DNA from: an uncultured Actinomycetota bacterium
Lineage (GTDB): Bacteria; Actinomycetota; Actinomycetes; JAFAQI01
Direction of reading: 5' to 3'
DNA length: 64,000 bases
Assembly: GCA_963770565.1 (NCBI GenBank)
Contig: CAVYQE010000001.1
Coordinates: 1,312,001 to 1,376,000, forward strand
Part shown: one piece after another, positions 1 through 64,000 of the stretch
Layout of the letters: the number at the start of each line of letters is the position of its first letter
Numbering within the stretch: the stretch's first letter is position 1
Position numbers and translations under genes: made by a program
Notes under the pieces: model-generated
Told to the model about the DNA's origin: nothing
Databases searched by the model: none
The model's input: the letters and a program-made list of their open reading frames with translations, nothing else

Positions 1-867
1 CGGTTCGCGCCCGGGTTGTCGTTCTTCTTCGATGCCCACATCGACTTCTTCGAGGAGATCGCGAAGTTCCGCGCGGCCCGGCGGATCTGGGCCCGCTGGC
101 TGCGCGACGTGTACGGCGCGACCGATCCGCGCGCCCAGTGGCTGCGGTTCCACACCCAGACCGCCGGGGTGTCGCTGACCGCGCAGCAGCCGGACAACAA
201 CGTGGTCCGGACCGCGATCGAAGCGCTCGCTGCAGTGCTCGGCGGCACCAACTCGTTGCACACCAACGCACTCGACGAGGTGCTGGCGCTGCCGAGCGAG
301 AAGGCGGCCGAGATCGCGGTGCGCACCCAGCTGGTGCTGATGGAGGAGACCGGGGTCACCAACGTCGCCGACCCGCTCGGCGGCTCGTGGTACGTCGAGG
401 CGCTGACCGACAAGATCGAGGCCGACGCCGAGGCGATCTTCACCCGGATCCGCGAGATGGGCAGTGACGGCACCATGACCGCGGGGATCCTGCGCGGGAT
501 CGAAGACGGCTGGTTCATGGCCGAGATCGCCGACGCCGCGTTCGCCTACCAGAAGGCGCTGGAGAAGGGCGACAAGCGCGTGGTCGGGGTCAACGTGGGC
601 CAGGAGACCGTGACTGGCGAGCTGGAGATCATGCGGGTCTCCCACGAGGTTGAGCTCGAGCAGAACCGGGTCCTGGCGGCGCGCCGGGCGGCTCGGGACG
701 ACGCCGCGGTTCGCGCTTCGCTCAGCGCTCTCGGCGAAGCCGCGCGCGGCGAGACCAACCTGCTGCCCCCGATGCTCGACGCCGCTCGCCACGAGGCGAC
801 CCTCGGGGAGATCTGCGGCGTGCTGCGCGAGGTCTGGGGAAGTTACCGCGAGCCGGCCCGGTTCTAG
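1..867 (+). CDS. Methylmalonyl-CoA/acyl-CoA mutase large (substrate-binding) subunit, 5'-truncated by window edge
   Basis: Mutase motifs FFEEIAKFRAARRIW, RFHTQTAG, LGGTNSLHTNALDE, DPLGGSWYVE. Ends without a B12-binding domain (split type). Confidence 0.9.
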   Translation, partial: RFAPGLSFFFDAHIDFFEEIAKFRAARRIWARWLRDVYGATDPRAQWLRFHTQTAGVSLTAQQPDNNVVRTAIEALAAVLGGTNSLHTNALDEVLALPSEKAAEIAVRTQLVLMEETGVTNVADPLGGSWYVEALTDKIEADAEAIFTRIREMGSDGTMTAGILRGIEDGWFMAEIADAAFAYQKALEKGDKRVVGVNVGQETVTGELEIMRVSHEVELEQNRVLAARRAARDDAAVRASLSALGEAARGETNLLPPMLDAARHEATLGEICGVLREVWGSYREPARF

Positions 868-891
868 GGGCCGTCTCCTAGGCTTAGTCGG

Positions 892-1812
892 GTGACGCAG
901 CCCCCGCCGGACATGAGGTTGCGCGGCGCCGTCGATCTGAGCGCGCTCAAGCGCCCGCCGGCACCGCCGGCCGCGCCCGCGAGCACCCCTGGCACACCGG
1001 TCATCGACGTCACCGAGGCGACGTTCGAGGCCGAGGTCGTCAACCGCTCGATGCAGGTGCCGATCGTCCTCGACTTCTGGGCCGAGTGGTGCGGGCCGTG
1101 CAAGCAGCTGTCGCCGATCCTGGAGAAGCTGGCCGCCGAGGATGCCGGGCGCTGGGTGCTCGCCAAGGTCGACGTCGACGCGCAGCCGAGGCTGAGCCAG
1201 GCGTTCCAGATTCAGAGCATCCCGAGCGTCATGGCGGTGATCGGCGGGCAGCCGGTGCCGCTCTTCCAGGGCGCGGTCGCCGAGGCACAGGTGCGCGACG
1301 TCATCAACGAGGTGCTGCGGGTCGCGGCCGAGCACGGCATCACCGGCACGGTGTCAGCCGGCAACGGCAGCGACGATGCGCCGGCCGGGCCGACCGCGGT
1401 CGAGCTCGAGTACGCCGCAGCGGCGGACGCACTCGCTCGCGGTGACGCGGAGACGGCGCGGGCGGCGTACACAGCCCTCCTCGACCGCGCTCCGGGTGAC
1501 CCGGTCGCCACCGTCGGTCTGGCCAGGTGCGAGCTCGCGGTTCGCGTCGGCGGGGTCGACGAGGCGAAGGCGCGCGCGGGTGCCGAGGCCGATCCGGACG
1601 ACCTCGACGCGCAGTTCGTGGTCGCGGACCTGGACATGACGCGCGGTCAGGTCGACGAGGCGGTCTCGCGCCTGGTCGAGGCGGTCCGGCGCACCACGGA
1701 CGACGACCGCAACCGCGCCCGCGAGCGGCTGATCGCGCTCTTTGCGACGCTGGACCCGCAGGATCCGCGGCTCGCGGCCGGCCGCCGGGCGCTCGCAAAC
1801 GCGCTGTACTGA
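892..1812 (+). CDS. Thioredoxin + TPR chaperedoxin (YbbN/CnoX-like)
   Basis: DFWAEWCGPCK active site followed by helical TPR-like region ending RRALANALY. TAGGCT -10-like hexamer 7 nt before GTG. Confidence 0.88.
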   Translation: MTQPPPDMRLRGAVDLSALKRPPAPPAAPASTPGTPVIDVTEATFEAEVVNRSMQVPIVLDFWAEWCGPCKQLSPILEKLAAEDAGRWVLAKVDVDAQPRLSQAFQIQSIPSVMAVIGGQPVPLFQGAVAEAQVRDVINEVLRVAAEHGITGTVSAGNGSDDAPAGPTAVELEYAAAADALARGDAETARAAYTALLDRAPGDPVATVGLARCELAVRVGGVDEAKARAGAEADPDDLDAQFVVADLDMTRGQVDEAVSRLVEAVRRTTDDDRNRARERLIALFATLDPQDPRLAAGRRALANALY

Positions 1813-1884
1813 ACCCAGGCACTGAAGCCGCCCCGCGCCGCCCACCGGCGAAGGCGTGACCGGACGGCCTCTACGCTCGCGGGC

Positions 1885-2664
1885 ATGGCTGACTTTGTGA
1901 CCCTCGAGGTCGACGGCGCGATCGGCACGATCCGACTCGACCGCCCACCGATGAACGCGTTGAACGGACAGGTTCAGAACGAGATCAAGGCGGCGGCGCA
2001 GGAGGCGAGCGAGCGCAAGGAGATCCGCGCGGTGGTCATCTACGGCGGCCCGAAGATCTTCGCCGCCGGCGCCGACATCAAGGAGATGGCGCTCGCGTCG
2101 TACGCCGACATGGTCGACCGCTCGGTCGGACTCTCCGGCACCTTCGCGGCGGTGGCGGCGATCCCGAAGCCGGTGGTCGCGGCGATCAACGGCTACGCGC
2201 TCGGCGGCGGCTGCGAGCTGGCGCTGTGCGCCGACCGGCGGATCGCGGCGGACAACGCCCATCTCGGCCAGCCCGAGATCCTGCTCGGCGTGATCCCGGG
2301 TGCCGGCGGCACCCAGCGGCTGCCGCGCCTGGTCGGGCCGGCGAAGGCGAAGGACCTCTGCTTCACCGGCCGGTTCGTCGGTGCCGAGGAAGCGTTGCGG
2401 ATCGGCCTGGTCGACGAGGTGGTCCCGCCGGAGTCGGTCTACGACGCGGCGATGGCCTACGCCGGGCAGTTCGCCAACGGGCCGGCGTATGCGTTGCGGG
2501 CGGCAAAGGAGTCGATCGACCACGGCCTCGACGGCGACCTGGCGACCGGCCTCGCGATCGAGCGCCAGCAGTTCGCGGCCCTGTTCGCGACCGAGGACCA
2601 CCGGATCGGGATGGAGTCGTTCATCGAGCACGGCCCCGGAAAGGCCGAGTTCGTCGGCGGCTGA
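1885..2664 (+). CDS. Enoyl-CoA hydratase/isomerase
   Basis: FAAGADIKEM, AAINGYALGGGCELAL, GQPEILLGVIPGAGGTQRL crotonase motifs. Confidence 0.93.
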   Translation: MADFVTLEVDGAIGTIRLDRPPMNALNGQVQNEIKAAAQEASERKEIRAVVIYGGPKIFAAGADIKEMALASYADMVDRSVGLSGTFAAVAAIPKPVVAAINGYALGGGCELALCADRRIAADNAHLGQPEILLGVIPGAGGTQRLPRLVGPAKAKDLCFTGRFVGAEEALRIGLVDEVVPPESVYDAAMAYAGQFANGPAYALRAAKESIDHGLDGDLATGLAIERQQFAALFATEDHRIGMESFIEHGPGKAEFVGG

Positions 2665-2730
2665 CGGCACCGCCCACGCGGGCAGCGCAGCGAAAGAATC
2701 GAGTTGACCGGTTTGGGTACGGTCGAGGGT

Positions 2731-4527
2731 GTGACCGGCACCGGGGGTGAGCAGGCTCCGGAGGGGGTACCGCGTGTTGCGCTGATGCGCTCGCGGTTCG
2801 CCGCGTTGTGGTGGTTGCGGTCCTACCTCAAGCCGTGGTCGCGTCAGGTTGTCGTGATGTTCGTCGCGGCCCTCGTCGGCGTCGCGGCCAGCACGCTCGT
2901 GCCGCTGGTGATCGAGGCGATCGTCGACGGCCCGATCAAGCGCGGCGAGCGCAGCCAGCTGATCCCGCTGTTCCTCGCGGTGCTCGGGCTCGGCATCACC
3001 GAGGCCGGCCTGATCGCCTACCGGCGCTGGGTGCAGTCGATCGCGGTGCTCTCGGTCGAGCGGCAGATCCGCGACGACCTCTACGCGCACCTGCAGAAGC
3101 TGTCGGTGAGCTTCCATGACCATTGGGGCACCGGGCAGTTGCTCTCCCGTGCGACCAGCGACCTGTCGACGATCCGCCGCTTTCTCGGCTTCGGCGCGAT
3201 CTACCTGGTCGTCAACACCGTGCAGTACGTCGCGGTCATCGTGTTGCTCCTCACGACCTACTGGCCGCTGGGGATCCTGGTCGCCCTGTCGACCTTCCCC
3301 GTCGTCGTGCTGTCGCGCCGGTTCGGTGCGTCGTACGCCGTGGTGTCGAGGCGGATGCAGGACCAGCAGGGTGACCTCGCGACCATCGCCGAGGAGGCCG
3401 CGAGCGGGATCCGGGTCACGAAGGCGTTCGGTCGCGGCCCGTGGCTGACCAGCCATTTCCTCTCCTCCGCCGAGCTGGTCCGCGGGTCGCAGCTGGACAT
3501 GGTCGGGCTGCTCGGCCGGTTCTGGTCGTTGCTGATGCTGATCCCGAACCTCACGATGGCGCTGGTCGTGCTGCTCGGGACGCTCGCGGTCGTGCACGGC
3601 GCGATGACGCTGGGTGCGCTGGTCGCCTTCGTGGCATTGCTCGTGCTGCTGCAGTGGCCGGTCATCGACATCGGCTGGATCCTCGCGATGGCGGAGGAGT
3701 CCGCCACCGCGGCGATGCGGTTGATCGAGGTCTTCGAGACCGAGCCCGCGATCGCCAACCCGCAGGAGCCGATCCCGCTGGTCCGCCCGCGCGGCCGGTT
3801 GTGCTTCGAGTCGGTGTCGTTCCAGTTCCACGACGCCGACGAGCCCACGCTGCGCGACATCTCGCTCGACATCGAGCCCGGCGAGACGGTGGCCATCGTC
3901 GGCGCGACCGGCTCCGGGAAGAGCGTGCTCACCGCGTTGCCGTCACGGCTGCACGACGTGACCGGCGGCCGGATCACCCTCGACGGCGTCGACATCCGCG
4001 ACCTCGCGCTGACCCAGCTGCGCCGGGAGGTCGCCACGGCGTTCGAGGACCCGGTGCTGTTCTCGATGAGCGTTCGCGAGAACCTCTCGCTCGGCCGGCC
4101 GGACGCCTCGGATGCCGAGATCGAGGCGGCGCTTGAGCTGGCCCAGGCGACCTTCGTCCACGACCTGCCGTGGGGGCTCGACACCAGGATCGGCGAGCAG
4201 GGCCTGTCGTTGTCGGGCGGTCAGCGGCAGCGCCTCGCGCTGGCTCGGGCGGTGGTGGCGCGGCCGACCGTCCTGGTGCTCGACGACCCGCTCTCCGCTC
4301 TCGACGTCCACACCGAGGCGCTGGTCGAACGCGCGTTGGCCTCGGTCCTGCGCGAGACGACCGGGCTCGTGGTGGTGCACCGGCCGTCGACCGTCGCGCT
4401 CGCCGACCGGGTCGCCTTGCTCGTCGACGGCACGTTCGCGGCCGTCGGCACGCACTCCGAGTTGATGCGACTTCCGGCCTATGCCGCGATCCTCACCGTC
4501 GACGGGACCGAGCGGGAGGCGTCATGA
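2731..4527 (+). CDS. ABC exporter, fused permease/ATPase (half 1)
   Basis: Hydrophobic N-terminal TM domain, Walker A GATGSGKS, LSGGQRQR, Walker B VLDDP (catalytic Glu replaced by Asp). Start chosen from TACGGT + 7 nt + GTG. Confidence 0.9.
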   Translation: MTGTGGEQAPEGVPRVALMRSRFAALWWLRSYLKPWSRQVVVMFVAALVGVAASTLVPLVIEAIVDGPIKRGERSQLIPLFLAVLGLGITEAGLIAYRRWVQSIAVLSVERQIRDDLYAHLQKLSVSFHDHWGTGQLLSRATSDLSTIRRFLGFGAIYLVVNTVQYVAVIVLLLTTYWPLGILVALSTFPVVVLSRRFGASYAVVSRRMQDQQGDLATIAEEAASGIRVTKAFGRGPWLTSHFLSSAELVRGSQLDMVGLLGRFWSLLMLIPNLTMALVVLLGTLAVVHGAMTLGALVAFVALLVLLQWPVIDIGWILAMAEESATAAMRLIEVFETEPAIANPQEPIPLVRPRGRLCFESVSFQFHDADEPTLRDISLDIEPGETVAIVGATGSGKSVLTALPSRLHDVTGGRITLDGVDIRDLALTQLRREVATAFEDPVLFSMSVRENLSLGRPDASDAEIEAALELAQATFVHDLPWGLDTRIGEQGLSLSGGQRQRLALARAVVARPTVLVLDDPLSALDVHTEALVERALASVLRETTGLVVVHRPSTVALADRVALLVDGTFAAVGTHSELMRLPAYAAILTVDGTEREAS

Positions 4528-6395
4528 CGGCCGACCGCCCCGATCTGCTCGCCGACGACGACGTCGAGATGGACGAGATCTCGCACTGGCGCGGCGTGGC
4601 CGCCGACACCGACGAGGAGATGCCGACCTCGGTGTCGGTGATCCTGCGCCGTCGTACTCGCACTCTGCTGTCGTCGCTGTTGCGACCGCATCGGCGCTCG
4701 ATGATCAACGTGTCGTTCGCGATCGTGGTCGGCACGGCCGCGTCGATGGCGATCCCGGCGCTGGTCGGAATCGGCATTGACTCCGGGATCAACAACGCGC
4801 GCAGCGGCGATCACACGACGATCATCCTGGTGACCGCAGCGATCGTCGTTTGCGCGCTCACCCAGGCCTGGCTCACGAGAGTGTTCCTGCTCGGCTCGGG
4901 GCGGATCGGCCAGGACGCGGTGATCGAGCTACGCCGCCGGGTCTTCGTGCACTTCCAGTCGCTGAGTCTGTCGTTCCACGAGAGCTACACCTCGGGTCGG
5001 GTGATCAGCCGGCTGACGTCGGACTTCGACGCGATCAACGCGTTGCTCGATGCCGGTCTCGACACCCTCGTCACGTCGGTGTTGACGATCGTCACGATCA
5101 GCATCGTGCTGCTGGTCCTCGACTGGCCGCTCGCGCTCGTGTCGCTGATCTCGCTCATCCCGCTGCTGTTCATGAGCCGCTGGTATCAGCGCCGGTCGAC
5201 CGTTGCCTATCGCCGGACCCGTGAAGCGATCGCGCTGGTGATCATCCACTTCACCGAGTCGCTGCGCGGGATCCGCGCGGTGCAGGCGTTCCGTCGCGAG
5301 CCGCGCAACAACGAGATCTTTCGTGACCTCGACGAACGCAACCGCAAGGCGATGACCACGTCGTTCCAGCTGCTCACCGTCTACTGGCCGGGCATCCGGC
5401 TGGTGGGCAACGTCACGACCGCGGTCGTTCTGCTGTACGGCGGCACCCGGGTGATCGACGGCAAGATGGGCGTCGGCGTGCTTGCAGCGTTCGTGTTGTA
5501 CCTCAGGCAGTTCTTCGAGCCGATGGCCGAGGTCAGCCAGTTCTACGACGCGTTTCAGGGTGCCGCGGCCGGGATCGAGAAGCTGGCCGGCGTGCTCGAC
5601 GAGCGGCCGACCGTTGCGCTTCCCGAGGTGTCGACCCGGCTGCCGGCCGAGGAGTTCCGGGGCGCGGTGCACTTCGACCAGGTGAGCTTCGGCTATCGGC
5701 CCGGGCGGGAGATCATTCACGACTTCTCGCTGCGGATCCCGGCCGCCCAGACGGTCGCATTGCTGGGAAATACCGGCGCGGGCAAGAGCACGTTGGCTCG
5801 CCTGCTGGCCCGTTTCTACGACCCGCTCGCGGGCGTCGTTTCGGTCGACGGGATCTCCCTGCCGGAGCTCGCCGAGGTTGACCTTCGCGCTGCCGTCGCG
5901 ATGGTCACGCAGGAGTCGTTCATGTTCTCCGGGTCGGTGGCCGACAACATCGCCTTCGGCCGCCCTGACGCCAGCCGTGCCGAGATCGAGGCTGCCGGCC
6001 GAGCGGTCGGCGTCGACGCCGTCGTGTCGCATCTGCGCGACGGGTACGACGAGAACGTCGGCAAGAACGGCTCGCGGCTCTCGGCCGGTCAGCGGCAACT
6101 GATCGCGCTGGCCCGCGCCCTGCTGGCCGACCCCGCGGTCCTGATCCTCGACGAGGCGAGCTCGTCACTCGACGCGCCGACCGAACGGCTCGTGCAGAAC
6201 GCGCTCAAGACCGTGCTGGCGAACCGGACCGCGCTGATCATCGCGCACCGGCTCTCGACCGTGGCGATCGCCGACCGGGTGCTGGTGATGGCGGACGGCC
6301 GGATCATCGAGGACGGCACGCCGCAGGAGCTGCTCGAAGCAGGTTCCGGGGAGTACGCCGCGCTGGCCAAGGCGTGGCGGGAGAGCCTGGTCTGA
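4524..6395 (+). CDS. ABC exporter, fused permease/ATPase (half 2)
   Basis: ATGA overlap with the previous gene. GNTGAGKS, LSAGQRQ, ILDEA, IAHRLST. Confidence 0.9.
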   Translation: MTADRPDLLADDDVEMDEISHWRGVAADTDEEMPTSVSVILRRRTRTLLSSLLRPHRRSMINVSFAIVVGTAASMAIPALVGIGIDSGINNARSGDHTTIILVTAAIVVCALTQAWLTRVFLLGSGRIGQDAVIELRRRVFVHFQSLSLSFHESYTSGRVISRLTSDFDAINALLDAGLDTLVTSVLTIVTISIVLLVLDWPLALVSLISLIPLLFMSRWYQRRSTVAYRRTREAIALVIIHFTESLRGIRAVQAFRREPRNNEIFRDLDERNRKAMTTSFQLLTVYWPGIRLVGNVTTAVVLLYGGTRVIDGKMGVGVLAAFVLYLRQFFEPMAEVSQFYDAFQGAAAGIEKLAGVLDERPTVALPEVSTRLPAEEFRGAVHFDQVSFGYRPGREIIHDFSLRIPAAQTVALLGNTGAGKSTLARLLARFYDPLAGVVSVDGISLPELAEVDLRAAVAMVTQESFMFSGSVADNIAFGRPDASRAEIEAAGRAVGVDAVVSHLRDGYDENVGKNGSRLSAGQRQLIALARALLADPAVLILDEASSSLDAPTERLVQNALKTVLANRTALIIAHRLSTVAIADRVLVMADGRIIEDGTPQELLEAGSGEYAALAKAWRESLV

Positions 6396-6450
6396 CCCGG
6401 CACCGGCCGGGACTCGTTTGTCGTCGGTGGATTCGTGCATGATCAGGTCC

Positions 6451-7935
6451 GTGAGCACCACCGAGGCCGCGCCCACCCGGCCCGGTATCGCTCGCCGCGT
6501 GGTCGGGCACGGCGCCAGCCAGGTCGAGGACGCGTTCGGCGGCCCGGCTCGCACCAGGGTGATCCTCGTGCTCGGCGCGGTCTGGGCGCTGTCGAGTGCC
6601 GACACCGCAACGGTCGGTGCATCCGCCACCGTGCTTCGACACGCCCTGCACATCGACAACGCCGACATCGGCCTGCTGGTCGGGGTCAACGCAGTGGTCG
6701 CCGCGATTGCGAGCATCCCGTTCGGCGTGCTGGCCGACCGGGTGCGTCGTACGACGACTCTGGGCCTGTCGATCGTGCTGTGGGGTGGCTGCATGATCTG
6801 GAGCGCCACCGCCAGCTCGTTCGGCAACCTGCTGGTGACCCGGCTCTTCCTCGGCATCGCGACCGCATCGGCCGGCCCGGTGGTGGCGTCGATGCTCGGT
6901 GACTGGTTCGCGAGCGCCGAGCGCGGCCGGATCTACAGCTACGTGTTGACCGGTGAGCTGCTCGGTGCGGGAGTCGGGTTCGCGGTCACGGGTGACATCG
7001 CGATGCTGTCGTGGCGGTTGGCGTTCGTGATCCTCGCGTTGCCGGCCTTCGTCATTGCCTGGGCGGTGTTGAAGCTGCCGGAACCGGTGCGCGGCGGGAG
7101 CGGCGCGATTCCGCCCGGCGCGTTGCAGATCCCGGTCGCCGGTGACCTCGGTGTGGTGCCGGGGGAGAACACCGCGGAGGAGACCGCGCTCGAGGAGACC
7201 GATGCACAGCGGATCTCGCGGGAGAAGGGAGTCGCGCCCGACCCCGACAACATCCTGGTCGGCGATCCGCGCCGGATGAGCCTGATCGACGCCACGCGTT
7301 ACATCCTGTCGATCCGGACCAATGTCGTGATGATCATCGCGGGTGCGTGCGGCTACTTCTACCTGGCCGGCGTGCAGACCTTCGGCGCCGAGTTCGTGCA
7401 CCAGCAGTACGGGATCGACCAGGCGCTGGCCAACCTGCTGATCCTCGCGCTGGGGCTCGGCGCCGTAGTCGGCGTGCTGGTCGGCGGCCGGCTCGGTGAT
7501 GCGCTGCTGGCCCGCGGGCATCTCAACGGGCGGATGCTGGTCGCTGCAGTCACGTCCGGGATCGCGGTGCTCGCCTTCGTGCCGGCGCTGCTGACCCACC
7601 ATCCGTGGCGGGCCCTGCCCTACCTCATCCTGGCTGCGTTCGGTCTCTCGGCTCAGAACCCGCCGCTGAACGCTGCCCGGCTCGACATCATGATCCCGCC
7701 GTTGTGGGGGCGCGCCGAGGGGGTGCGCACCTTCTTGCGCACCGCTGCCCAGGCACTGGCACCGGTGTTGTTCGGAGCGATGTCGGACATCGTCTTCGGC
7801 AACCGGCACGGCGCGCTGCATTGGACGTTCCTGGTGATGCTGCTGCCGTTGGCGGCCAGCTCGCTCGTGTTGTTCAGGGCGTTGTCGAGCTATCCGCGCG
7901 ATGTCGCGACCGCGGCGGCCGCTACTCGCCGATGA
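6451..7935 (+). CDS. MFS transporter
   Basis: GVLADRVRR (MFS motif A-like), GGRLGD in second half, multiple hydrophobic segments. Start uncertain (6418-6451). Confidence 0.85.
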   Translation: MSTTEAAPTRPGIARRVVGHGASQVEDAFGGPARTRVILVLGAVWALSSADTATVGASATVLRHALHIDNADIGLLVGVNAVVAAIASIPFGVLADRVRRTTTLGLSIVLWGGCMIWSATASSFGNLLVTRLFLGIATASAGPVVASMLGDWFASAERGRIYSYVLTGELLGAGVGFAVTGDIAMLSWRLAFVILALPAFVIAWAVLKLPEPVRGGSGAIPPGALQIPVAGDLGVVPGENTAEETALEETDAQRISREKGVAPDPDNILVGDPRRMSLIDATRYILSIRTNVVMIIAGACGYFYLAGVQTFGAEFVHQQYGIDQALANLLILALGLGAVVGVLVGGRLGDALLARGHLNGRMLVAAVTSGIAVLAFVPALLTHHPWRALPYLILAAFGLSAQNPPLNAARLDIMIPPLWGRAEGVRTFLRTAAQALAPVLFGAMSDIVFGNRHGALHWTFLVMLLPLAASSLVLFRALSSYPRDVATAAAATRR

Positions 7936-9391
7936 GCGCGTCGGTCGCCGGCGTGTGCCGATCGAGAAAGGCGAAGACGTCGGTGGTGTCGACGCCCGGG
8001 AAGGTGCCGGGGGGCAACGCCGCCAGCAGGTGAGTGTGGGCGCGGGCCGACGGCCAGGCCCGGCCGGACCATCGATCAGCCAGGTCGGCCGGCGGTCGCC
8101 GGCAGCAGCTCGGTGCGGGACAGGTCGAACGACGGCGGCGATGGGTGTCCGATGCCCGGAACCACTTCGCGTGCTGGAACGGGACGCCGACCGTAACGGC
8201 GAACTCCCCGCCCGGCCCGGGCTGGACATGTGCGGTGCAGAAGAACGTGCCGCCGGGGGTGTCGGTGTATTGCGCGTAGGTGCCGTAGCGCTCCGGCGCG
8301 GTGAACACCTGTCGCGAGGAGTACTCGCGACAGGCCAGCTGACCCTCGATGGCGCCGATCGCGTCGGACGGGAAGGCCAGGCCGTCGTTCTCGTACGCCT
8401 TGTAGATCGTGCCGCTGGCGTCGGTCCGGCAGAAGTGCACCGGCAGGTCGAGGTGATGGGTCGCGAGGTTGGTGAACCGGTGCGCGGCGGTCTCGTGCGA
8501 GATCGCGAAGACGTCGCGCATGTCCGCCATGTCGATCGCCCGGTCGCGCTTGGCTTCGGTCAGGAACCGTACGGCGTGGGTCTCGGGCACGAGCGCGGCC
8601 GCGGCGAAGTAGTTTGCCTCGACCCGTTGCCGCAGGAAGTCGGCGAAGTCGGTCGGGTCGGTGTGACCGAGCGCGAAGTGACCGAGGGTCTGCAGGACGA
8701 CGTAGCGGGGGTCGTGGCCGGCCGGTTGCTGTGGCAGGTAGATCCGCTGATGCTCGAGGTCGGTGACCGAGCGGGTCGACTCCGGCAGGTCGGTCACGCT
8801 GTGCAGGGTGAAGCCGAAGTGCGCGGCGAGGTCGGTGATCATCCGCTGGGGGAGCGCGCCGCCGGCGTAGTTCACCGCCTTCAGCGCCTGCCCGACCGCG
8901 CGCTCGATCTCGGGGAAGTAGTTGTCGATGCTGCGCATGTGCCGGCGCAGCTCGACGTTGGCCTGCCGGGCGGCTTCCGGGGTCGCCGCAAACCGGGCGT
9001 CGCGCCGGCGCAGCTCGTCGTGCAGGGCGACGACGTGCTCCAGTACGTCGGTCGGGATCCGCGGGCTCGGCCGCAAGGCGGGCAGGCCGAGCGAGGCGTA
9101 CGACGGTTCGCGCTGGGACCGTTCGAGCGCGATCTCGAGCGAGGCCCGGCGGCTCGGTGGCTCGGGCCGGAGCAGGTCCTCGACCGGGACGTCGAGGGCG
9201 CCGGCGATCGCCCGCAGCAGCGACAGGCGCGGCTCGCGACGGCCGTTCTCGACCATCGAGAGCGCGGAGCTCGCCGAGCCGGACGCGGCGGCGAGCTGGG
9301 CGAGAGTGAGGCCGTGCGTGCGGCGCAGGTGCCGGATCCGCTGGCCGAGGGTGACCAGGTCGATTTCCGGAGCCTCAGTCGGTCGCGCCAT
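7922..9391 (-). CDS. XRE-HTH / IrrE-like / short-chain acyl-CoA regulator (RamB/PrpR-like), divergent from aceA
   Basis: N-terminal XRE HTH (LGQRIRHLRRTHGLTLAQLA...SMVENGRREP), EANYFAAAALVP, F-x-IS-x-ETAAHR, Cys-rich C-terminus. Divergent from isocitrate lyase. Confidence 0.82.
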   Translation of the reverse strand: MARPTEAPEIDLVTLGQRIRHLRRTHGLTLAQLAAASGSASSALSMVENGRREPRLSLLRAIAGALDVPVEDLLRPEPPSRRASLEIALERSQREPSYASLGLPALRPSPRIPTDVLEHVVALHDELRRRDARFAATPEAARQANVELRRHMRSIDNYFPEIERAVGQALKAVNYAGGALPQRMITDLAAHFGFTLHSVTDLPESTRSVTDLEHQRIYLPQQPAGHDPRYVVLQTLGHFALGHTDPTDFADFLRQRVEANYFAAAALVPETHAVRFLTEAKRDRAIDMADMRDVFAISHETAAHRFTNLATHHLDLPVHFCRTDASGTIYKAYENDGLAFPSDAIGAIEGQLACREYSSRQVFTAPERYGTYAQYTDTPGGTFFCTAHVQPGPGGEFAVTVGVPFQHAKWFRASDTHRRRRSTCPAPSCCRRPPADLADRWSGRAWPSARAHTHLLAALPPGTFPGVDTTDVFAFLDRHTPATDALIGE

Positions 9392-9408
9392 GGCTACATC
9401 AAACCATC

Positions 9409-9429
9409 TTCTTCGCGTTTTGTGAAGAA
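9409..9429. promoter_or_regulatory. Inverted repeat, candidate operator in the regulator/aceA intergenic region
   Basis: TTCTTCGC-GTTTT-GTGAAGAA imperfect palindrome between divergent starts. Function inferred. Confidence 0.45.
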
Positions 9430-9527
9430 TCAGAGTTCTTCTCGTCGTTCGATTGCCTACTGATCAGTAGACCGGGCACATAGTGGAACACCGAGAGAAG
9501 TTCACGATGCGATTCCAGGAGCGATCC

Positions 9528-10817
9528 GTGACCGTCACCGAGGCACAGCAGGCCCAAGCCGCTGAGCTCACCGAGCAGTGGAACTCCGATCCCCGCTGGA
9601 AGGGCGTCACGCGCAACCACAGCGCCGCGGACGTGGTCCGGCTGCGCGGATCGATCCAGGAGGAGCACACCCTGGCCCGCCGCGGCGCGACGCGGCTGTG
9701 GGACCTCATCAACCAGGACGGCTACGTCAACTCCCTCGGTGCGATGACCGGCAACCAGGCCGTGCAGCAGGTGCGCGCCGGCCTCAAGGCGATCTACCTC
9801 TCCGGCTGGCAGGTCGCCGGTGACGCCAACCTCGCCGCGCAGACCTATCCGGACCAGAGCCTCTACCCGGTCAACTCCGTTCCTGCGGTGGTCCGGCGGA
9901 TCAACAACGCGCTCATCCGCGCCGACCAGATCAGCTGGAGCGAGGGCGGCAGCGACGACATCGACTGGTTCGCACCGATCGTCGCCGACGCCGAGGCCGG
10001 TTTCGGCGGGGTGCTGAACGCGTTCGAGCTGATGAAGTCGATGATCCAGGCCGGTGCCGCCGGCGTGCACTGGGAAGACCAGCTGTCGTCGGCGAAGAAG
10101 TGCGGGCACCTCGGCGGGAAGGTGCTGATCCCGACCGGACAGCACATCAAGACCCTGTCCGCGGCCCGGCTCGCTGCCGACATCGAGGGTGTGCCGAGCG
10201 TTATCGTCGCGCGCACCGATGCCCAAGCCGCGACGCTGATCACCAGCGACGTCGACGAGCGCGACCAGGCCTTCATCACCGGCGACCGCACCGCCGAGGG
10301 TTTCTACCGGGTGACCAACGGGATCGACCCCTGCATCGCCCGCGGCATCGCGTACGCGCCGTACGCCGACCTGCTCTGGATGGAGACCTCCACGCCGGAC
10401 CTCGAGCTGGCCAGGCAGTATGCCGAGGCGATCAAGAAGGAGCACCCCGACCAGCTGCTCGCCTACAACTGCTCGCCGTCGTTCAACTGGAAGGCGCACC
10501 TGGACGACGACACGATCGCGAAGTTCCAGCGGGAGCTCGGTGCGATGGGCTATCGGTTCCAGTTCATCACCCTGGCCGGGTTCCACGCCCTGAACTACGC
10601 GATGTTCGACCTGGCCAGGAACTACTCCGAGCGCGACATGTCCGCTTACGTCGAGCTGCAGGAGAAGGAGTTCGCCGCCGAGGCCGACGGCTACACCGCG
10701 ACCAAGCACCAGCGCGAGGTCGGCGCCGGCTACTTCGACGCGGTCGCGACTGCGATCGACCCGGCCGCAGAAACGTTGGCACTCAAGGGATCCACCGAAG
10801 AAGAGCAGTTCCACTAA
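9528..10817 (+). CDS. aceA: Isocitrate lyase
   Basis: KKCGHLGGK signature, [42 protein letters not shown] before GTG 9528. Confidence 0.97.
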
Positions 10818-10862
10818 GCCCTGCCCCGCCAGAACCGGCACCCGTTCTCACCGGAGGATGAC

Positions 10863-11039
10863 ATGCGTCGCTGCAACGGACGGCTCTTCGACGGAAGCGC
10901 CTGCAACAACCTGATGCTGGACTGCACCGAGTGCGGCAGCAGCGGCTGCGAAGGTGACGGCTGCGACTCGCAGTCGTTCACCTCGGGCTCCTGCGACTGC
11001 GGCTCACGAGTCGGCTCGCTCGCCAGCTCTGCTGCCTGA
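10863..11039 (+). CDS. Small cysteine-rich protein (58 aa, 8 Cys), not in ORF track
   Basis: GGAGG at 10853-10857, 5 nt before ATG. Translation MRRCNGRLFDGSACNNLMLDCTECGSSGCEGDGCDSQSFTSGSCDCGSRVGSLASSAA. Mostly G/C third codon positions; fills the gap between aceA and the next gene. Confidence 0.75.
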   Translation: MRRCNGRLFDGSACNNLMLDCTECGSSGCEGDGCDSQSFTSGSCDCGSRVGSLASSAA

Positions 11040-11080
11040 CTGACGTTCGCACCCTCGCTTCGCGGGGGATGATTGGCGGT

Positions 11081-11722
11081 ATGACGCCATCGGCGGGGCG
11101 GCAGGGCATGATCGCGGTCGTCCCGGGCGTCGTCGTCGGGGTCGTGGTGGCGCTCACTGTCCGCGCCGGCCTCGGCCCGCTCGCGGGTTACGACGCGGCG
11201 GCGCTGTTCTACGTCGCGCGGGTGTGGCACACGATCTGGCCACTCGACGCGAAGCAGACCTCCGCGCTCGCGGCCCGCGAGGATCCACACCGGCCGGCCG
11301 CGGACGCCGTACTGCTGCTGGCCGCGGTCGCCAGCCTGGTCGCCGTCGCGGTCGTCATCGTGCGGTCGCATTCAAGTCACGGGGCGATCCAGCGATTCGA
11401 GATCACCCTCAGCGTCGCGTCGGTGGTCATCTCGTGGCTCCTGGTGCACACGATCTTCACGCTGAAGTACGCCCGGCTGTACTACCGCGGGGGAGCCGCG
11501 CACGATGAGGGGGGCGTCGACTTCGAGCACAATGTCCGCCCGCCGTACTCCGACTTCGCCTACATCGCTTTCACCGTCGGCATGACCTTTCAGGTGTCCG
11601 ACACCGACCTGCAGACCGCCGAGTTCCGGCGGCTGGCCTTGCGCCACGCCCTGGTGTCCTACCTGTTCGGCGCCGTGATCCTCGCCGCCACGATCAACCT
11701 GATCGCCGGCCTCGCCGGCTGA
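11081..11722 (+). CDS. DUF1345-like membrane protein
   Basis: HTIFTLKYARLYY, PPYSDFAYIAFTVGMTFQVSDT, HALVSYLFG motifs typical of DUF1345. Confidence 0.85.
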   Translation: MTPSAGRQGMIAVVPGVVVGVVVALTVRAGLGPLAGYDAAALFYVARVWHTIWPLDAKQTSALAAREDPHRPAADAVLLLAAVASLVAVAVVIVRSHSSHGAIQRFEITLSVASVVISWLLVHTIFTLKYARLYYRGGAAHDEGGVDFEHNVRPPYSDFAYIAFTVGMTFQVSDTDLQTAEFRRLALRHALVSYLFGAVILAATINLIAGLAG

Positions 11723-11856
11723 TCGCGCCAGGAATCGCTGGTCTCCGGCACGTGGTTCGCAACCGCTTGCTAGAGTTTGCACTCAGCTCGGCTGGCACTG
11801 ACGACAGCGGAGCGTGAGATCGCAGACTCCCTACCGCTGGAGGTCGGCCGCCGGCC

Positions 11857-12651
11857 ATGAATGTCGTCGTGTGCGTGAAGCAGGTGCCCGACACCTGGGC
11901 TGAGAAGAAGCTCAGCGACTCGGACAAGACCGTCGACCGCGAAGGCGTCGAGGGCGTCATGAACGAGCTCGACGAGTACGCGATCGAAGAAGCGCTGCGG
12001 ATCAAAGAAGCGCTCGCGGCCTCGGGCGGCACCGGTGAGGTCACCGTCTTGACCATGGGTCCGGAGAAGGCGGTCGAGACGATTCGCAAGGCGCTGTCGA
12101 TGGGTGTCGACAAGGCGATCCACGTCGTCGACGACGGCCTGCACGGATCGGACGCGCTCGGGACGTCGTACGCGCTGGCCAAGGCGCTCGGAACGGTGCC
12201 GTTCGACCTGGTCCTGCTCGGGGTCGAGTCGACCGACGCGCGGATGAGCGTGGTGCCGGCGATGCTCGCCGAACGGCTCGGTGCGGCGCAGCTGACGTTC
12301 GCGCGCAAGGTCGAGGTCGGCGACGGCACGGTGAAGATCGAGCGCCAGACCGACGCCGGTTACGACGTGGTCGAGGCCGCAACACCGGCCGTCGTCTCGG
12401 TCGTCGAGAAGATCAACGAGCCGCGCTACCCGTCGTTCAAGGGGATCATGGCGGCCAAGAAGAAGCCGCTCACCACCCTGACCCTCGCCGACGCCGGGAT
12501 CGAGGCCGGCAAGGTCGGCCTGGCCGGGTCCGGCTCCGAGGTGCTCGAGTTCTCCGCCCGCCCGCCGAAGGCCGCCGGCCAGATCGTCAAGGACGAGGGT
12601 GACGGCGGTATCAAGCTGGCCGAGTTCCTCGCCGCGCAGAAGATCATCTGA
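11857..12651 (+). CDS. etfB: Electron transfer flavoprotein beta subunit
   Basis: VVCVKQVPD, DEYAIEEAL, INEPRYPSFKGIMAAKKKP. Confidence 0.95.
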   Translation: MNVVVCVKQVPDTWAEKKLSDSDKTVDREGVEGVMNELDEYAIEEALRIKEALAASGGTGEVTVLTMGPEKAVETIRKALSMGVDKAIHVVDDGLHGSDALGTSYALAKALGTVPFDLVLLGVESTDARMSVVPAMLAERLGAAQLTFARKVEVGDGTVKIERQTDAGYDVVEAATPAVVSVVEKINEPRYPSFKGIMAAKKKPLTTLTLADAGIEAGKVGLAGSGSEVLEFSARPPKAAGQIVKDEGDGGIKLAEFLAAQKII

Positions 12652-12670
12652 GACAGGAGTACGACGTCAC

Positions 12671-13624
12671 ATGGCTGAGGTCCTCGTTCTGGTCGAGCAC
12701 GTCGATGGGACGCCGAAGAAGGTCACCCTCGAGCTGCTGACTCTCGCCCGCTCGCTGGGTGAGCCGTCCGCCGTCTTCGTCGGCGCTGGCTATGACAACG
12801 CGAAAGCGGTGCTCGCCGAGTACGGCGCGCAGAAGGTCTACATCGCCGGTGATGCCGACCTCGACTCATACCTGGTCGCGCCGAAGGCCGAGGTGCTGGC
12901 CCAGGTGGTCGGGTCCTCGTCGCCGGCCGCGGTGCTGATCCCGAGCTCTCCGGAAGGCAAGGAGATCGCCGCTCGCCTCGCGGTCAAGATCGACTCCGGC
13001 ATCGTCACCGACGCGGTCGGTGTCGGCGACGGATTCGTCGCGGACCAGTCGATCTTCGGTGGCTCCTACACGGTCAAGTCGCGGGTCAGCCGAGGTACGC
13101 CGATCATCACGGTCCGGCCGAACTCCACCGCGCCGGAGCCGGCGCCCGCACAGCCGGCCGAGGAGCAGGTATCCGTCACGTTGTCCGACGCCGCCACCAA
13201 GGCCAAGGTGCTCGACCGGGTCAGCGAGAAGAAGGGCGGCCGGCCCGAGCTCACCGAGGCATCGATCGTCGTCTCCGGCGGCCGCGGCCTCGGCGGCGGC
13301 GAGAACTTCGCGCTGATCGAGAAGCTGGCCGACTCCCTCGGTGCTGCCGTCGGTGCCTCGCGGGCCGCCACCGACGCCGGGTGGTACCCACACCAGAACC
13401 AGGTCGGCCAGACCGGCAAGACCGTCTCCCCGCAGCTCTACGTCGCGGTCGGCATCTCCGGCGCGATCCAGCACCGGGCCGGCATGCAGACCTCGAAGAC
13501 GATCGTCGCGATCAACAAGGACTCCGAGGCACCGATCTTCGACCTGGTCGACTTCGGCGTGGTGGGCGACCTGTTCGACGTCGTCCCGCAGCTGACCGAG
13601 CAGATCGAAGCCCGCAAGGGCTGA
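12671..13624 (+). CDS. etfA: Electron transfer flavoprotein alpha subunit
   Basis: [42 protein letters not shown]. Confidence 0.95.
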
Positions 13625-13682
13625 GCCCGACCCGCGTTATTGCGGAGGTTGCTGTCGCAATCAGCACGTAGGCTGACCCGCG

Positions 13683-14864
13683 ATGGCCTATCTCGACCAC
13701 GCGGCTACTACGCCGATGCTGCCGCAGGCGGTCGACCTGATGTCCGAGTTGCTCGGACAGGTCGGCAACGCCTCGTCGTTGCATGCCACCGGGCGGCGGG
13801 CCCGCCGGGTGGTCGAGGAGTCCCGCGAGACCGTGGCCGACGCCCTCGGCGCGCGGCCGAGCGAAGTGGTGTTCACCAGCGGTGGCACCGAGAGCGACAA
13901 CCTCGCGCTCAAGGGCCTGTACTGGACCCGGGTGGCCGCCGACGACCGTCGCCGCAAGGTGCTGGTGAGTGCGGTCGAGCACCACGCCGTGCTCGACTCC
14001 GCGGTCTGGCTGGCCGAGCACGAGCACGCCGAGCTGGTCGTGCTGCCGGTCGACGCCAGCGGACGGCTCCGGCTCGACGCGATGCGCGAGACGATCGCGG
14101 CCGCCCCGCACGAGGTCGCGCTGGCCAGCGTCATGTGGGCCAACAACGAGGTCGGCACGGTGCAGCCGGTCGCTGAGCTGGCGGCGATCGCCGCCGAGTA
14201 CGACGTGCCGGTGCACACCGACGGCGTCCAGGCGCTCGGTGCGCTGGAGGTCGACTTCAGCGCGAGCGGGGTCGCTGCCCTGACCGTGACCGGGCACAAG
14301 GTCGGCGGGCCGGTCGGGGTCGGCGCCCTCATCATTGGCCGGGACGTCGACTGCGTGCCGATCCTGCACGGCGGCGGCCAGGAGCGCGACGTGCGGTCCG
14401 GCACCCTCGACGTACCCGGGGTGGCAGCCTTCGCCCTCGCCGTCCAGCTTGCGGTCAAGGAGCAGGCCGAACGCGCCGCCCGGCTGCGCGAGCTGCGCGC
14501 CGATCTCGTCCGCCGCGTGCTCGAGGTGGTCCCGGACGCCCAGCTCAACGGTGACCGGTCGCTGTCCGCGGCCGGCCGGCTGCCGGGCAATGCGCACTTC
14601 TCCTTCCCGGGGTGCGAGGGCGACGCGTTGCTCATGCTGCTCGACGCCCGCGGGGTCGAGTGCTCGACCGGATCCGCCTGCTCGGCCGGCGTGGCCAGGC
14701 CGAGTCACGTGCTGCTGGCGATGGGCCACGCCGAGGACCGGGCGAAGTCCTCGCTGCGGTTCTCGCTCGGCCATTCCTCAACCGCCGCCGACGTCGACGA
14801 GCTGGTCGCGGCGATCGGCCCGGCGGTCGAGCGCGCGCGGTCGGCCCGGCGGGTCGCATCGTGA
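13683..14864 (+). CDS. Cysteine desulfurase (IscS/NifS-like, MnmA-associated)
   Basis: [42 protein letters not shown]. Confidence 0.93.
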
Positions 14865-14874
14865 CGAGTACGCC

Positions 14875-15936
14875 GTGAAGGTGCTCGCCGCGATGTCGGG
14901 CGGGGTCGACTCGGCGGTCGCCGCGGCACGCGCGGTCGACGCCGGCCACGACGTCACCGGGGTGCACCTGGCGCTGTCGCAAACCCCGGCCTCGCATCGC
15001 GACGGCGCGCGCGGCTGCTGCTCGCTGGAGGACTCACGCGACGCACGCCGGGCCGCCGATGTGCTCGGCATCCCGTTCTACGTCTGGGACGTCGCCGAGC
15101 GGTTCAGCCGGGACGTGATCGACGACTTCGTCGCCGAGTACGCCGCCGGCCGCACGCCGAACCCTTGCGTGCGCTGCAACGAGCGGATCAAGTTCGCGGC
15201 GGTGCTCGACCGAGCCCTCGCGCTCGGCTTCGACGCGGTCTGCACCGGTCACTACGCGCGGATCGTCGACGGCCGGCTGCATCGCGCGGTCGACTCCGGC
15301 AAGGACCAGTCCTACGTGCTTGCGGTGTTGCGCCCCGATCAGATCGCCGCGGCGATGTTCCCGCTCGGCGACTCGCTGAAGGCCAGCGTGCGGGCCGAGG
15401 CGGCCGCCCGGGGGCTCGCAGTCGCCGCCAAGCCGGACAGCCACGACATCTGCTTCATCCCCTCGGGCGACACCACCGGCTGGCTGCGCGACCGGCTCGG
15501 TGCGGCGCCCGGAGAGGTGGTCGACTCCACCGGTGAGGTGGTCGGGGAGCACGACGGCACCTACGGCTTCACCGTCGGTCAGCGCCGCGGCCTGGCGTTG
15601 TCGACCCCCGCGGCTGACGGCCGCCCGCGCTACGTCCTGTCGGTGTCACCGGTCGAGCGCACGGTCACGGTCGGTCCGATCGAGGCGCTCGAGGTTTCCC
15701 GGGTGGTCTGCGGATCGCCGACCTGGTGCGGCGAGCCGCCGCCGCTGCCGTTGGCGGCCGCGCACGTCCAGGTGCGCGCCCATGGCGACCCGATCGCCGG
15801 CCGGGTCGAGCTGGTCGACGGCTCGCTCGTCGCGGCCGTTGACGGAGGCCTGCGCGGGGTCGCCCCCGGTCAGACCCTGGTCGTCTATGCCGGCGACGAG
15901 GTGCTCGGCTCGGCCACGATCGACCGTGCCGCCTAG
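14875..15936 (+). CDS. mnmA: tRNA 2-thiouridylase
   Basis: [10 protein letters not shown]-loop, [37 protein letters not shown]. Confidence 0.95.
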
Positions 15937-15945
15937 AGGATCCCG

Positions 15946-16485
15946 ATGACCAGGTACGCCGTACTTCTGCGCGGGGTCAACGTCGGCGGTCACAACAAGG
16001 TGCCGATGGGCCGGCTCCGCGAGCTCGCGGTCGAGGCCGGCTATGGCGAGGTGTCGACGTACGTCCAGAGCGGCAACCTGGTGCTGACCGCCGAGCGGGC
16101 CAAAGCGGCCGACGTCGAGCGGGCGATCGCGCAGGCGTTGCAGCGCGACCTCGGGCTGGACATCGAGGTGATGGCCCGAAGTCGTGACGAGCTGGCCGCG
16201 GTGATCGGCGCGAACCCGTTTCACTCCTACGTCGACGAGCCGACCACCGTGCACGTCAGCTTCCTCGGCGGTCACCCGGCGGCGGACAAGGCGAAGGCAC
16301 TCGATCACGAGGAGTTCGTCCCGGAGCGCTTCGCACTCGGTGACCGTTGTCTCTACTTCTATTGCCCCGGCGGCTCGGGTCGGTCGAAGATGGCGGCCGC
16401 GCCCTGGGACCGGCGACTGGGTGTCCGCGGCACCAGCCGGAACTGGCGAACCGTGACGACCCTGCTCGACCTGCTTGACGGCTAG
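15946..16485 (+). CDS. DUF1697 family protein
   Basis: LLRGVNVGGHNKVPM, TYVQSGNLV, TSRNWRTV. Confidence 0.88.
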   Translation: MTRYAVLLRGVNVGGHNKVPMGRLRELAVEAGYGEVSTYVQSGNLVLTAERAKAADVERAIAQALQRDLGLDIEVMARSRDELAAVIGANPFHSYVDEPTTVHVSFLGGHPAADKAKALDHEEFVPERFALGDRCLYFYCPGGSGRSKMAAAPWDRRLGVRGTSRNWRTVTTLLDLLDG

Positions 16486-16516
16486 ACCGTCACTGGTCGC
16501 CACTACGCTCGGCGCT

Positions 16517-19620
<3,104 letters not shown>

Positions 19621-19716
19621 GCGTGGTGGGCGCCCGCCCGCCTCAAGATTCGCCCTTTTCTGTCGATCTTCGCGGAGACAGGACTCGTCTCAGACCCCGA
19701 TGACGGAAGAGGTGAC

Positions 19717-21822
19717 ATGACCTCGCACGACGAGGCACGCAATGTCGCCCCGCCCGCTGCCGAGTACGCCTTCTGGGCCTACCTCAGCGTCGTCACGGTC
19801 GCCGGATTCGGGTTGCTCGTCTGGCAGCTGACCCAGATCCACTCCGGCGACCTGAAGTTCATGGGCAGCGCCTTCATCATCATCGCGGTGATGGTCGTGA
19901 TCGGCGAGGTGCGTCCCCTGGTGATCGCGGGGACTGGCGACGTGACCGGGGTCACGACCTCGACCGCATTTACGTTCGCACTCCTGCTGCATGCCGGGCT
20001 GCCGATCGCCCTGGTCCTGCAGGGCTGTGCCACCGTGGCCGCCGCGGTCGCCTATCGGCGCGCGGTTTGGCGGACCGCCTTCAACGTCGCGCAGTTCTCG
20101 TTGTCCTATGCCGCCGCTGACGTGGTCTTGTTCCTGTGCGGCCGGCACGCCTCGCTCGGCCACATGCTGGGTGTCACCGGCGACGACCTGCCGGCGATCG
20201 CGCTGGCCGCCGGGATCTACTTCGTGATCAACAACACGTTCGTGTCGGCTGCGCTGGCGCTGAAGCATCGCACCTCGCTACGTCACGAGTTCTTCGCGGA
20301 CTTCGGATTCCAGGTGCTCTCGAACGCGGCCCTGCTCGGCCTCGCGCCGATCGTCGTCGTCGTGGTCGACGCCAGCTCCGCCATGGTGCCGCTGCTGCTG
20401 TTCCCGCTGGCCGCGGTCTACGCCACCGCCGCGATGATGCGCGCCCGTGAACGCGAGAGCATGCACGACCTGCTGACCGGGCTACCCAACCGCAACCTGA
20501 TGATCGACCGCACCGCCGAGGCGGTCAGCGTGGCCGCAGAGGCCGGCCAGCACGTCGCACTGTTCCTGCTCGACCTCGACCGGTTCAAGGAGATCAACGA
20601 CACCCTCGGCCACCGGGTCGGCGACGAGTTGCTCCAGCTGGTCGGCCGCCGGCTCACCGCCGCGCTCCGCCCGGACGACGTGATCGGCCGGCTCGGCGGC
20701 GACGAGTTCGCGATGCTGGTACCGAACCTCGAGGACCCGAGATCGGCGGTCGATCTGGCCGAGCGGGTCCGGATGTCGCTGGTCGAGCCGTTCCACTACG
20801 ACGGGCTGTCGCACGAGATCGACGGGTCGATCGGGATCGCGATCTACCCGGCCCACGGATCGGACTTCGAGACCCTGCTGCAGCGGGCCGACGTCGCGAT
20901 GTACGTCGCCAAATCGCGCGGCACCGGGGTCCAGCTCTACTCCACCGAGATCGACCGGCACTCGACGGTCCGGCTGAGCATGCTGGCGGAGCTTCGGACC
21001 GCGCTCGAGAACAACGACCTCGAGCTGCACTACCAGCCCAAGTCGGACCTGCGCACCGGTGACGTGGTCGGGGTCGAGGCACTGCTGCGGTGGCGTCATC
21101 CCGATCGCGGCCTGATCCAGCCGGACGACTTCCTGCCGTTGGCCGCGCAGACCGGGCTGATGCGGCTGATCACCAAGTTCGCGCTCGAGGAGACCCTTCG
21201 CCAGCTCTCGGTGTGGTGGCGGATGGGGATCCGCGTGCACGCCGCGGTCAACGTGACCGCCCTCGACCTCTACGACCGCGGCTTCGCCGAGTTGCTACAA
21301 CGCACGATCGAGAAGTACGACGTACCGCCGCGAGCACTGATGATCGAGGTCACGGAGAGCGTCCTGATGGCCGACCCGGCGCGAGCCGCCTCGACCCTGC
21401 TCTCGGTGGCCGGGCTCGGCGTCGGGGTCTCCCTCGACGACTTCGGCACCGGCTACTCCTCGTTGGTCCACCTCAAGCGGCTGCCGGTCACCGAAGTCAA
21501 GATCGACCGCTCGTTCGTCATGCGGATGGACGTCAACGAAGACGACGCCGCGATCGTCCGCTCGATCATCGAGCTGGCCAGTGCACTCGGCCTGCGCACC
21601 GTCGCCGAGGGCGTCGAGACCCGGGAGGCCTGGGACCGGCTCGCGGTCTTCGGCTGTGACGCGGCCCAGGGCTGGTATCTCGCCAAGGCGATGCCGGCCG
21701 ACGTGGCCACCGAGTGGTTGCAGAACGTCCGGCACGTCGGCTCGAGCCCGGCCGCCGAGACCCGGACCCGCCGCAGCGGGCGAACCGCCGCGCTCGGCGT
21801 CGTCGCCCGCGTCGCCGAGTAG
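19717..21822 (+). CDS. Membrane-anchored diguanylate cyclase/phosphodiesterase (GGDEF-EAL)
   Basis: Hydrophobic N-terminal ~240 aa, DLDRFKEINDTLGH, RPDD I-site, GGDEF, VEALLRW, DDFGTGYSS, VAEGVE. Confidence 0.93.
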   Translation: MTSHDEARNVAPPAAEYAFWAYLSVVTVAGFGLLVWQLTQIHSGDLKFMGSAFIIIAVMVVIGEVRPLVIAGTGDVTGVTTSTAFTFALLLHAGLPIALVLQGCATVAAAVAYRRAVWRTAFNVAQFSLSYAAADVVLFLCGRHASLGHMLGVTGDDLPAIALAAGIYFVINNTFVSAALALKHRTSLRHEFFADFGFQVLSNAALLGLAPIVVVVVDASSAMVPLLLFPLAAVYATAAMMRARERESMHDLLTGLPNRNLMIDRTAEAVSVAAEAGQHVALFLLDLDRFKEINDTLGHRVGDELLQLVGRRLTAALRPDDVIGRLGGDEFAMLVPNLEDPRSAVDLAERVRMSLVEPFHYDGLSHEIDGSIGIAIYPAHGSDFETLLQRADVAMYVAKSRGTGVQLYSTEIDRHSTVRLSMLAELRTALENNDLELHYQPKSDLRTGDVVGVEALLRWRHPDRGLIQPDDFLPLAAQTGLMRLITKFALEETLRQLSVWWRMGIRVHAAVNVTALDLYDRGFAELLQRTIEKYDVPPRALMIEVTESVLMADPARAASTLLSVAGLGVGVSLDDFGTGYSSLVHLKRLPVTEVKIDRSFVMRMDVNEDDAAIVRSIIELASALGLRTVAEGVETREAWDRLAVFGCDAAQGWYLAKAMPADVATEWLQNVRHVGSSPAAETRTRRSGRTAALGVVARVAE

Positions 21823-21882
21823 ACCGCCCGCGCCGAATAAACCAGCAGGCCACCGATCGGGGTGCGCCCTAGGATCGTCGGC

Positions 21883-22179
21883 GTGCCCGAGATCACCCGC
21901 GCCGACGTCGCGCACCTGGCGAGGCTGGCCCGGATCACCATGTCCGATGCCGAGCTCGACGCGATGGCCGGTCAGCTCGAGGTGATCCTCGGCGCGGTCA
22001 GCCGGGTGCAGGAGGTGGCGGCCGGTGACATCCCGCCGACCTCCCACGCCGTACCGCTGACCAACGTCCTGCGGCCCGATGCTCTCGCGCCGTGCCTCAC
22101 CGCGGCCGAGGCGCTGGCAGCAGCGCCGGCCAGCGAGGACGACCGGTTCCGGGTGCCACGAATCCTGGACGAGGAATGA
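21883..22179 (+). CDS. gatC: Asp/Glu-tRNA amidotransferase subunit C
   Basis: [15 protein letters not shown]...[14 protein letters not shown] overlap with gatA. Confidence 0.93.
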
Positions 22180-23647
22180 CCGACCTCGTCCGGCAGACCG
22201 CTGCTGAGCTGGCGCGCCTCATCGCGGCCGGCGAGACCTCGGCGGTCGAGGTGGCCCAGGCCCACCTCGACCGGATCGCCGAGGTCGACGAGCGGCTCCA
22301 TGCGTTCCTCCACGTCGACACCGAAGGCGCCCTGGCGCAGGCGCGACGGGTCGACGCCGGTGAGCTCAGCGGCCCGCTCGCTGGTGTGCCGCTCGGGCTC
22401 AAGGACATCGTGGTCACCCGCGGCGTCCCGACTACGGCCGGATCGCGAATCCTGGAAGGCTGGATCCCGCCGTACGACGCCACGATCGTCGAGAAGATGC
22501 ACGCCGCGGGCATCGTCATCCTCGGCAAGACCAACATGGACGAGTTCGCGATGGGCAGCTCGACCGAGCACTCGGCGTACGGCCCGGCGCACAACCCCTG
22601 GGACCTCACCCGCACGCCCGGCGGGTCCGGCGGCGGCTCGAGCGCCGCGGTCGCCGGCTATCTCGCCCCGCTCGGGATCGGCACCGACACCGGCGGGTCG
22701 ATCCGGCAGCCGGCTGCGGTCACCGGCACGGTGGGAGCCAAGCCGACGTACGGCGGGGTCTCCCGCTACGGCCTGATCGCGTTCAGCTCCTCGCTCGACC
22801 AAGCCGGGCCGTGCGCCCGCACGGTGCTCGACGCCGCCCTGCTCCACGCCGTGATCGCCGGCCACGACCCGCGCGACTCGACCTCGATCGACGCCCCGGT
22901 CCCGCCGGTCGTGGAAGCGGCGCGGTCGGGCGACGTCGCCGGAATGCGGGTGGGCGTCGTCCGGGAGTTCGCCGGCGAGGGCTACCAAGCCGGCGTGACC
23001 GCCCGGTTCGACGAGGCGGTCGCCGTGCTCGGCTCGCTGGGCGCCGATGTCGTCGAGGTGTCCTGCCCCCACTTCGACTACGCCCTCGCCGCCTACTACC
23101 TGATCGCGCCGGCCGAGGCCTCGAGCAACCTGGCTCGCTACGACGCCATGCGCTACGGGCTGCGGGTCGGCGACGACGGCACCGCGTCCGCCGAGGAGGT
23201 GATGGCCGCGACCAGGGCGGCCGGCTTCGGCGCCGAGGTCAAGCGGCGGATCATCCTCGGCACCTACGCCCTGTCGGCGGGCTACTACGACGCCTACTAC
23301 GGCCAGGCGCAGAAGGTTCGCACCCTGATCACCCGCGACTTCGAGGCCGCGTTCGGCCAGGTCGACGTCCTGGTCTCGCCCACCACCCCGACCACCGCGT
23401 TCACGCTCGGCGAGCGGCTCGACGACCCGCTGGCGATGTATCTCGCCGACCTCTGCACCATCCCGTCGAACCTCTACGGCGGCCCGGCCGCCTCGGTGCC
23501 GTGCGGCGTTGTCCGACGACGGCCTCCCGGTCGGACTGCAGATCATGGCGCCGGTGATGGCCGACGACCGGATCTACCGGGTCGGCAGCCGCGGTCGAAC
23601 GCGCCCTGCATACCGACACGCTGCTGCTCCAGGTCACGACTGGATAG
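22176..23647 (+). CDS. gatA: Asp/Glu-tRNA amidotransferase subunit A, with two apparent +1 frameshifts near the 3' end (about 23508 and 23587)
   Basis: [34 protein letters not shown]. The expected tail [16 protein letters not shown]...RVG / AVERAL is split over three frames and ends at TAG 23645-23647. Confidence 0.9.
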
Positions 23648-23721
23648 CAAAATTGTCGCGACACAGCGTCGCTGGCGACAACGTTTGTTGCATGGAGCCA
23701 GGTCGTGGGATAAAAGACACT

Positions 23722-25640
23722 ATGACTCGCCGTAGCCCACGCCGCCTGTCTCGCCTCGTCCTCGCCGCCTTTCCGCGCTCGCTGTGGTCCTCGCCGCCTG
23801 CAGCTCGGGCTCGTCGGCGGGCAACAACAGCAACAACGGCGGCGGCAATACGAAGAAGACGACCGGCAGCACGAGCACGACCTTGGGGCAGTACGGCACC
23901 CTGCCGGCCCAGTCCGGTACGCCGACCCACACCGGGACCATCACCTACCCGATCATCGCGGGCTCGCAGCCGACCTACCTGATGCCGGTCTATCCCGGCT
24001 CGGCATGGACGGTTTACAACTACGACTTCCAGATCCTGATGGACCGCCCCCTCTACATGGAGAGCGTCGGCAACCGGCCGGTCATCAACTACCCGCTCTC
24101 GCTGGCCCCGGCACCGACCTACTCGAACGGCGACAAGACCGTCACGATCAACCTGAACCCTGCGTACAAGTGGTCAGACGGTCACTCGGTCGACGCCCAG
24201 GACGTGCTGTTCTTCATCGACGAGGTTCGTGCCGCGATCAAGGAGAACGCCTCCAACTTCGGGCCGTACACCACCGGCGACTTCCCGGACAACATCGTCA
24301 GCGCGACCGCGCCGTCGCCCCAGCAGGTCGTCCTCACGCTCAACCGCGCCTACAACCCCAGCTGGTTCACCGACACCCAGCTGGTCCTCGTCACGCCGAT
24401 GCCCTCCACCGCCTGGAACATCGCCAGCGCCGGTGGCCCGCACCTCGACTTCACCAAGCCGGCCAACGCCAAGAAGATCTATGACTACCTCGACGCGCAG
24501 TCCAAGAAGCTGTCGACCTACGCGACCAACCCGCTGTGGCAGGACGTGGATGGGCCGTTCAAGCTGACCGAGTTCAACACCACGACGGACGCGAACACGA
24601 TGGTTCCGAACCCGACGTACGGCGGCCCGCAGAAGGCGCAGTTCTCGCAGCTCAAGGCCGAGTATTTCGCCTCGTCGACCGCGGAGTTCAATGCGATGCT
24701 GGCCGGGAAGCTGACCCAGGGCGACGTGACGGCCGACGAGCTTCCGCAGGTCCCCCGGCTCAAGCAGGGCGGCTACAACGTCTACGGCTACCCCGACCTC
24801 GGCTTCTCCTACGCGGTGTTCAACTTCAAGGACACCACGAACCACTGGAACGACATCATCAACCAGCTCTACATCCGGCAGGCGCTGGCCCATCTGTCCG
24901 ACCAGGCCGCGATCATCCACGGTGCGTACAAGGACGCCGCCGCCCCGGCGTACGGTCCGGTGCCGGCCATCCCGGCCACCGCATATGTGCCGGCCAATGC
25001 CGCAACCAACCCATACCCCTACAGCATCTCGGCGGCCAGCCAGCTGCTGAGCTCGCACGGCTGGCACGTGGTGCCGAACGGCACGACGACCTGCCAGAGC
25101 CCGGGGACCCGGCCGACCCAGTGCGGCAAGGGGATCCCGGCGGGCCAGAACCTCAACTTCACCGACTACTACGTCAATGACCCAGCCGCTGCGGGCCAGG
25201 AGACCACCCAATGGGCGTCTGCGGCGAAGCAGGTCGGCATCAACATCAACCCGGTCGCCAAGACCTTCAACTTCATTGTCGACCAGTACGACGACCCGGT
25301 CGCGCCGCAGAACAACAACAAGTGGCAGGCGGAGAACTTCGGCGGCTACACCGAGAACCCGTACCCCACCACGGACACCATCTTCAACACCGGTGGCAGC
25401 GGAAACGAGGGCTTCTACAGCAGCGCCGAGGCGGACCGGCTGATCAAGGCCTCGAAGTACAGCAACAACCCGAACGCGGTAAAGAACGAGGCGGCTTTCA
25501 TCACCAAGGACCTGCCGGGGATCTTCCTGCCCAACCAGGACCTGATCTTCGCCTGGAAGGGCATCTCCGGCCCGCCGGACACCTTCGCGACGCTCTCCCA
25601 GTACGGGTTCCTGCCGGAGTACTGGTATCTGACCAAATAG
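23722..25640 (+). CDS. Peptide/nickel ABC substrate-binding lipoprotein 1 (signal peptide frameshifted at about 23770)
   Basis: ATG 23722 [16 protein letters not shown] joins, after a frame change, [10 protein letters not shown] lipobox. Family-5 SBP motifs KWSDG..V.AQDV and DGPFKL. Confidence 0.85.
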
Positions 25641-25829
25641 CCCCGGTTGAACCGGTTGGCTCCGGCAGCCGTAATTGTTTGGCTGTTGGGGCCGATTGGT
25701 AACGAATCTGCAGCAACAAGGGTGGTTTGACGTGGGGATTGTTGTCCAGATGGGATTCGTACGGTAAAACGTCACCAGCCCGCCGTCCGGCGGACACTCA
25801 GTGCCGCCCTCTCACCGGAGTCCGTGACC

Positions 25830-27731
25830 ATGCAGGGATCGACCCTTCGCCGCGTCCGCCTTCCGTTCATCGCCGCAATTGCCGGAGCCTTGCTGCTCGC
25901 GGCCTGCGGCTCGAGCTCCTCGGGTGGAAAGGGCGGCGGAGGCGGCGGGAACACCGGCGATACGAGTACCGCCTCCGGCGCCTATGGCACGCTGCCGGCC
26001 CAGTCCGGCACGCCGAAGCCGGGCGGGACGATCAGCTACGGCATCGAGGCCGGCTCGCAGCCGACCTACATCATGCCGATCACCCCCGGCGCCGACTCCT
26101 CGGTCTACGACGCGTCGTTCCAGTACCTGCTCTACCGGCCGCTGTACTGGACCCCGCAGGGCAACCGCCCGATCATCGACCCTGACCTGTCCCTCGCCGC
26201 GCTGCCGGTCTACTCCAACGGCGGCACGACGGTCACGATCAACATGAAGCAGAACTACAAATGGTCGGACGGCAAGCCGGTCGATGCCCAGGACGTGCTC
26301 TTCTGGATCGACGAGCTGCGCGCCGCCGTGCACGAGAACGCGTCGAACTTCGGCAACTACACCAAGGGCGCGTTCCCGGACAACGTGGTCAGCGCCACCG
26401 CGCCGAGTGCCTACCAGGTCGTCCTCACGCTCGACAAGGCATACAACCCGAACTGGTACACCGACACCCAGCTCAACATCATCTCGCCGCTGCCGTCCAC
26501 CGCATGGAACATCGCCTCGACCGGTGGCCCGCACCTGGACTTCACCAAGCCGGCCAATGCCAAGAAGATCTACGACTACCTCAACGGGCAGTCCAAGAAG
26601 GTCTCGACATACGCGACGAACCCGCTCTGGCAGGTCGTGGACGGCCCGTTTAAGCTGACCGAGTTCAGCGCGACCACCGACGCCAACACGATGGTCCCGA
26701 ACCCGACCTACGGCGGGCAGAAGGCGGTCTTCAGCACGCTGAAGGCCGAGTACTTCGCGTCCTCGACGGCAGAGTTCAACGCGATGCTGGCCGGCAAGCT
26801 GACCGTGGGTGAGGTTCCGTCGGCTGACCTGCCGCAGGTACCGACGCTGAAGGGCAAGGGCTACAACGTCTACGGTTACCCCGACCTCGGCTTCGGCTAC
26901 ATCGTGTTCAACTTCAAGGACACGACCGATAACTGGGACAAGATCGTCGGCCAGCTCTACTTCCGGCAGGCCCTCGCACACCTGTTGGACCAGGCGGCGA
27001 TCGTCCACGGCGCCTTCCACGACGCCGCGGCCCAGGACTACGGGCCGGTGCCAGCGGTGCCTGCGACGGCGTACGTCCCGTCGGACGCGGCCACCAACCC
27101 CTACCCCTACAGCGTCGCCGACGCCAGCAAGCTGCTCAGCGATCACGGCTGGAAGGTCGTGCCGAACGGCACCACCACCTGCGTCAGCCCGGGCAGTGGC
27201 CCGACCAACTGCGGCGCCGGCATTCCGGCTGGTCAGAAGATCTCGATCACGATCCCCTACACCAACGACCCGCCGGTCGCTGGCCAGGAGACGACGCAGC
27301 TCGCAGGTGCGGCCAAGCAGGTCGGCATCAACATCACGCCGGTCTCGAAGACGTTCAACTTCATCGTGTCGCAGTACGCCGACCCGTCGTCGCCGCAGAA
27401 CGACAACAAGTGGCAGATGGAGAACTTCGGCGGCTTCAGCACCGACATCTACCCCACCACCGATGAGATCTTCAACACCGGCGGCTCGTTCAACCAGGGC
27501 GGCTACGACAGCGCTGAGGCGAACACACTGATCAAGAACTCCAAGTTCAGCAGTGACCCGAACGCGGTGCAGAAGGAAGCGTCGTACCTCACGCAGAACC
27601 TGCCGGCGCTCTTCACGCCGAACGAGGACCGGATCTACGCATGGAAGGGCGTGTCGGGTCCGCCGGACGCATTCGCCAACCTCACCCAGTTCGCGTTCAC
27701 GCCGGAGTTCTGGTACGTGACGGGTCAGTAG
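25830..27731 (+). CDS. Peptide/nickel ABC substrate-binding lipoprotein 2 (paralog of the preceding gene)
   Basis: LLLAAC lipobox, KWSDGKPVDAQDV, long blocks identical to SBP1. Confidence 0.9.
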   Translation: MQGSTLRRVRLPFIAAIAGALLLAACGSSSSGGKGGGGGGNTGDTSTASGAYGTLPAQSGTPKPGGTISYGIEAGSQPTYIMPITPGADSSVYDASFQYLLYRPLYWTPQGNRPIIDPDLSLAALPVYSNGGTTVTINMKQNYKWSDGKPVDAQDVLFWIDELRAAVHENASNFGNYTKGAFPDNVVSATAPSAYQVVLTLDKAYNPNWYTDTQLNIISPLPSTAWNIASTGGPHLDFTKPANAKKIYDYLNGQSKKVSTYATNPLWQVVDGPFKLTEFSATTDANTMVPNPTYGGQKAVFSTLKAEYFASSTAEFNAMLAGKLTVGEVPSADLPQVPTLKGKGYNVYGYPDLGFGYIVFNFKDTTDNWDKIVGQLYFRQALAHLLDQAAIVHGAFHDAAAQDYGPVPAVPATAYVPSDAATNPYPYSVADASKLLSDHGWKVVPNGTTTCVSPGSGPTNCGAGIPAGQKISITIPYTNDPPVAGQETTQLAGAAKQVGINITPVSKTFNFIVSQYADPSSPQNDNKWQMENFGGFSTDIYPTTDEIFNTGGSFNQGGYDSAEANTLIKNSKFSSDPNAVQKEASYLTQNLPALFTPNEDRIYAWKGVSGPPDAFANLTQFAFTPEFWYVTGQ

Positions 27732-27791
27732 CCATACCCGGGCCGGGCATCGGATGATGTCTCACATGCCAGCGAACGAACCGGTCGCAGG

Positions 27792-28739
27792 ATGATCTCT
27801 TACCTCCTGCGCCGGTTCGTCAGCGCGATCGTGGTCGTGATCGGCATCATGCTGGTCACGTTCGCGATGTTGCACATCATCGCGCCGTCGCCGGCCCGCG
27901 CGGTCCTCGGCATCAAGGCCTCGCCCGCGGCGATCGCCGGGTTCAACCATGCCCACGGTTACGACCGGCCGATGCTTCACCAATTCATCACCTACATGAA
28001 CCAGACCGTCCACTTCAACTTCGGCTACTCCTACAAGCTCAACCAGTCGGTCACCGACCTGTTCAAGGAGAACGCCGGCCGGTCCGCGCTGCTGTCCGGA
28101 GTGTCGGTCGTGCTCGCCGTACTGATCGCGATGCCGATGGGCATCTACCAGGCGGTCAAGCGCAACTCGGTCGCGGACTACACGCTGACCGGCGTCAGCT
28201 TCACGTTGTACTCGATGCCGATCTTCTTCATCTCGCTGGTCCTGATCGACATCTTCGCGCTGCATCTCCACGTCTTCCCGTTCGAGGCCAGCCAGTCGAC
28301 CACGGTGATCGGCGTGCTCAAGGACCCACGGTCAATGGTGTTGCCGGTGGCGTCACTGGTCGCGCTGTCGGTCGCCGGGTACTCGCGCTACATGCGGTCC
28401 TCCGCGCTCGACAACCTGGCCCAGGACTACATCAAGGTGGCCCGGGCCAAGGGTCTGTCCGAGCGCGCCGTGCTGTTCCGCCACCTGGTGCGCAACTCCA
28501 GCCTGCCGATGGTCACGCTGGTCGGGCTGTCCATCCCGGACCTCCTGGCCGGCAACCTGATCACCGAGCAGGTCTTCAACTTCCCCGGAATCGGCCTGCT
28601 GTTCTTCAACAGCCTCGGTACGGAGGACTACCCGATCCTGCTCGGCTACACCCTGGTGGGCGGCATCCTGGTCGTCCTGGGCAACCTGATCGCCGACATC
28701 GCGCTGACCATCACCGATCCACGGATCAGGCTCACATGA
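27792..28739 (+). CDS. Oligopeptide ABC permease (OppB/DppB-like)
   Basis: DYIKVARAKGLS EAA loop, FRHLVRNS, EQVFNFPGIG, DPRIR. Confidence 0.92.
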   Translation: MISYLLRRFVSAIVVVIGIMLVTFAMLHIIAPSPARAVLGIKASPAAIAGFNHAHGYDRPMLHQFITYMNQTVHFNFGYSYKLNQSVTDLFKENAGRSALLSGVSVVLAVLIAMPMGIYQAVKRNSVADYTLTGVSFTLYSMPIFFISLVLIDIFALHLHVFPFEASQSTTVIGVLKDPRSMVLPVASLVALSVAGYSRYMRSSALDNLAQDYIKVARAKGLSERAVLFRHLVRNSSLPMVTLVGLSIPDLLAGNLITEQVFNFPGIGLLFFNSLGTEDYPILLGYTLVGGILVVLGNLIADIALTITDPRIRLT

Positions 28740-29683
28740 CCAACCTGATCCCGGGCATGCCGGGACACGACCGGGACCGGCTGGCGTCGCTCGAGCCGCT
28801 GCTCTCCCCGCCCGAGGGCGGCGAGATCTACGAGCAGGGCAGCGGCTTCAAGATCATGCTGAAGTCCTTCGCCGAGAACCGGCTCGCCCTGGTCGGGATC
28901 GGCATCGTGGTGTTCTTCCTGCTCTTCTCGTTCGTCGGGCCGCACTTTTACCACAGCAACCAGACGTCCGGGAACCTCGGCGCCAACGACCTCCGGCCCG
29001 GCCCCGGGCACCCGCTCGGGACCGACGACAACGGCTTCGACGAGCTCGGCCGGATGATGAAGGGCGGCCAGGCCGCGCTCGAGATCGGGCTGCTGACCGC
29101 CCTCATCGCAACGGTCGTCGGCACGCTGTGGGGCGCGGTGGCCGGCTTGGTCGGCGGCTGGATCGACGGGCTGCTGATGCGGATCGTCGACGTCGGGTTG
29201 TCGATCCCCACCCTGTTCATCGTGCTGATCTTTGCCGCGCGCTACAGCGCGACCGTGCTGAGCCTGTCGATCATCCTCGGCCTGAACGCGTGGTTCGTGC
29301 CGGCCCGGCTGGTCCGCGGCGAGGTCCTCACCTTGCGGGAACGCGACTTCGTCAGTGCGGCGCGGGCGATGGGGTCGAGCCAGACCCGCCAGGTCTTCCG
29401 GCACCTGATCCCCAACGCGCTCAGCGTCGTAATCGTGAACATCACCTTCCAGATCGCCGATGCGATCCTGACCGTGGCGGTGGTCGGCTACCTGGGCTTG
29501 GGCCTGCACTTCCCACAGGTCGACTGGGGTGACGAGCTCTCGGACGGCGTGAACTTCCTCGGTGACGGCTACTGGTGGCTGATCTACCCGGTCGGCATCT
29601 GCCTGATCCTGACCGTGATGGCGTTCAACTTCATGGGCGATGCGCTGCGCGACGCGGTCGACGTCCGGTTGCGGAAGCGCTGA
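28736..29683 (+). CDS. Oligopeptide ABC permease (OppC/DppC-like)
   Basis: HPLGTDDNG, DFVSAARAMG, RHLIPN, FNFMGDALRDA. Confidence 0.92.
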   Translation: MTNLIPGMPGHDRDRLASLEPLLSPPEGGEIYEQGSGFKIMLKSFAENRLALVGIGIVVFFLLFSFVGPHFYHSNQTSGNLGANDLRPGPGHPLGTDDNGFDELGRMMKGGQAALEIGLLTALIATVVGTLWGAVAGLVGGWIDGLLMRIVDVGLSIPTLFIVLIFAARYSATVLSLSIILGLNAWFVPARLVRGEVLTLRERDFVSAARAMGSSQTRQVFRHLIPNALSVVIVNITFQIADAILTVAVVGYLGLGLHFPQVDWGDELSDGVNFLGDGYWWLIYPVGICLILTVMAFNFMGDALRDAVDVRLRKR

Positions 29684-29684
29684 C

Positions 29685-31736
29685 ATGGCGACCACGGTTC
29701 TCGACATCAAGGGGCTCAAGACCCACATCCAGCTGTCCTCAGCGTTGGTGCGCGCGGTCGACGGCATCGATCTGCACCTCGATGCCGGCGAGACGCTCGG
29801 GGTGGTGGGGGAGTCCGGCTGCGGCAAGTCGATGACCGGGCTGTCGATCATGGGCCTGCTCCCGCCTGGCGGCAGCATCGTCGACGGCTCGGTGATGTTC
29901 GGGCAGACCGACCTCACCGAGCTCTCCCAGGACGAGCTGCGCAAGATCCGCGGCAACGAGATCGCGATGGTCTTCCAGGACTCGCTGACCGCGCTCAACC
30001 CGACGAAGACGATCGGCTACCAGGTCGCGGAGCCGGCCTGGCTGCATCGGGGGATGAACCGCAAGGAGGGTCTCGACCGCGCCGCCGAGGTGCTCGACCT
30101 GGTCGGCATCCCGCGACCGAGGGAACGCCTCGACGACTTCCCGCACCAGCTCTCCGGCGGTCTGCGGCAGCGGGTCCTGATCGCGATGTCGTTGGTGTGC
30201 GAGCCCAAGATCCTGATCGCGGACGAGCCGACGACGGCGCTCGACGTGACGATCCAGGCGCAGATCCTGCAGCTGCTCGACCGGCTCAAGGAAGAGCTCG
30301 GCATGGCGGTGCTGTTGATCACCCACGACATGGGAGTGGTCGCCGGCCGCGCGGACCGGATCAACGTGATGTACGCCGGCAAGATGATCGAGGCGACCAC
30401 TACCCGGAACCTGTTCGCGCACATGCACCACCCGTACACCCAGGCGCTGCTCGGCTCGATCCCGCAGCTCGACCAGGACGCCGACGCCGTACTGTTCTCG
30501 ATCCCCGGCCTGCCGCCGGACCTCTCCGACCCGCCGGACGGCTGCCGGTTCGCCCCGCGTTGCCAGCTGGCCACCGATCGGTGCCGCACCGAGGAACCGC
30601 GGCTAGCCGCCGACACCGCCGATCACCTCTTCGCCTGCCACCATCCGGTCGACGGTCCGGCCGAGCGACCGCTCGCGGCCCGTGGGGCGTTGCGCGCGGT
30701 GGCCGCCAACGGCGACGCGAAGCCGCTGCTGCAGATCACCGACCTGGTCAAGGAGTTCCCGATCGGCAACTCGCTGTTGCCGGCGCAGTACCGCGGCTCG
30801 GTGAAGGCGGTCTCCGGCGTCTCGATCAGCGTCCGGGCCGGCGAGACCTTCGGCCTGGTCGGCGAGTCCGGCTGCGGCAAGACCACGCTCGGGCGGCTGA
30901 TCGTGGCGCTCGACCGGCCGAACTCCGGCGAGCTGCTGCTCAACGGCGACGATGTAGCGAGGTTCGGCCGCCGGACCCTGCGCCGGCGTCGCCGCGACCT
31001 GCAGATGATGTTCCAGGATCCGTACGCCTCACTCGACCCGCGGATGCGGGTCGGCGCGATCCTGGCCGAGCCACTGGTGATCCAAGGGGTCGGAAACCGG
31101 ACGTCCCGGCGGGCGAAGATCCAGGACATGCTCAACGAAGTGGGCCTGCCGCAGTCGGCGGTCGACCGGTTCCCGCACGAGTTCTCCGGCGGACAGCGGC
31201 AGCGGATCGGGCTGGCGCGCGCGCTGATGCTCAACCCGGCCGTGATCGTGGCCGACGAGCCGGTCAGCGCCCTCGATGTCTCGATCCGCTCCCAGGTGCT
31301 CAACCTGATGAAGCGGTTGCAAGCCGAGCACAACCTGACCTACGTCGTGATCTCCCATGATCTGGCGGTCGTGAAGTACCTCTCCGACCGGATCGGGGTG
31401 ATGTATCTCGGCCGGCTGGTCGAGACCGGCAGCGGCGATGACATCTACAACCGGGCGGCGCATCCCTACACCGCAGGCCTGCTCAGCGCAGTGCCGATCC
31501 CCGACCCGACGGTCGAACGGGAGAAGGAGGACGTCGGCGTCCGCGGCGAGCTGCCGAGCCCGATCAACCCGCCGTCCGGCTGCCGGTTCCGCACCCGCTG
31601 TCCCCGGGCGCAGCAGCTGTGCGCCGACGAAGTCCCGGCCCTGCGCCCGTTCGGGCCGGCTCACCTCGCCGCCTGCCACTTCCCGCTTCGGCCACCCACC
31701 GCCGACGAGGCCGAGCCCGTGGCGGCGACTGCCTAG
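29685..31736 (+). CDS. Fused OppD/OppF ABC ATPase
   Basis: Two GESGCGK Walker A motifs, LSGGLRQR and FSGGQRQR, two GCRF..RC C-terminal extensions. Confidence 0.93.
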   Translation: MATTVLDIKGLKTHIQLSSALVRAVDGIDLHLDAGETLGVVGESGCGKSMTGLSIMGLLPPGGSIVDGSVMFGQTDLTELSQDELRKIRGNEIAMVFQDSLTALNPTKTIGYQVAEPAWLHRGMNRKEGLDRAAEVLDLVGIPRPRERLDDFPHQLSGGLRQRVLIAMSLVCEPKILIADEPTTALDVTIQAQILQLLDRLKEELGMAVLLITHDMGVVAGRADRINVMYAGKMIEATTTRNLFAHMHHPYTQALLGSIPQLDQDADAVLFSIPGLPPDLSDPPDGCRFAPRCQLATDRCRTEEPRLAADTADHLFACHHPVDGPAERPLAARGALRAVAANGDAKPLLQITDLVKEFPIGNSLLPAQYRGSVKAVSGVSISVRAGETFGLVGESGCGKTTLGRLIVALDRPNSGELLLNGDDVARFGRRTLRRRRRDLQMMFQDPYASLDPRMRVGAILAEPLVIQGVGNRTSRRAKIQDMLNEVGLPQSAVDRFPHEFSGGQRQRIGLARALMLNPAVIVADEPVSALDVSIRSQVLNLMKRLQAEHNLTYVVISHDLAVVKYLSDRIGVMYLGRLVETGSGDDIYNRAAHPYTAGLLSAVPIPDPTVEREKEDVGVRGELPSPINPPSGCRFRTRCPRAQQLCADEVPALRPFGPAHLAACHFPLRPPTADEAEPVAATA

Positions 31737-32215
31737 AGCGACCGGGCCGCGCGAAGTGCCTCGCGGCGGGCGTGCCCCTCGAGCCGGTCGATGAACAGCT
31801 CGCCGTCGAGATGCCCGCACTCGTGCTGGAGCGCGCGGGCCAGCAGCCCGGTGCCCTCGACCGTGACGGGTGCGCCGTTGACGTCCAGCCCTTCGACGAC
31901 GGCGCGCTCGGCCCGCGGCAGCTCGAACCACAACCCGGGTAGTGACAGGCATCCTTCGGGCCCGACCTGCTCGCCGTCCAGCATCACCAGCCGGGGGTTG
32001 ACGATCACGCCGGCCCGGCCGTCGACGTACCAGCTGAAGGCGCGCAGCCCGACGCCGATCTGGTTGGCCGCGAGGCCGGCCCGGCCTTCGCGCGCGGTCA
32101 CCGTGTCGATCAGGTCGGTGCACAGCGCGGCGAGCGAGCCGTCGAAACCGGTCACCTCGTCGCACGGCGTCCGCAGGATCGGGTCGCCCCACTGCCGGAT
32201 CGCGCGCTCGGCCAT
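31733..32215 (-). CDS. def: Peptide deformylase (variant motif 3)
   Basis: GDPILRTPC, GLAANQIG, EGCLSLPG, QHECGHLDG. Confidence 0.87.
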   Translation of the reverse strand: MAERAIRQWGDPILRTPCDEVTGFDGSLAALCTDLIDTVTAREGRAGLAANQIGVGLRAFSWYVDGRAGVIVNPRLVMLDGEQVGPEGCLSLPGLWFELPRAERAVVEGLDVNGAPVTVEGTGLLARALQHECGHLDGELFIDRLEGHARREALRAARSL

Positions 32216-32278
32216 CCGATGATTCTCACCCGTTGACCGGCGCAATCCCGGTTGCGCGTTCCTGACAGACTTGGCGTC

Positions 32279-33787
32279 ATGACCACGACGCTTGCCGCGT
32301 ACGACGAGGTGCTGAGCCGCTACGACCCGGTGTTCGGGCTGGAGACCCATGTCGAGCTCGGCACCCAGACGAAGCTGTTCTGCGGGTGCTCGACCGCCTT
32401 CGGCGCACCCCCGAACACCCACGTCTGCCCGGTCTGCCTCGGCCTGCCGGGATCGCTGCCGGTGACCAACGAGGTCGCGATCGAGTCGACGATCCGGATC
32501 GGGCTGGCGCTGCACTGCGAGATCGCGACCTGGTGCCGCTTCGCGCGCAAGAACTACTTCTATCCAGACATGCCCAAGGACTACCAGGTCAGCCAGTACG
32601 ACGAGCCGCTGTGCACCGACGGCTACCTCGATGTGTCCGTCGACGGCGAGATTTACCGGGTCGAGATCGAGCGGGTGCACCTCGAGGAGGACACCGGCAA
32701 GTCGTCGCACGTCGGCGGCATGACCGGCCGGATCCACGGCGCGACCCACTCCCTCGTCGACTACAACCGGGCCGGCATCCCGCTGGTCGAGATCGTCACC
32801 AGGCCGGTGACCGGTACCGGGTCGCAGGTGGCGGCCGTCGCGCGGGCTTATGTGACCGAGCTCCGTGACGTGCTTCGCGACCTCGGGGTCTCCGACGTAC
32901 GGATGGAGCAGGGCTCGTTGCGCTGCGACGTCAACCTGTCGCTGATGCCGTCAGGCACGAGCGAGCTCGGCACCCGGAGCGAGACCAAGAACGTCAACTC
33001 GTTGCGGTCCGTCGAAGTCGCGGTCAGGCACGAGGTGGAGCGGCAAGGCGCGCTGCTCGACGCCGGCGAACGCGTGGTCCAGGAGACCCGGCACTTCCAC
33101 GAGGACAGCGGGACGACCAGCCCGGGCCGGAGCAAGGAGGAAGCACAGGACTACCGCTACTTCCCGGAGCCCGACCTGGTCCCGCTCGCGCCGCCCCGCG
33201 ACCAGGTCGAGCGGATCCGGGCCTCGCTACCCGAGCCCCCGAGCGTGCGGCGGGCCCGGTTCGCCGAGGCGAACGGCTTCACCCCGCTCGACATCGAGCA
33301 GATGACCAACGCCGGCATCCTCGACCTGGTTGAGGCCACGATCGCGGCCGGCGTCGCGCCCACCAAGGCGAAGGGCTGGTGGCTGGGCTACCTGGTGGGT
33401 GCTGCGATCGAGCGCGGAGCCGAGGTCGACCAGCTCGCGATCGGACCGGCCGAGGTGGCCCGCTTGAGCGAGCTCGAGGACGACGGCAGCCTGACGAACA
33501 AGCTGGCCCGCCAGGTCGTCGACGCCGTACTCGGGGGCGAAGGTGACATCGACACGGTGATCGCCGCCCACGGCTGGCAGGTGGCCGGCGAGGACGAGCT
33601 GGTCAGTGCCGTCGACACCGCGATCACCGGTCAGGCCGACGTTGCGCAGAAGGTCCGCGAGGGCAACCTCGGCGCGATCGGCCCACTGGTGGGCGCGGTC
33701 ATGAAGGCGACCGGCGGCACCGCGGACGCCAAGCGGGCCCGGGAACTGCTGCTCGAGCGGCTGGGCCAGCCCGGCTCCGACAAGTGA
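32279..33787 (+). CDS. gatB: Asp/Glu-tRNA amidotransferase subunit B
   Basis: [43 protein letters not shown]. Confidence 0.97.
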
Positions 33788-33818
33788 GAGCGGACCAGAC
33801 CGCATACTCTTCATGATC

Positions 33819-35489
33819 GTGGACCGGAAGCCTCGCAGCAGAGACGTTACTGACGGATACGAGCGGGCCCCGGCGCGGGCGATGCTCCGCGCGGTCGGCC
33901 TCACCGACGACGACTGGGACAAGCCGCAGATCGGCGTCGCGTCGTCGTGGAACGAGATCACCCCGTGCAACCTCTCCCTCGACCGGCTGGCGAAGCGGGC
34001 GAAGGACGGAGTCCGGCAAGCCGGCGGGGTGCCGCTGGAGTTCGGCACGATCTCGGTGTCGGACGGCATCTCGATGGGCCACGAGGGGATGCACGCGTCT
34101 CTGGTCTCGCGCGAGGTGATCGCCGACTCGGTCGAGACGGTGATGTTCGCCGAGCGGTTCGACGGCTCGGTTCTGCTCGCGGGATGCGACAAGTCGCTGC
34201 CGGGCATGTTGATGGCGGCCGCCCGGCTCGACCTCGCCGCGGTGTTCCTGTACGCCGGCACCAGCCTGCCCGGCCGGATCGACGATCGGGACCTCACCAT
34301 CGTCGACGCGTTCGAGGCGGTCGGGGCCTGCGCATTGGGGCGGATCACCGAGACCGAGCTCGGCGAGATCGAGCGCAAGACCTGCCCGGGCGAAGGTGCC
34401 TGCGCCGGCATGTTCACCGCCAACACGATGGCCAGCGCGGCCGAGGCGTTGGGCATGTCGCTGCCCGGCAGTGCGGCTCCGCCGGCAGTCGACCGGCGTC
34501 GTGACGACTTCGCGATTCGATCGGGCCAGGCCGTGGTCGGGTTGCTCGGGGAAGGCATCACGGCCCGGCAGATCATGACCCGCGAAGCGTTCGAGAACGC
34601 GATCACCGTCGTGATGGCACTGGGCGGCTCGACCAACGCGGTCCTGCACCTGCTGGCGATCGCCAACGAAGCTCAGGTCGAGCTGACCCTCGACGACTTC
34701 AACCGAATTGGCGACCGCACCCCGCACCTTGCCGATGTGAAGCCGTTCGGCCGGTACGTGATGAGCGACATCGACAAGGTCGGCGGAATCCCGGTTGTCA
34801 TGCGGGCGCTGCTCCATGCCGGCCTGCTCAACGCCGACTGCCTGACCGTCACCGGGCGGACCGTCGCTGAGAACCTCGACGACATCGCTCCGGCCGCACC
34901 CGATGGCGCGGTGATCCACGCGATGGCCGACCCGATCCACGCAACCGGTGGCCTGGTCATCCTGCGGGGCTCGCTCGCCCCGGACGGCGCCGTGGTCAAG
35001 ACCGCCGGCTTCGACACCGCGGTCTTCGAAGGCACCGCGCGGGTCTTCGACACCGAGCGGCCGGCGATGGACGCGGTCACCAGCGGTGCGCTCAAGGCCG
35101 GCGATGTGGTCGTGATCCGGTACGAAGGGCCTCGGGGTGGCCCCGGGATGCGCGAGATGCTCGCGGTGACCGGCGCGATCAAGGGCGCCGGGCTCGGCAA
35201 GGACGTGCTGCTGCTGACCGACGGCCGCTTCTCCGGCGGTACGACGGGGCTTTGTGTCGGCCACGTCGCCCCGGAGGCTACCGATGGCGGGCCGATCGGG
35301 CTGGTTCGCGACGGCGACCCGATCCGGCTCGACGTGCCCGCGCGCCGGCTCGACCTGCTGGTCGACGAGGCCGAGCTCGAGCGCCGCCGGGCCGAGTGGT
35401 CGGCGCCGGCGCCGCGCTATCCGACCGGGGTGTTCGGCAAGTACGTGAAGCTGGTCGGCTCGGCAGCCCAGGGCGCAGTGTGCGGATGA
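33819..35489 (+). CDS. ilvD: Dihydroxy-acid dehydratase
   Basis: [52 protein letters not shown]. Start 33813 or 33819. Confidence 0.96.
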
Positions 35490-35502
35490 GCGCAGGGTGC
35501 CG

Positions 35503-36051
35503 ATGAGCAAAGTGCACGAGGACGGCATCGGGCCGCGCCTGCGGGCCTGGATCGAGGCCCAGCACATGTTCTTCGTCGGGACCGCGCCGCTGGCCCCCGA
35601 CGGTCACATCAACATCTCGCCGCGGGGCACGCCCGGCACGTTCGCGGTGCTCGACGAGCGCACGGTTGCCTGGGTCGACCTCACCGGGAGCGGGACGGAG
35701 ACAATCGCCCACCTGCGTGAGAACGGCCGGATTGTCGTGATGTTCTGCGGCTTCGAGGGCCCGCCGCAGACCGTTCGGCTGCACGGCCGAGGGCGGGTCG
35801 TCGTACCGGCGGACCCCGAATGGGGCGCGCTGTCGGAGCGGTTCGCCGCCAAGCGAGGCGCCCGGGCGATCGTGGTCGTCGACGTGAGCCGGGCGAGCGA
35901 CTCCTGTGGCTTCTCGATCCCGCGGTTCGACTTCGTCGATGACCGCGACCTGCTGGATCGCTGGACCGAGAACAAGGACGACGCCGACCTGGCCGACTAC
36001 CGGGCCACCCGCAACGCCGAAAGCATCGACGGCCTCCCGGCGCTTCCTTGA
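35503..36051 (+). CDS. Pyridoxamine 5'-phosphate oxidase-like FMN-binding protein
   Basis: FFVGTAP, NISPRG, DLTGSGTETIAHLRENGRI.MFC.FEG, SCGFSIP, SIDGLP. Confidence 0.85.
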   Translation: MSKVHEDGIGPRLRAWIEAQHMFFVGTAPLAPDGHINISPRGTPGTFAVLDERTVAWVDLTGSGTETIAHLRENGRIVVMFCGFEGPPQTVRLHGRGRVVVPADPEWGALSERFAAKRGARAIVVVDVSRASDSCGFSIPRFDFVDDRDLLDRWTENKDDADLADYRATRNAESIDGLPALP

Positions 36052-36064
36052 CGCGGGGGCTTTC

Positions 36065-36093
36065 TTGACAGGCAGCCAGGCGTAGTCCACCGT
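36065..36093 (+). promoter_or_regulatory. Sigma70-type promoter of the ilvBNC leader
   Basis: TTGACA (36065-36070), 17 nt, CACCGT (36088-36093), 6 nt before the leader GTG. Confidence 0.6.
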
Positions 36094-36099
36094 TGATAC

Positions 36100-36132
36100 G
36101 TGCGGCGAATTCTCGTACCCCGGAGCACGTGA
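36100..36132 (+). CDS. ilvB attenuator leader peptide MRRILVPRST
   Basis: Consecutive Ile-Leu-Val codons (ATT CTC GTA) between the promoter and a terminator upstream of ilvB. Confidence 0.75.
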   Translation: MRRILVPRST

Positions 36133-36154
36133 TCTGATCATTGGATCGCGTGCC

Positions 36155-36186
36155 GCCCCTCAGCGCTTTTGCGCGAGGGGCTTTTT
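36155..36186 (+). terminator. Attenuator terminator upstream of ilvB
   Basis: GCCCCTC...GAGGGGC stem followed by TTTTT. Confidence 0.8.
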
Positions 36187-36225
36187 GATGCAGGCAGACC
36201 CTAGGCAAGCAGAGCGGCTGGAGTG

Positions 36226-37993
36226 ATGAACGTGGAGCGGCTGACAGGCGCGCAGGCGATGGTGCGGGCGCTGGAGGAACTCGACGCCCGGGTGGTGTTC
36301 GGCATCCCGGGTGGCGCGATCCTGCCGGCGTACGACCCGTTGTACGACTCGGTCAAGGTCCGCCACATCCTGGTCCGGCACGAGCAAGGGGCCGGCCACG
36401 CCGCGACCGGCTACGCCCAGGCGACCGGCCGGGTCGGGGTCTGCATGGCCACCAGCGGACCGGGCGCGACCAACCTGGTCACCCCGATCGCGGACGCCTA
36501 CATGGACTCGGTGCCGCTGGTCGCGATCACCGGTCAGGTGCCCTCCGCCGCGATCGGCACGGACGCCTTTCAGGAGGCCGACATCTGCGGCATCACGATG
36601 CCGATCACCAAGCACAACTTCCTGGTCCAGCGCGCCGAGGACATCCCGCGCACGCTTGCCGAGGCGTTCCACATTGCTTCGACCGGACGGCCGGGCCCGG
36701 TGCTCGTCGACATCGCGAAGGACGCGCTGGTCGCCCAGACCGACTTCGTCTGGCCGGTCGAGATGCACCTGCCCGGCTACCGGCCGGCCGCCAAGCCGCA
36801 CGGCAAGCAGGTGCGCGAGGCGGCCCGGCTGATCATCGAGGCCGAGCGGCCGGTGCTCTACGTCGGTGGCGGCGTGCTCAAGGCGCACGCGACCGATGAG
36901 CTCCGGGTGCTGGCCGAGCTCACCGGCGTGCCGGTCGTCACGACCCTGATGGCCCGCGGGGCGTTCCCGGACTCCCACACCCAGCACCTCGGCATGCCTG
37001 GCATGCACGGCAGCGTGTCGGCCGTGACCGCCTTGCAGCGATCGGACCTGCTGATCACCCTTGGTGCCCGCTTCGACGACCGGGTGACCGGCAAGCTCTC
37101 GTCGTTCGCGCCCGACGCGACGGTGATCCACGCCGACATCGACCCGGCCGAGATCTCGAAGAACCGTACGGCGGACGTGCCGATCGTCGGCGACGTACGC
37201 GAGGTGATCGCCGACCTGATCCTGGCGATCCAGGCCGAGCACGCCGACGGCAACCGCGGCGACTACACCGCATGGTGGAAGCAGTGCAACGGCTGGCGGA
37301 GCACCTACCCGCTGGGCTACGACGAGGAGAGCGACGGCTCGCTCGCGCCTCAGTACGTCATCGAGCGGCTGGGCAAGATCTGCGGGCCTTCGACGGTCGT
37401 GGTCGCGGGGGTCGGCCAGCACCAGATGTGGGCGTCGCAGTTCATCTCCTACGAGCAGCCGTACACCTGGATCAACTCCGGCGGCCTTGGCACGATGGGT
37501 TTCGCCGTACCGGCCGCGATGGGGGCCAAGGTCGGCCGGCCCGACGCCCTGGTCTGGGCGATCGACGGCGACGGCTGCTTCCAGATGACCAACCAGGAGC
37601 TGACCACCTGCGCGATCGAGGGCATCCCGATCAAGGTCGCGGTGATCAACAACCAGTCGCTCGGCATGGTGCGGCAGTGGCAGACGCTGTTCTACGACAG
37701 CCGCTACTCCAACACCGACCTGTCGTCCGGCCACTCGAAGTACCTGCCGGACATCGTGATGCTCGCGGAGGCGATGGGCTGCGTCGGGCTGCGCTGCGAG
37801 AAGGCCGAGGACGTCGACGCGACGATCGAGAAAGCGATGTCGATCAACGACGCGCCGGTCGTCGTCGACTTCGTGGTCGGCAAGGACGCGATGGTCTGGC
37901 CCATGGTGGCGGCCGGTACGTCCAACGACGACATCAAGATCGCCCGCGAGACCGCCCCGGACTTCGAGTACGAAATGGGCGAGGTGGTCGGTG

Positions 37994-38001
<8 letters not shown>
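36226..38001 (+). CDS. ilvB: Acetolactate synthase large subunit
   Basis: [35 protein letters not shown]...NN TPP motif, GMVRQWQ. Confidence 0.97.
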
Positions 38002-39522
<1,521 letters not shown>

Positions 39523-39542
39523 CCGTCAGTAGGGTTGGCGTC

Positions 39543-41138
39543 GTGCCCAGGCCCGTCGTCGTCGTCGCTGAGGAGCTCGCTCCGGCTGCGCTTGCCGTGC
39601 TGGCCGAGGACGGCGAGGTCCGGCAGGTCGACGGCGCGGATCGGGTCGCGCTGCTGGCCGCGTTGGCCGACGCTGACGCGGTCATCGTGCGGAGCGCGAC
39701 CCAGGTCGACGCCGAGGCGCTGGCTGCGGGTGAGCGGCTCAAGGTGGTCGCCCGCGCCGGGATCGGCCTCGACAACGTCGACGTCGAGGCAGCCACCGCG
39801 CGCGGCGTGCTGGTCGTCAATGCGCCGGTTTCCAACATCGTCTCGGCCGCCGAGCATGCGGTCGCGCTGCTGCTCGCGACCGCGCGCAACATCCCGGCCG
39901 CCAACGCGAGCCTCAAGTCGGGCGAGTGGTTACGCAGCTCGTTCACCGGCACCGAGATCGCCGACAAAACCGTCGGCGTCGTCGGCCTCGGCCGGATCGG
40001 CGCGTTGTTCGCCGCCCGGATGGCCGGTTTCGGCGTACGGCTGCTCGCCTACGACCCATACGTGCCGGCCGCCCGGGCGGCCCAGATCGGCGTCCAGCTC
40101 GCCACCCTCGACCAGCTGCTGCGCGAGAGCGACTTCATCTCGATCCACCTGCCCAAGACCCCCGAGACCCGAGGGCTGATCGGCGAGCGCGAGCTGGCCC
40201 TGGTCAAGCCGGGCGCGATCCTGGTCAACGCCGCACGGGGCGGGCTGGTCGACGAGCACGCGCTGGCCCAGGCGCTGAAGGAGGGCCGGATCGCCGGCGC
40301 CGCGATCGACGTCTTCGCGACCGAGCCGTGCACCTCCTCGCCGCTGTTCGCGGAGCCGAACGCGGTTGTCACGCCGCACCTCGGCGCGTCCACGGCGGAG
40401 GCCCAGGACAAAGCCGGACTCGCGGTCGCCAAGTCGGTCAAGCTGGCGCTGGCCGGGGAGTTCGTGCCGGACGCGGTCAATGTCCAAGCCGGCGGGATCG
40501 TCGAGGAGGAGGTGCGGCCCAGCCTCCCGCTGGTCGAGCGACTCGGCCGGCTGCTCACCGCGTTGGCCGGCGGCGTGCCGGCGAACCTCACCGTCGACAT
40601 CAAGGGCGAGGTTGCGGCGTACGACGTGTCGGTGCTGCAGCTCGCTGCGCTGCGCGGGATCTTCACCGATGTGGTCGAGGAACAGGTCACCTTCGTCAAC
40701 GCGCCGCTACTGGCTGCGGAACGAGGGGTCGGTGTCAGCCTGGTGACCAGCGAGAACAGCCCGGACTACCGCAACGTGCTGACGGTGCGTGGCGCGATGG
40801 CCGACGGCCGGGTCGTGTCGGTCGGCGGAAACCTCACCGGGCCGCGGCTGGTGCAGAAGCTGGTCGAGATCAACGGCTTCGACATCGAGGTCGCGCTGAA
40901 CGAGCACATGGTCTTCGTGACGTACGCCGACCGGCCGGGCGTCGTCGGCATCGTCGGCCAACAGCTCGGCCAAGCCGGGGTCAACATTGCCGGCATGCAG
41001 GTCTCCCGGACCGCCGAGGGCGGCGCGGCGCTGATGGTGATGACGGTCGACTCGGCGATCCCGCCCGCCACGCTTGACGAGATCGGCACGGCGGTCGGTG
41101 CCTCAGAGATCCGCGCGGCGTACCTCCCGGAGGACTGA
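39543..41138 (+). CDS. serA: D-3-phosphoglycerate dehydrogenase
   Basis: RAGIGLDNVD, SAAEHA, GLGRIG, NAARGG, TPHLGAST, C-terminal ACT (DRPGVVG). Confidence 0.95.
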   Translation: MPRPVVVVAEELAPAALAVLAEDGEVRQVDGADRVALLAALADADAVIVRSATQVDAEALAAGERLKVVARAGIGLDNVDVEAATARGVLVVNAPVSNIVSAAEHAVALLLATARNIPAANASLKSGEWLRSSFTGTEIADKTVGVVGLGRIGALFAARMAGFGVRLLAYDPYVPAARAAQIGVQLATLDQLLRESDFISIHLPKTPETRGLIGERELALVKPGAILVNAARGGLVDEHALAQALKEGRIAGAAIDVFATEPCTSSPLFAEPNAVVTPHLGASTAEAQDKAGLAVAKSVKLALAGEFVPDAVNVQAGGIVEEEVRPSLPLVERLGRLLTALAGGVPANLTVDIKGEVAAYDVSVLQLAALRGIFTDVVEEQVTFVNAPLLAAERGVGVSLVTSENSPDYRNVLTVRGAMADGRVVSVGGNLTGPRLVQKLVEINGFDIEVALNEHMVFVTYADRPGVVGIVGQQLGQAGVNIAGMQVSRTAEGGAALMVMTVDSAIPPATLDEIGTAVGASEIRAAYLPED

Positions 41139-41140
41139 GC

Positions 41141-42001
41141 GTGCGCGACTCCTCCGTCGTTGTCCATGTCGATGCCCGCGACGGCACCCGGCTGGGTATG
41201 CACGTGTTCGGCAGCGGGCCGCCGCTGGTCTGCGTGCCGGGCGGTCCCGGCCGGGCGTCGGAGTACCTCGAGGACCTTGCCGGCCTGTCGCGCGACTTCA
41301 CCTTGCTGCGCTTCGACCTGCGCGGCACCGGGGTCTCCGAGCTACCGGAGGACCGCGACTCGCTGTCGTTCCCTCGGCTCGCCGACGACATCGAGGACAT
41401 CCGGATCGCCCGCGGCCTCGACACCATCGACCTGCTCGCGCACTCGGCCGGCTGCTTCGTCGCCCTGGTGTACGCCGCCCGCCATCCGGACCGGCTGTCG
41501 CGACTGATTCTGGTGACGCCGTCGGCGCGCGGGTTCGGTGACATCGGCGACGACATCGAGCGGATCCGGGCCAGCCGGTCGAGCGAGCCGTGGTATCCGG
41601 CCGCGGCCGCGGTCGAAGCGGAGATCGCGCACCTGCCGGCGCATCGGCGCAACCGGGTCGACCGCGACCTGCGGGTGTTCGGCTACGGCCGCTGGGACGA
41701 GCGCGCCCAGGCGCACGCCGCCTCGACCGACGGCCAGATGTCGTTGCGGGCGATGGCGGCTTTCGCGTCCGAGTCGTTCCGGTCCGAGGGCCAGTCGTTC
41801 CTCGACGCATTGCGCGCTGTGAAGGCGCCGACGCTGGTGATCGTCGGCGACCTCGACGGGCTCACCGGCGTCAAAGCCGGCCACATCGTCGCCGGCTGCC
41901 TGCCGAACGCGACCGTGGTCGAGATCCCCGATGCCGCCCACTACCCATGGGTCGACACCCCCGATCAGTTCAGAGAGACAGTCGCTCAATTCCTTCGGTG
42001 A
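41141..42001 (+). CDS. Alpha/beta hydrolase
   Basis: PGGPG, DLRGTGVS, AHSAG nucleophile elbow, D and H (AAHYPW) triad candidates. Confidence 0.88.
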   Translation: MRDSSVVVHVDARDGTRLGMHVFGSGPPLVCVPGGPGRASEYLEDLAGLSRDFTLLRFDLRGTGVSELPEDRDSLSFPRLADDIEDIRIARGLDTIDLLAHSAGCFVALVYAARHPDRLSRLILVTPSARGFGDIGDDIERIRASRSSEPWYPAAAAVEAEIAHLPAHRRNRVDRDLRVFGYGRWDERAQAHAASTDGQMSLRAMAAFASESFRSEGQSFLDALRAVKAPTLVIVGDLDGLTGVKAGHIVAGCLPNATVVEIPDAAHYPWVDTPDQFRETVAQFLR

Positions 42002-42045
42002 CCGGGTCGCTCAGGTGGGTCACCCGATTGGCCGATACGGGCTAG

Positions 42046-42884
42046 GTGACCGATGTTGCGCTCACGCCCGGCTGGGTGTGTGTCGGCTGCCGCGCGCGGG
42101 TGGCGATGGCGGCAGACGTCTGCACCTCGTGCGGGCGGGCCTTTGCCGAGGGCCTGGCGCTCGCGCCGGCCCGACCGCAGCGGCGGGTAAGTCGCGACTG
42201 GCCGATGATCCTGCGCGACTTCATCGTGCTCAACATCCTGTTCATCGTCTGGCGGGTCGTCGGCCGGGTCTCGCTGTTTCACGAGGCGGGCGCGTTCGGC
42301 CGCGGCCACTGGGTCTGGAACCTCGAACGGACCCTGCATCTGCCCAACGAGGCGACCCTGCAGCGGCAGATCCTGTCGCACGTCACGCTGTCGAAGATCT
42401 GCAACGGCTATTACGAGTACGCGCACGCCCCGCTGCTCGCGGCGACCCTGATCTGGCTGCTCTGGCGGCACCGCGACGTCTACCCGCGTTGGCGCAACCT
42501 GGTCGTTGCCTTCACCGGCGTCTCGTTGCTGATCGGGTTGCTCCCGGTCGCACCGCCGCGGCTGATCCCGAGTTTCGGCATGGTCGATCTCGCCGACCGC
42601 TACCACCAGTCGGTCTACAGCGCCCTCGGCAAGGGCATCACCGACCAGCTGTCGTCGATCCCTTCGGTGCACGTCGGCTGGGCGGTGATTGTGGCCGCGG
42701 CGATCATCTCGGTGAGCACGAGCCGGTGGCGCTGGCTCGCCCTCCTGCACCCGATCCTCACGTCGTACGTCATCGTCGTGACCGCCAACCACTACTGGCT
42801 CGACGGGATCGCCGCGGTTGCGCTGCTCGGCGTGATCGTCGCCGTCCGCAGCCGGTGGCAGGCCCGCCTGGTACCGTTGTCGCA

Positions 42885-42888
<4 letters not shown>
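42046..42888 (+). CDS. PAP2/AUR1-like membrane phosphotransferase with an N-terminal zinc ribbon
   Basis: PVAPPR, IPSVHVGWA, TANHYWLD motifs. N-terminal CVGC-x10-CTSC. Confidence 0.8.
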
Positions 42889-45598
<2,710 letters not shown>

Positions 45599-45666
45599 AT
45601 CCTCGAAACTAATCCGGGCACCCGACATGTTCCGGCCGGAATCGGCCGTCACCTGATCGTTAACTC

Positions 45667-46827
45667 TCAGGTCCGATGGACTTCGATTCGGCCTTGGGCG
45701 TTGCGGGTGATGGCCCAGTTGGTGTGGTGGACGAGCCAGTGGTGGAACATGCACAGATAGGCGCAGTTGTGAAGGTCGGTGCGACCGAGGTGCTCCCAGT
45801 AGTCGAGATGGTGCAGCTGGCAGCGGTCGAGCCCGGCTTGGCAGTCCGGGAACACGCAGCCGCGGTCGCGGAGTGCGGCGGCGCGGCGCTGGGCCCGGCT
45901 GAAGCTGCGCGGGGAGCGGCCGAGGTCGAGGATCTCGGATGGCCCGCCGAGCACGGCCGGGATCCAGCCGGCGTCGCAGGCGAGGCGTCGCGCGATGTTG
46001 GGCGTGATCGGCTGGCCGTTGAGCGTCGCGGGCGGCACGTCGCTCTGGGCTAGCCCGTCGCGAAGCTCGGACCAGTCGATGCTGACGATCAGCTGCGGCC
46101 GGTCGCCGCCGTGGTCCGGCAGGGTGCCGCCGGCGAGCGCGAGGCGGGCGAGCTCGACCACGGCGTCGGCGTATCGCTGCCGGGCGGTGCGGTCGTCCTC
46201 GGATCCGGTCGACTTGATCAACGGTGCGAAGGCGGCGCCGAGGGTGGCGGCAGACTCGGGGTCGAGCATCCCGCTGACGCTGGTCATGCCGTCGAAGGTC
46301 GAGGAGAGGGTGAGCCAGCGGTCGGCGTATTTGCGTTGCGCCGCGGCCTCCTCGTCCTCGTCGGCGCCCGAGCGGATCCGGACCTGCTGGCAGAGTTGGC
46401 CGAGCAGGCGTGGGTCGTGGTCGCGGGCGAACTCAAGGAGCTCGGGTCCGGCTGCGGTCCGCCAGCCGGGGTCGAGCTGGCCGAGGCAGCCGAGCAGGAC
46501 CTTGGCGTGGTCATGGTTGATCTCACCGGCGATCAACGCGGCCGCGACCTCGGGTCGAGCCGGCAGCTGGCGGGCGACCCACATCCGGCGAGCCGCATCA
46601 GCGGGCGCGAGGTACTGCTCCTCGATCAGCCAGGACTTGGCGGTCCGGGCGCATTCGGCCACGGTGACGTCGCGCGCTTCAAGGGCTTGCAGCCTCAGCG
46701 AGATCAGCCCATCCAGCCGGGCCTGGGCCTGGAGCAGCATCTCGGTCTCACACAGCAGGGTCGGCTCGGCCAGGTCGTGCACGTCGACAGTGGCGAGCGC
46801 GTCGATCGCCGACAGCAGCTCTGACAT
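45667..46827 (-). CDS. DUF222 + HNH endonuclease (13E12-repeat-like protein)
   Basis: RTARQRYADA, ARRLACDA, LDLGRSPR, RDRGCVFPDC...HHLDYW...TDLHNCAYLCMFHH. Confidence 0.88.
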   Translation of the reverse strand: MSELLSAIDALATVDVHDLAEPTLLCETEMLLQAQARLDGLISLRLQALEARDVTVAECARTAKSWLIEEQYLAPADAARRMWVARQLPARPEVAAALIAGEINHDHAKVLLGCLGQLDPGWRTAAGPELLEFARDHDPRLLGQLCQQVRIRSGADEDEEAAAQRKYADRWLTLSSTFDGMTSVSGMLDPESAATLGAAFAPLIKSTGSEDDRTARQRYADAVVELARLALAGGTLPDHGGDRPQLIVSIDWSELRDGLAQSDVPPATLNGQPITPNIARRLACDAGWIPAVLGGPSEILDLGRSPRSFSRAQRRAAALRDRGCVFPDCQAGLDRCQLHHLDYWEHLGRTDLHNCAYLCMFHHWLVHHTNWAITRNAQGRIEVHRT

Positions 46828-46829
46828 CG

Positions 46830-46844
46830 ATCGCACCCCCGGTA
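46830..46844. repeat. 15-bp target-site duplication, left copy (ATCGCACCCCCGGTA)
   Basis: Identical to 48290-48304. Both copies abut the IS terminal TGT/ACA. Confidence 0.92.
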
Positions 46845-48289
46845 TGTGATGTCTCAGGACATCGGTGACAGTTCTGCATCAGGACATCGGTGACGGTTGA
46901 TGTGTCAGGACTTCGGTGACACTTCGGAGTTTTTGGGCTGTGGGCCGCGGGGTCGGCCGTTGCCGACGTAGTGGATGCCGGGTGCTGGTCGGCTGTGCTC
47001 GATGAGGATCTCGCCGTTGAGATCACTGACGAGGACCTGGTTGCCGTCGGTGACGATGAGGACCTGTTGGAATCGGTGGGGTCCGCCGACCATGTAGTGG
47101 ACGGCGTCGAGCATGAAGGTGCCGCCGCTGGTCAGTGTCTTGAGGTGAGTGTCGGCGGGCAGGTCCGTGGGCACCGGTGGTGGCGCGGGCCGGTAGCGGT
47201 TGGCGGCAGGCCGTTCGAGCCAGGCGGGACGGTCGGGCGTGGGACGTGGCGGCTCGGCTTTCGGGGTCGCTTCCCACGCGGTCACGGGGGTTACCCGCCC
47301 GGGCAGCGCCTGGTGGGGTCGTTCGGTGTTGTAGATGTGGTCGAAGGTGTCGACCTGGGCTTGCAGCTCGTCGAGAGTGTCGGCGAGCGGCTGCTTGTCG
47401 AGCTAGCGGAACAGGGTCTGGTGGAACCGTTCGTTCTTGCCTTGCGTGGTCGGCTTGTAGGGCTTGCCGGTGATCGCCTCGATCCCGAGCCGGGACACGT
47501 GGTCGACGAGCTGGCCGACATAGCCGCGCCGGGACGGGTTGAGCGCGAGCGCGTTGTCGGTCAGCAGGCGTTGCGGCACTCCGTGGGCGGCGATTGCCTT
47601 GTCCACCACCGCGATCGCGGCCTCGGCGGTCTCGGTCCACGCGACGTGGGAAGCGACCGCGAAGCGGGAGTGGTCGTCGATGAGCTGGAAGATCACACAC
47701 GTGCGGCCGCCCGGTCAGCACGTACTCGGTGGCGTCGAGCTGCCAGCACGCGTTCGGCGCCGGATAGACGAACCGGCGCCATGCCGACCGTGGTTTCTTC
47801 TTCGGCTCCCGGCGAGCGACGCCCGCCTCGCGGAAGATCCGTGCGAGTGACGCCGTGGATGGGACTTGGGGCAGGCCCATCGCGCGCATCTTCTCGTGCA
47901 CGCTGATCGGCCCATGATCAAGACCCGACGCCTCCAGAGCCGCACGGACACCCACCGCCTGCGCTTTGACCTGGTCGGTCAGCGTCGACGGGCTCGACCT
48001 CGGCCGCCGGGACCGAGGCTCAAGCACCGCCGCTGGCCCATCGTCCCGGGCACGTCTCCGCAGCTCGTAGAAGGACTTCCGGGAGATGCCGTGCTCGGCG
48101 AAGAACGTCGTCACCGCCCCACGCGGTGCATCATCAGGCCACTGCGAGATCGCGAGGCGGACACGAGGATCAATGGGTTCGCTGATCGCCATCGCCCGAG
48201 AATCACGGCCAAAGTGTCACCACCAACATCACCGGAAGTATCACCGATGTCCTGACACAGAACTGTCACCGATGTCTTGAGACATGACA
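46845..48289 (-). mobile_element. IS481-family insertion sequence (1445 bp)
   Basis: TGT...ACA ends, about 50-bp imperfect terminal IRs (TGTGATGTCTCAGGACATCGGTGACAGTTCTG / reverse complement TGTCATGTCTCAAGACATCGGTGACAGTTCTG), subterminal CAGGACATCGGTGAC repeats, 15-bp DR, single rve transposase. Confidence 0.92.
46905..48192 (-). pseudogene. IS481 DDE transposase, disrupted
   Basis: PNACWQLD, IDDHSR, LLTDNA, GKNERFHQT, YNTERPHQ pieces. Extra base at about 47710-47712 and in-frame TAG at 47403-47405. Confidence 0.85.
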
Positions 48290-48304
48290 ATCGCACCCCC
48301 GGTA
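48290..48304. repeat. 15-bp target-site duplication, right copy
   Basis: ATCGCACCCCCGGTA, same as 46830-46844. Confidence 0.92.
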
Positions 48305-48318
48305 AGCCCTAGCGTGAT

Positions 48319-48334
48319 CCGAACATATGTTCGA
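48319..48334. promoter_or_regulatory. LexA (SOS) box
   Basis: CCGAACATATGTTCGA, one mismatch to the actinobacterial TCGAAC-N4-GTTCGA consensus. Confidence 0.8.
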
Positions 48335-48344
48335 ACTACCGACG

Positions 48345-48366
48345 ACGATATTGCTGACCACCGACA
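48345..48366 (-). promoter_or_regulatory. RecA-NDp (PafBC-type) DNA-damage promoter
   Basis: Minus strand TGTCGG-TGGTCAGCAA-TATCGT, an exact TGTCGG-N10-TANNNT match. Confidence 0.75.
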
Positions 48367-48403
48367 CTTTCAACCCCAAAAACCGTTGAAAACAAAGGAA
48401 AAG

Positions 48404-48440
48404 TTATCCACAGGTTGCGCGCACGGCGGACTCATCCACA
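48404..48440 (+). promoter_or_regulatory. Two DnaA-box-like 9-mers
   Basis: TTATCCACA (48404-48412, perfect) and TCATCCACA (48432-48440, one mismatch). Confidence 0.55.
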
Positions 48441-48500
48441 GCGGTGTCAGGCCGTGGCGCGCAACCCGGCTAACGCGACGGTGGTCTAGCCTCGCTCGCC

Positions 48501-49562
48501 GTGGGGACACGTGCGCGGATCGCGGTCATCGGTGGGGACGGAATCGGCCCGGAAGTGGTGGCCGAAGGGCTGAAGGTGCTCAACGCAGCCGTCGCCGGCG
48601 ACGGCGTGTCGATCGAGACGACCGACTACGACCTCGGCGCGGCGCGCTGGCACCGCACCGGCGAGACGCTGCCGGACAGCGTGCTCGACGAGCTGCGCGG
48701 CCATGATGCGATCCTGCTCGGAGCGGTGGGCGACCCGGGCGTGCCCTCGGGTGTGCTCGAGCGAGGCTTGCTGCTGAAGCTGCGGTTCGCCTTCGAGCAC
48801 GCGGTCAACCTGCGGCCGGTGAAGCTCTATCCAGGAGTCGCGACCCCGCTCGCCGGCGTCTCGACCGCCGACATCGACATGGTGGTCGTACGGGAGGGCA
48901 CCGAGGGTCCGTACGTCGGCGTCGGCGGCGCGATGCGACGTGACACCCCGCACGAGATCGCAACGGAGAACAGCATCAACACCCGGTACGGCGTCGAGCG
49001 CGTGGTTCGCGATGCCTTCGCGCGCGCCGCGGCTCGGCCCCGCCAGCATCTGACCCTCGTGCACAAGACCAACGTGCTCACTCACGCCGGCTCGCTGTGG
49101 CAACGGACCGTGGAGGCGGTCAACGCGGACTTTCCGACCGTCGCGGTCGAGTACGCACACGTCGACGCGGCCTGCCTGTACCTCATCTCGCAACCGCAGC
49201 GGTTCGACGTCATCGTCACCGACAACCTGTTCGGCGACATCATCACCGACCTCGGCGCTGCGATCGCAGGCGGTATCGGCCTCGCGGCGAGCGGCAACCT
49301 CAACGTCGACGGCACTGCGCCGAGCATGTTCGAGCCGGTCCACGGCAGCGCGCCGGACATCGCCGGACAGGGCATCGCCGACCCCACCGCGACCATCCTC
49401 TCGGTCGCGATGCTGCTGGACGCATTGTCGTTGCATCACGCCGCGCAGCGGGTCGAGGCGGCCGTCGCCGCCGATCTGGCCGCGCGCGCCGACGCAGGGT
49501 CAGCGTCGGCTGGTCGGCGTACCTCTGATATCGGGGATGCGATCGCCGCCCGGCTCGCCTAA
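48501..49562 (+). CDS. leuB: 3-isopropylmalate dehydrogenase
   Basis: [41 protein letters not shown]. Confidence 0.95.
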
Positions 49563-49571
49563 TCTCTTTGT

Positions 49572-50651
49572 ATGGGCCTTGATTTCAGCGTCGAGCCGAC
49601 GCCGACTCCGACCTCGCCCGAGCGGCTCGCCGAGATCTTCGCGGCGCCCGGGTTCGGCCAGTCGTTCACCGACCACATGGTCAGCGTGCGGTGGACGACC
49701 GAGCGCGGTTGGCACGACGCCCGGGTACACCCGTACGGCCCGCTGCAGTTCGACCCGGCGACGCACATCTTCCACTACGGGCAGTCGATCTTCGAGGGAT
49801 TCAAGGCCTACCTGCAGCCGGACGGCAGCATCGCCACCTTTCGGCCGGAGATCAACGGTCGGCGCTTCCAGCACTCGGCCGAGCGGCTTGCCCTGCCGAC
49901 CCTCGACGTCGACGACTTCGTCGCCGCCGCGGATGCATTGCTCCGCCAGGACGCCGCGTGGGTGCCGACCGGACCGGACGACAGCCTTTACATCCGCCCG
50001 TTCATGGTCGCGACCGAGGTCGGGCTCGGCGTGCGGCCGGCCTCGGACGTGACGTTCATGGTGATCGCGTCGCCGGCCGGTCCGTATTTTGCGAAGGGGT
50101 CGAAGCAGGTCGCGATCTGGCTGTCCGAGGACTACACCCGCGCGGCGCCCGGCGGCACCGGCGCGGCGAAGTGCGGTGGCAACTACGCGGCCAGCCTGGT
50201 CGCGCAGCAGGAGGCGATCGCCAACGGTTGCGAGCAGGTGCTGTTCCTCGACGCGGTCGAGCGTCGGTGGGTGGAGGAGCTCGGCGGGATGAACCTCTGG
50301 CTCGTCCTCGACAACGGCACGGTCGTGACACCGGAGCTGACCGGGACGATTCTGGAGGGCGTCACCCGCGACACCATCAAGATGCTGGCCGCGGAGCAGG
50401 GGCGAGCGGTTGAGGAGCGCCGGGTCGACATCGACGAGTGGCGCAAGGGCGTCGCCGAAGGCGCGATCTCCGAGGTGTTTGCCTGCGGCACCGCGGCCGT
50501 CATCACCTCGGTCGGAACGCTGCGCTGGCACGACGGCGAGGTCACCATGCCGGCCGAGACACCGGTCGCCGACACGCTGCGGACCACGTTGGTCGACCTC
50601 CAGCACGGCCGGATCTCGGACCCACACGGCTGGATGCACACGGTCCGATGA
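49572..50651 (+). CDS. ilvE: Branched-chain amino acid aminotransferase
   Basis: HYGQSIFEGFKAY, LYIRP, AKCGGNYAAS, EELGGMN, ILEGVTR, FACGTAAVI. Confidence 0.96.
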   Translation: MGLDFSVEPTPTPTSPERLAEIFAAPGFGQSFTDHMVSVRWTTERGWHDARVHPYGPLQFDPATHIFHYGQSIFEGFKAYLQPDGSIATFRPEINGRRFQHSAERLALPTLDVDDFVAAADALLRQDAAWVPTGPDDSLYIRPFMVATEVGLGVRPASDVTFMVIASPAGPYFAKGSKQVAIWLSEDYTRAAPGGTGAAKCGGNYAASLVAQQEAIANGCEQVLFLDAVERRWVEELGGMNLWLVLDNGTVVTPELTGTILEGVTRDTIKMLAAEQGRAVEERRVDIDEWRKGVAEGAISEVFACGTAAVITSVGTLRWHDGEVTMPAETPVADTLRTTLVDLQHGRISDPHGWMHTVR

Positions 50652-50666
50652 GATGCCGGGCCAAGA

Positions 50667-50747
50667 AAGCAATGTCACATTGCCCCCACAAATCGTGGGG
50701 TGGTGTCACATTGCCCCCACGAAGTGTGGGGCAATGTGACATTGCTT
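50667..50747. repeat. Nested palindromic (REP-like) repeat cluster
   Basis: AAGCAATGTCACATTGCCCC at the left, its reverse complement GGGGCAATGTGACATTGCTT at the right, and a third TGTCACATTGCCCCCAC copy in the middle. Confidence 0.8.
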
Positions 50748-50797
50748 GGGCTGCCGGGCTTGACCTGGCGGTGCGATCTGCCGAACACTGGACCGTG

Positions 50798-50836
50798 ATG
50801 AGTTTCACCACGATCATTTGCGAGCGCGTCGGCTAG
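50798..50836 (+). CDS. cimA leader peptide MSFTTIICERVG
   Basis: Thr-Thr-Ile-Ile codons, TTGACC at 50760-50765 upstream, hairpin GCGCGTCGGCT/AGCCGACGCGC and a terminator downstream. Start could be GTG 50795. Confidence 0.72.
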   Translation: MSFTTIICERVG

Positions 50837-50854
50837 CACCACCAGCCGACGCGC

Positions 50855-50894
50855 AACCCCTCGCTGCCCGATCCGGGCCGGGGGGTTTTGCTTT
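50855..50894 (+). terminator. Attenuator terminator upstream of cimA
   Basis: AACCCCTCG...CGGGGGGTT stem with an inner CCCG/CGGG stem, followed by TTGCTTT. Confidence 0.7.
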
Positions 50895-50927
50895 GGAACA
50901 CCACCTGTTGGAATCGAAAGGAAGCCA

Positions 50928-52520
50928 GTGTCCAGCGCCACCGATCTGCACGTGTACGACACCACGCTGCGTGACGGCTCGCAGATGGAGGGCCTCTCGC
51001 TCTCGGTCGACGACAAGCTTGCCGTCGCCGCGCGCCTCGACGAGCTCGGCGTCGGATACATCGAAGGCGGCTGGCCCGGCGCGAACCCGAAGGACAAGGC
51101 GTTCTTCGAGCGTGCGGCAGCGGGCGACCTGACGCTTCAACACGCCGTACTGGCGGCCTTTGGTGCGACCCGCAAGGCCGGTGTAGTGGCCGCCGACGAC
51201 CCGCAGGTGCGGGCGTTGCTCGACGCGCAGACGCCGGTCGTCACGTTGGTCGCGAAGTCGCACACCGGACACGTCGAGCGGGCACTTCGTACGACGCTGG
51301 CCGAGAACCTTGCGATGGTCCGCGACACCGTGACATTCCTGCGGGCCGAGGGCCGCCGGGTCTTCCTCGACGCCGAGCACTTCTTCGACGGCTACCGGCT
51401 CGACCGCGACTACGCGCTCGCGGTGGTCGCCACTGCGGCGGAGGCCGGGGCGGAGGTCGTCGCGCTGTGCGACACCAACGGCGGCATGCTGCCCGGTCAG
51501 CTGGCCGACGTCGTCAACGCGGTCGTCGCCGACTACGCGGCGAGCGCGACCCGGATCGGCATTCACGCGCATGACGACACCTCGTGCGCGGTCGCGAACT
51601 CGCTCGCCGCCGTACAAGCCGGCGCGACCCACGTGCAGGGAACCGCAAACGGGTACGGCGAGCGGGCCGGCAATGCCGACCTGTTCGCGATCGTCGCCGG
51701 GCTGGAGCTCAAGCTCGATCGACCGGTTCTTCCGGAGGGCTCGCTCGCCGAGCTCGTCCGGGTCAGTCATGCCATCGCGGAGCTGGCGAACATCGCACCA
51801 GATGATCACCAGCCTTGGGTCGGCGCGAGCGCATTCGCCCACAAGGCGGGATTGCACGCGTCGGCGCTGAAGGTCGACCCCGACCTGTATCAGCACACCG
51901 ATCCGGCCATCGTCGGCAACGACATGCGGATCCTCGTCTCGGAGCTGGCCGGCCGGGCGAGTGTCGAGATGAAGGCCCGGGAGCTGAAGATCGACGTCGA
52001 CCGAGACGTGGTCGGACGCGTGATCGACCGGGTCAAGACGATGGAGGCGGAGGGGTACTCGTTCGAGGCAGCGGAGGCTTCGTTCGAGTTGCTCCTCCGC
52101 CAGGAGGTGGATCCGTCGCGTCCGCGGCCGTTCACGCTGGAGTCCTACCGGGTGATCAGCGACGGGCGATCCGACGGCGAGATGACGTCCGAGGCCACGG
52201 TCAAGATCCACGTCCGCGGCGAACGGATCGTATCGACCGGCGAGGGCAACGGGCCGGTCAACGCACTGGACATGGCGCTGCGGCAAGCCCTCGAGCGGTT
52301 CTACCCGACGCTCGGCGAGTTCGAGCTGGTCGACTACAAGGTCCGGATCCTCGAAGGCGCCCACGGTACGGGCGCGATCACCCGGGTCCTGGTCCGGACC
52401 TCCGATGGCCACCGCGAGTGGGACACCGTCGGTGTCAACGAGAACGTGATCGCGGCGTCATGGCAGGCCCTCGACGACGCCTACACGTTCGGCCTGCTGG
52501 CGGTCGCCGCCGCCGGGTGA
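50928..52520 (+). CDS. cimA: Citramalate synthase (LeuA-like DRE-TIM)
   Basis: YDTTLRDGSQMEG, EGGWPGANPKD, DAEHFFDG, LCDTNGG, SAFAHKAGLHASA, VSELAGRA, DYKVRIL. Distinct from the leuA at 43018. Confidence 0.88.
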   Translation: MSSATDLHVYDTTLRDGSQMEGLSLSVDDKLAVAARLDELGVGYIEGGWPGANPKDKAFFERAAAGDLTLQHAVLAAFGATRKAGVVAADDPQVRALLDAQTPVVTLVAKSHTGHVERALRTTLAENLAMVRDTVTFLRAEGRRVFLDAEHFFDGYRLDRDYALAVVATAAEAGAEVVALCDTNGGMLPGQLADVVNAVVADYAASATRIGIHAHDDTSCAVANSLAAVQAGATHVQGTANGYGERAGNADLFAIVAGLELKLDRPVLPEGSLAELVRVSHAIAELANIAPDDHQPWVGASAFAHKAGLHASALKVDPDLYQHTDPAIVGNDMRILVSELAGRASVEMKARELKIDVDRDVVGRVIDRVKTMEAEGYSFEAAEASFELLLRQEVDPSRPRPFTLESYRVISDGRSDGEMTSEATVKIHVRGERIVSTGEGNGPVNALDMALRQALERFYPTLGEFELVDYKVRILEGAHGTGAITRVLVRTSDGHREWDTVGVNENVIAASWQALDDAYTFGLLAVAAAG

Positions 52521-52539
52521 CCCCATACGCTTGGCGATC

Positions 52540-53487
52540 ATGAGCGACATGCGGATGCGCCGGCTGGGCACCTCGGGCCTCGTGGTGTCGGTGGTCGGCC
52601 TCGGGTGCAACAACTTCGGCCGGCGGATCGGGCTCGACCAGACCCGGGACGTGGTGCGGGCCGCGCTGGATGCGGGCGTCACGTTGTTCGACACCGCGGA
52701 TATCTACGGCGACTCCGAGGACCTTCTCGGCCAGGTGCTCGGTCCACAGCGCAACGACATCGTGCTCGCGACGAAGTTCGGCCTGCCGATGGGCGGGGCG
52801 CTCGGGCCCGACTGGGACGCCCGCGGATCCCGCCGCTACATCCGCAAGGCGGTCGAGTCGTCGCTTCGGCGGCTCAACACCGACTGGATCGATCTCTACC
52901 AGTTCCACACCCCGGATCCGGCCACGCCGATCGAGGAGACCCTCGCGGCCCTGCATGAGCTGGTGCTGGAGGGCAAGGTCCGCTACATCGGCTGCTCCAA
53001 CTTCGCCGGTTGGCAGGTCGCCGACGCCGACTGGATCGCGCGGTCCGGCGACCTGACGAGGTTCATCAGCGCGCAGAACCACTACAGCCTGATCGAGCGC
53101 GGGGTCGAGGCCGAGTTGACACCGGCCTGCGAGCGGTTCGGGCTCGGCATCCTGCCGTACTTCCCGCTCGCCAACGGCCTGCTGACCGGCAAGTACCGGC
53201 GCGGCGAAGCGGCGCCGGAGGGCACCCGGCTGGCCAGTCGCGAGGGCTGGCTGACCGATCAGCGCTTCGACCAGGTCGAGGCACTTCAGCGGTACGCCGA
53301 CGAACGCAGGCTCAGCATGCTCGACGTTGCGATCGGCGGCCTGGCCGCGCAACCCGCGGTCGGCTCGGTCATCGCGGGCGCGACGAAGCCGGAACAGGTG
53401 GTCGCCAACGTGGCGGCCGGGGGCTGGGTGCCGAGCGCGAACGATCTCGACGCACTGAACGCGCTCGCGTTCGCGTCCGCTGGCTAG
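52540..53487 (+). CDS. Aldo/keto reductase
   Basis: GLGCNNFG, FDTADIYG, ATKFG, IDLYQFH, GKVRYIGCSN, PYFPLANGLLTGKY. Confidence 0.93.
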   Translation: MSDMRMRRLGTSGLVVSVVGLGCNNFGRRIGLDQTRDVVRAALDAGVTLFDTADIYGDSEDLLGQVLGPQRNDIVLATKFGLPMGGALGPDWDARGSRRYIRKAVESSLRRLNTDWIDLYQFHTPDPATPIEETLAALHELVLEGKVRYIGCSNFAGWQVADADWIARSGDLTRFISAQNHYSLIERGVEAELTPACERFGLGILPYFPLANGLLTGKYRRGEAAPEGTRLASREGWLTDQRFDQVEALQRYADERRLSMLDVAIGGLAAQPAVGSVIAGATKPEQVVANVAAGGWVPSANDLDALNALAFASAG

Positions 53488-53497
53488 GCTGGCTTGG

Positions 53498-54256
53498 GTG
53501 CGGATTGCCAGGTTCTCCTACGGCGAGGGTGTCGCCTTCGGGATCGTCGAGGACGACCTCGTCGTACCGATCGTCGGTCATCCGTTCGCGCCGATCGAGC
53601 GGACCGAGGTCAAGCTGGCCCGCGCGGAGCTCCGGCTGCTCGCGCCGGTCCTGCCGAGCAAGGTGGTGGCGATCGGGAAGAACTACGCGTCGCATGCCGC
53701 CGAGATGGGCGGCGACGTCCCCGAGCAGCCGCTGATCTTCCTCAAGCCGTCGACCTCGGTGATCGCCGATCGCGACGCGATCGCCTCCCCGCCCTCGTCG
53801 GAGCGGGTCGATTTCGAGGGCGAGCTGGCCGTCGTCATCAGCCGGTTGTGTCGTGACGTGCCGGTCGAGCGGGCGATGGACGTCGTGCTCGGCTACACCT
53901 GCGCCAATGACGTCACGGCGCGCGACCAGCAGCGCAGCGACGGCCAATGGTCGCGGGCCAAGGGCTACGACACGTTCTGTCCGCTCGGGCCGTGGATCGA
54001 GACCGAGGTCGACCCGGCCGACCTCGCGATCTCGACGACCCTGAACGGCGAGGTCAAACAACAGTCGCGGACCTCGTTGCTCGTGCACAAGATCCCCGAA
54101 CTGATCGCCTACATCACTGCATGCATGACCCTGCTGCCCGGTGACGTGATCCTGACCGGTACGCCGGACGGCGTCGGCCCGATGCTGGTCGGCGACGAGG
54201 TAACTGTCGAGATCGAAGGCATCGGCACGCTGACGAACCCGGTTGTCGCGCGATGA
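53498..54256 (+). CDS. Fumarylacetoacetate hydrolase family protein
   Basis: GKNYASHAAE, FLKPST, EGELAVVI, NDVTARD, KGYDTFCPLGP, GDVILTGTP. Confidence 0.92.
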   Translation: MRIARFSYGEGVAFGIVEDDLVVPIVGHPFAPIERTEVKLARAELRLLAPVLPSKVVAIGKNYASHAAEMGGDVPEQPLIFLKPSTSVIADRDAIASPPSSERVDFEGELAVVISRLCRDVPVERAMDVVLGYTCANDVTARDQQRSDGQWSRAKGYDTFCPLGPWIETEVDPADLAISTTLNGEVKQQSRTSLLVHKIPELIAYITACMTLLPGDVILTGTPDGVGPMLVGDEVTVEIEGIGTLTNPVVAR

Positions 54257-55677
54257 CGGTACGCCTGCGGGTCGCGCCGTCACCGACCGGCGACCCGCAC
54301 GTCGGTACGGCGTACATGTCGTTGTTCAACCTTGCCTTTGCGCGGCACGAGGGCGGCAGCTTCATCCTGCGGGTGGAGGACACCGACCGGGCCAGGTTCC
54401 AGGCCGACAGCGAGCAGCAGGTCTACGACACGTTGCACTGGCTCGGGCTCAACTGGGACGAGGGCCCGGACATCGGCGGCCCGCACGCGCCGTACCGGCA
54501 GTCGGAGCGCCTCGAGACCTACCGACCGGTTGCCGACGAGCTGCTCGCCTCGGGTCGGGCGTACCTGTGCTGGTGCACGTCGGAGCGGCTCGCCGAGATG
54601 CGCGAGGCGCAGCAGAAGGCCAAGCGGCCGACCGGCTATGACCGCTTGTGTTTCGGCAAGACCCGCGAGGAGCGGGCCGCGCTGCGCGGTTTCGCTGACG
54701 TCCCAGTCGTCCGGATGCTGGTGCCGGATGACGTGCCGCTGCAATTCTTCGACCTGATCCGGGGCGAGGTCAACGCGCCTCGCCCTGACGACCAAGTGCT
54801 GATGAAGGCGGACGGGTACCCGACCTACCACCTGGCGAACGTTGTCGACGACCACACGATGGGCATCACGCACGTGGTGCGCGGCGAGGAGTGGATCGCC
54901 TCCACGCCGAAGCACCTGCTGCTTTATGACTGGATGGGCTGGCAGCGACCCGCGTTCGCGCACATGCCGTTGCTGCGCAACGCGGACAAGTCGAAGATCT
55001 CGAAGCGGAAGAACCCGGCCGCCCGGCTGACCTGGTTCGTGGAGCAGGGTTTCCTGCCCGAGGCGTTGCGCAACTTCCTCGGGCTGATGGGCTATTCGCT
55101 GCCCGACGGCCAGGAGATCTTCACCTTCGAGGTGATGGTCGAGACCTTCGACTGGTCGCGGGTGAACGCGGCCGGGCCGGTCTTCGACGTCGAGAAGCTG
55201 CGCTGGCTGTCCGGGCACTACATCCGGTCGCTCGACCTTGCCGACTTTGCGCAGCGACTCGTCGACTTCATGGGCGTGGTGGGCGAGCAGGCAGATCTGA
55301 TCCGCCGCGCCGCGCCGCTGGTCCAGGAGCGCGTGTCGACGTTGCTCGAGTCGGCCGAGATGCTGCAGTTCCTCATCGTGGGGGAGTCCTTTGCCGTGGA
55401 CCCCGACGCGGCCGCCAAACAGCTCGGCGAGTCGGCGCGGCCGGCGCTCAAGGCGAGCCTGTCGGCTCTGGAGGATCTCGGCTCGTTCGACCACGCCGAT
55501 ATCGAGGCGGCCCTGCGCGGCGCGTTGGTGGACGGCCTCGGGCTCAAGGCGAGTAAGGCGTTCGGGCCGCTCCGGGTCGCGGTCACCGGCGTCACCGTGT
55601 CGCCGCCACTGTTCGAGTCGATCGAACTGCTCGGCCCCGAAACAACGCTGGCCAGGCTGCGCGCGGCGCTGGGTTAG
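54253..55677 (+). CDS. gltX: Glutamate--tRNA ligase
   Basis: APSPTGDPHVGT (HIGH), RVEDTD, PTYHLANVVDD, RGEEW, KISKR. Confidence 0.96.
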   Translation: MTVRLRVAPSPTGDPHVGTAYMSLFNLAFARHEGGSFILRVEDTDRARFQADSEQQVYDTLHWLGLNWDEGPDIGGPHAPYRQSERLETYRPVADELLASGRAYLCWCTSERLAEMREAQQKAKRPTGYDRLCFGKTREERAALRGFADVPVVRMLVPDDVPLQFFDLIRGEVNAPRPDDQVLMKADGYPTYHLANVVDDHTMGITHVVRGEEWIASTPKHLLLYDWMGWQRPAFAHMPLLRNADKSKISKRKNPAARLTWFVEQGFLPEALRNFLGLMGYSLPDGQEIFTFEVMVETFDWSRVNAAGPVFDVEKLRWLSGHYIRSLDLADFAQRLVDFMGVVGEQADLIRRAAPLVQERVSTLLESAEMLQFLIVGESFAVDPDAAAKQLGESARPALKASLSALEDLGSFDHADIEAALRGALVDGLGLKASKAFGPLRVAVTGVTVSPPLFESIELLGPETTLARLRAALG

Positions 55678-55706
55678 AGTGGTCACCGCTCCTGCGAGGG
55701 AGCGTT

Positions 55707-55778
55707 TGGGGTATGGGGTAATTGGCAGCCCGGCTGATTCTGGTTCAGCTAGTCTAGGTTCGAGTCCTGGTACCCCAG
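55707..55778 (+). tRNA. tRNA-Gln (CTG)
   Basis: TGGGGTA/TACCCCA acceptor stem, GCTGA-TTCTGGT-TCAGC anticodon arm, GGTTCGAGTCC T arm. CCA not encoded. Confidence 0.96.
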
Positions 55779-55799
55779 CGACCAACTGTTGTTGTGCAA

Positions 55800-55872
55800 G
55801 GCCCCGTCGTCTAGCGGCCTAGGACACCGCCCTCTCAAGGCGGCGGCGCCGGTTCAAATCCGGTCGGGGCTA
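55800..55872 (+). tRNA. tRNA-Glu (CTC)
   Basis: GGCCCCG/CGGGGCT acceptor stem, CCGCC-CTCTCAA-GGCGG anticodon arm, GGTTCAAATCC T arm. CCA not encoded. Confidence 0.96.
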
Positions 55873-56446
55873 CGGTTTCTTGATCATCTTTTTCTAGTTT
55901 TGCGAGGCGGTCCGGGGCGTATCGCCGGAGGATTTCGACCGCCCACTCGACCTTGTCCTCCGTTCGCTGGCCGGATGGCTGCCAGCGAGACCAAAGCTCG
56001 AGGTTCTCCAACCGGTTGTCGAGGCGGTTGCCGTTCTTGTGATGGACGGACTCGTCGGGTCGAAGCGCTCGGCCGAGGTGGCGGGCCATTACCAAGCGGT
56101 GCTCGGTCGTCGAGGAGTCTCCCGCCGAAAGATGACGGAGGTGTGGCGGCACGGGCACCACGAGATAGCCGCGGTTGACGTAACCAGTCCCTGAGACCTC
56201 CCGGACCGGCTTGTCCGCCTGAACGTCACCGAACTTCCGCATCCGCGCGGCGTGGGATTCGCAGAGTTGACGCTTCGCCGCGGGCCGCTTGCACCCCTCG
56301 ACTCTGCATGAGCTGTTGACGCGCCGACCGATCGGGCGATCTGCCTGGACGTCGCCGAGTCGCAGCCAGCGAAGCAAATGAGCATGGCACCAGCCGCGAC
56401 CCTCGGCCTCGCGGCCGCAACCTTCGACGGAACATTTCTTCGGCAT
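55835..56446 (-). CDS. Free-standing HNH endonuclease with two N-terminal C-x4-C-x9-C-x2-H repeats
   Basis: CSVEGC...GWCHAH...GDVQAD repeated as CRVEGC...QLCESH...GDVQAD. Then EHRLVMARHLGR.L...E.VHHKNGNRLDNRLENLELW. GGAGG RBS. Confidence 0.85.
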   Translation of the reverse strand: MPKKCSVEGCGREAEGRGWCHAHLLRWLRLGDVQADRPIGRRVNSSCRVEGCKRPAAKRQLCESHAARMRKFGDVQADKPVREVSGTGYVNRGYLVVPVPPHLRHLSAGDSSTTEHRLVMARHLGRALRPDESVHHKNGNRLDNRLENLELWSRWQPSGQRTEDKVEWAVEILRRYAPDRLAKLEKDDQETVAPTGFEPAPPP

Positions 56447-56464
56447 GAATTCCCTCCGCGATCA

Positions 56465-56486
56465 ACGATGCTCGAGGGCACCGACG
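56465..56486 (-). promoter_or_regulatory. RecA-NDp-like promoter of the HNH gene
   Basis: Minus strand CGTCGG-TGCCCTCGAG-CATCGT: correct N10 spacing, two mismatches to TGTCGG-N10-TANNNT. Confidence 0.5.
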
Positions 56487-56552
56487 AGATCGGTCGCGGT
56501 GCGATCCGCCTGTGGAAAGCCGCGGTCCGGTGTGGGCCGGACCGCGAAGGGG

Positions 56553-57263
56553 CTATCGCCGTAGCGCGGTCGACAGCGCGTGCCCGGCTGCCATCACCGC
56601 TTCGGCGTGCAGCCGGCCGGGGCTGCGGGTGAGCCGGTCGATCGGACCCGACACCGACACCGCGGCGACCGCCCGGCCGTCGTGGCCGAACACCGGCGCC
56701 GACACCGACGCCACCCCGGCCTCGCGCTCGGCCACGCTCGCCGCCCAGCCGCGCCGCCGCACCGTCGCCAGCGTCGCGGCGCTGAATCGCGCCTCGTCCA
56801 TCAGGCTTGCCACGTCATCGATCGGCTCCCAGGCGAGCAGCACCTGCGCCGCCGATCCCGCGGTCATCGGCAGGTCGGCGCCGACCGGCACGGTGTCCCG
56901 CAGGCCGCTGGCGCGCTCGGCTGCCGCGATGCAGCGCCGGATCGTCCCGACCCGGCGATACAACTGCGCGCTCTCGTGGGTGTCCTGGCACAGTTGCTCG
57001 AGGACTGGTCCGGCAGCCCGCTCGAGTGAGCCGTTCCGGCCCGGTCCGGCCAGCTCCGCGAGCCGCGGACCCAGCGCAAATCGGCCGTCCGCGTCGCGCT
57101 CGACGTACCGATGGGCTTCGAGGGCAACTGCGAGGCGGTACGCCGTCGGCCGCGACAGCCCGCTCCGGTCGACCAGCTCGGCGAGTGACGCCGGTCCAAC
57201 GGCAAGGCAGTCAAGGACGACTACCGCCTTGTCAAGAACGCCGACGCTGGTACGCTGTGTCAT
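56553..57263 (-). CDS. IclR-family regulator (NdgR/LtbR-like), divergent from leuCD
   Basis: SVGVLDKAV, GLSRPTAYRL HTH, LPMTAGSAAQVLLAW, GVASVSAPV, SVSGPIDR. Confidence 0.92.
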   Translation of the reverse strand: MTQRTSVGVLDKAVVVLDCLAVGPASLAELVDRSGLSRPTAYRLAVALEAHRYVERDADGRFALGPRLAELAGPGRNGSLERAAGPVLEQLCQDTHESAQLYRRVGTIRRCIAAAERASGLRDTVPVGADLPMTAGSAAQVLLAWEPIDDVASLMDEARFSAATLATVRRRGWAASVAEREAGVASVSAPVFGHDGRAVAAVSVSGPIDRLTRSPGRLHAEAVMAAGHALSTALRR

Positions 57264-57277
57264 ATCTCAATACTGCT

Positions 57278-57294
57278 GTATCAGTATATGAGAC
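57278..57294. promoter_or_regulatory. Candidate IclR operator
   Basis: GTATCAGTATATGAGAC near-palindrome between the divergent IclR and leuC starts. Confidence 0.55.
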
Positions 57295-57330
57295 GCAAGC
57301 ATTCGGGCCGATTGTGTTGAGGAGGCCGTC

Positions 57331-58701
57331 GTGAGTCAGACGTTGGCGGAGAAGGTCTGGGCCGCGCACCTGGTGCGGAGCGCGGCCGGTGAGCCCGACC
57401 TGCTTTACATCGACCTGCACCTCGTGCACGAGGTCACCAGTGCGCAGGCCTTCGACGGCCTGAGACTGAGCGACCGTTCGGTCCGGCGCCCCGAGCTCAC
57501 GCTCGCCACCGAGGATCACAACGTTCCGACCACGGTCGGCCCGATCGTCGACCCGGTCAGCCGGACCCAGGTCGAAACACTTCGGCGCAACTGCGAGGAG
57601 TTCGGCGTCCGGCTGTTCCCGATGGGTGACGACGGCCAGGGCATCGTTCACGTGATCGGCCCGCAGCTCGGCCTGACGCAGCCCGGCATGACGGTCGTGT
57701 GCGGCGACAGCCACACGAGCACGCACGGCGCGTTCGGCGCGCTGGCGTTCGGGATCGGGACGAGCGAGGTCGAGCACGTGCTCGCGACCCAGTCGCTGCC
57801 GTTGCAGCGCCCCAAGACGATGGCGGTCGAGGTTTCCGGCGCCCTGCCGGCCGGAGTGACCGCGAAGGATCTCGTCCTCGGCATCATCACTCAGATCGGC
57901 ACCGGCGGCGGCCAGGGCCACGTCATCGAATATCGCGGCGAGGCGATTCGCGGTCTGTCGATGGAGGGCCGGATGACGGTCTGCAACATGTCGATCGAGG
58001 CCGGCGCGCGGGCCGGCATGATCGCGCCCGATGCGACGACCTTCGACTACCTCAAGGGCCGGCCACACGCGCCACAGGGCAACGATTGGGACGCCGCGGT
58101 CGCGTACTGGCAGACGCTGGTCACCGACGACGACGCCCAGTTCGACAAGGTGGTGCACGTCGACGCGACGGCGCTGTCGCCCTGGGTCACCTGGGGGACC
58201 AACCCCGGTCAAGGGGCGCCGCTGTCCGGACATGTGCCGGATCCGAAGGATGCCTCGGACGAGCGGGCGCTGGCCTACATGGGCCTCGCGGCGGGCACGA
58301 TGCTTCGCGACGTCGCGGTCGACACGGTCTTCATCGGCTCGTGCACGAACGGTCGGCTCGAGGACCTGCGCGCGGCCGCCGACGTGCTGCGCGGCCAGCA
58401 GGTCGCGCCCGGCGTGCGGGTCCTCGTCGTACCCGGCTCGGTGGCGGTCAAGCACGACGCCGAGGCGGAGGGTCTGGACAAGGTGTTCGAGGCCGCGGGC
58501 GCGCAGTGGCGCGGCGCCGGTTGCTCGATGTGTCTGGGAATGAACCCCGACAAGCTCGACCCGGGTCAGCGCAGCGCCTCGACCTCCAACCGCAACTTCG
58601 AGGGCCGGCAGGGTCCGGGCGGCCGCACGCACCTGGTGTCGCCGCCGGTCGCGGCCGCAACCGCGATTACGGGTCGGCTGACCGCCCCGGCCGATCTGTA
58701 G
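57331..58701 (+). CDS. leuC: 3-isopropylmalate dehydratase large subunit
   Basis: [60 protein letters not shown]. Confidence 0.97.
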
Positions 58702-58718
58702 GAAGGAACCGAACCGCG

Positions 58719-59306
58719 ATGGACCCGTTCACGACGCACACCGGCCGCGCAGTGCCGTTGCGGCGCAGCAATGTCGACACTGACCAGATCATCCCGGCCG
58801 AGTATCTCAAGCGGGTGACCCGCACGGGTTTTGCCGACGGGCTGTTCCGGGCCTGGCGCAACGATCCGGACTTCGTCCTCAACGACCCGCGGTACGACGG
58901 TGCGACCGTGCTCGTTGCCGGACCCGACTTCGGCACCGGTTCCTCGCGCGAGCACGCGGTCTGGGCGTTGCAGGACCACGGTTTTCGGGCGGTCGTGTCA
59001 CCGCGCTTCGCGGATATCTTTCGTGGCAACGCGTTGAAGGGCGGACTGCTCCCGGTCGAGCTCCCCGACGACGTCGTCGCGACGTTGCAGGACATTGTCG
59101 AAGCCGATCCTGACGCCGAGGTGACCGTGGACCTCGTCGATCGCATGGTGCGCGCACCGGGCCTCGAGGCGCCCTTCGCGATCGACGACTACACCCGTTG
59201 GCGGTTGATGGAAGGTCTCGATGACATCGGTCTCACCCTTCGCAATGTGGACGACATCACGGCGTACGAGTCGCGCCGTTCGCACTGGATGCCCGTGACC
59301 AACTGA
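58719..59306 (+). CDS. leuD: 3-isopropylmalate dehydratase small subunit
   Basis: [40 protein letters not shown]. Confidence 0.97.
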
Positions 59307-59444
59307 GTCGATTCGACCGCCGAACGAGTCAAATTTGACGCGCCAGCAGAAAAAGTTGGCCGGAATCGTTGTATGCAGAGCGAATCCGCCCTAGCGTCCA
59401 GCGTCAGGTCGAGGGCGGTCCTCGACGAAAGACGGAGGGTGCAC

Positions 59445-59987
59445 GTGAACAGGGCCGATCTGATCGATGTGATCCGTGACCGTCTCGCCACGGACAAGAA
59501 AACGGCAGAGTCCGCCGTCGACGCAGTGCTTGACACGATCCAGCGTGCGGTCGCGACGGGAGAGCGCGTAGCCATCACTGGCTTCGGTGTTTTCGAGAAG
59601 GTCGAGCGTGCCGCACGAACCGGGCGCAACCCGCGCACCGGCGAGACGGTTCGCGTGAAGAAGACCTCGGTGCCGAAGTTCCGTCCGGGCACGCAGTTCA
59701 AGGGCGTCGTCAGCGGCGCGATCAAGCTCGGCCGGGTTGCCGACGCGGCGACGAAGGCCGCAGCGAAGTCGGCGTCGGCGGGGCCGCGCAAGGCGACCTC
59801 AGCCGCGCGCAGTGCTGCGAAGAAGGCGGCCAAGGCACCGGCGAAGAAGGCTGCGGCAAAGCGGGCTCCCGCGAAGAAGGCGCCGGCCAAGAAGGCGCCC
59901 GCGAAGAAGGCCGCCGCGAAGAGGGCGCCGGCCAAGAAGACGACCGCCAAGAAGACGACCGCCAAGAAGACCACGGCGCGTCGCTAA
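59445..59987 (+). CDS. hupB: HU-family DNA-binding protein with a PAKK-repeat tail (HupB/HupS-like)
   Basis: [22 protein letters not shown], plus Lys/Ala/Pro repeat tail. GGAGG RBS. Confidence 0.9.
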
Positions 59988-59997
59988 GAACGACAAC

Positions 59998-60046
59998 GCG
60001 AACGGCCCGACGGCAGGCGCACAGCGCTCGCCGGCGGGCCGTTCGT
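59998..60046. terminator. Long GC hairpin between convergent genes
   Basis: GCGAACGGCCCG...CGGGCCGTTCGT inverted repeat. Confidence 0.65.
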
Positions 60047-60050
60047 GGCA

Positions 60051-60284
60051 TCAGGGCGTCGGATCCGGGAACGTGACCAGCGTCACGAGCTCGACGGCTC
60101 CGTCATCGCCGAGGCGCAAGCGCACTCGTTGACCCACCCTCAGCAGCCGCAGGCCGCTCGGGTCGAATGCGACCGCCCCGAACTCCTTGACGCTTCCGTC
60201 GTCGAGTAACACGTCGCCACTGTGCGTCCCGGGATCGAAATCGCGGACCGTCGCCTGTACGGTGCGCCCGGCAAAGGAGCTCAC
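60051..60284 (-). CDS. Small cold-shock/OB-fold-like protein downstream of cofC
   Basis: QATVRDFD..T.SGDVLLDDG...F...AF..SGLRLLRVGQRV. GTGA overlap with the cofC stop. Confidence 0.7.
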   Translation of the reverse strand: MSSFAGRTVQATVRDFDPGTHSGDVLLDDGSVKEFGAVAFDPSGLRLLRVGQRVRLRLGDDGAVELVTLVTFPDPTP

Positions 60285-60937
60285 CGCATCCGGCCGATCT
60301 GCTCGCTCCACAGCGCGCGGACCGCGCGCGTCGTGTCGGTCCCCACCCCGAGTGCGATGGCTGCCTCGAGGGCCTCCAGGGTGTCGACATCGTGCCGTAG
60401 TGCGGGGGCAGCATCGGCAGTGAGGTCAACCGCGCCGGCCGCCACGTGGGCGGCCCGCGAGCCGGCGCCGAAGGCGGGACCGAAGTTGTCGATCCCGAGC
60501 GCGGTCAGCACCGTTGTACCGATGCCGCCGGCGTCCGCGACGACGGCGACCGGATGCTCGGCGGCCAGGCACAGCACCCGGTCGAGGTCGGCCGAAGCGA
60601 GCGCGGGCAGGTCGGCGGACAGCGCCGCGACCTTGGGGGAGACGGCCAGGGTCGCGCCGTGCTGCAACGCCGGATTCAGGCCTGCGTCGGGCTGGTCGTC
60701 GATGACCCTGGCACCCAGCGCGCCGAGCGCGCTCCGGGCCCGTTCGTCGCTGGTGATGACGATCACCTCGGCGACCTCCTCGGCTCCGAGCGCGGCCCGC
60801 ACGGTGTCGGCGGCCATGGCCAGCGCGAGGTCGGCTCGAGCCGTGGCGGGAATCGCGATCCGGGTCTTGGCCGCGTCGAGCCGCTTGACCGGGATGAGCA
60901 CCGACCATTGATCGCGGTCTGCTCTCACATCTGGCAT
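60281..60937 (-). CDS. cofC: 2-phospho-L-lactate/PEP guanylyltransferase (F420 biosynthesis)
   Basis: IPVKRLDAAKTR, GLNPAL, ADLPAL, GIGTT, FGAGSRAAH, DVDTLEAL. Confidence 0.9.
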   Translation of the reverse strand: MPDVRADRDQWSVLIPVKRLDAAKTRIAIPATARADLALAMAADTVRAALGAEEVAEVIVITSDERARSALGALGARVIDDQPDAGLNPALQHGATLAVSPKVAALSADLPALASADLDRVLCLAAEHPVAVVADAGGIGTTVLTALGIDNFGPAFGAGSRAAHVAAGAVDLTADAAPALRHDVDTLEALEAAIALGVGTDTTRAVRALWSEQIGRMR

Positions 60938-60988
60938 CCTCGCAAAGACAGCAGTCGAGTCGACTCGGCGGACCGGTCGGAGGTCGTG

Positions 60989-61696
60989 GTGCGATACGGG
61001 CGGTTGGGGTTCTGGTACCGCCTGGTCGTCGTGGTCGCCGCGCCACCGCTGCGGATCACGACGATCCGCGACTGGCGGCGTCAGGATCGCATCCCGCGCT
61101 CGGGCGGCTTCATCCTCGCCGCCAACCACATCAGCTACGTCGACCCGATGACGCTCGGGCTCTATGTCCTCGACACTGGCCGGGTGCCGAAATACCTCGC
61201 GAAGTCCACCCTGTTCGAGAAGCCGCTGATCAAGTACGTCTTCATCGGCGCCAAGCAGATCCCGGTCTATCGCGGTACCTCGGACGCCGCCAACGCGCTG
61301 ACCCCCGCGGTCGAGGCGGTCAATGCCGGTGAGTGCGTCCTGATCTACCCCGAGGGCACTGCGACCCGTGACCCGGACTGCTGGCCGATGAAGGCCCGGA
61401 CCGGGGTCGCGCGGCTCGCGCTGATGACCGGTGCGCCGGTCGTGCCGGTCGCCCAGTGGGGCCCGCAGCGGCTGTGGCGCTACAAGCAGAAGTTCCCGCG
61501 GCCGTTCCCGCGCAAGAGGGTGCAGATCCTTGCCGGACCGCCGGTCGACCTTTCGGCGTACGCCGGGCAACCGATGACGGCCGAGGTGTTGCGCGCAGCC
61601 ACCGACGAGATCATGGCTCGGATCACCGACCTTTTGGTCGAGCTTCGTGGCGGCCGGCCGCCCGCCGTCACCTACGACCCGCGGATGGCGGCATGA
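60989..61696 (+). CDS. plsC: 1-acyl-sn-glycerol-3-phosphate acyltransferase
   Basis: ANHISYVD (HX4D), LAKSTLF, IYPEGT, TGVARLA. Confidence 0.9.
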   Translation: MRYGRLGFWYRLVVVVAAPPLRITTIRDWRRQDRIPRSGGFILAANHISYVDPMTLGLYVLDTGRVPKYLAKSTLFEKPLIKYVFIGAKQIPVYRGTSDAANALTPAVEAVNAGECVLIYPEGTATRDPDCWPMKARTGVARLALMTGAPVVPVAQWGPQRLWRYKQKFPRPFPRKRVQILAGPPVDLSAYAGQPMTAEVLRAATDEIMARITDLLVELRGGRPPAVTYDPRMAA

Positions 61697-62703
61697 CTCG
61701 CGCCGCGGTGATCGGTGCCGGCTCGTGGGGCACCGCCTTCGCCCAGGTCCTGGTGGATTCCGGCACCGACACGATCCTGTGCGCCCGGCGCGACGAGATC
61801 TCGAACGCCATCAACGACCTGCACGAGAACCCCGACTACCTGCCGCGGATCACCCTTCCCCGTAGCCTGCGGGCCACCAGCGATCCGGCCGAGGCACTGC
61901 GCGGCGCCGATCTGGTCGTCTTGGCCGTGCCGTCCCAGACCTTGCGCGACAACCTGCTCGCCATCGTCGACCTGATCCCCCGCGACGCGGTGCTGGTCAG
62001 CTTGATGAAGGGAGTGGAACTCGGGACCGACAAGCGGATGACCGAGGTCCTCAGCGAGGTCGTCGACGTGCCGAGCGGCCAGGTCGTCGCGGTCTCGGGA
62101 CCGAACCTCGCACGCGAGATCGCGCTGCGCGAACCGGCTGCGGCAGTGGTGGCCTGCACCGACCTCGACGTGGCCGGCCGGGTGCAGCTCGCATGCCACT
62201 CGGGCTATTTCCGTCCGTATCGCAACCACGACGTGATCGGCTGCGAGTTCGGCGGCGCGGTCAAGAACGTGATCGCGATCGCGGTCGGGATGGCTGCGGG
62301 ACTCGGTTTCGGCGACAACGCCCGGGCCTCGATGATCACGCGCGGCCTGGCCGAGATCGCCCGGATCGGTGTCGCACTCGGTGCTGAGCCGCTCACCTTT
62401 GCCGGTCTGGCCGGGATGGGCGACCTGGTCGCCACCTGCTCGTCGCCGCTGTCGCGAAACCGCACCTTCGGCGAGGACCTCGGCCGGGGCTTGACCGTCG
62501 AGCAGGTGCTGGCGAAGACGAAGCAGACCGCGGAAGGCGTCAAGTCGTGCCGGTCGATCCTCGACCTGGCCGTGAAGCACAGCGTCGCGGCGCCGATCAC
62601 CGAGCATGTTGTCAAAGTGGTCGACGAAGGGATGACGGTGCCCGCGATGATGGCATCGTTGTTGGCGAGTGACCCCAAACACGAGCAGGATGCCGATGTC
62701 TGA
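61693..62703 (+). CDS. gpsA: NAD(P)H-dependent glycerol-3-phosphate dehydrogenase
   Basis: GAGSWGTA, KGVE, SGPNLAREI, GAVKNVIAIA, GMGDLVATCSS..SRN. Confidence 0.96.
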   Translation: MTRAAVIGAGSWGTAFAQVLVDSGTDTILCARRDEISNAINDLHENPDYLPRITLPRSLRATSDPAEALRGADLVVLAVPSQTLRDNLLAIVDLIPRDAVLVSLMKGVELGTDKRMTEVLSEVVDVPSGQVVAVSGPNLAREIALREPAAAVVACTDLDVAGRVQLACHSGYFRPYRNHDVIGCEFGGAVKNVIAIAVGMAAGLGFGDNARASMITRGLAEIARIGVALGAEPLTFAGLAGMGDLVATCSSPLSRNRTFGEDLGRGLTVEQVLAKTKQTAEGVKSCRSILDLAVKHSVAAPITEHVVKVVDEGMTVPAMMASLLASDPKHEQDADV

Positions 62704-63985
62704 CGACTTCCCCACGTCGAGCGACCGCCCTCCCAACCTTCCGATCGTGGATCCGTCCGAGCTTGCGCCCGGCTCCGAGAACACCCGCTCCGTGCACGTG
62801 CCGCGGCCGGACTTCAGCACGGTGCGCTCGGTGGGTCTGCCGACGTACCGGAGCGCCACGTTCGAGTTCGAACGGACCCAGGACTACGCCGACGTCCTCA
62901 ACGACCGGGAGTCGGGATACAGCTACAGCCGGATCGACAACCCGACCGCGAATGCCTTCGTGCTCGGCCTGGCGGCACTCGAGGCGCACGGTCACGACCG
63001 GCCGGTCGCGGCGCAGCCGTTCGCCTCGGGGATGGGTGCGATCTCCACCGTGTTCCTCGCGCTGTGCGAGGCCGGCGGCCATGTCGTGGCACCGGCCGCG
63101 GTCTACGGCGGCACCTACGGGCTGATCCAGCACATCCTGGCCAGGTTCGGCGTCTCGGCCACGTTCGTCGACATGACCGACCTCGACGCGGTGCGCAGCG
63201 CGGTGCGGGACGACACCGCGCTGGTGTGGGCCGAGACGATCGCCAACCCGACCACCGCGGTCACCGATCTCCCGGGTGTCGCTTCGATCTGCCGGGAGGC
63301 CGGGGTCCCGTTCTGCGTCGACAGCACGTTTGCGCCGCCGCCGGTCTGCCGGCCCTTGCGTTGGGGTGCCGACCTGGTGGTCCACTCCGCGACGAAGTAC
63401 CTCGGCGGGCACTCCGACGTCACCGGTGGCGCGGTGGTCGGTGACATTGCCCTCGTCGCCCGGGTGCGGGCGGCTCGGGTCGACCTCGGCGCCAGCCTGG
63501 CGCCCGACGAGGCGTTCCTCCTGCACCGTGGGCTGGCCACGCTGCCGTTGCGGGTCGAGCGACACTGTGCGAGCGCGCACGCGGTGGCCGAGGCGCTGGT
63601 CGGCCATCCCGCGGTGGAGCGGATCGACTATCCCGGCCTCGCCACCCACCCGCAGCACGCGCTCGCCGGCAAGCTCTTCGAGTCCGGTCCGGCCGGCCAG
63701 CGGTACGGCGCGATCCTCAGCATCACGCCGCGCGGCGGCCGCCAGGCCGGCTTCGGGCTCGCCGACGGCCTGTCGATCGGAATGGTCGCCACCAGCCTGG
63801 GCGGGGTGCACACCGTGGTCAGCCACGTCGCCTCCACGACCCACCGCCAGTTCGACGACGCGGCGTTGGCAGCGGCCGGTATCTCGCCGGGCACCGTGCG
63901 CTTCAGCATCGGGCTCGAGGACGCCGACGACCTCGTCGCCGACATCGAACGCGCGCTCGATGCGATCGCCCGGTCCCGAGGATGA
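62696..63985 (+). CDS. PLP-dependent Cys/Met transsulfuration enzyme (cystathionine gamma-synthase/lyase family)
   Basis: YSRIDNPT, FASGMGAI, ETIANP, VDSTFA, HSATKYLGGHSD, SLGGVHT, RFSIGLED. Confidence 0.9.
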   Translation: MSDDFPTSSDRPPNLPIVDPSELAPGSENTRSVHVPRPDFSTVRSVGLPTYRSATFEFERTQDYADVLNDRESGYSYSRIDNPTANAFVLGLAALEAHGHDRPVAAQPFASGMGAISTVFLALCEAGGHVVAPAAVYGGTYGLIQHILARFGVSATFVDMTDLDAVRSAVRDDTALVWAETIANPTTAVTDLPGVASICREAGVPFCVDSTFAPPPVCRPLRWGADLVVHSATKYLGGHSDVTGGAVVGDIALVARVRAARVDLGASLAPDEAFLLHRGLATLPLRVERHCASAHAVAEALVGHPAVERIDYPGLATHPQHALAGKLFESGPAGQRYGAILSITPRGGRQAGFGLADGLSIGMVATSLGGVHTVVSHVASTTHRQFDDAALAAAGISPGTVRFSIGLEDADDLVADIERALDAIARSRG

Positions 63986-64000
63986 AGCGGACAGCAGCCA

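Follow-up and report, generated by a model that had tools for sequence, protein, structure and literature searches.

A putative homing-type HNH nuclease gene, joined to a damage-type promoter, sits beside a hypervariable tRNA-Glu gene in actinobacterial chromosomes

Homing endonuclease genes of the free-standing kind have been studied in depth in phages and organelles; to our knowledge, few reports describe them as persisting in bacterial chromosomes over long times. Beyond this group, DUF222/HNH ('REP13E12'-type) proteins are damage-induced in mycobacteria, and the 3' ends of tRNA genes are integration sites of various elements. Among the described systems, SegB of phage T4 is a free-standing homing endonuclease encoded in a tRNA gene cluster, which spreads its own gene and the neighbouring tRNA genes by gene conversion (PMC2330249). 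In mycobacteria, the promoters activated by PafBC follow the consensus tGTCgg(N10)tA(N3)T, in which the GTC is strictly conserved and a -35 element is lacking (PMC8635444, PMC6789036); according to PMC8635444, the consensus does not extend upstream beyond the -26 element, and PafBC is activated by single-stranded DNA (PMC11804915). The genes induced in a RecA-dependent manner are stated to include "five putative HNH endonucleases" (PMC8151990).

Here, we analysed a window of 64,000 nt from an uncultured Actinomycetota bacterium (GCA_963770565.1, contig CAVYQE010000001.1, positions 1,312,001 to 1,376,000), in which a solo HNH gene converges on the only tRNA-Glu(CTC) gene of the genome (Table 1). 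Comparison with related loci suggests that this gene is, more probably than not, part of a free-standing homing-type cassette directed at the tRNA-Glu gene and co-expressed with the damage regulon; in short, it resembles a selfish homing element connected to a damage alarm of the cell. As in the case of SegB, a stand-alone nuclease gene lies among tRNA genes, and the tRNA is exchanged together with it. In contrast, SegB belongs to the GIY-YIG enzymes, is encoded by a lytic phage and spreads in co-infections, whereas the gene described here encodes an HNH_3 protein with zinc-finger repeats, resides in the chromosomes of three classes, and is found at one particular tRNA behind a host DNA-damage promoter. 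Furthermore, cleavage has been demonstrated for SegB, whereas for the HNH protein it is presumed.

Table 1. Coordinates of the features at the HNH/tRNA-Glu locus (positions in the window)
Feature	Position	Strand	Remarks
GltX	54253-55677	+	neighbour gene
tRNA-Gln(CTG)	55707..55779	+	ARAGORN; left conserved anchor of the variable cassette
Variable cassette	55782..56552	.	spacer, tRNA-Glu(CTC), HNH gene and promoter region; bounds from the comparison with G003
tRNA-Glu(CTC)	55800..55873	+	ARAGORN; sole CTC copy in the genome
HNH ORF	55835-56446	-	203 aa, ATG start
HNH gene, non-conserved C-terminal tail	55835..55894	-	19 codons and TGA, antisense into tRNA-Glu
HNH gene, conserved part	55895..56446	-	residues 1-184; 57 invariant columns among 14 orthologs
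HNH_3 nuclease core	55985..56101	-	residues 116-154; Pfam PF13392
Zinc-finger repeat 2	56213..56308	-	C47-x4-C52-x9-C62-x2-H65 ... GDVQAD, from the translation
Zinc-finger repeat 1	56339..56434	-	C5-x4-C10-x9-C20-x2-H23 ... GDVQAD, from the translation
Shine-Dalgarno GGAGGG	56452..56457	-	5 nt ahead of the ATG
PafBC-type promoter	56465..56486	-	cGTCGG (-26 element, 56481-56486), N10, cATCGT (-10, 56465-56470)
TCCACA upstream element (TGTGGA)	56511..56516	-	24 nt before the GTC motif
IclR-family regulator	56553..57263	-	Pfam IclR_C and HTH_IclR; right conserved flank, outside the cassette
leuC-type aconitase	57331-58701	+	neighbour gene

The encoded protein contains two C-x4-C-x9-C-x2-H...GDVQAD (Cys3His) zinc-finger repeats (residues 5-36 and 47-78) and a nuclease core, VHHKNGNRLDNRLENL, with a match to Pfam HNH_3 (PF13392) at residues 116-154 (E 2.9e-10; 40.1 bits against a cut-off of 24.8). 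The translation and the Pfam match agree with an earlier note on this DNA, made from the letters alone, which had described a solo 203-aa gene with a double zinc repeat and an HNH core, and the sequence features that it had listed for the locus are all present. A PHROG search matched 18 families, 16 of which are named HNH endonuclease, and comparison with the NCBIfam profiles produced no meaningful match. In the alignment of 14 orthologs, all eight zinc ligands of both repeats are invariant, along with H135, H136, N144 and N148, which we take, by analogy, to be the catalytic His and the metal/structural Asn of the beta-beta-alpha-metal motif. The number of zinc-finger repeats ranges from 1 to 4 among homologs, and most ortholog starts are preceded by a GGAGG-type site. 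The dN/dS values of 0.09-0.23 (10 of the 11 close pairs, those with an estimable dS) indicate that the gene is under purifying selection.

A search of the PDB with the ortholog profile gave no sequence match at E 0.01. When a predicted model of the protein (pLDDT 80) was used for structure comparison, the top fold match in both searches was I-HmuI (1u3e), albeit a weak one with VIA (Z 5.1, rmsd 4.5, 68 residues aligned, residues 82-157) and with Foldseek (E 0.27) alike. I-HmuI shares the HNH_3 domain with this protein but is intron-encoded, unlike the free-standing gene described here. Free-standing HNH genes of like architecture are present in 65 actinophage records at 35-44% identity, and in the 14 best of these the match covers 85-94% of the length. 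These phage genes, such as gene 43 of Gordonia phage Zitch, have the combination of zinc fingers and HNH core in common with the chromosomal clade but sit between phage genes, whereas the chromosomal clade has a fixed site and a PafBC-type promoter; by annotation, none of the listed phage matches lies beside tRNA-Glu. Plasmid records yielded four weak matches and nothing more, and thus give no sign of a plasmid-borne form.

The location of the gene is nearly constant. Using peptide patterns, we collected 118 relatives and analysed the best 80 loci, which stem from Actinomycetes, Nitriliruptoria and Acidimicrobiia; in 76 of these 80, tRNA-Glu(CTC) lies convergent just downstream of the HNH gene, bearing out the tRNA association that the earlier note had proposed to look for. 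The gap between the two genes is at most 100 nt in 70 of the 75 measured loci. One of the homologs (L063) comes from a culturable carrier, Salsipaludibacter albus AS10. All 17 family loci adjoin tRNA-Gln/tRNA-Glu(CTC), a count that is not independent of the former because the 80-locus set contains the family-locus genomes too. On the other side, the gene upstream of HNH belongs to at least 20 Pfam families in the 50 loci covered, where 99 of 143 candidate frames were scanned, and in two loci (L065 and L089) the HNH gene and tRNA-Glu are flipped jointly relative to tRNA-Gln.

Within the family, the HNH gene is present in 23 of 36 genomes (9 of the 13 high-quality ones), at a single locus per genome, and the other 13 show no match to it; outside the family, it was found in 9 of 380 genomes of the class sample. 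The empty alleles anticipated by the earlier note exist, in G005, G007, G010 and G017, the last of which belongs to the same genus as a carrier (G006), and broken copies were identified in three genomes (G016, G021 and G044). Hence the same site is occupied in some genomes and empty in others, as is typical of homing genes. At least two of the empty sites (L022 and L023) appear to have arisen by deletion of an earlier copy and not to be targets that were never invaded. We also considered a tRNA-targeting integrative element (prophage, ICE or genomic island) and rejected it because neither an integrase nor an att repeat was found: no integrase families occur among the upstream neighbours of the 50 loci, the insert holds a single ORF, and the last 23 nt of tRNA-Glu, searched with up to 3 mismatches, match the window once, in line with the absence of a duplicated tRNA end remarked on previously. 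As a separate observation, the sequencing runs found are soil and peat metagenomes, mostly with small shares, from which we do not claim a habitat.

The promoter of the HNH gene, cGTCGG-N10-cATCGT, agrees with the published PafBC consensus at each of its well-conserved positions, and its -10 hexamer ends 18 nt ahead of the ATG. Upstream of 58 of 76 homologs, we found a motif of the PafBC type (GTC-N14-A-N3-T), whereas the reverse strand has it in 2 of 76 and shuffled sequences predict 1.4. This looser published form was needed because a strict regular expression with GTCGGTG-like words, which we discarded, matched few orthologs. The genome itself encodes tandem pafBC-type genes (contig C10), one with HTH_PafC and WYL domains and the other with WYL and WCX. 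Consensus fit, strand bias and the encoded PafB and PafC all speak for the damage-type promoter that had been suggested from the letters alone, and the comparison across homologs indicates that this promoter travels with the HNH gene. In the main texts of the papers that we found, the HNH family does not appear as a listed member of the PafBC regulon.

The promoter form and the PafB/PafC genes thus resemble the mycobacterial PafBC (RecA-NDp) regulon, with the difference that this genome adds TCCACA 22-25 nt upstream. The TCCACA element is found before nearly all family orthologs, and the TCCACA-N22-25-GTC arrangement occurs at 11 sites in the genome, against about 0.35 for each other spacing; besides the HNH gene, the bipartite promoter precedes radA, recN, a RecB-family nuclease and other repair-type genes. 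The sequence TGTGGAAAG, previously read as DnaA-box-like, is instead the upstream half of this bipartite promoter. Independently of the nuclease, the TCCACA element is a clue to the architecture of PafBC-type promoters in this lineage.

Similar to the protein described here, the DUF222/HNH proteins are HNH nucleases of unknown role linked to the actinobacterial damage response, but they combine DUF222 with HNH, are about 390-470 aa long, occur in several copies per genome and have no tie to a tRNA. In this genome, two proteins of ~470 aa are encoded downstream of the strict motif combined with an SOS box, and a 389-aa protein downstream of the bipartite motif, likewise combined with an SOS box, all three DUF222-like by eye; for a fourth protein, encoded in the window (ORF 45667-46836, minus strand), Pfam confirmed DUF222.

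The tRNA-Glu gene itself is unusually variable. Across 21 family genomes, 28 of 74 columns vary in tRNA-Glu(CTC) compared with 8 of 73 in the neighbouring tRNA-Gln, and the mean pairwise differences are 10.6 and 1.3, respectively (ratio 8.4). In two HNH-free families, the same ratio is 1.0 (25 genomes) and 0.5 (22 genomes), whereas in the Nitriliruptoraceae the mean pairwise differences are 7.8 for tRNA-Glu and 0.8 for tRNA-Gln (10 loci). Thus, among the lineages compared, hypervariability of tRNA-Glu(CTC) is confined to those with the nuclease family. The changes are mainly in the acceptor and T stems and are accompanied by compensating changes, so that a working tRNA-Glu is kept. Furthermore, tRNA-Glu distance tracks HNH distance (Mantel 0.36, p 0.0045) but not GltX distance (Mantel 0.16, p 0.11). 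The tRNA allele alone does not decide occupancy, since HNH-free genomes and carriers share identical alleles (L021 with L010; L023 with L014 and L015).

A different reading, which we regard as rather unlikely, is that of a damage-induced accessory nuclease that benefits the host, in repair or in defence (for instance, against elements that integrate at tRNA-Glu), and is kept at the locus by synteny instead of propagating itself, with old allelic lineages that persist and are swapped through ordinary homologous recombination. The earlier note had raised a related alternative, a domesticated nuclease directed against integrating elements, for which the loci examined gave no direct support. The PafBC-type promoter of the 58 homologs, in a bipartite form common to radA and recN, would suit such a gene, as would the purifying selection, and a low dN/dS combined with a conserved host-type promoter is equally expected of a host-beneficial gene; the single copy per genome, the large degree to which the classes cluster in the HNH tree and the known use of tRNA 3' ends as integration sites are consistent with it, too. 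However, this reading leaves unexplained why the tRNA side is constant and the other side varies in three classes, and why tRNA-Glu is hypervariable in carriers only and co-varies with the nuclease. Frequent loss and decay (no match in 13 of 36 genomes, three broken copies) argue against a strong benefit, and defence against integrating elements fits poorly with the absence of an integrase or att repeat at every examined locus.

The linkage and co-variation of the nuclease and tRNA-Glu, together with compensated acceptor- and T-stem variation that keeps the tRNA working, could also be read at the RNA level, as a toxin-immunity-like pair in which the HNH protein damages or processes tRNA-Glu under stress and the linked allele tolerates it. 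We consider this very improbable: HNH_3 proteins, including I-HmuI as the closest structural match, are DNA endonucleases, the nearest relatives beyond these loci are free-standing HNH genes of phages, and action on the RNA gives no reason for the location of the gene at the tRNA gene.

In favour of the homing-type cassette, the history of the HNH gene conflicts with that of its flanks. Between pairs of loci, GltX identity shows no correlation with HNH identity (Spearman -0.01, 136 pairs; Mantel -0.09). The gltX tree joins L001 with L007 (100/100) and L006 with L010 (97/96), whereas the HNH tree joins L007 with L010 (100/99), and the AU test rejects L001+L007 (p 2.6e-13) and L006+L010 (p 7.7e-5), for groups that were taken from genus labels and the gltX tree and picked after the HNH tree had been seen. 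The bounds of the exchanged unit were derived from sliding 60-nt identity between L001 and L007 (closest relative, G003). The flanks are 85-98% identical to G003, whereas a block with tRNA-Glu, the HNH gene and the promoter is only 22-82% identical; the block runs with sharp borders from the spacer between tRNA-Gln and tRNA-Glu, where tRNA-Gln is still 93-98% identical, to the IclR stop codon, from which identity is back at ~90% onward. Thus, a unit of about 770 bp, comprising the whole tRNA-Glu gene, the HNH gene and its promoter, has been exchanged between lineages with conserved flanks, and tRNA-Glu is both replaced with the nuclease gene and co-varies with it, the signature of co-conversion. 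For the L006/L010 pair, no clean right boundary was found because the upstream genes differ.

This exchange appears to be mostly among relatives, because the classes largely cluster in the 80-locus tree: the class changes, 7 for Nitriliruptoria and 15 for Actinomycetes, both lie below the lowest count among 500 label shuffles, and the history of the gene probably includes a deep vertical component. Nearly all genomes are metagenome bins, in which chimeras at the identical tRNA-Gln could mimic mosaicism; here, the block shares a single contig with both of its flanks, and no long repeat is present at the right boundary. An ordinary vertical gene, with mosaicism due to chimeric assemblies and fast local evolution, is the least probable of the readings. 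In its favour, most genomes are many-contig bins, contigs from different strains could be joined at the identical 73-nt tRNA-Gln, and the HNH branches are longer than those of GltX (median 0.31 vs 0.10). Against it, a chimera would need two switches per contig, with an IclR-side boundary that lacks a repeat, the like pattern recurs in independent samples and classes, dN/dS of 0.09-0.23 excludes runaway evolution of the protein in place, and the HNH core is more conserved between classes than GltX (53% vs 43% identity, 32 loci).

The homing-element idea of the earlier note has thus gained from the constant site (76 of 80), the empty and broken alleles, the conflict between trees and the replaced block, with cleavage as a presumed step. 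Under the homing-type reading, the nuclease would recognise DNA in or beside foreign tRNA-Glu(CTC) alleles through its variable zinc-finger array and nick or cut at an allele other than its own, and recombinational repair from the cassette-bearing copy would then transfer the nuclease gene along with the resistant tRNA-Glu allele of that cassette, with the identical tRNA-Gln gene as the left homology anchor. Expression would be tied to PafBC, which responds to single-stranded DNA, and the nuclease would then be made alongside induced recA, radA and recN, including at the entry of foreign single-stranded DNA.

More tentatively, and with less confidence than in the homing-type cassette as such, one may picture a 'zygotically induced' chromosomal homing element, in which the entry of donor DNA triggers production of the nuclease, the resident tRNA-Glu gene is cut, and the cassette and resistant allele are copied in. 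The donor DNA would arrive by conjugation or transformation, and the recombination proteins would be induced at the same time. Over repeated rounds, the ensuing arms race would set a zinc-finger array of 1-4 repeats against the stems of an essential, single-copy tRNA, and would explain the ~8- to 10-fold higher variability of tRNA-Glu, relative to its neighbour, in carrier lineages from two classes.

The HNH family offers a clean natural system, with a single fixed target, the tRNA-Glu(CTC) gene, with many occupied, empty and decayed alleles and with a sharp-bordered exchange unit, and its promoter would tie a selfish nuclease to the LexA-independent damage response of actinobacteria. If the proposed mechanism is true, an essential tRNA gene can be driven to diversify by a selfish nuclease, which would also suggest a reason for the repeated occurrence of HNH nucleases of unknown role in the damage regulons of actinobacteria. 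In addition, the variable zinc-finger arrays and the variable tRNA stems form a natural data set on protein-DNA recognition.

At the other end of the gene, the HNH ORF overlaps tRNA-Glu by 39 nt including the TGA stop (55835-55873), with the stop opposite the anticodon. The antisense overlap emphasised in the earlier note is therefore real, but it is not conserved: an overlap is present in 7 of 17 family loci and in 14 of 75 loci of the wider set, and across the family loci the position of the stop ranges from 47 nt short of the tRNA to the 39-nt overlap. The ortholog proteins align up to YAPxxL(AKLE) and finish with ...KLE-TAA; at the DNA level, the window reads GAA AAA where the orthologs read GAG TAA. 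A frameshift in the T4 run at 55898-55901, a possibility raised previously, is unlikely, as the frame through this run gives A-K-L-E, matching the orthologs. Read-through into tRNA-Glu thus follows from the loss of the ancestral TAA after ...AKLE, and the comparison suggests that the overlap is a lineage-specific, local accident and not a feature of the family. An AT-rich block, ACTTACTCCAGTTTA, separates the end of the gene from the tRNA; at first sight a candidate for a conserved DNA element, it is better explained by the shared ...KLE-TAA gene end; in some lineages, 1-nt indels in this region shift the frame.

The locus is probably a homing-type nuclease gene at tRNA-Glu(CTC), in which the nuclease would recognise non-cognate tRNA-Glu(CTC) alleles, repair would copy the cassette in together with its own tRNA allele, and control by PafBC, the actinobacterial DNA-damage regulator, would time expression to the recombination machinery and possibly to DNA entry. 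The 203-aa protein contains two C-x4-C-x9-C-x2-H...GDVQAD repeats and the core VHHKNGNRLDNRLENL, and matches Pfam HNH_3 at residues 116-154 (40.1 bits against a cut-off of 24.8) as well as 18 PHROGs families, of which 16 are called HNH endonuclease; an NCBIfam search with the nuclease gave nothing useful. The gene is flanked by gltX on one side and by genes for IclR, a leuC-type aconitase and an HU-type DNA-binding protein, which ends C-terminally in a long run of AKKA/PAKK repeats (compare mycobacterial HupB), on the other. It is present in a single copy in its genome (4.43 Mb, 11 contigs, 94.9% complete), which has one tRNA-Glu(CTC) and one tRNA-Glu(TTC). The zinc repeats, HNH core, convergence with tRNA-Glu and upstream elements described in the earlier note were all confirmed in the window, as was the absence of a duplicated tRNA end: the last 23 nt of tRNA-Glu occur once in it.

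Features of the nuclease locus and of a further damage-type promoter region in the window
Feature	Position	Strand	Source or context
DUF222 ORF	45667-46836	-	next after the 389-aa ORF
389-aa ORF	47023-48192	-	downstream of the strict promoter-type site
Strict promoter-type site	~48345-48366	-	
tRNA-Gln(CTG)	55707-55779	+	ARAGORN
Block replaced relative to G003	~55782-56552		
tRNA-Glu(CTC)	55800-55873	+	ARAGORN
Nuclease ORF, ATG start, 203 aa	56446 to 55835	-	translation
T4 run	55898-55901		
GGAGGG	56457-56452	-	ahead of nuclease ATG
cATCGT	56470-56465	-	N10 after cGTCGG
cGTCGG	56486-56481	-	24 nt beyond TCCACA
TCCACA	56516-56511	-	upstream, coding strand of nuclease
HU-type protein	59373-59987	+	

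In a first sample, made up of 24 further genomes from the window's family and 16 from other families, nuclease orthologs (53-74% identity) were found in 16 of the former and none of the latter, and all 17 family loci with the nuclease core are convergent to tRNA-Gln/tRNA-Glu(CTC). A wider scan, in which each species was represented by one genome and the search used peptide patterns blind to tRNAs, yielded 118 relatives, the best 80 of which were analysed; these belong to Actinomycetes (Frankiales/Mycobacteriales bins), Nitriliruptoria (including the cultured Salsipaludibacter albus) and Acidimicrobiia, and contain the family genomes, so that the family and wider counts overlap. The association with tRNA genes that the earlier note had proposed to tabulate is borne out, as tRNA-Glu(CTC) lies just downstream on the opposite strand in 76 of these best 80 loci. 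In three of the four exceptions the contig ends 61, 101 or 160 nt past the nuclease stop, and the fourth (L038) retains IclR-leuC upstream and has lost the tRNA side. The gap from nuclease stop to tRNA is at most 100 nt in 70 of 75 measured loci, and 14 loci overlap the tRNA; in L082 and L106 the nuclease gene is separated from tRNA-Glu by 1.9 kb and 1.0 kb of other DNA. The neighbour on the non-tRNA side belongs to at least 20 Pfam families over 50 loci (99 of 143 candidate frames scanned), including IclR, P-loop kinase, phosphate-binding protein, DNA ligase, LuxR, MazF and 6-phosphogluconate dehydrogenase. Furthermore, two loci (L065, L089) have the order gltX, tRNA-Gln, nuclease gene, inverted tRNA-Glu, the nuclease and tRNA-Glu module being flipped as one piece relative to tRNA-Gln. 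Six Nitriliruptoraceae loci (L066, L069, L070, L084, L097, L103) carry one or two DnaA-box-like words (TTTTCCACAGG ... TATCCACAG) directly 3' of tRNA-Glu, within the first 25 nt past it and before the nuclease gene end.

A nuclease match was found in 23 of 36 family genomes, with one locus each (9 of 13 among high-quality genomes), and in 25 of 401 genomes of the class sample; outside the family it was found in 9 of 380, six of these nine in one other family. Empty alleles, which the earlier note had suggested looking for in relatives, were read directly at four sites: the IclR gene borders directly on the tRNA in G005 and in G017, the latter from the same genus as the carrier G006, and in G007 and G010 the tRNA is followed by a gene for a P-loop kinase. 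In the last two (L023 and L022), a stretch retained 60 nt past tRNA-Glu, cacagttgctacgcaac..., resembles the inverted repeat GTTGC-N3-GCAAC upstream of the promoter in loci L004, L005 and L011, and this likeness suggests that the nuclease gene was deleted there rather than never present. Decayed copies include frameshifts in G016 and G044 and the loss of one finger in G021. Intact copies are under purifying selection, with dN/dS of 0.09-0.23 in 10 of 11 close pairs with estimable dS, dS being near saturation in most.

When the window locus was aligned with that of its closest relative, G003 (GltX fragments 94% identical), DNA identity was 85-98% across gltX and tRNA-Gln, 22-82% from the spacer ahead of tRNA-Glu through to the IclR stop, and about 90% again in IclR; the replaced block comprises tRNA-Glu, the nuclease gene and its promoter. 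The tRNA-Glu genes of the two loci differ at 13 positions and the tRNA-Gln genes, 20 nt off, are identical; the window tRNA-Glu is identical to that of G021, from another genus. Within the window's family, 30 of 76 columns vary in tRNA-Glu versus 8 of 73 in tRNA-Gln. Most of the variable tRNA-Glu positions belong to the acceptor and T stems and show compensating changes, and the anticodon arm is invariant. The tRNA-Glu distance tracks nuclease distance (Mantel 0.36, p 0.0045) and not GltX distance (Mantel 0.16, p 0.11). By comparison with two control families, tRNA-Glu(CTC) appears to be hypervariable only where the nuclease occurs.

Mean pairwise differences in the two tRNA genes; HNH-free means 0/22 for each family in the class sample, only a part of the control genomes drawn having themselves been searched, and f13 is counted without one locus whose genome is flagged as unpublished
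Group	n	tRNA-Glu(CTC)	tRNA-Gln	Ratio
Window's family (17 carriers, 4 empty)	21	10.6	1.3	8.4
HNH-free family f4	25	5.8	6.1	1.0
HNH-free family f13	22	1.9	3.7	0.5
Nitriliruptoraceae carriers	10	7.8	0.8	10.3

According to PMC8635444, PafBC promoters have the consensus tGTCgg(N10)tA(N3)T, in which the GTC, at -23 to -28, is strictly conserved; the -10 is normal and a -35 is absent. The window site agrees with every well-conserved position of this consensus. For 58 of 76 homologs, with all three classes represented, the motif [CT]GTC[GA]-N12-A-N3-T lies at most 160 nt upstream of the gene, compared with 2/76 when these stretches are read on the reverse strand and 1.4 expected from shuffles, which upholds the earlier claim of a PafBC-type promoter; the genome encodes tandem genes HTH_PafC+WYL and WYL+WCX. 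In the window's family, TCCACA precedes the motif, and genome-wide the spacing from TCCACA(G) to the GTC motif peaks at 22-25 nt, with 11 sites versus about 0.35 per other spacing (for example G000:C1:597532-, C10:132906+ and C2:237120-, in contigs of the same genome). Behind these bipartite sites are radA, recN, a RecB-family nuclease, a PLD-like protein, this nuclease, a DUF222-like protein with an SOS box and two copies of an integrase-like gene, the products being named from their N-terminal stretch without a family scan. Because of the spacing peak and the repair-type genes, the word at 56511 previously called DnaA-box-like is better read as the upstream part of a damage-type promoter; PMC8635444 describes no additional consensus on the upstream side of the -26 element. 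Damage induction of the nuclease gene would be expected from this promoter; single-stranded DNA is reported as an activator of PafBC (PMC11804915). The main rival, an accessory nuclease that is induced by damage and benefits the host, its alleles being reassorted by ordinary recombination, would account for the promoter and the purifying selection, but leaves the tRNA-specific linkage and the hypervariability unexplained, and we consider it possible though rather doubtful. A pairing of nuclease and tRNA at the RNA level is unlikely.

The nuclease ORF overlaps tRNA-Glu by 39 nt if the TGA is counted, and this stop codon faces the anticodon. The antisense overlap noted earlier is thus present in the window, but it is not a family trait, as the stop ranges from 47 nt ahead of tRNA-Glu to 39 nt inside it and overlap occurs in only 7 of 17 family loci. 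In the ortholog alignment, conservation reaches ...YAPxxL, with AKLE-TAA as a frequent end, and the window codons GCA AAA CTA GAA AAA align with GCT AAA CTG GAG TAA in relatives; therefore, the frame through the T4 run, where a frameshift had been suspected, appears ancestral, and the stop was apparently lost through substitution. The final 19 codons are a reverse reading of tRNA and spacer, and the overlap is a local accident. In the empty allele of G005 (L021), no stop interrupts the IclR frame ahead of the tRNA end, and this frame apparently runs antisense into tRNA-Glu, so such overlaps would not be peculiar to the nuclease gene.

Although nuclease and GltX genes lie 100-150 nt apart, their pairwise identities are uncorrelated (Spearman -0.01, 136 pairs). 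In the gltX tree the window pairs with G003 (100/100) and G019 with G009 (97/96). In the nuclease tree (14 rows, the cut or broken L013, L016 and L017 being left out), G003 pairs with G009 (100/99), and this pair falls into the other of the main clades. Genus groupings, named once the trees had been seen, were rejected by AU tests on the nuclease data (p 2.6e-13, 7.7e-5 and 1e-8). Over 32 loci with a GltX fragment, identity between classes is 43% for GltX and 53% for the nuclease core, and between the closest hosts (GltX >=85%) the nuclease core is only 61% identical. Classes still cluster for the most part in an 80-row tree, which suggests that exchange is mainly among relatives. Nearly all genomes are metagenome bins, and kin in the counts are not independent. 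An explanation by artefact and vertical inheritance is very improbable.

The homing-element reading proposed in the earlier note is probably correct, given the fixed site, the occupied, empty and decayed alleles, the conflict with the flanks and the co-transfer of the tRNA, which, with the diversification of an essential gene, make up the signature of a homing endonuclease gene. The nearest proteins outside these loci are free-standing actinophage HNH genes of the same architecture (35-44% identity, 65 phage records), within a wider family of 2,548 clusters at E <=1e-30 among 1.84 billion representatives, and I-HmuI was the top, though weak, match to the AlphaFold model (pLDDT 80) in both structure searches. 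The closest functional analogue is T4 SegB, a free-standing homing endonuclease within a tRNA cluster, whose site, according to PMC2330249, includes a tRNA T-loop motif and which carries neighbouring tRNA genes along when spreading; unlike the present nuclease, SegB belongs to another enzyme family, has a lytic phage as its host and is regulated differently. In the literature searched, subscription journals and supplements being outside the scope, nothing was found on the chromosomal family itself, on its linkage to tRNA-Glu or on a PafBC-type promoter for it.

Elsewhere in the window lies a strict TGTCGGTG-N8-TANNNT site, of which the genome has only four; it is preceded by the word TGTGGATAA and followed by an SOS-box-like TCGAAC-N4-GTTCGG, and the 389-aa ORF downstream has no Pfam match. 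Outside the window, at G000:C1:814953-, C11:514833- and C1:1030208+, a PafBC-type motif is directly followed by the SOS box TCGAAC-N4-GTTCGA ahead of proteins of about 470, 470 and 389 aa, DUF222/13E12-like by eye only, and these genes thus seem to be under double control. Also outside the window, two inverted, nearly identical bipartite promoters about 940 nt apart (G000:C1:400952+ and C1:401892-) each precede an integrase-like ORF of about 225-230 aa.
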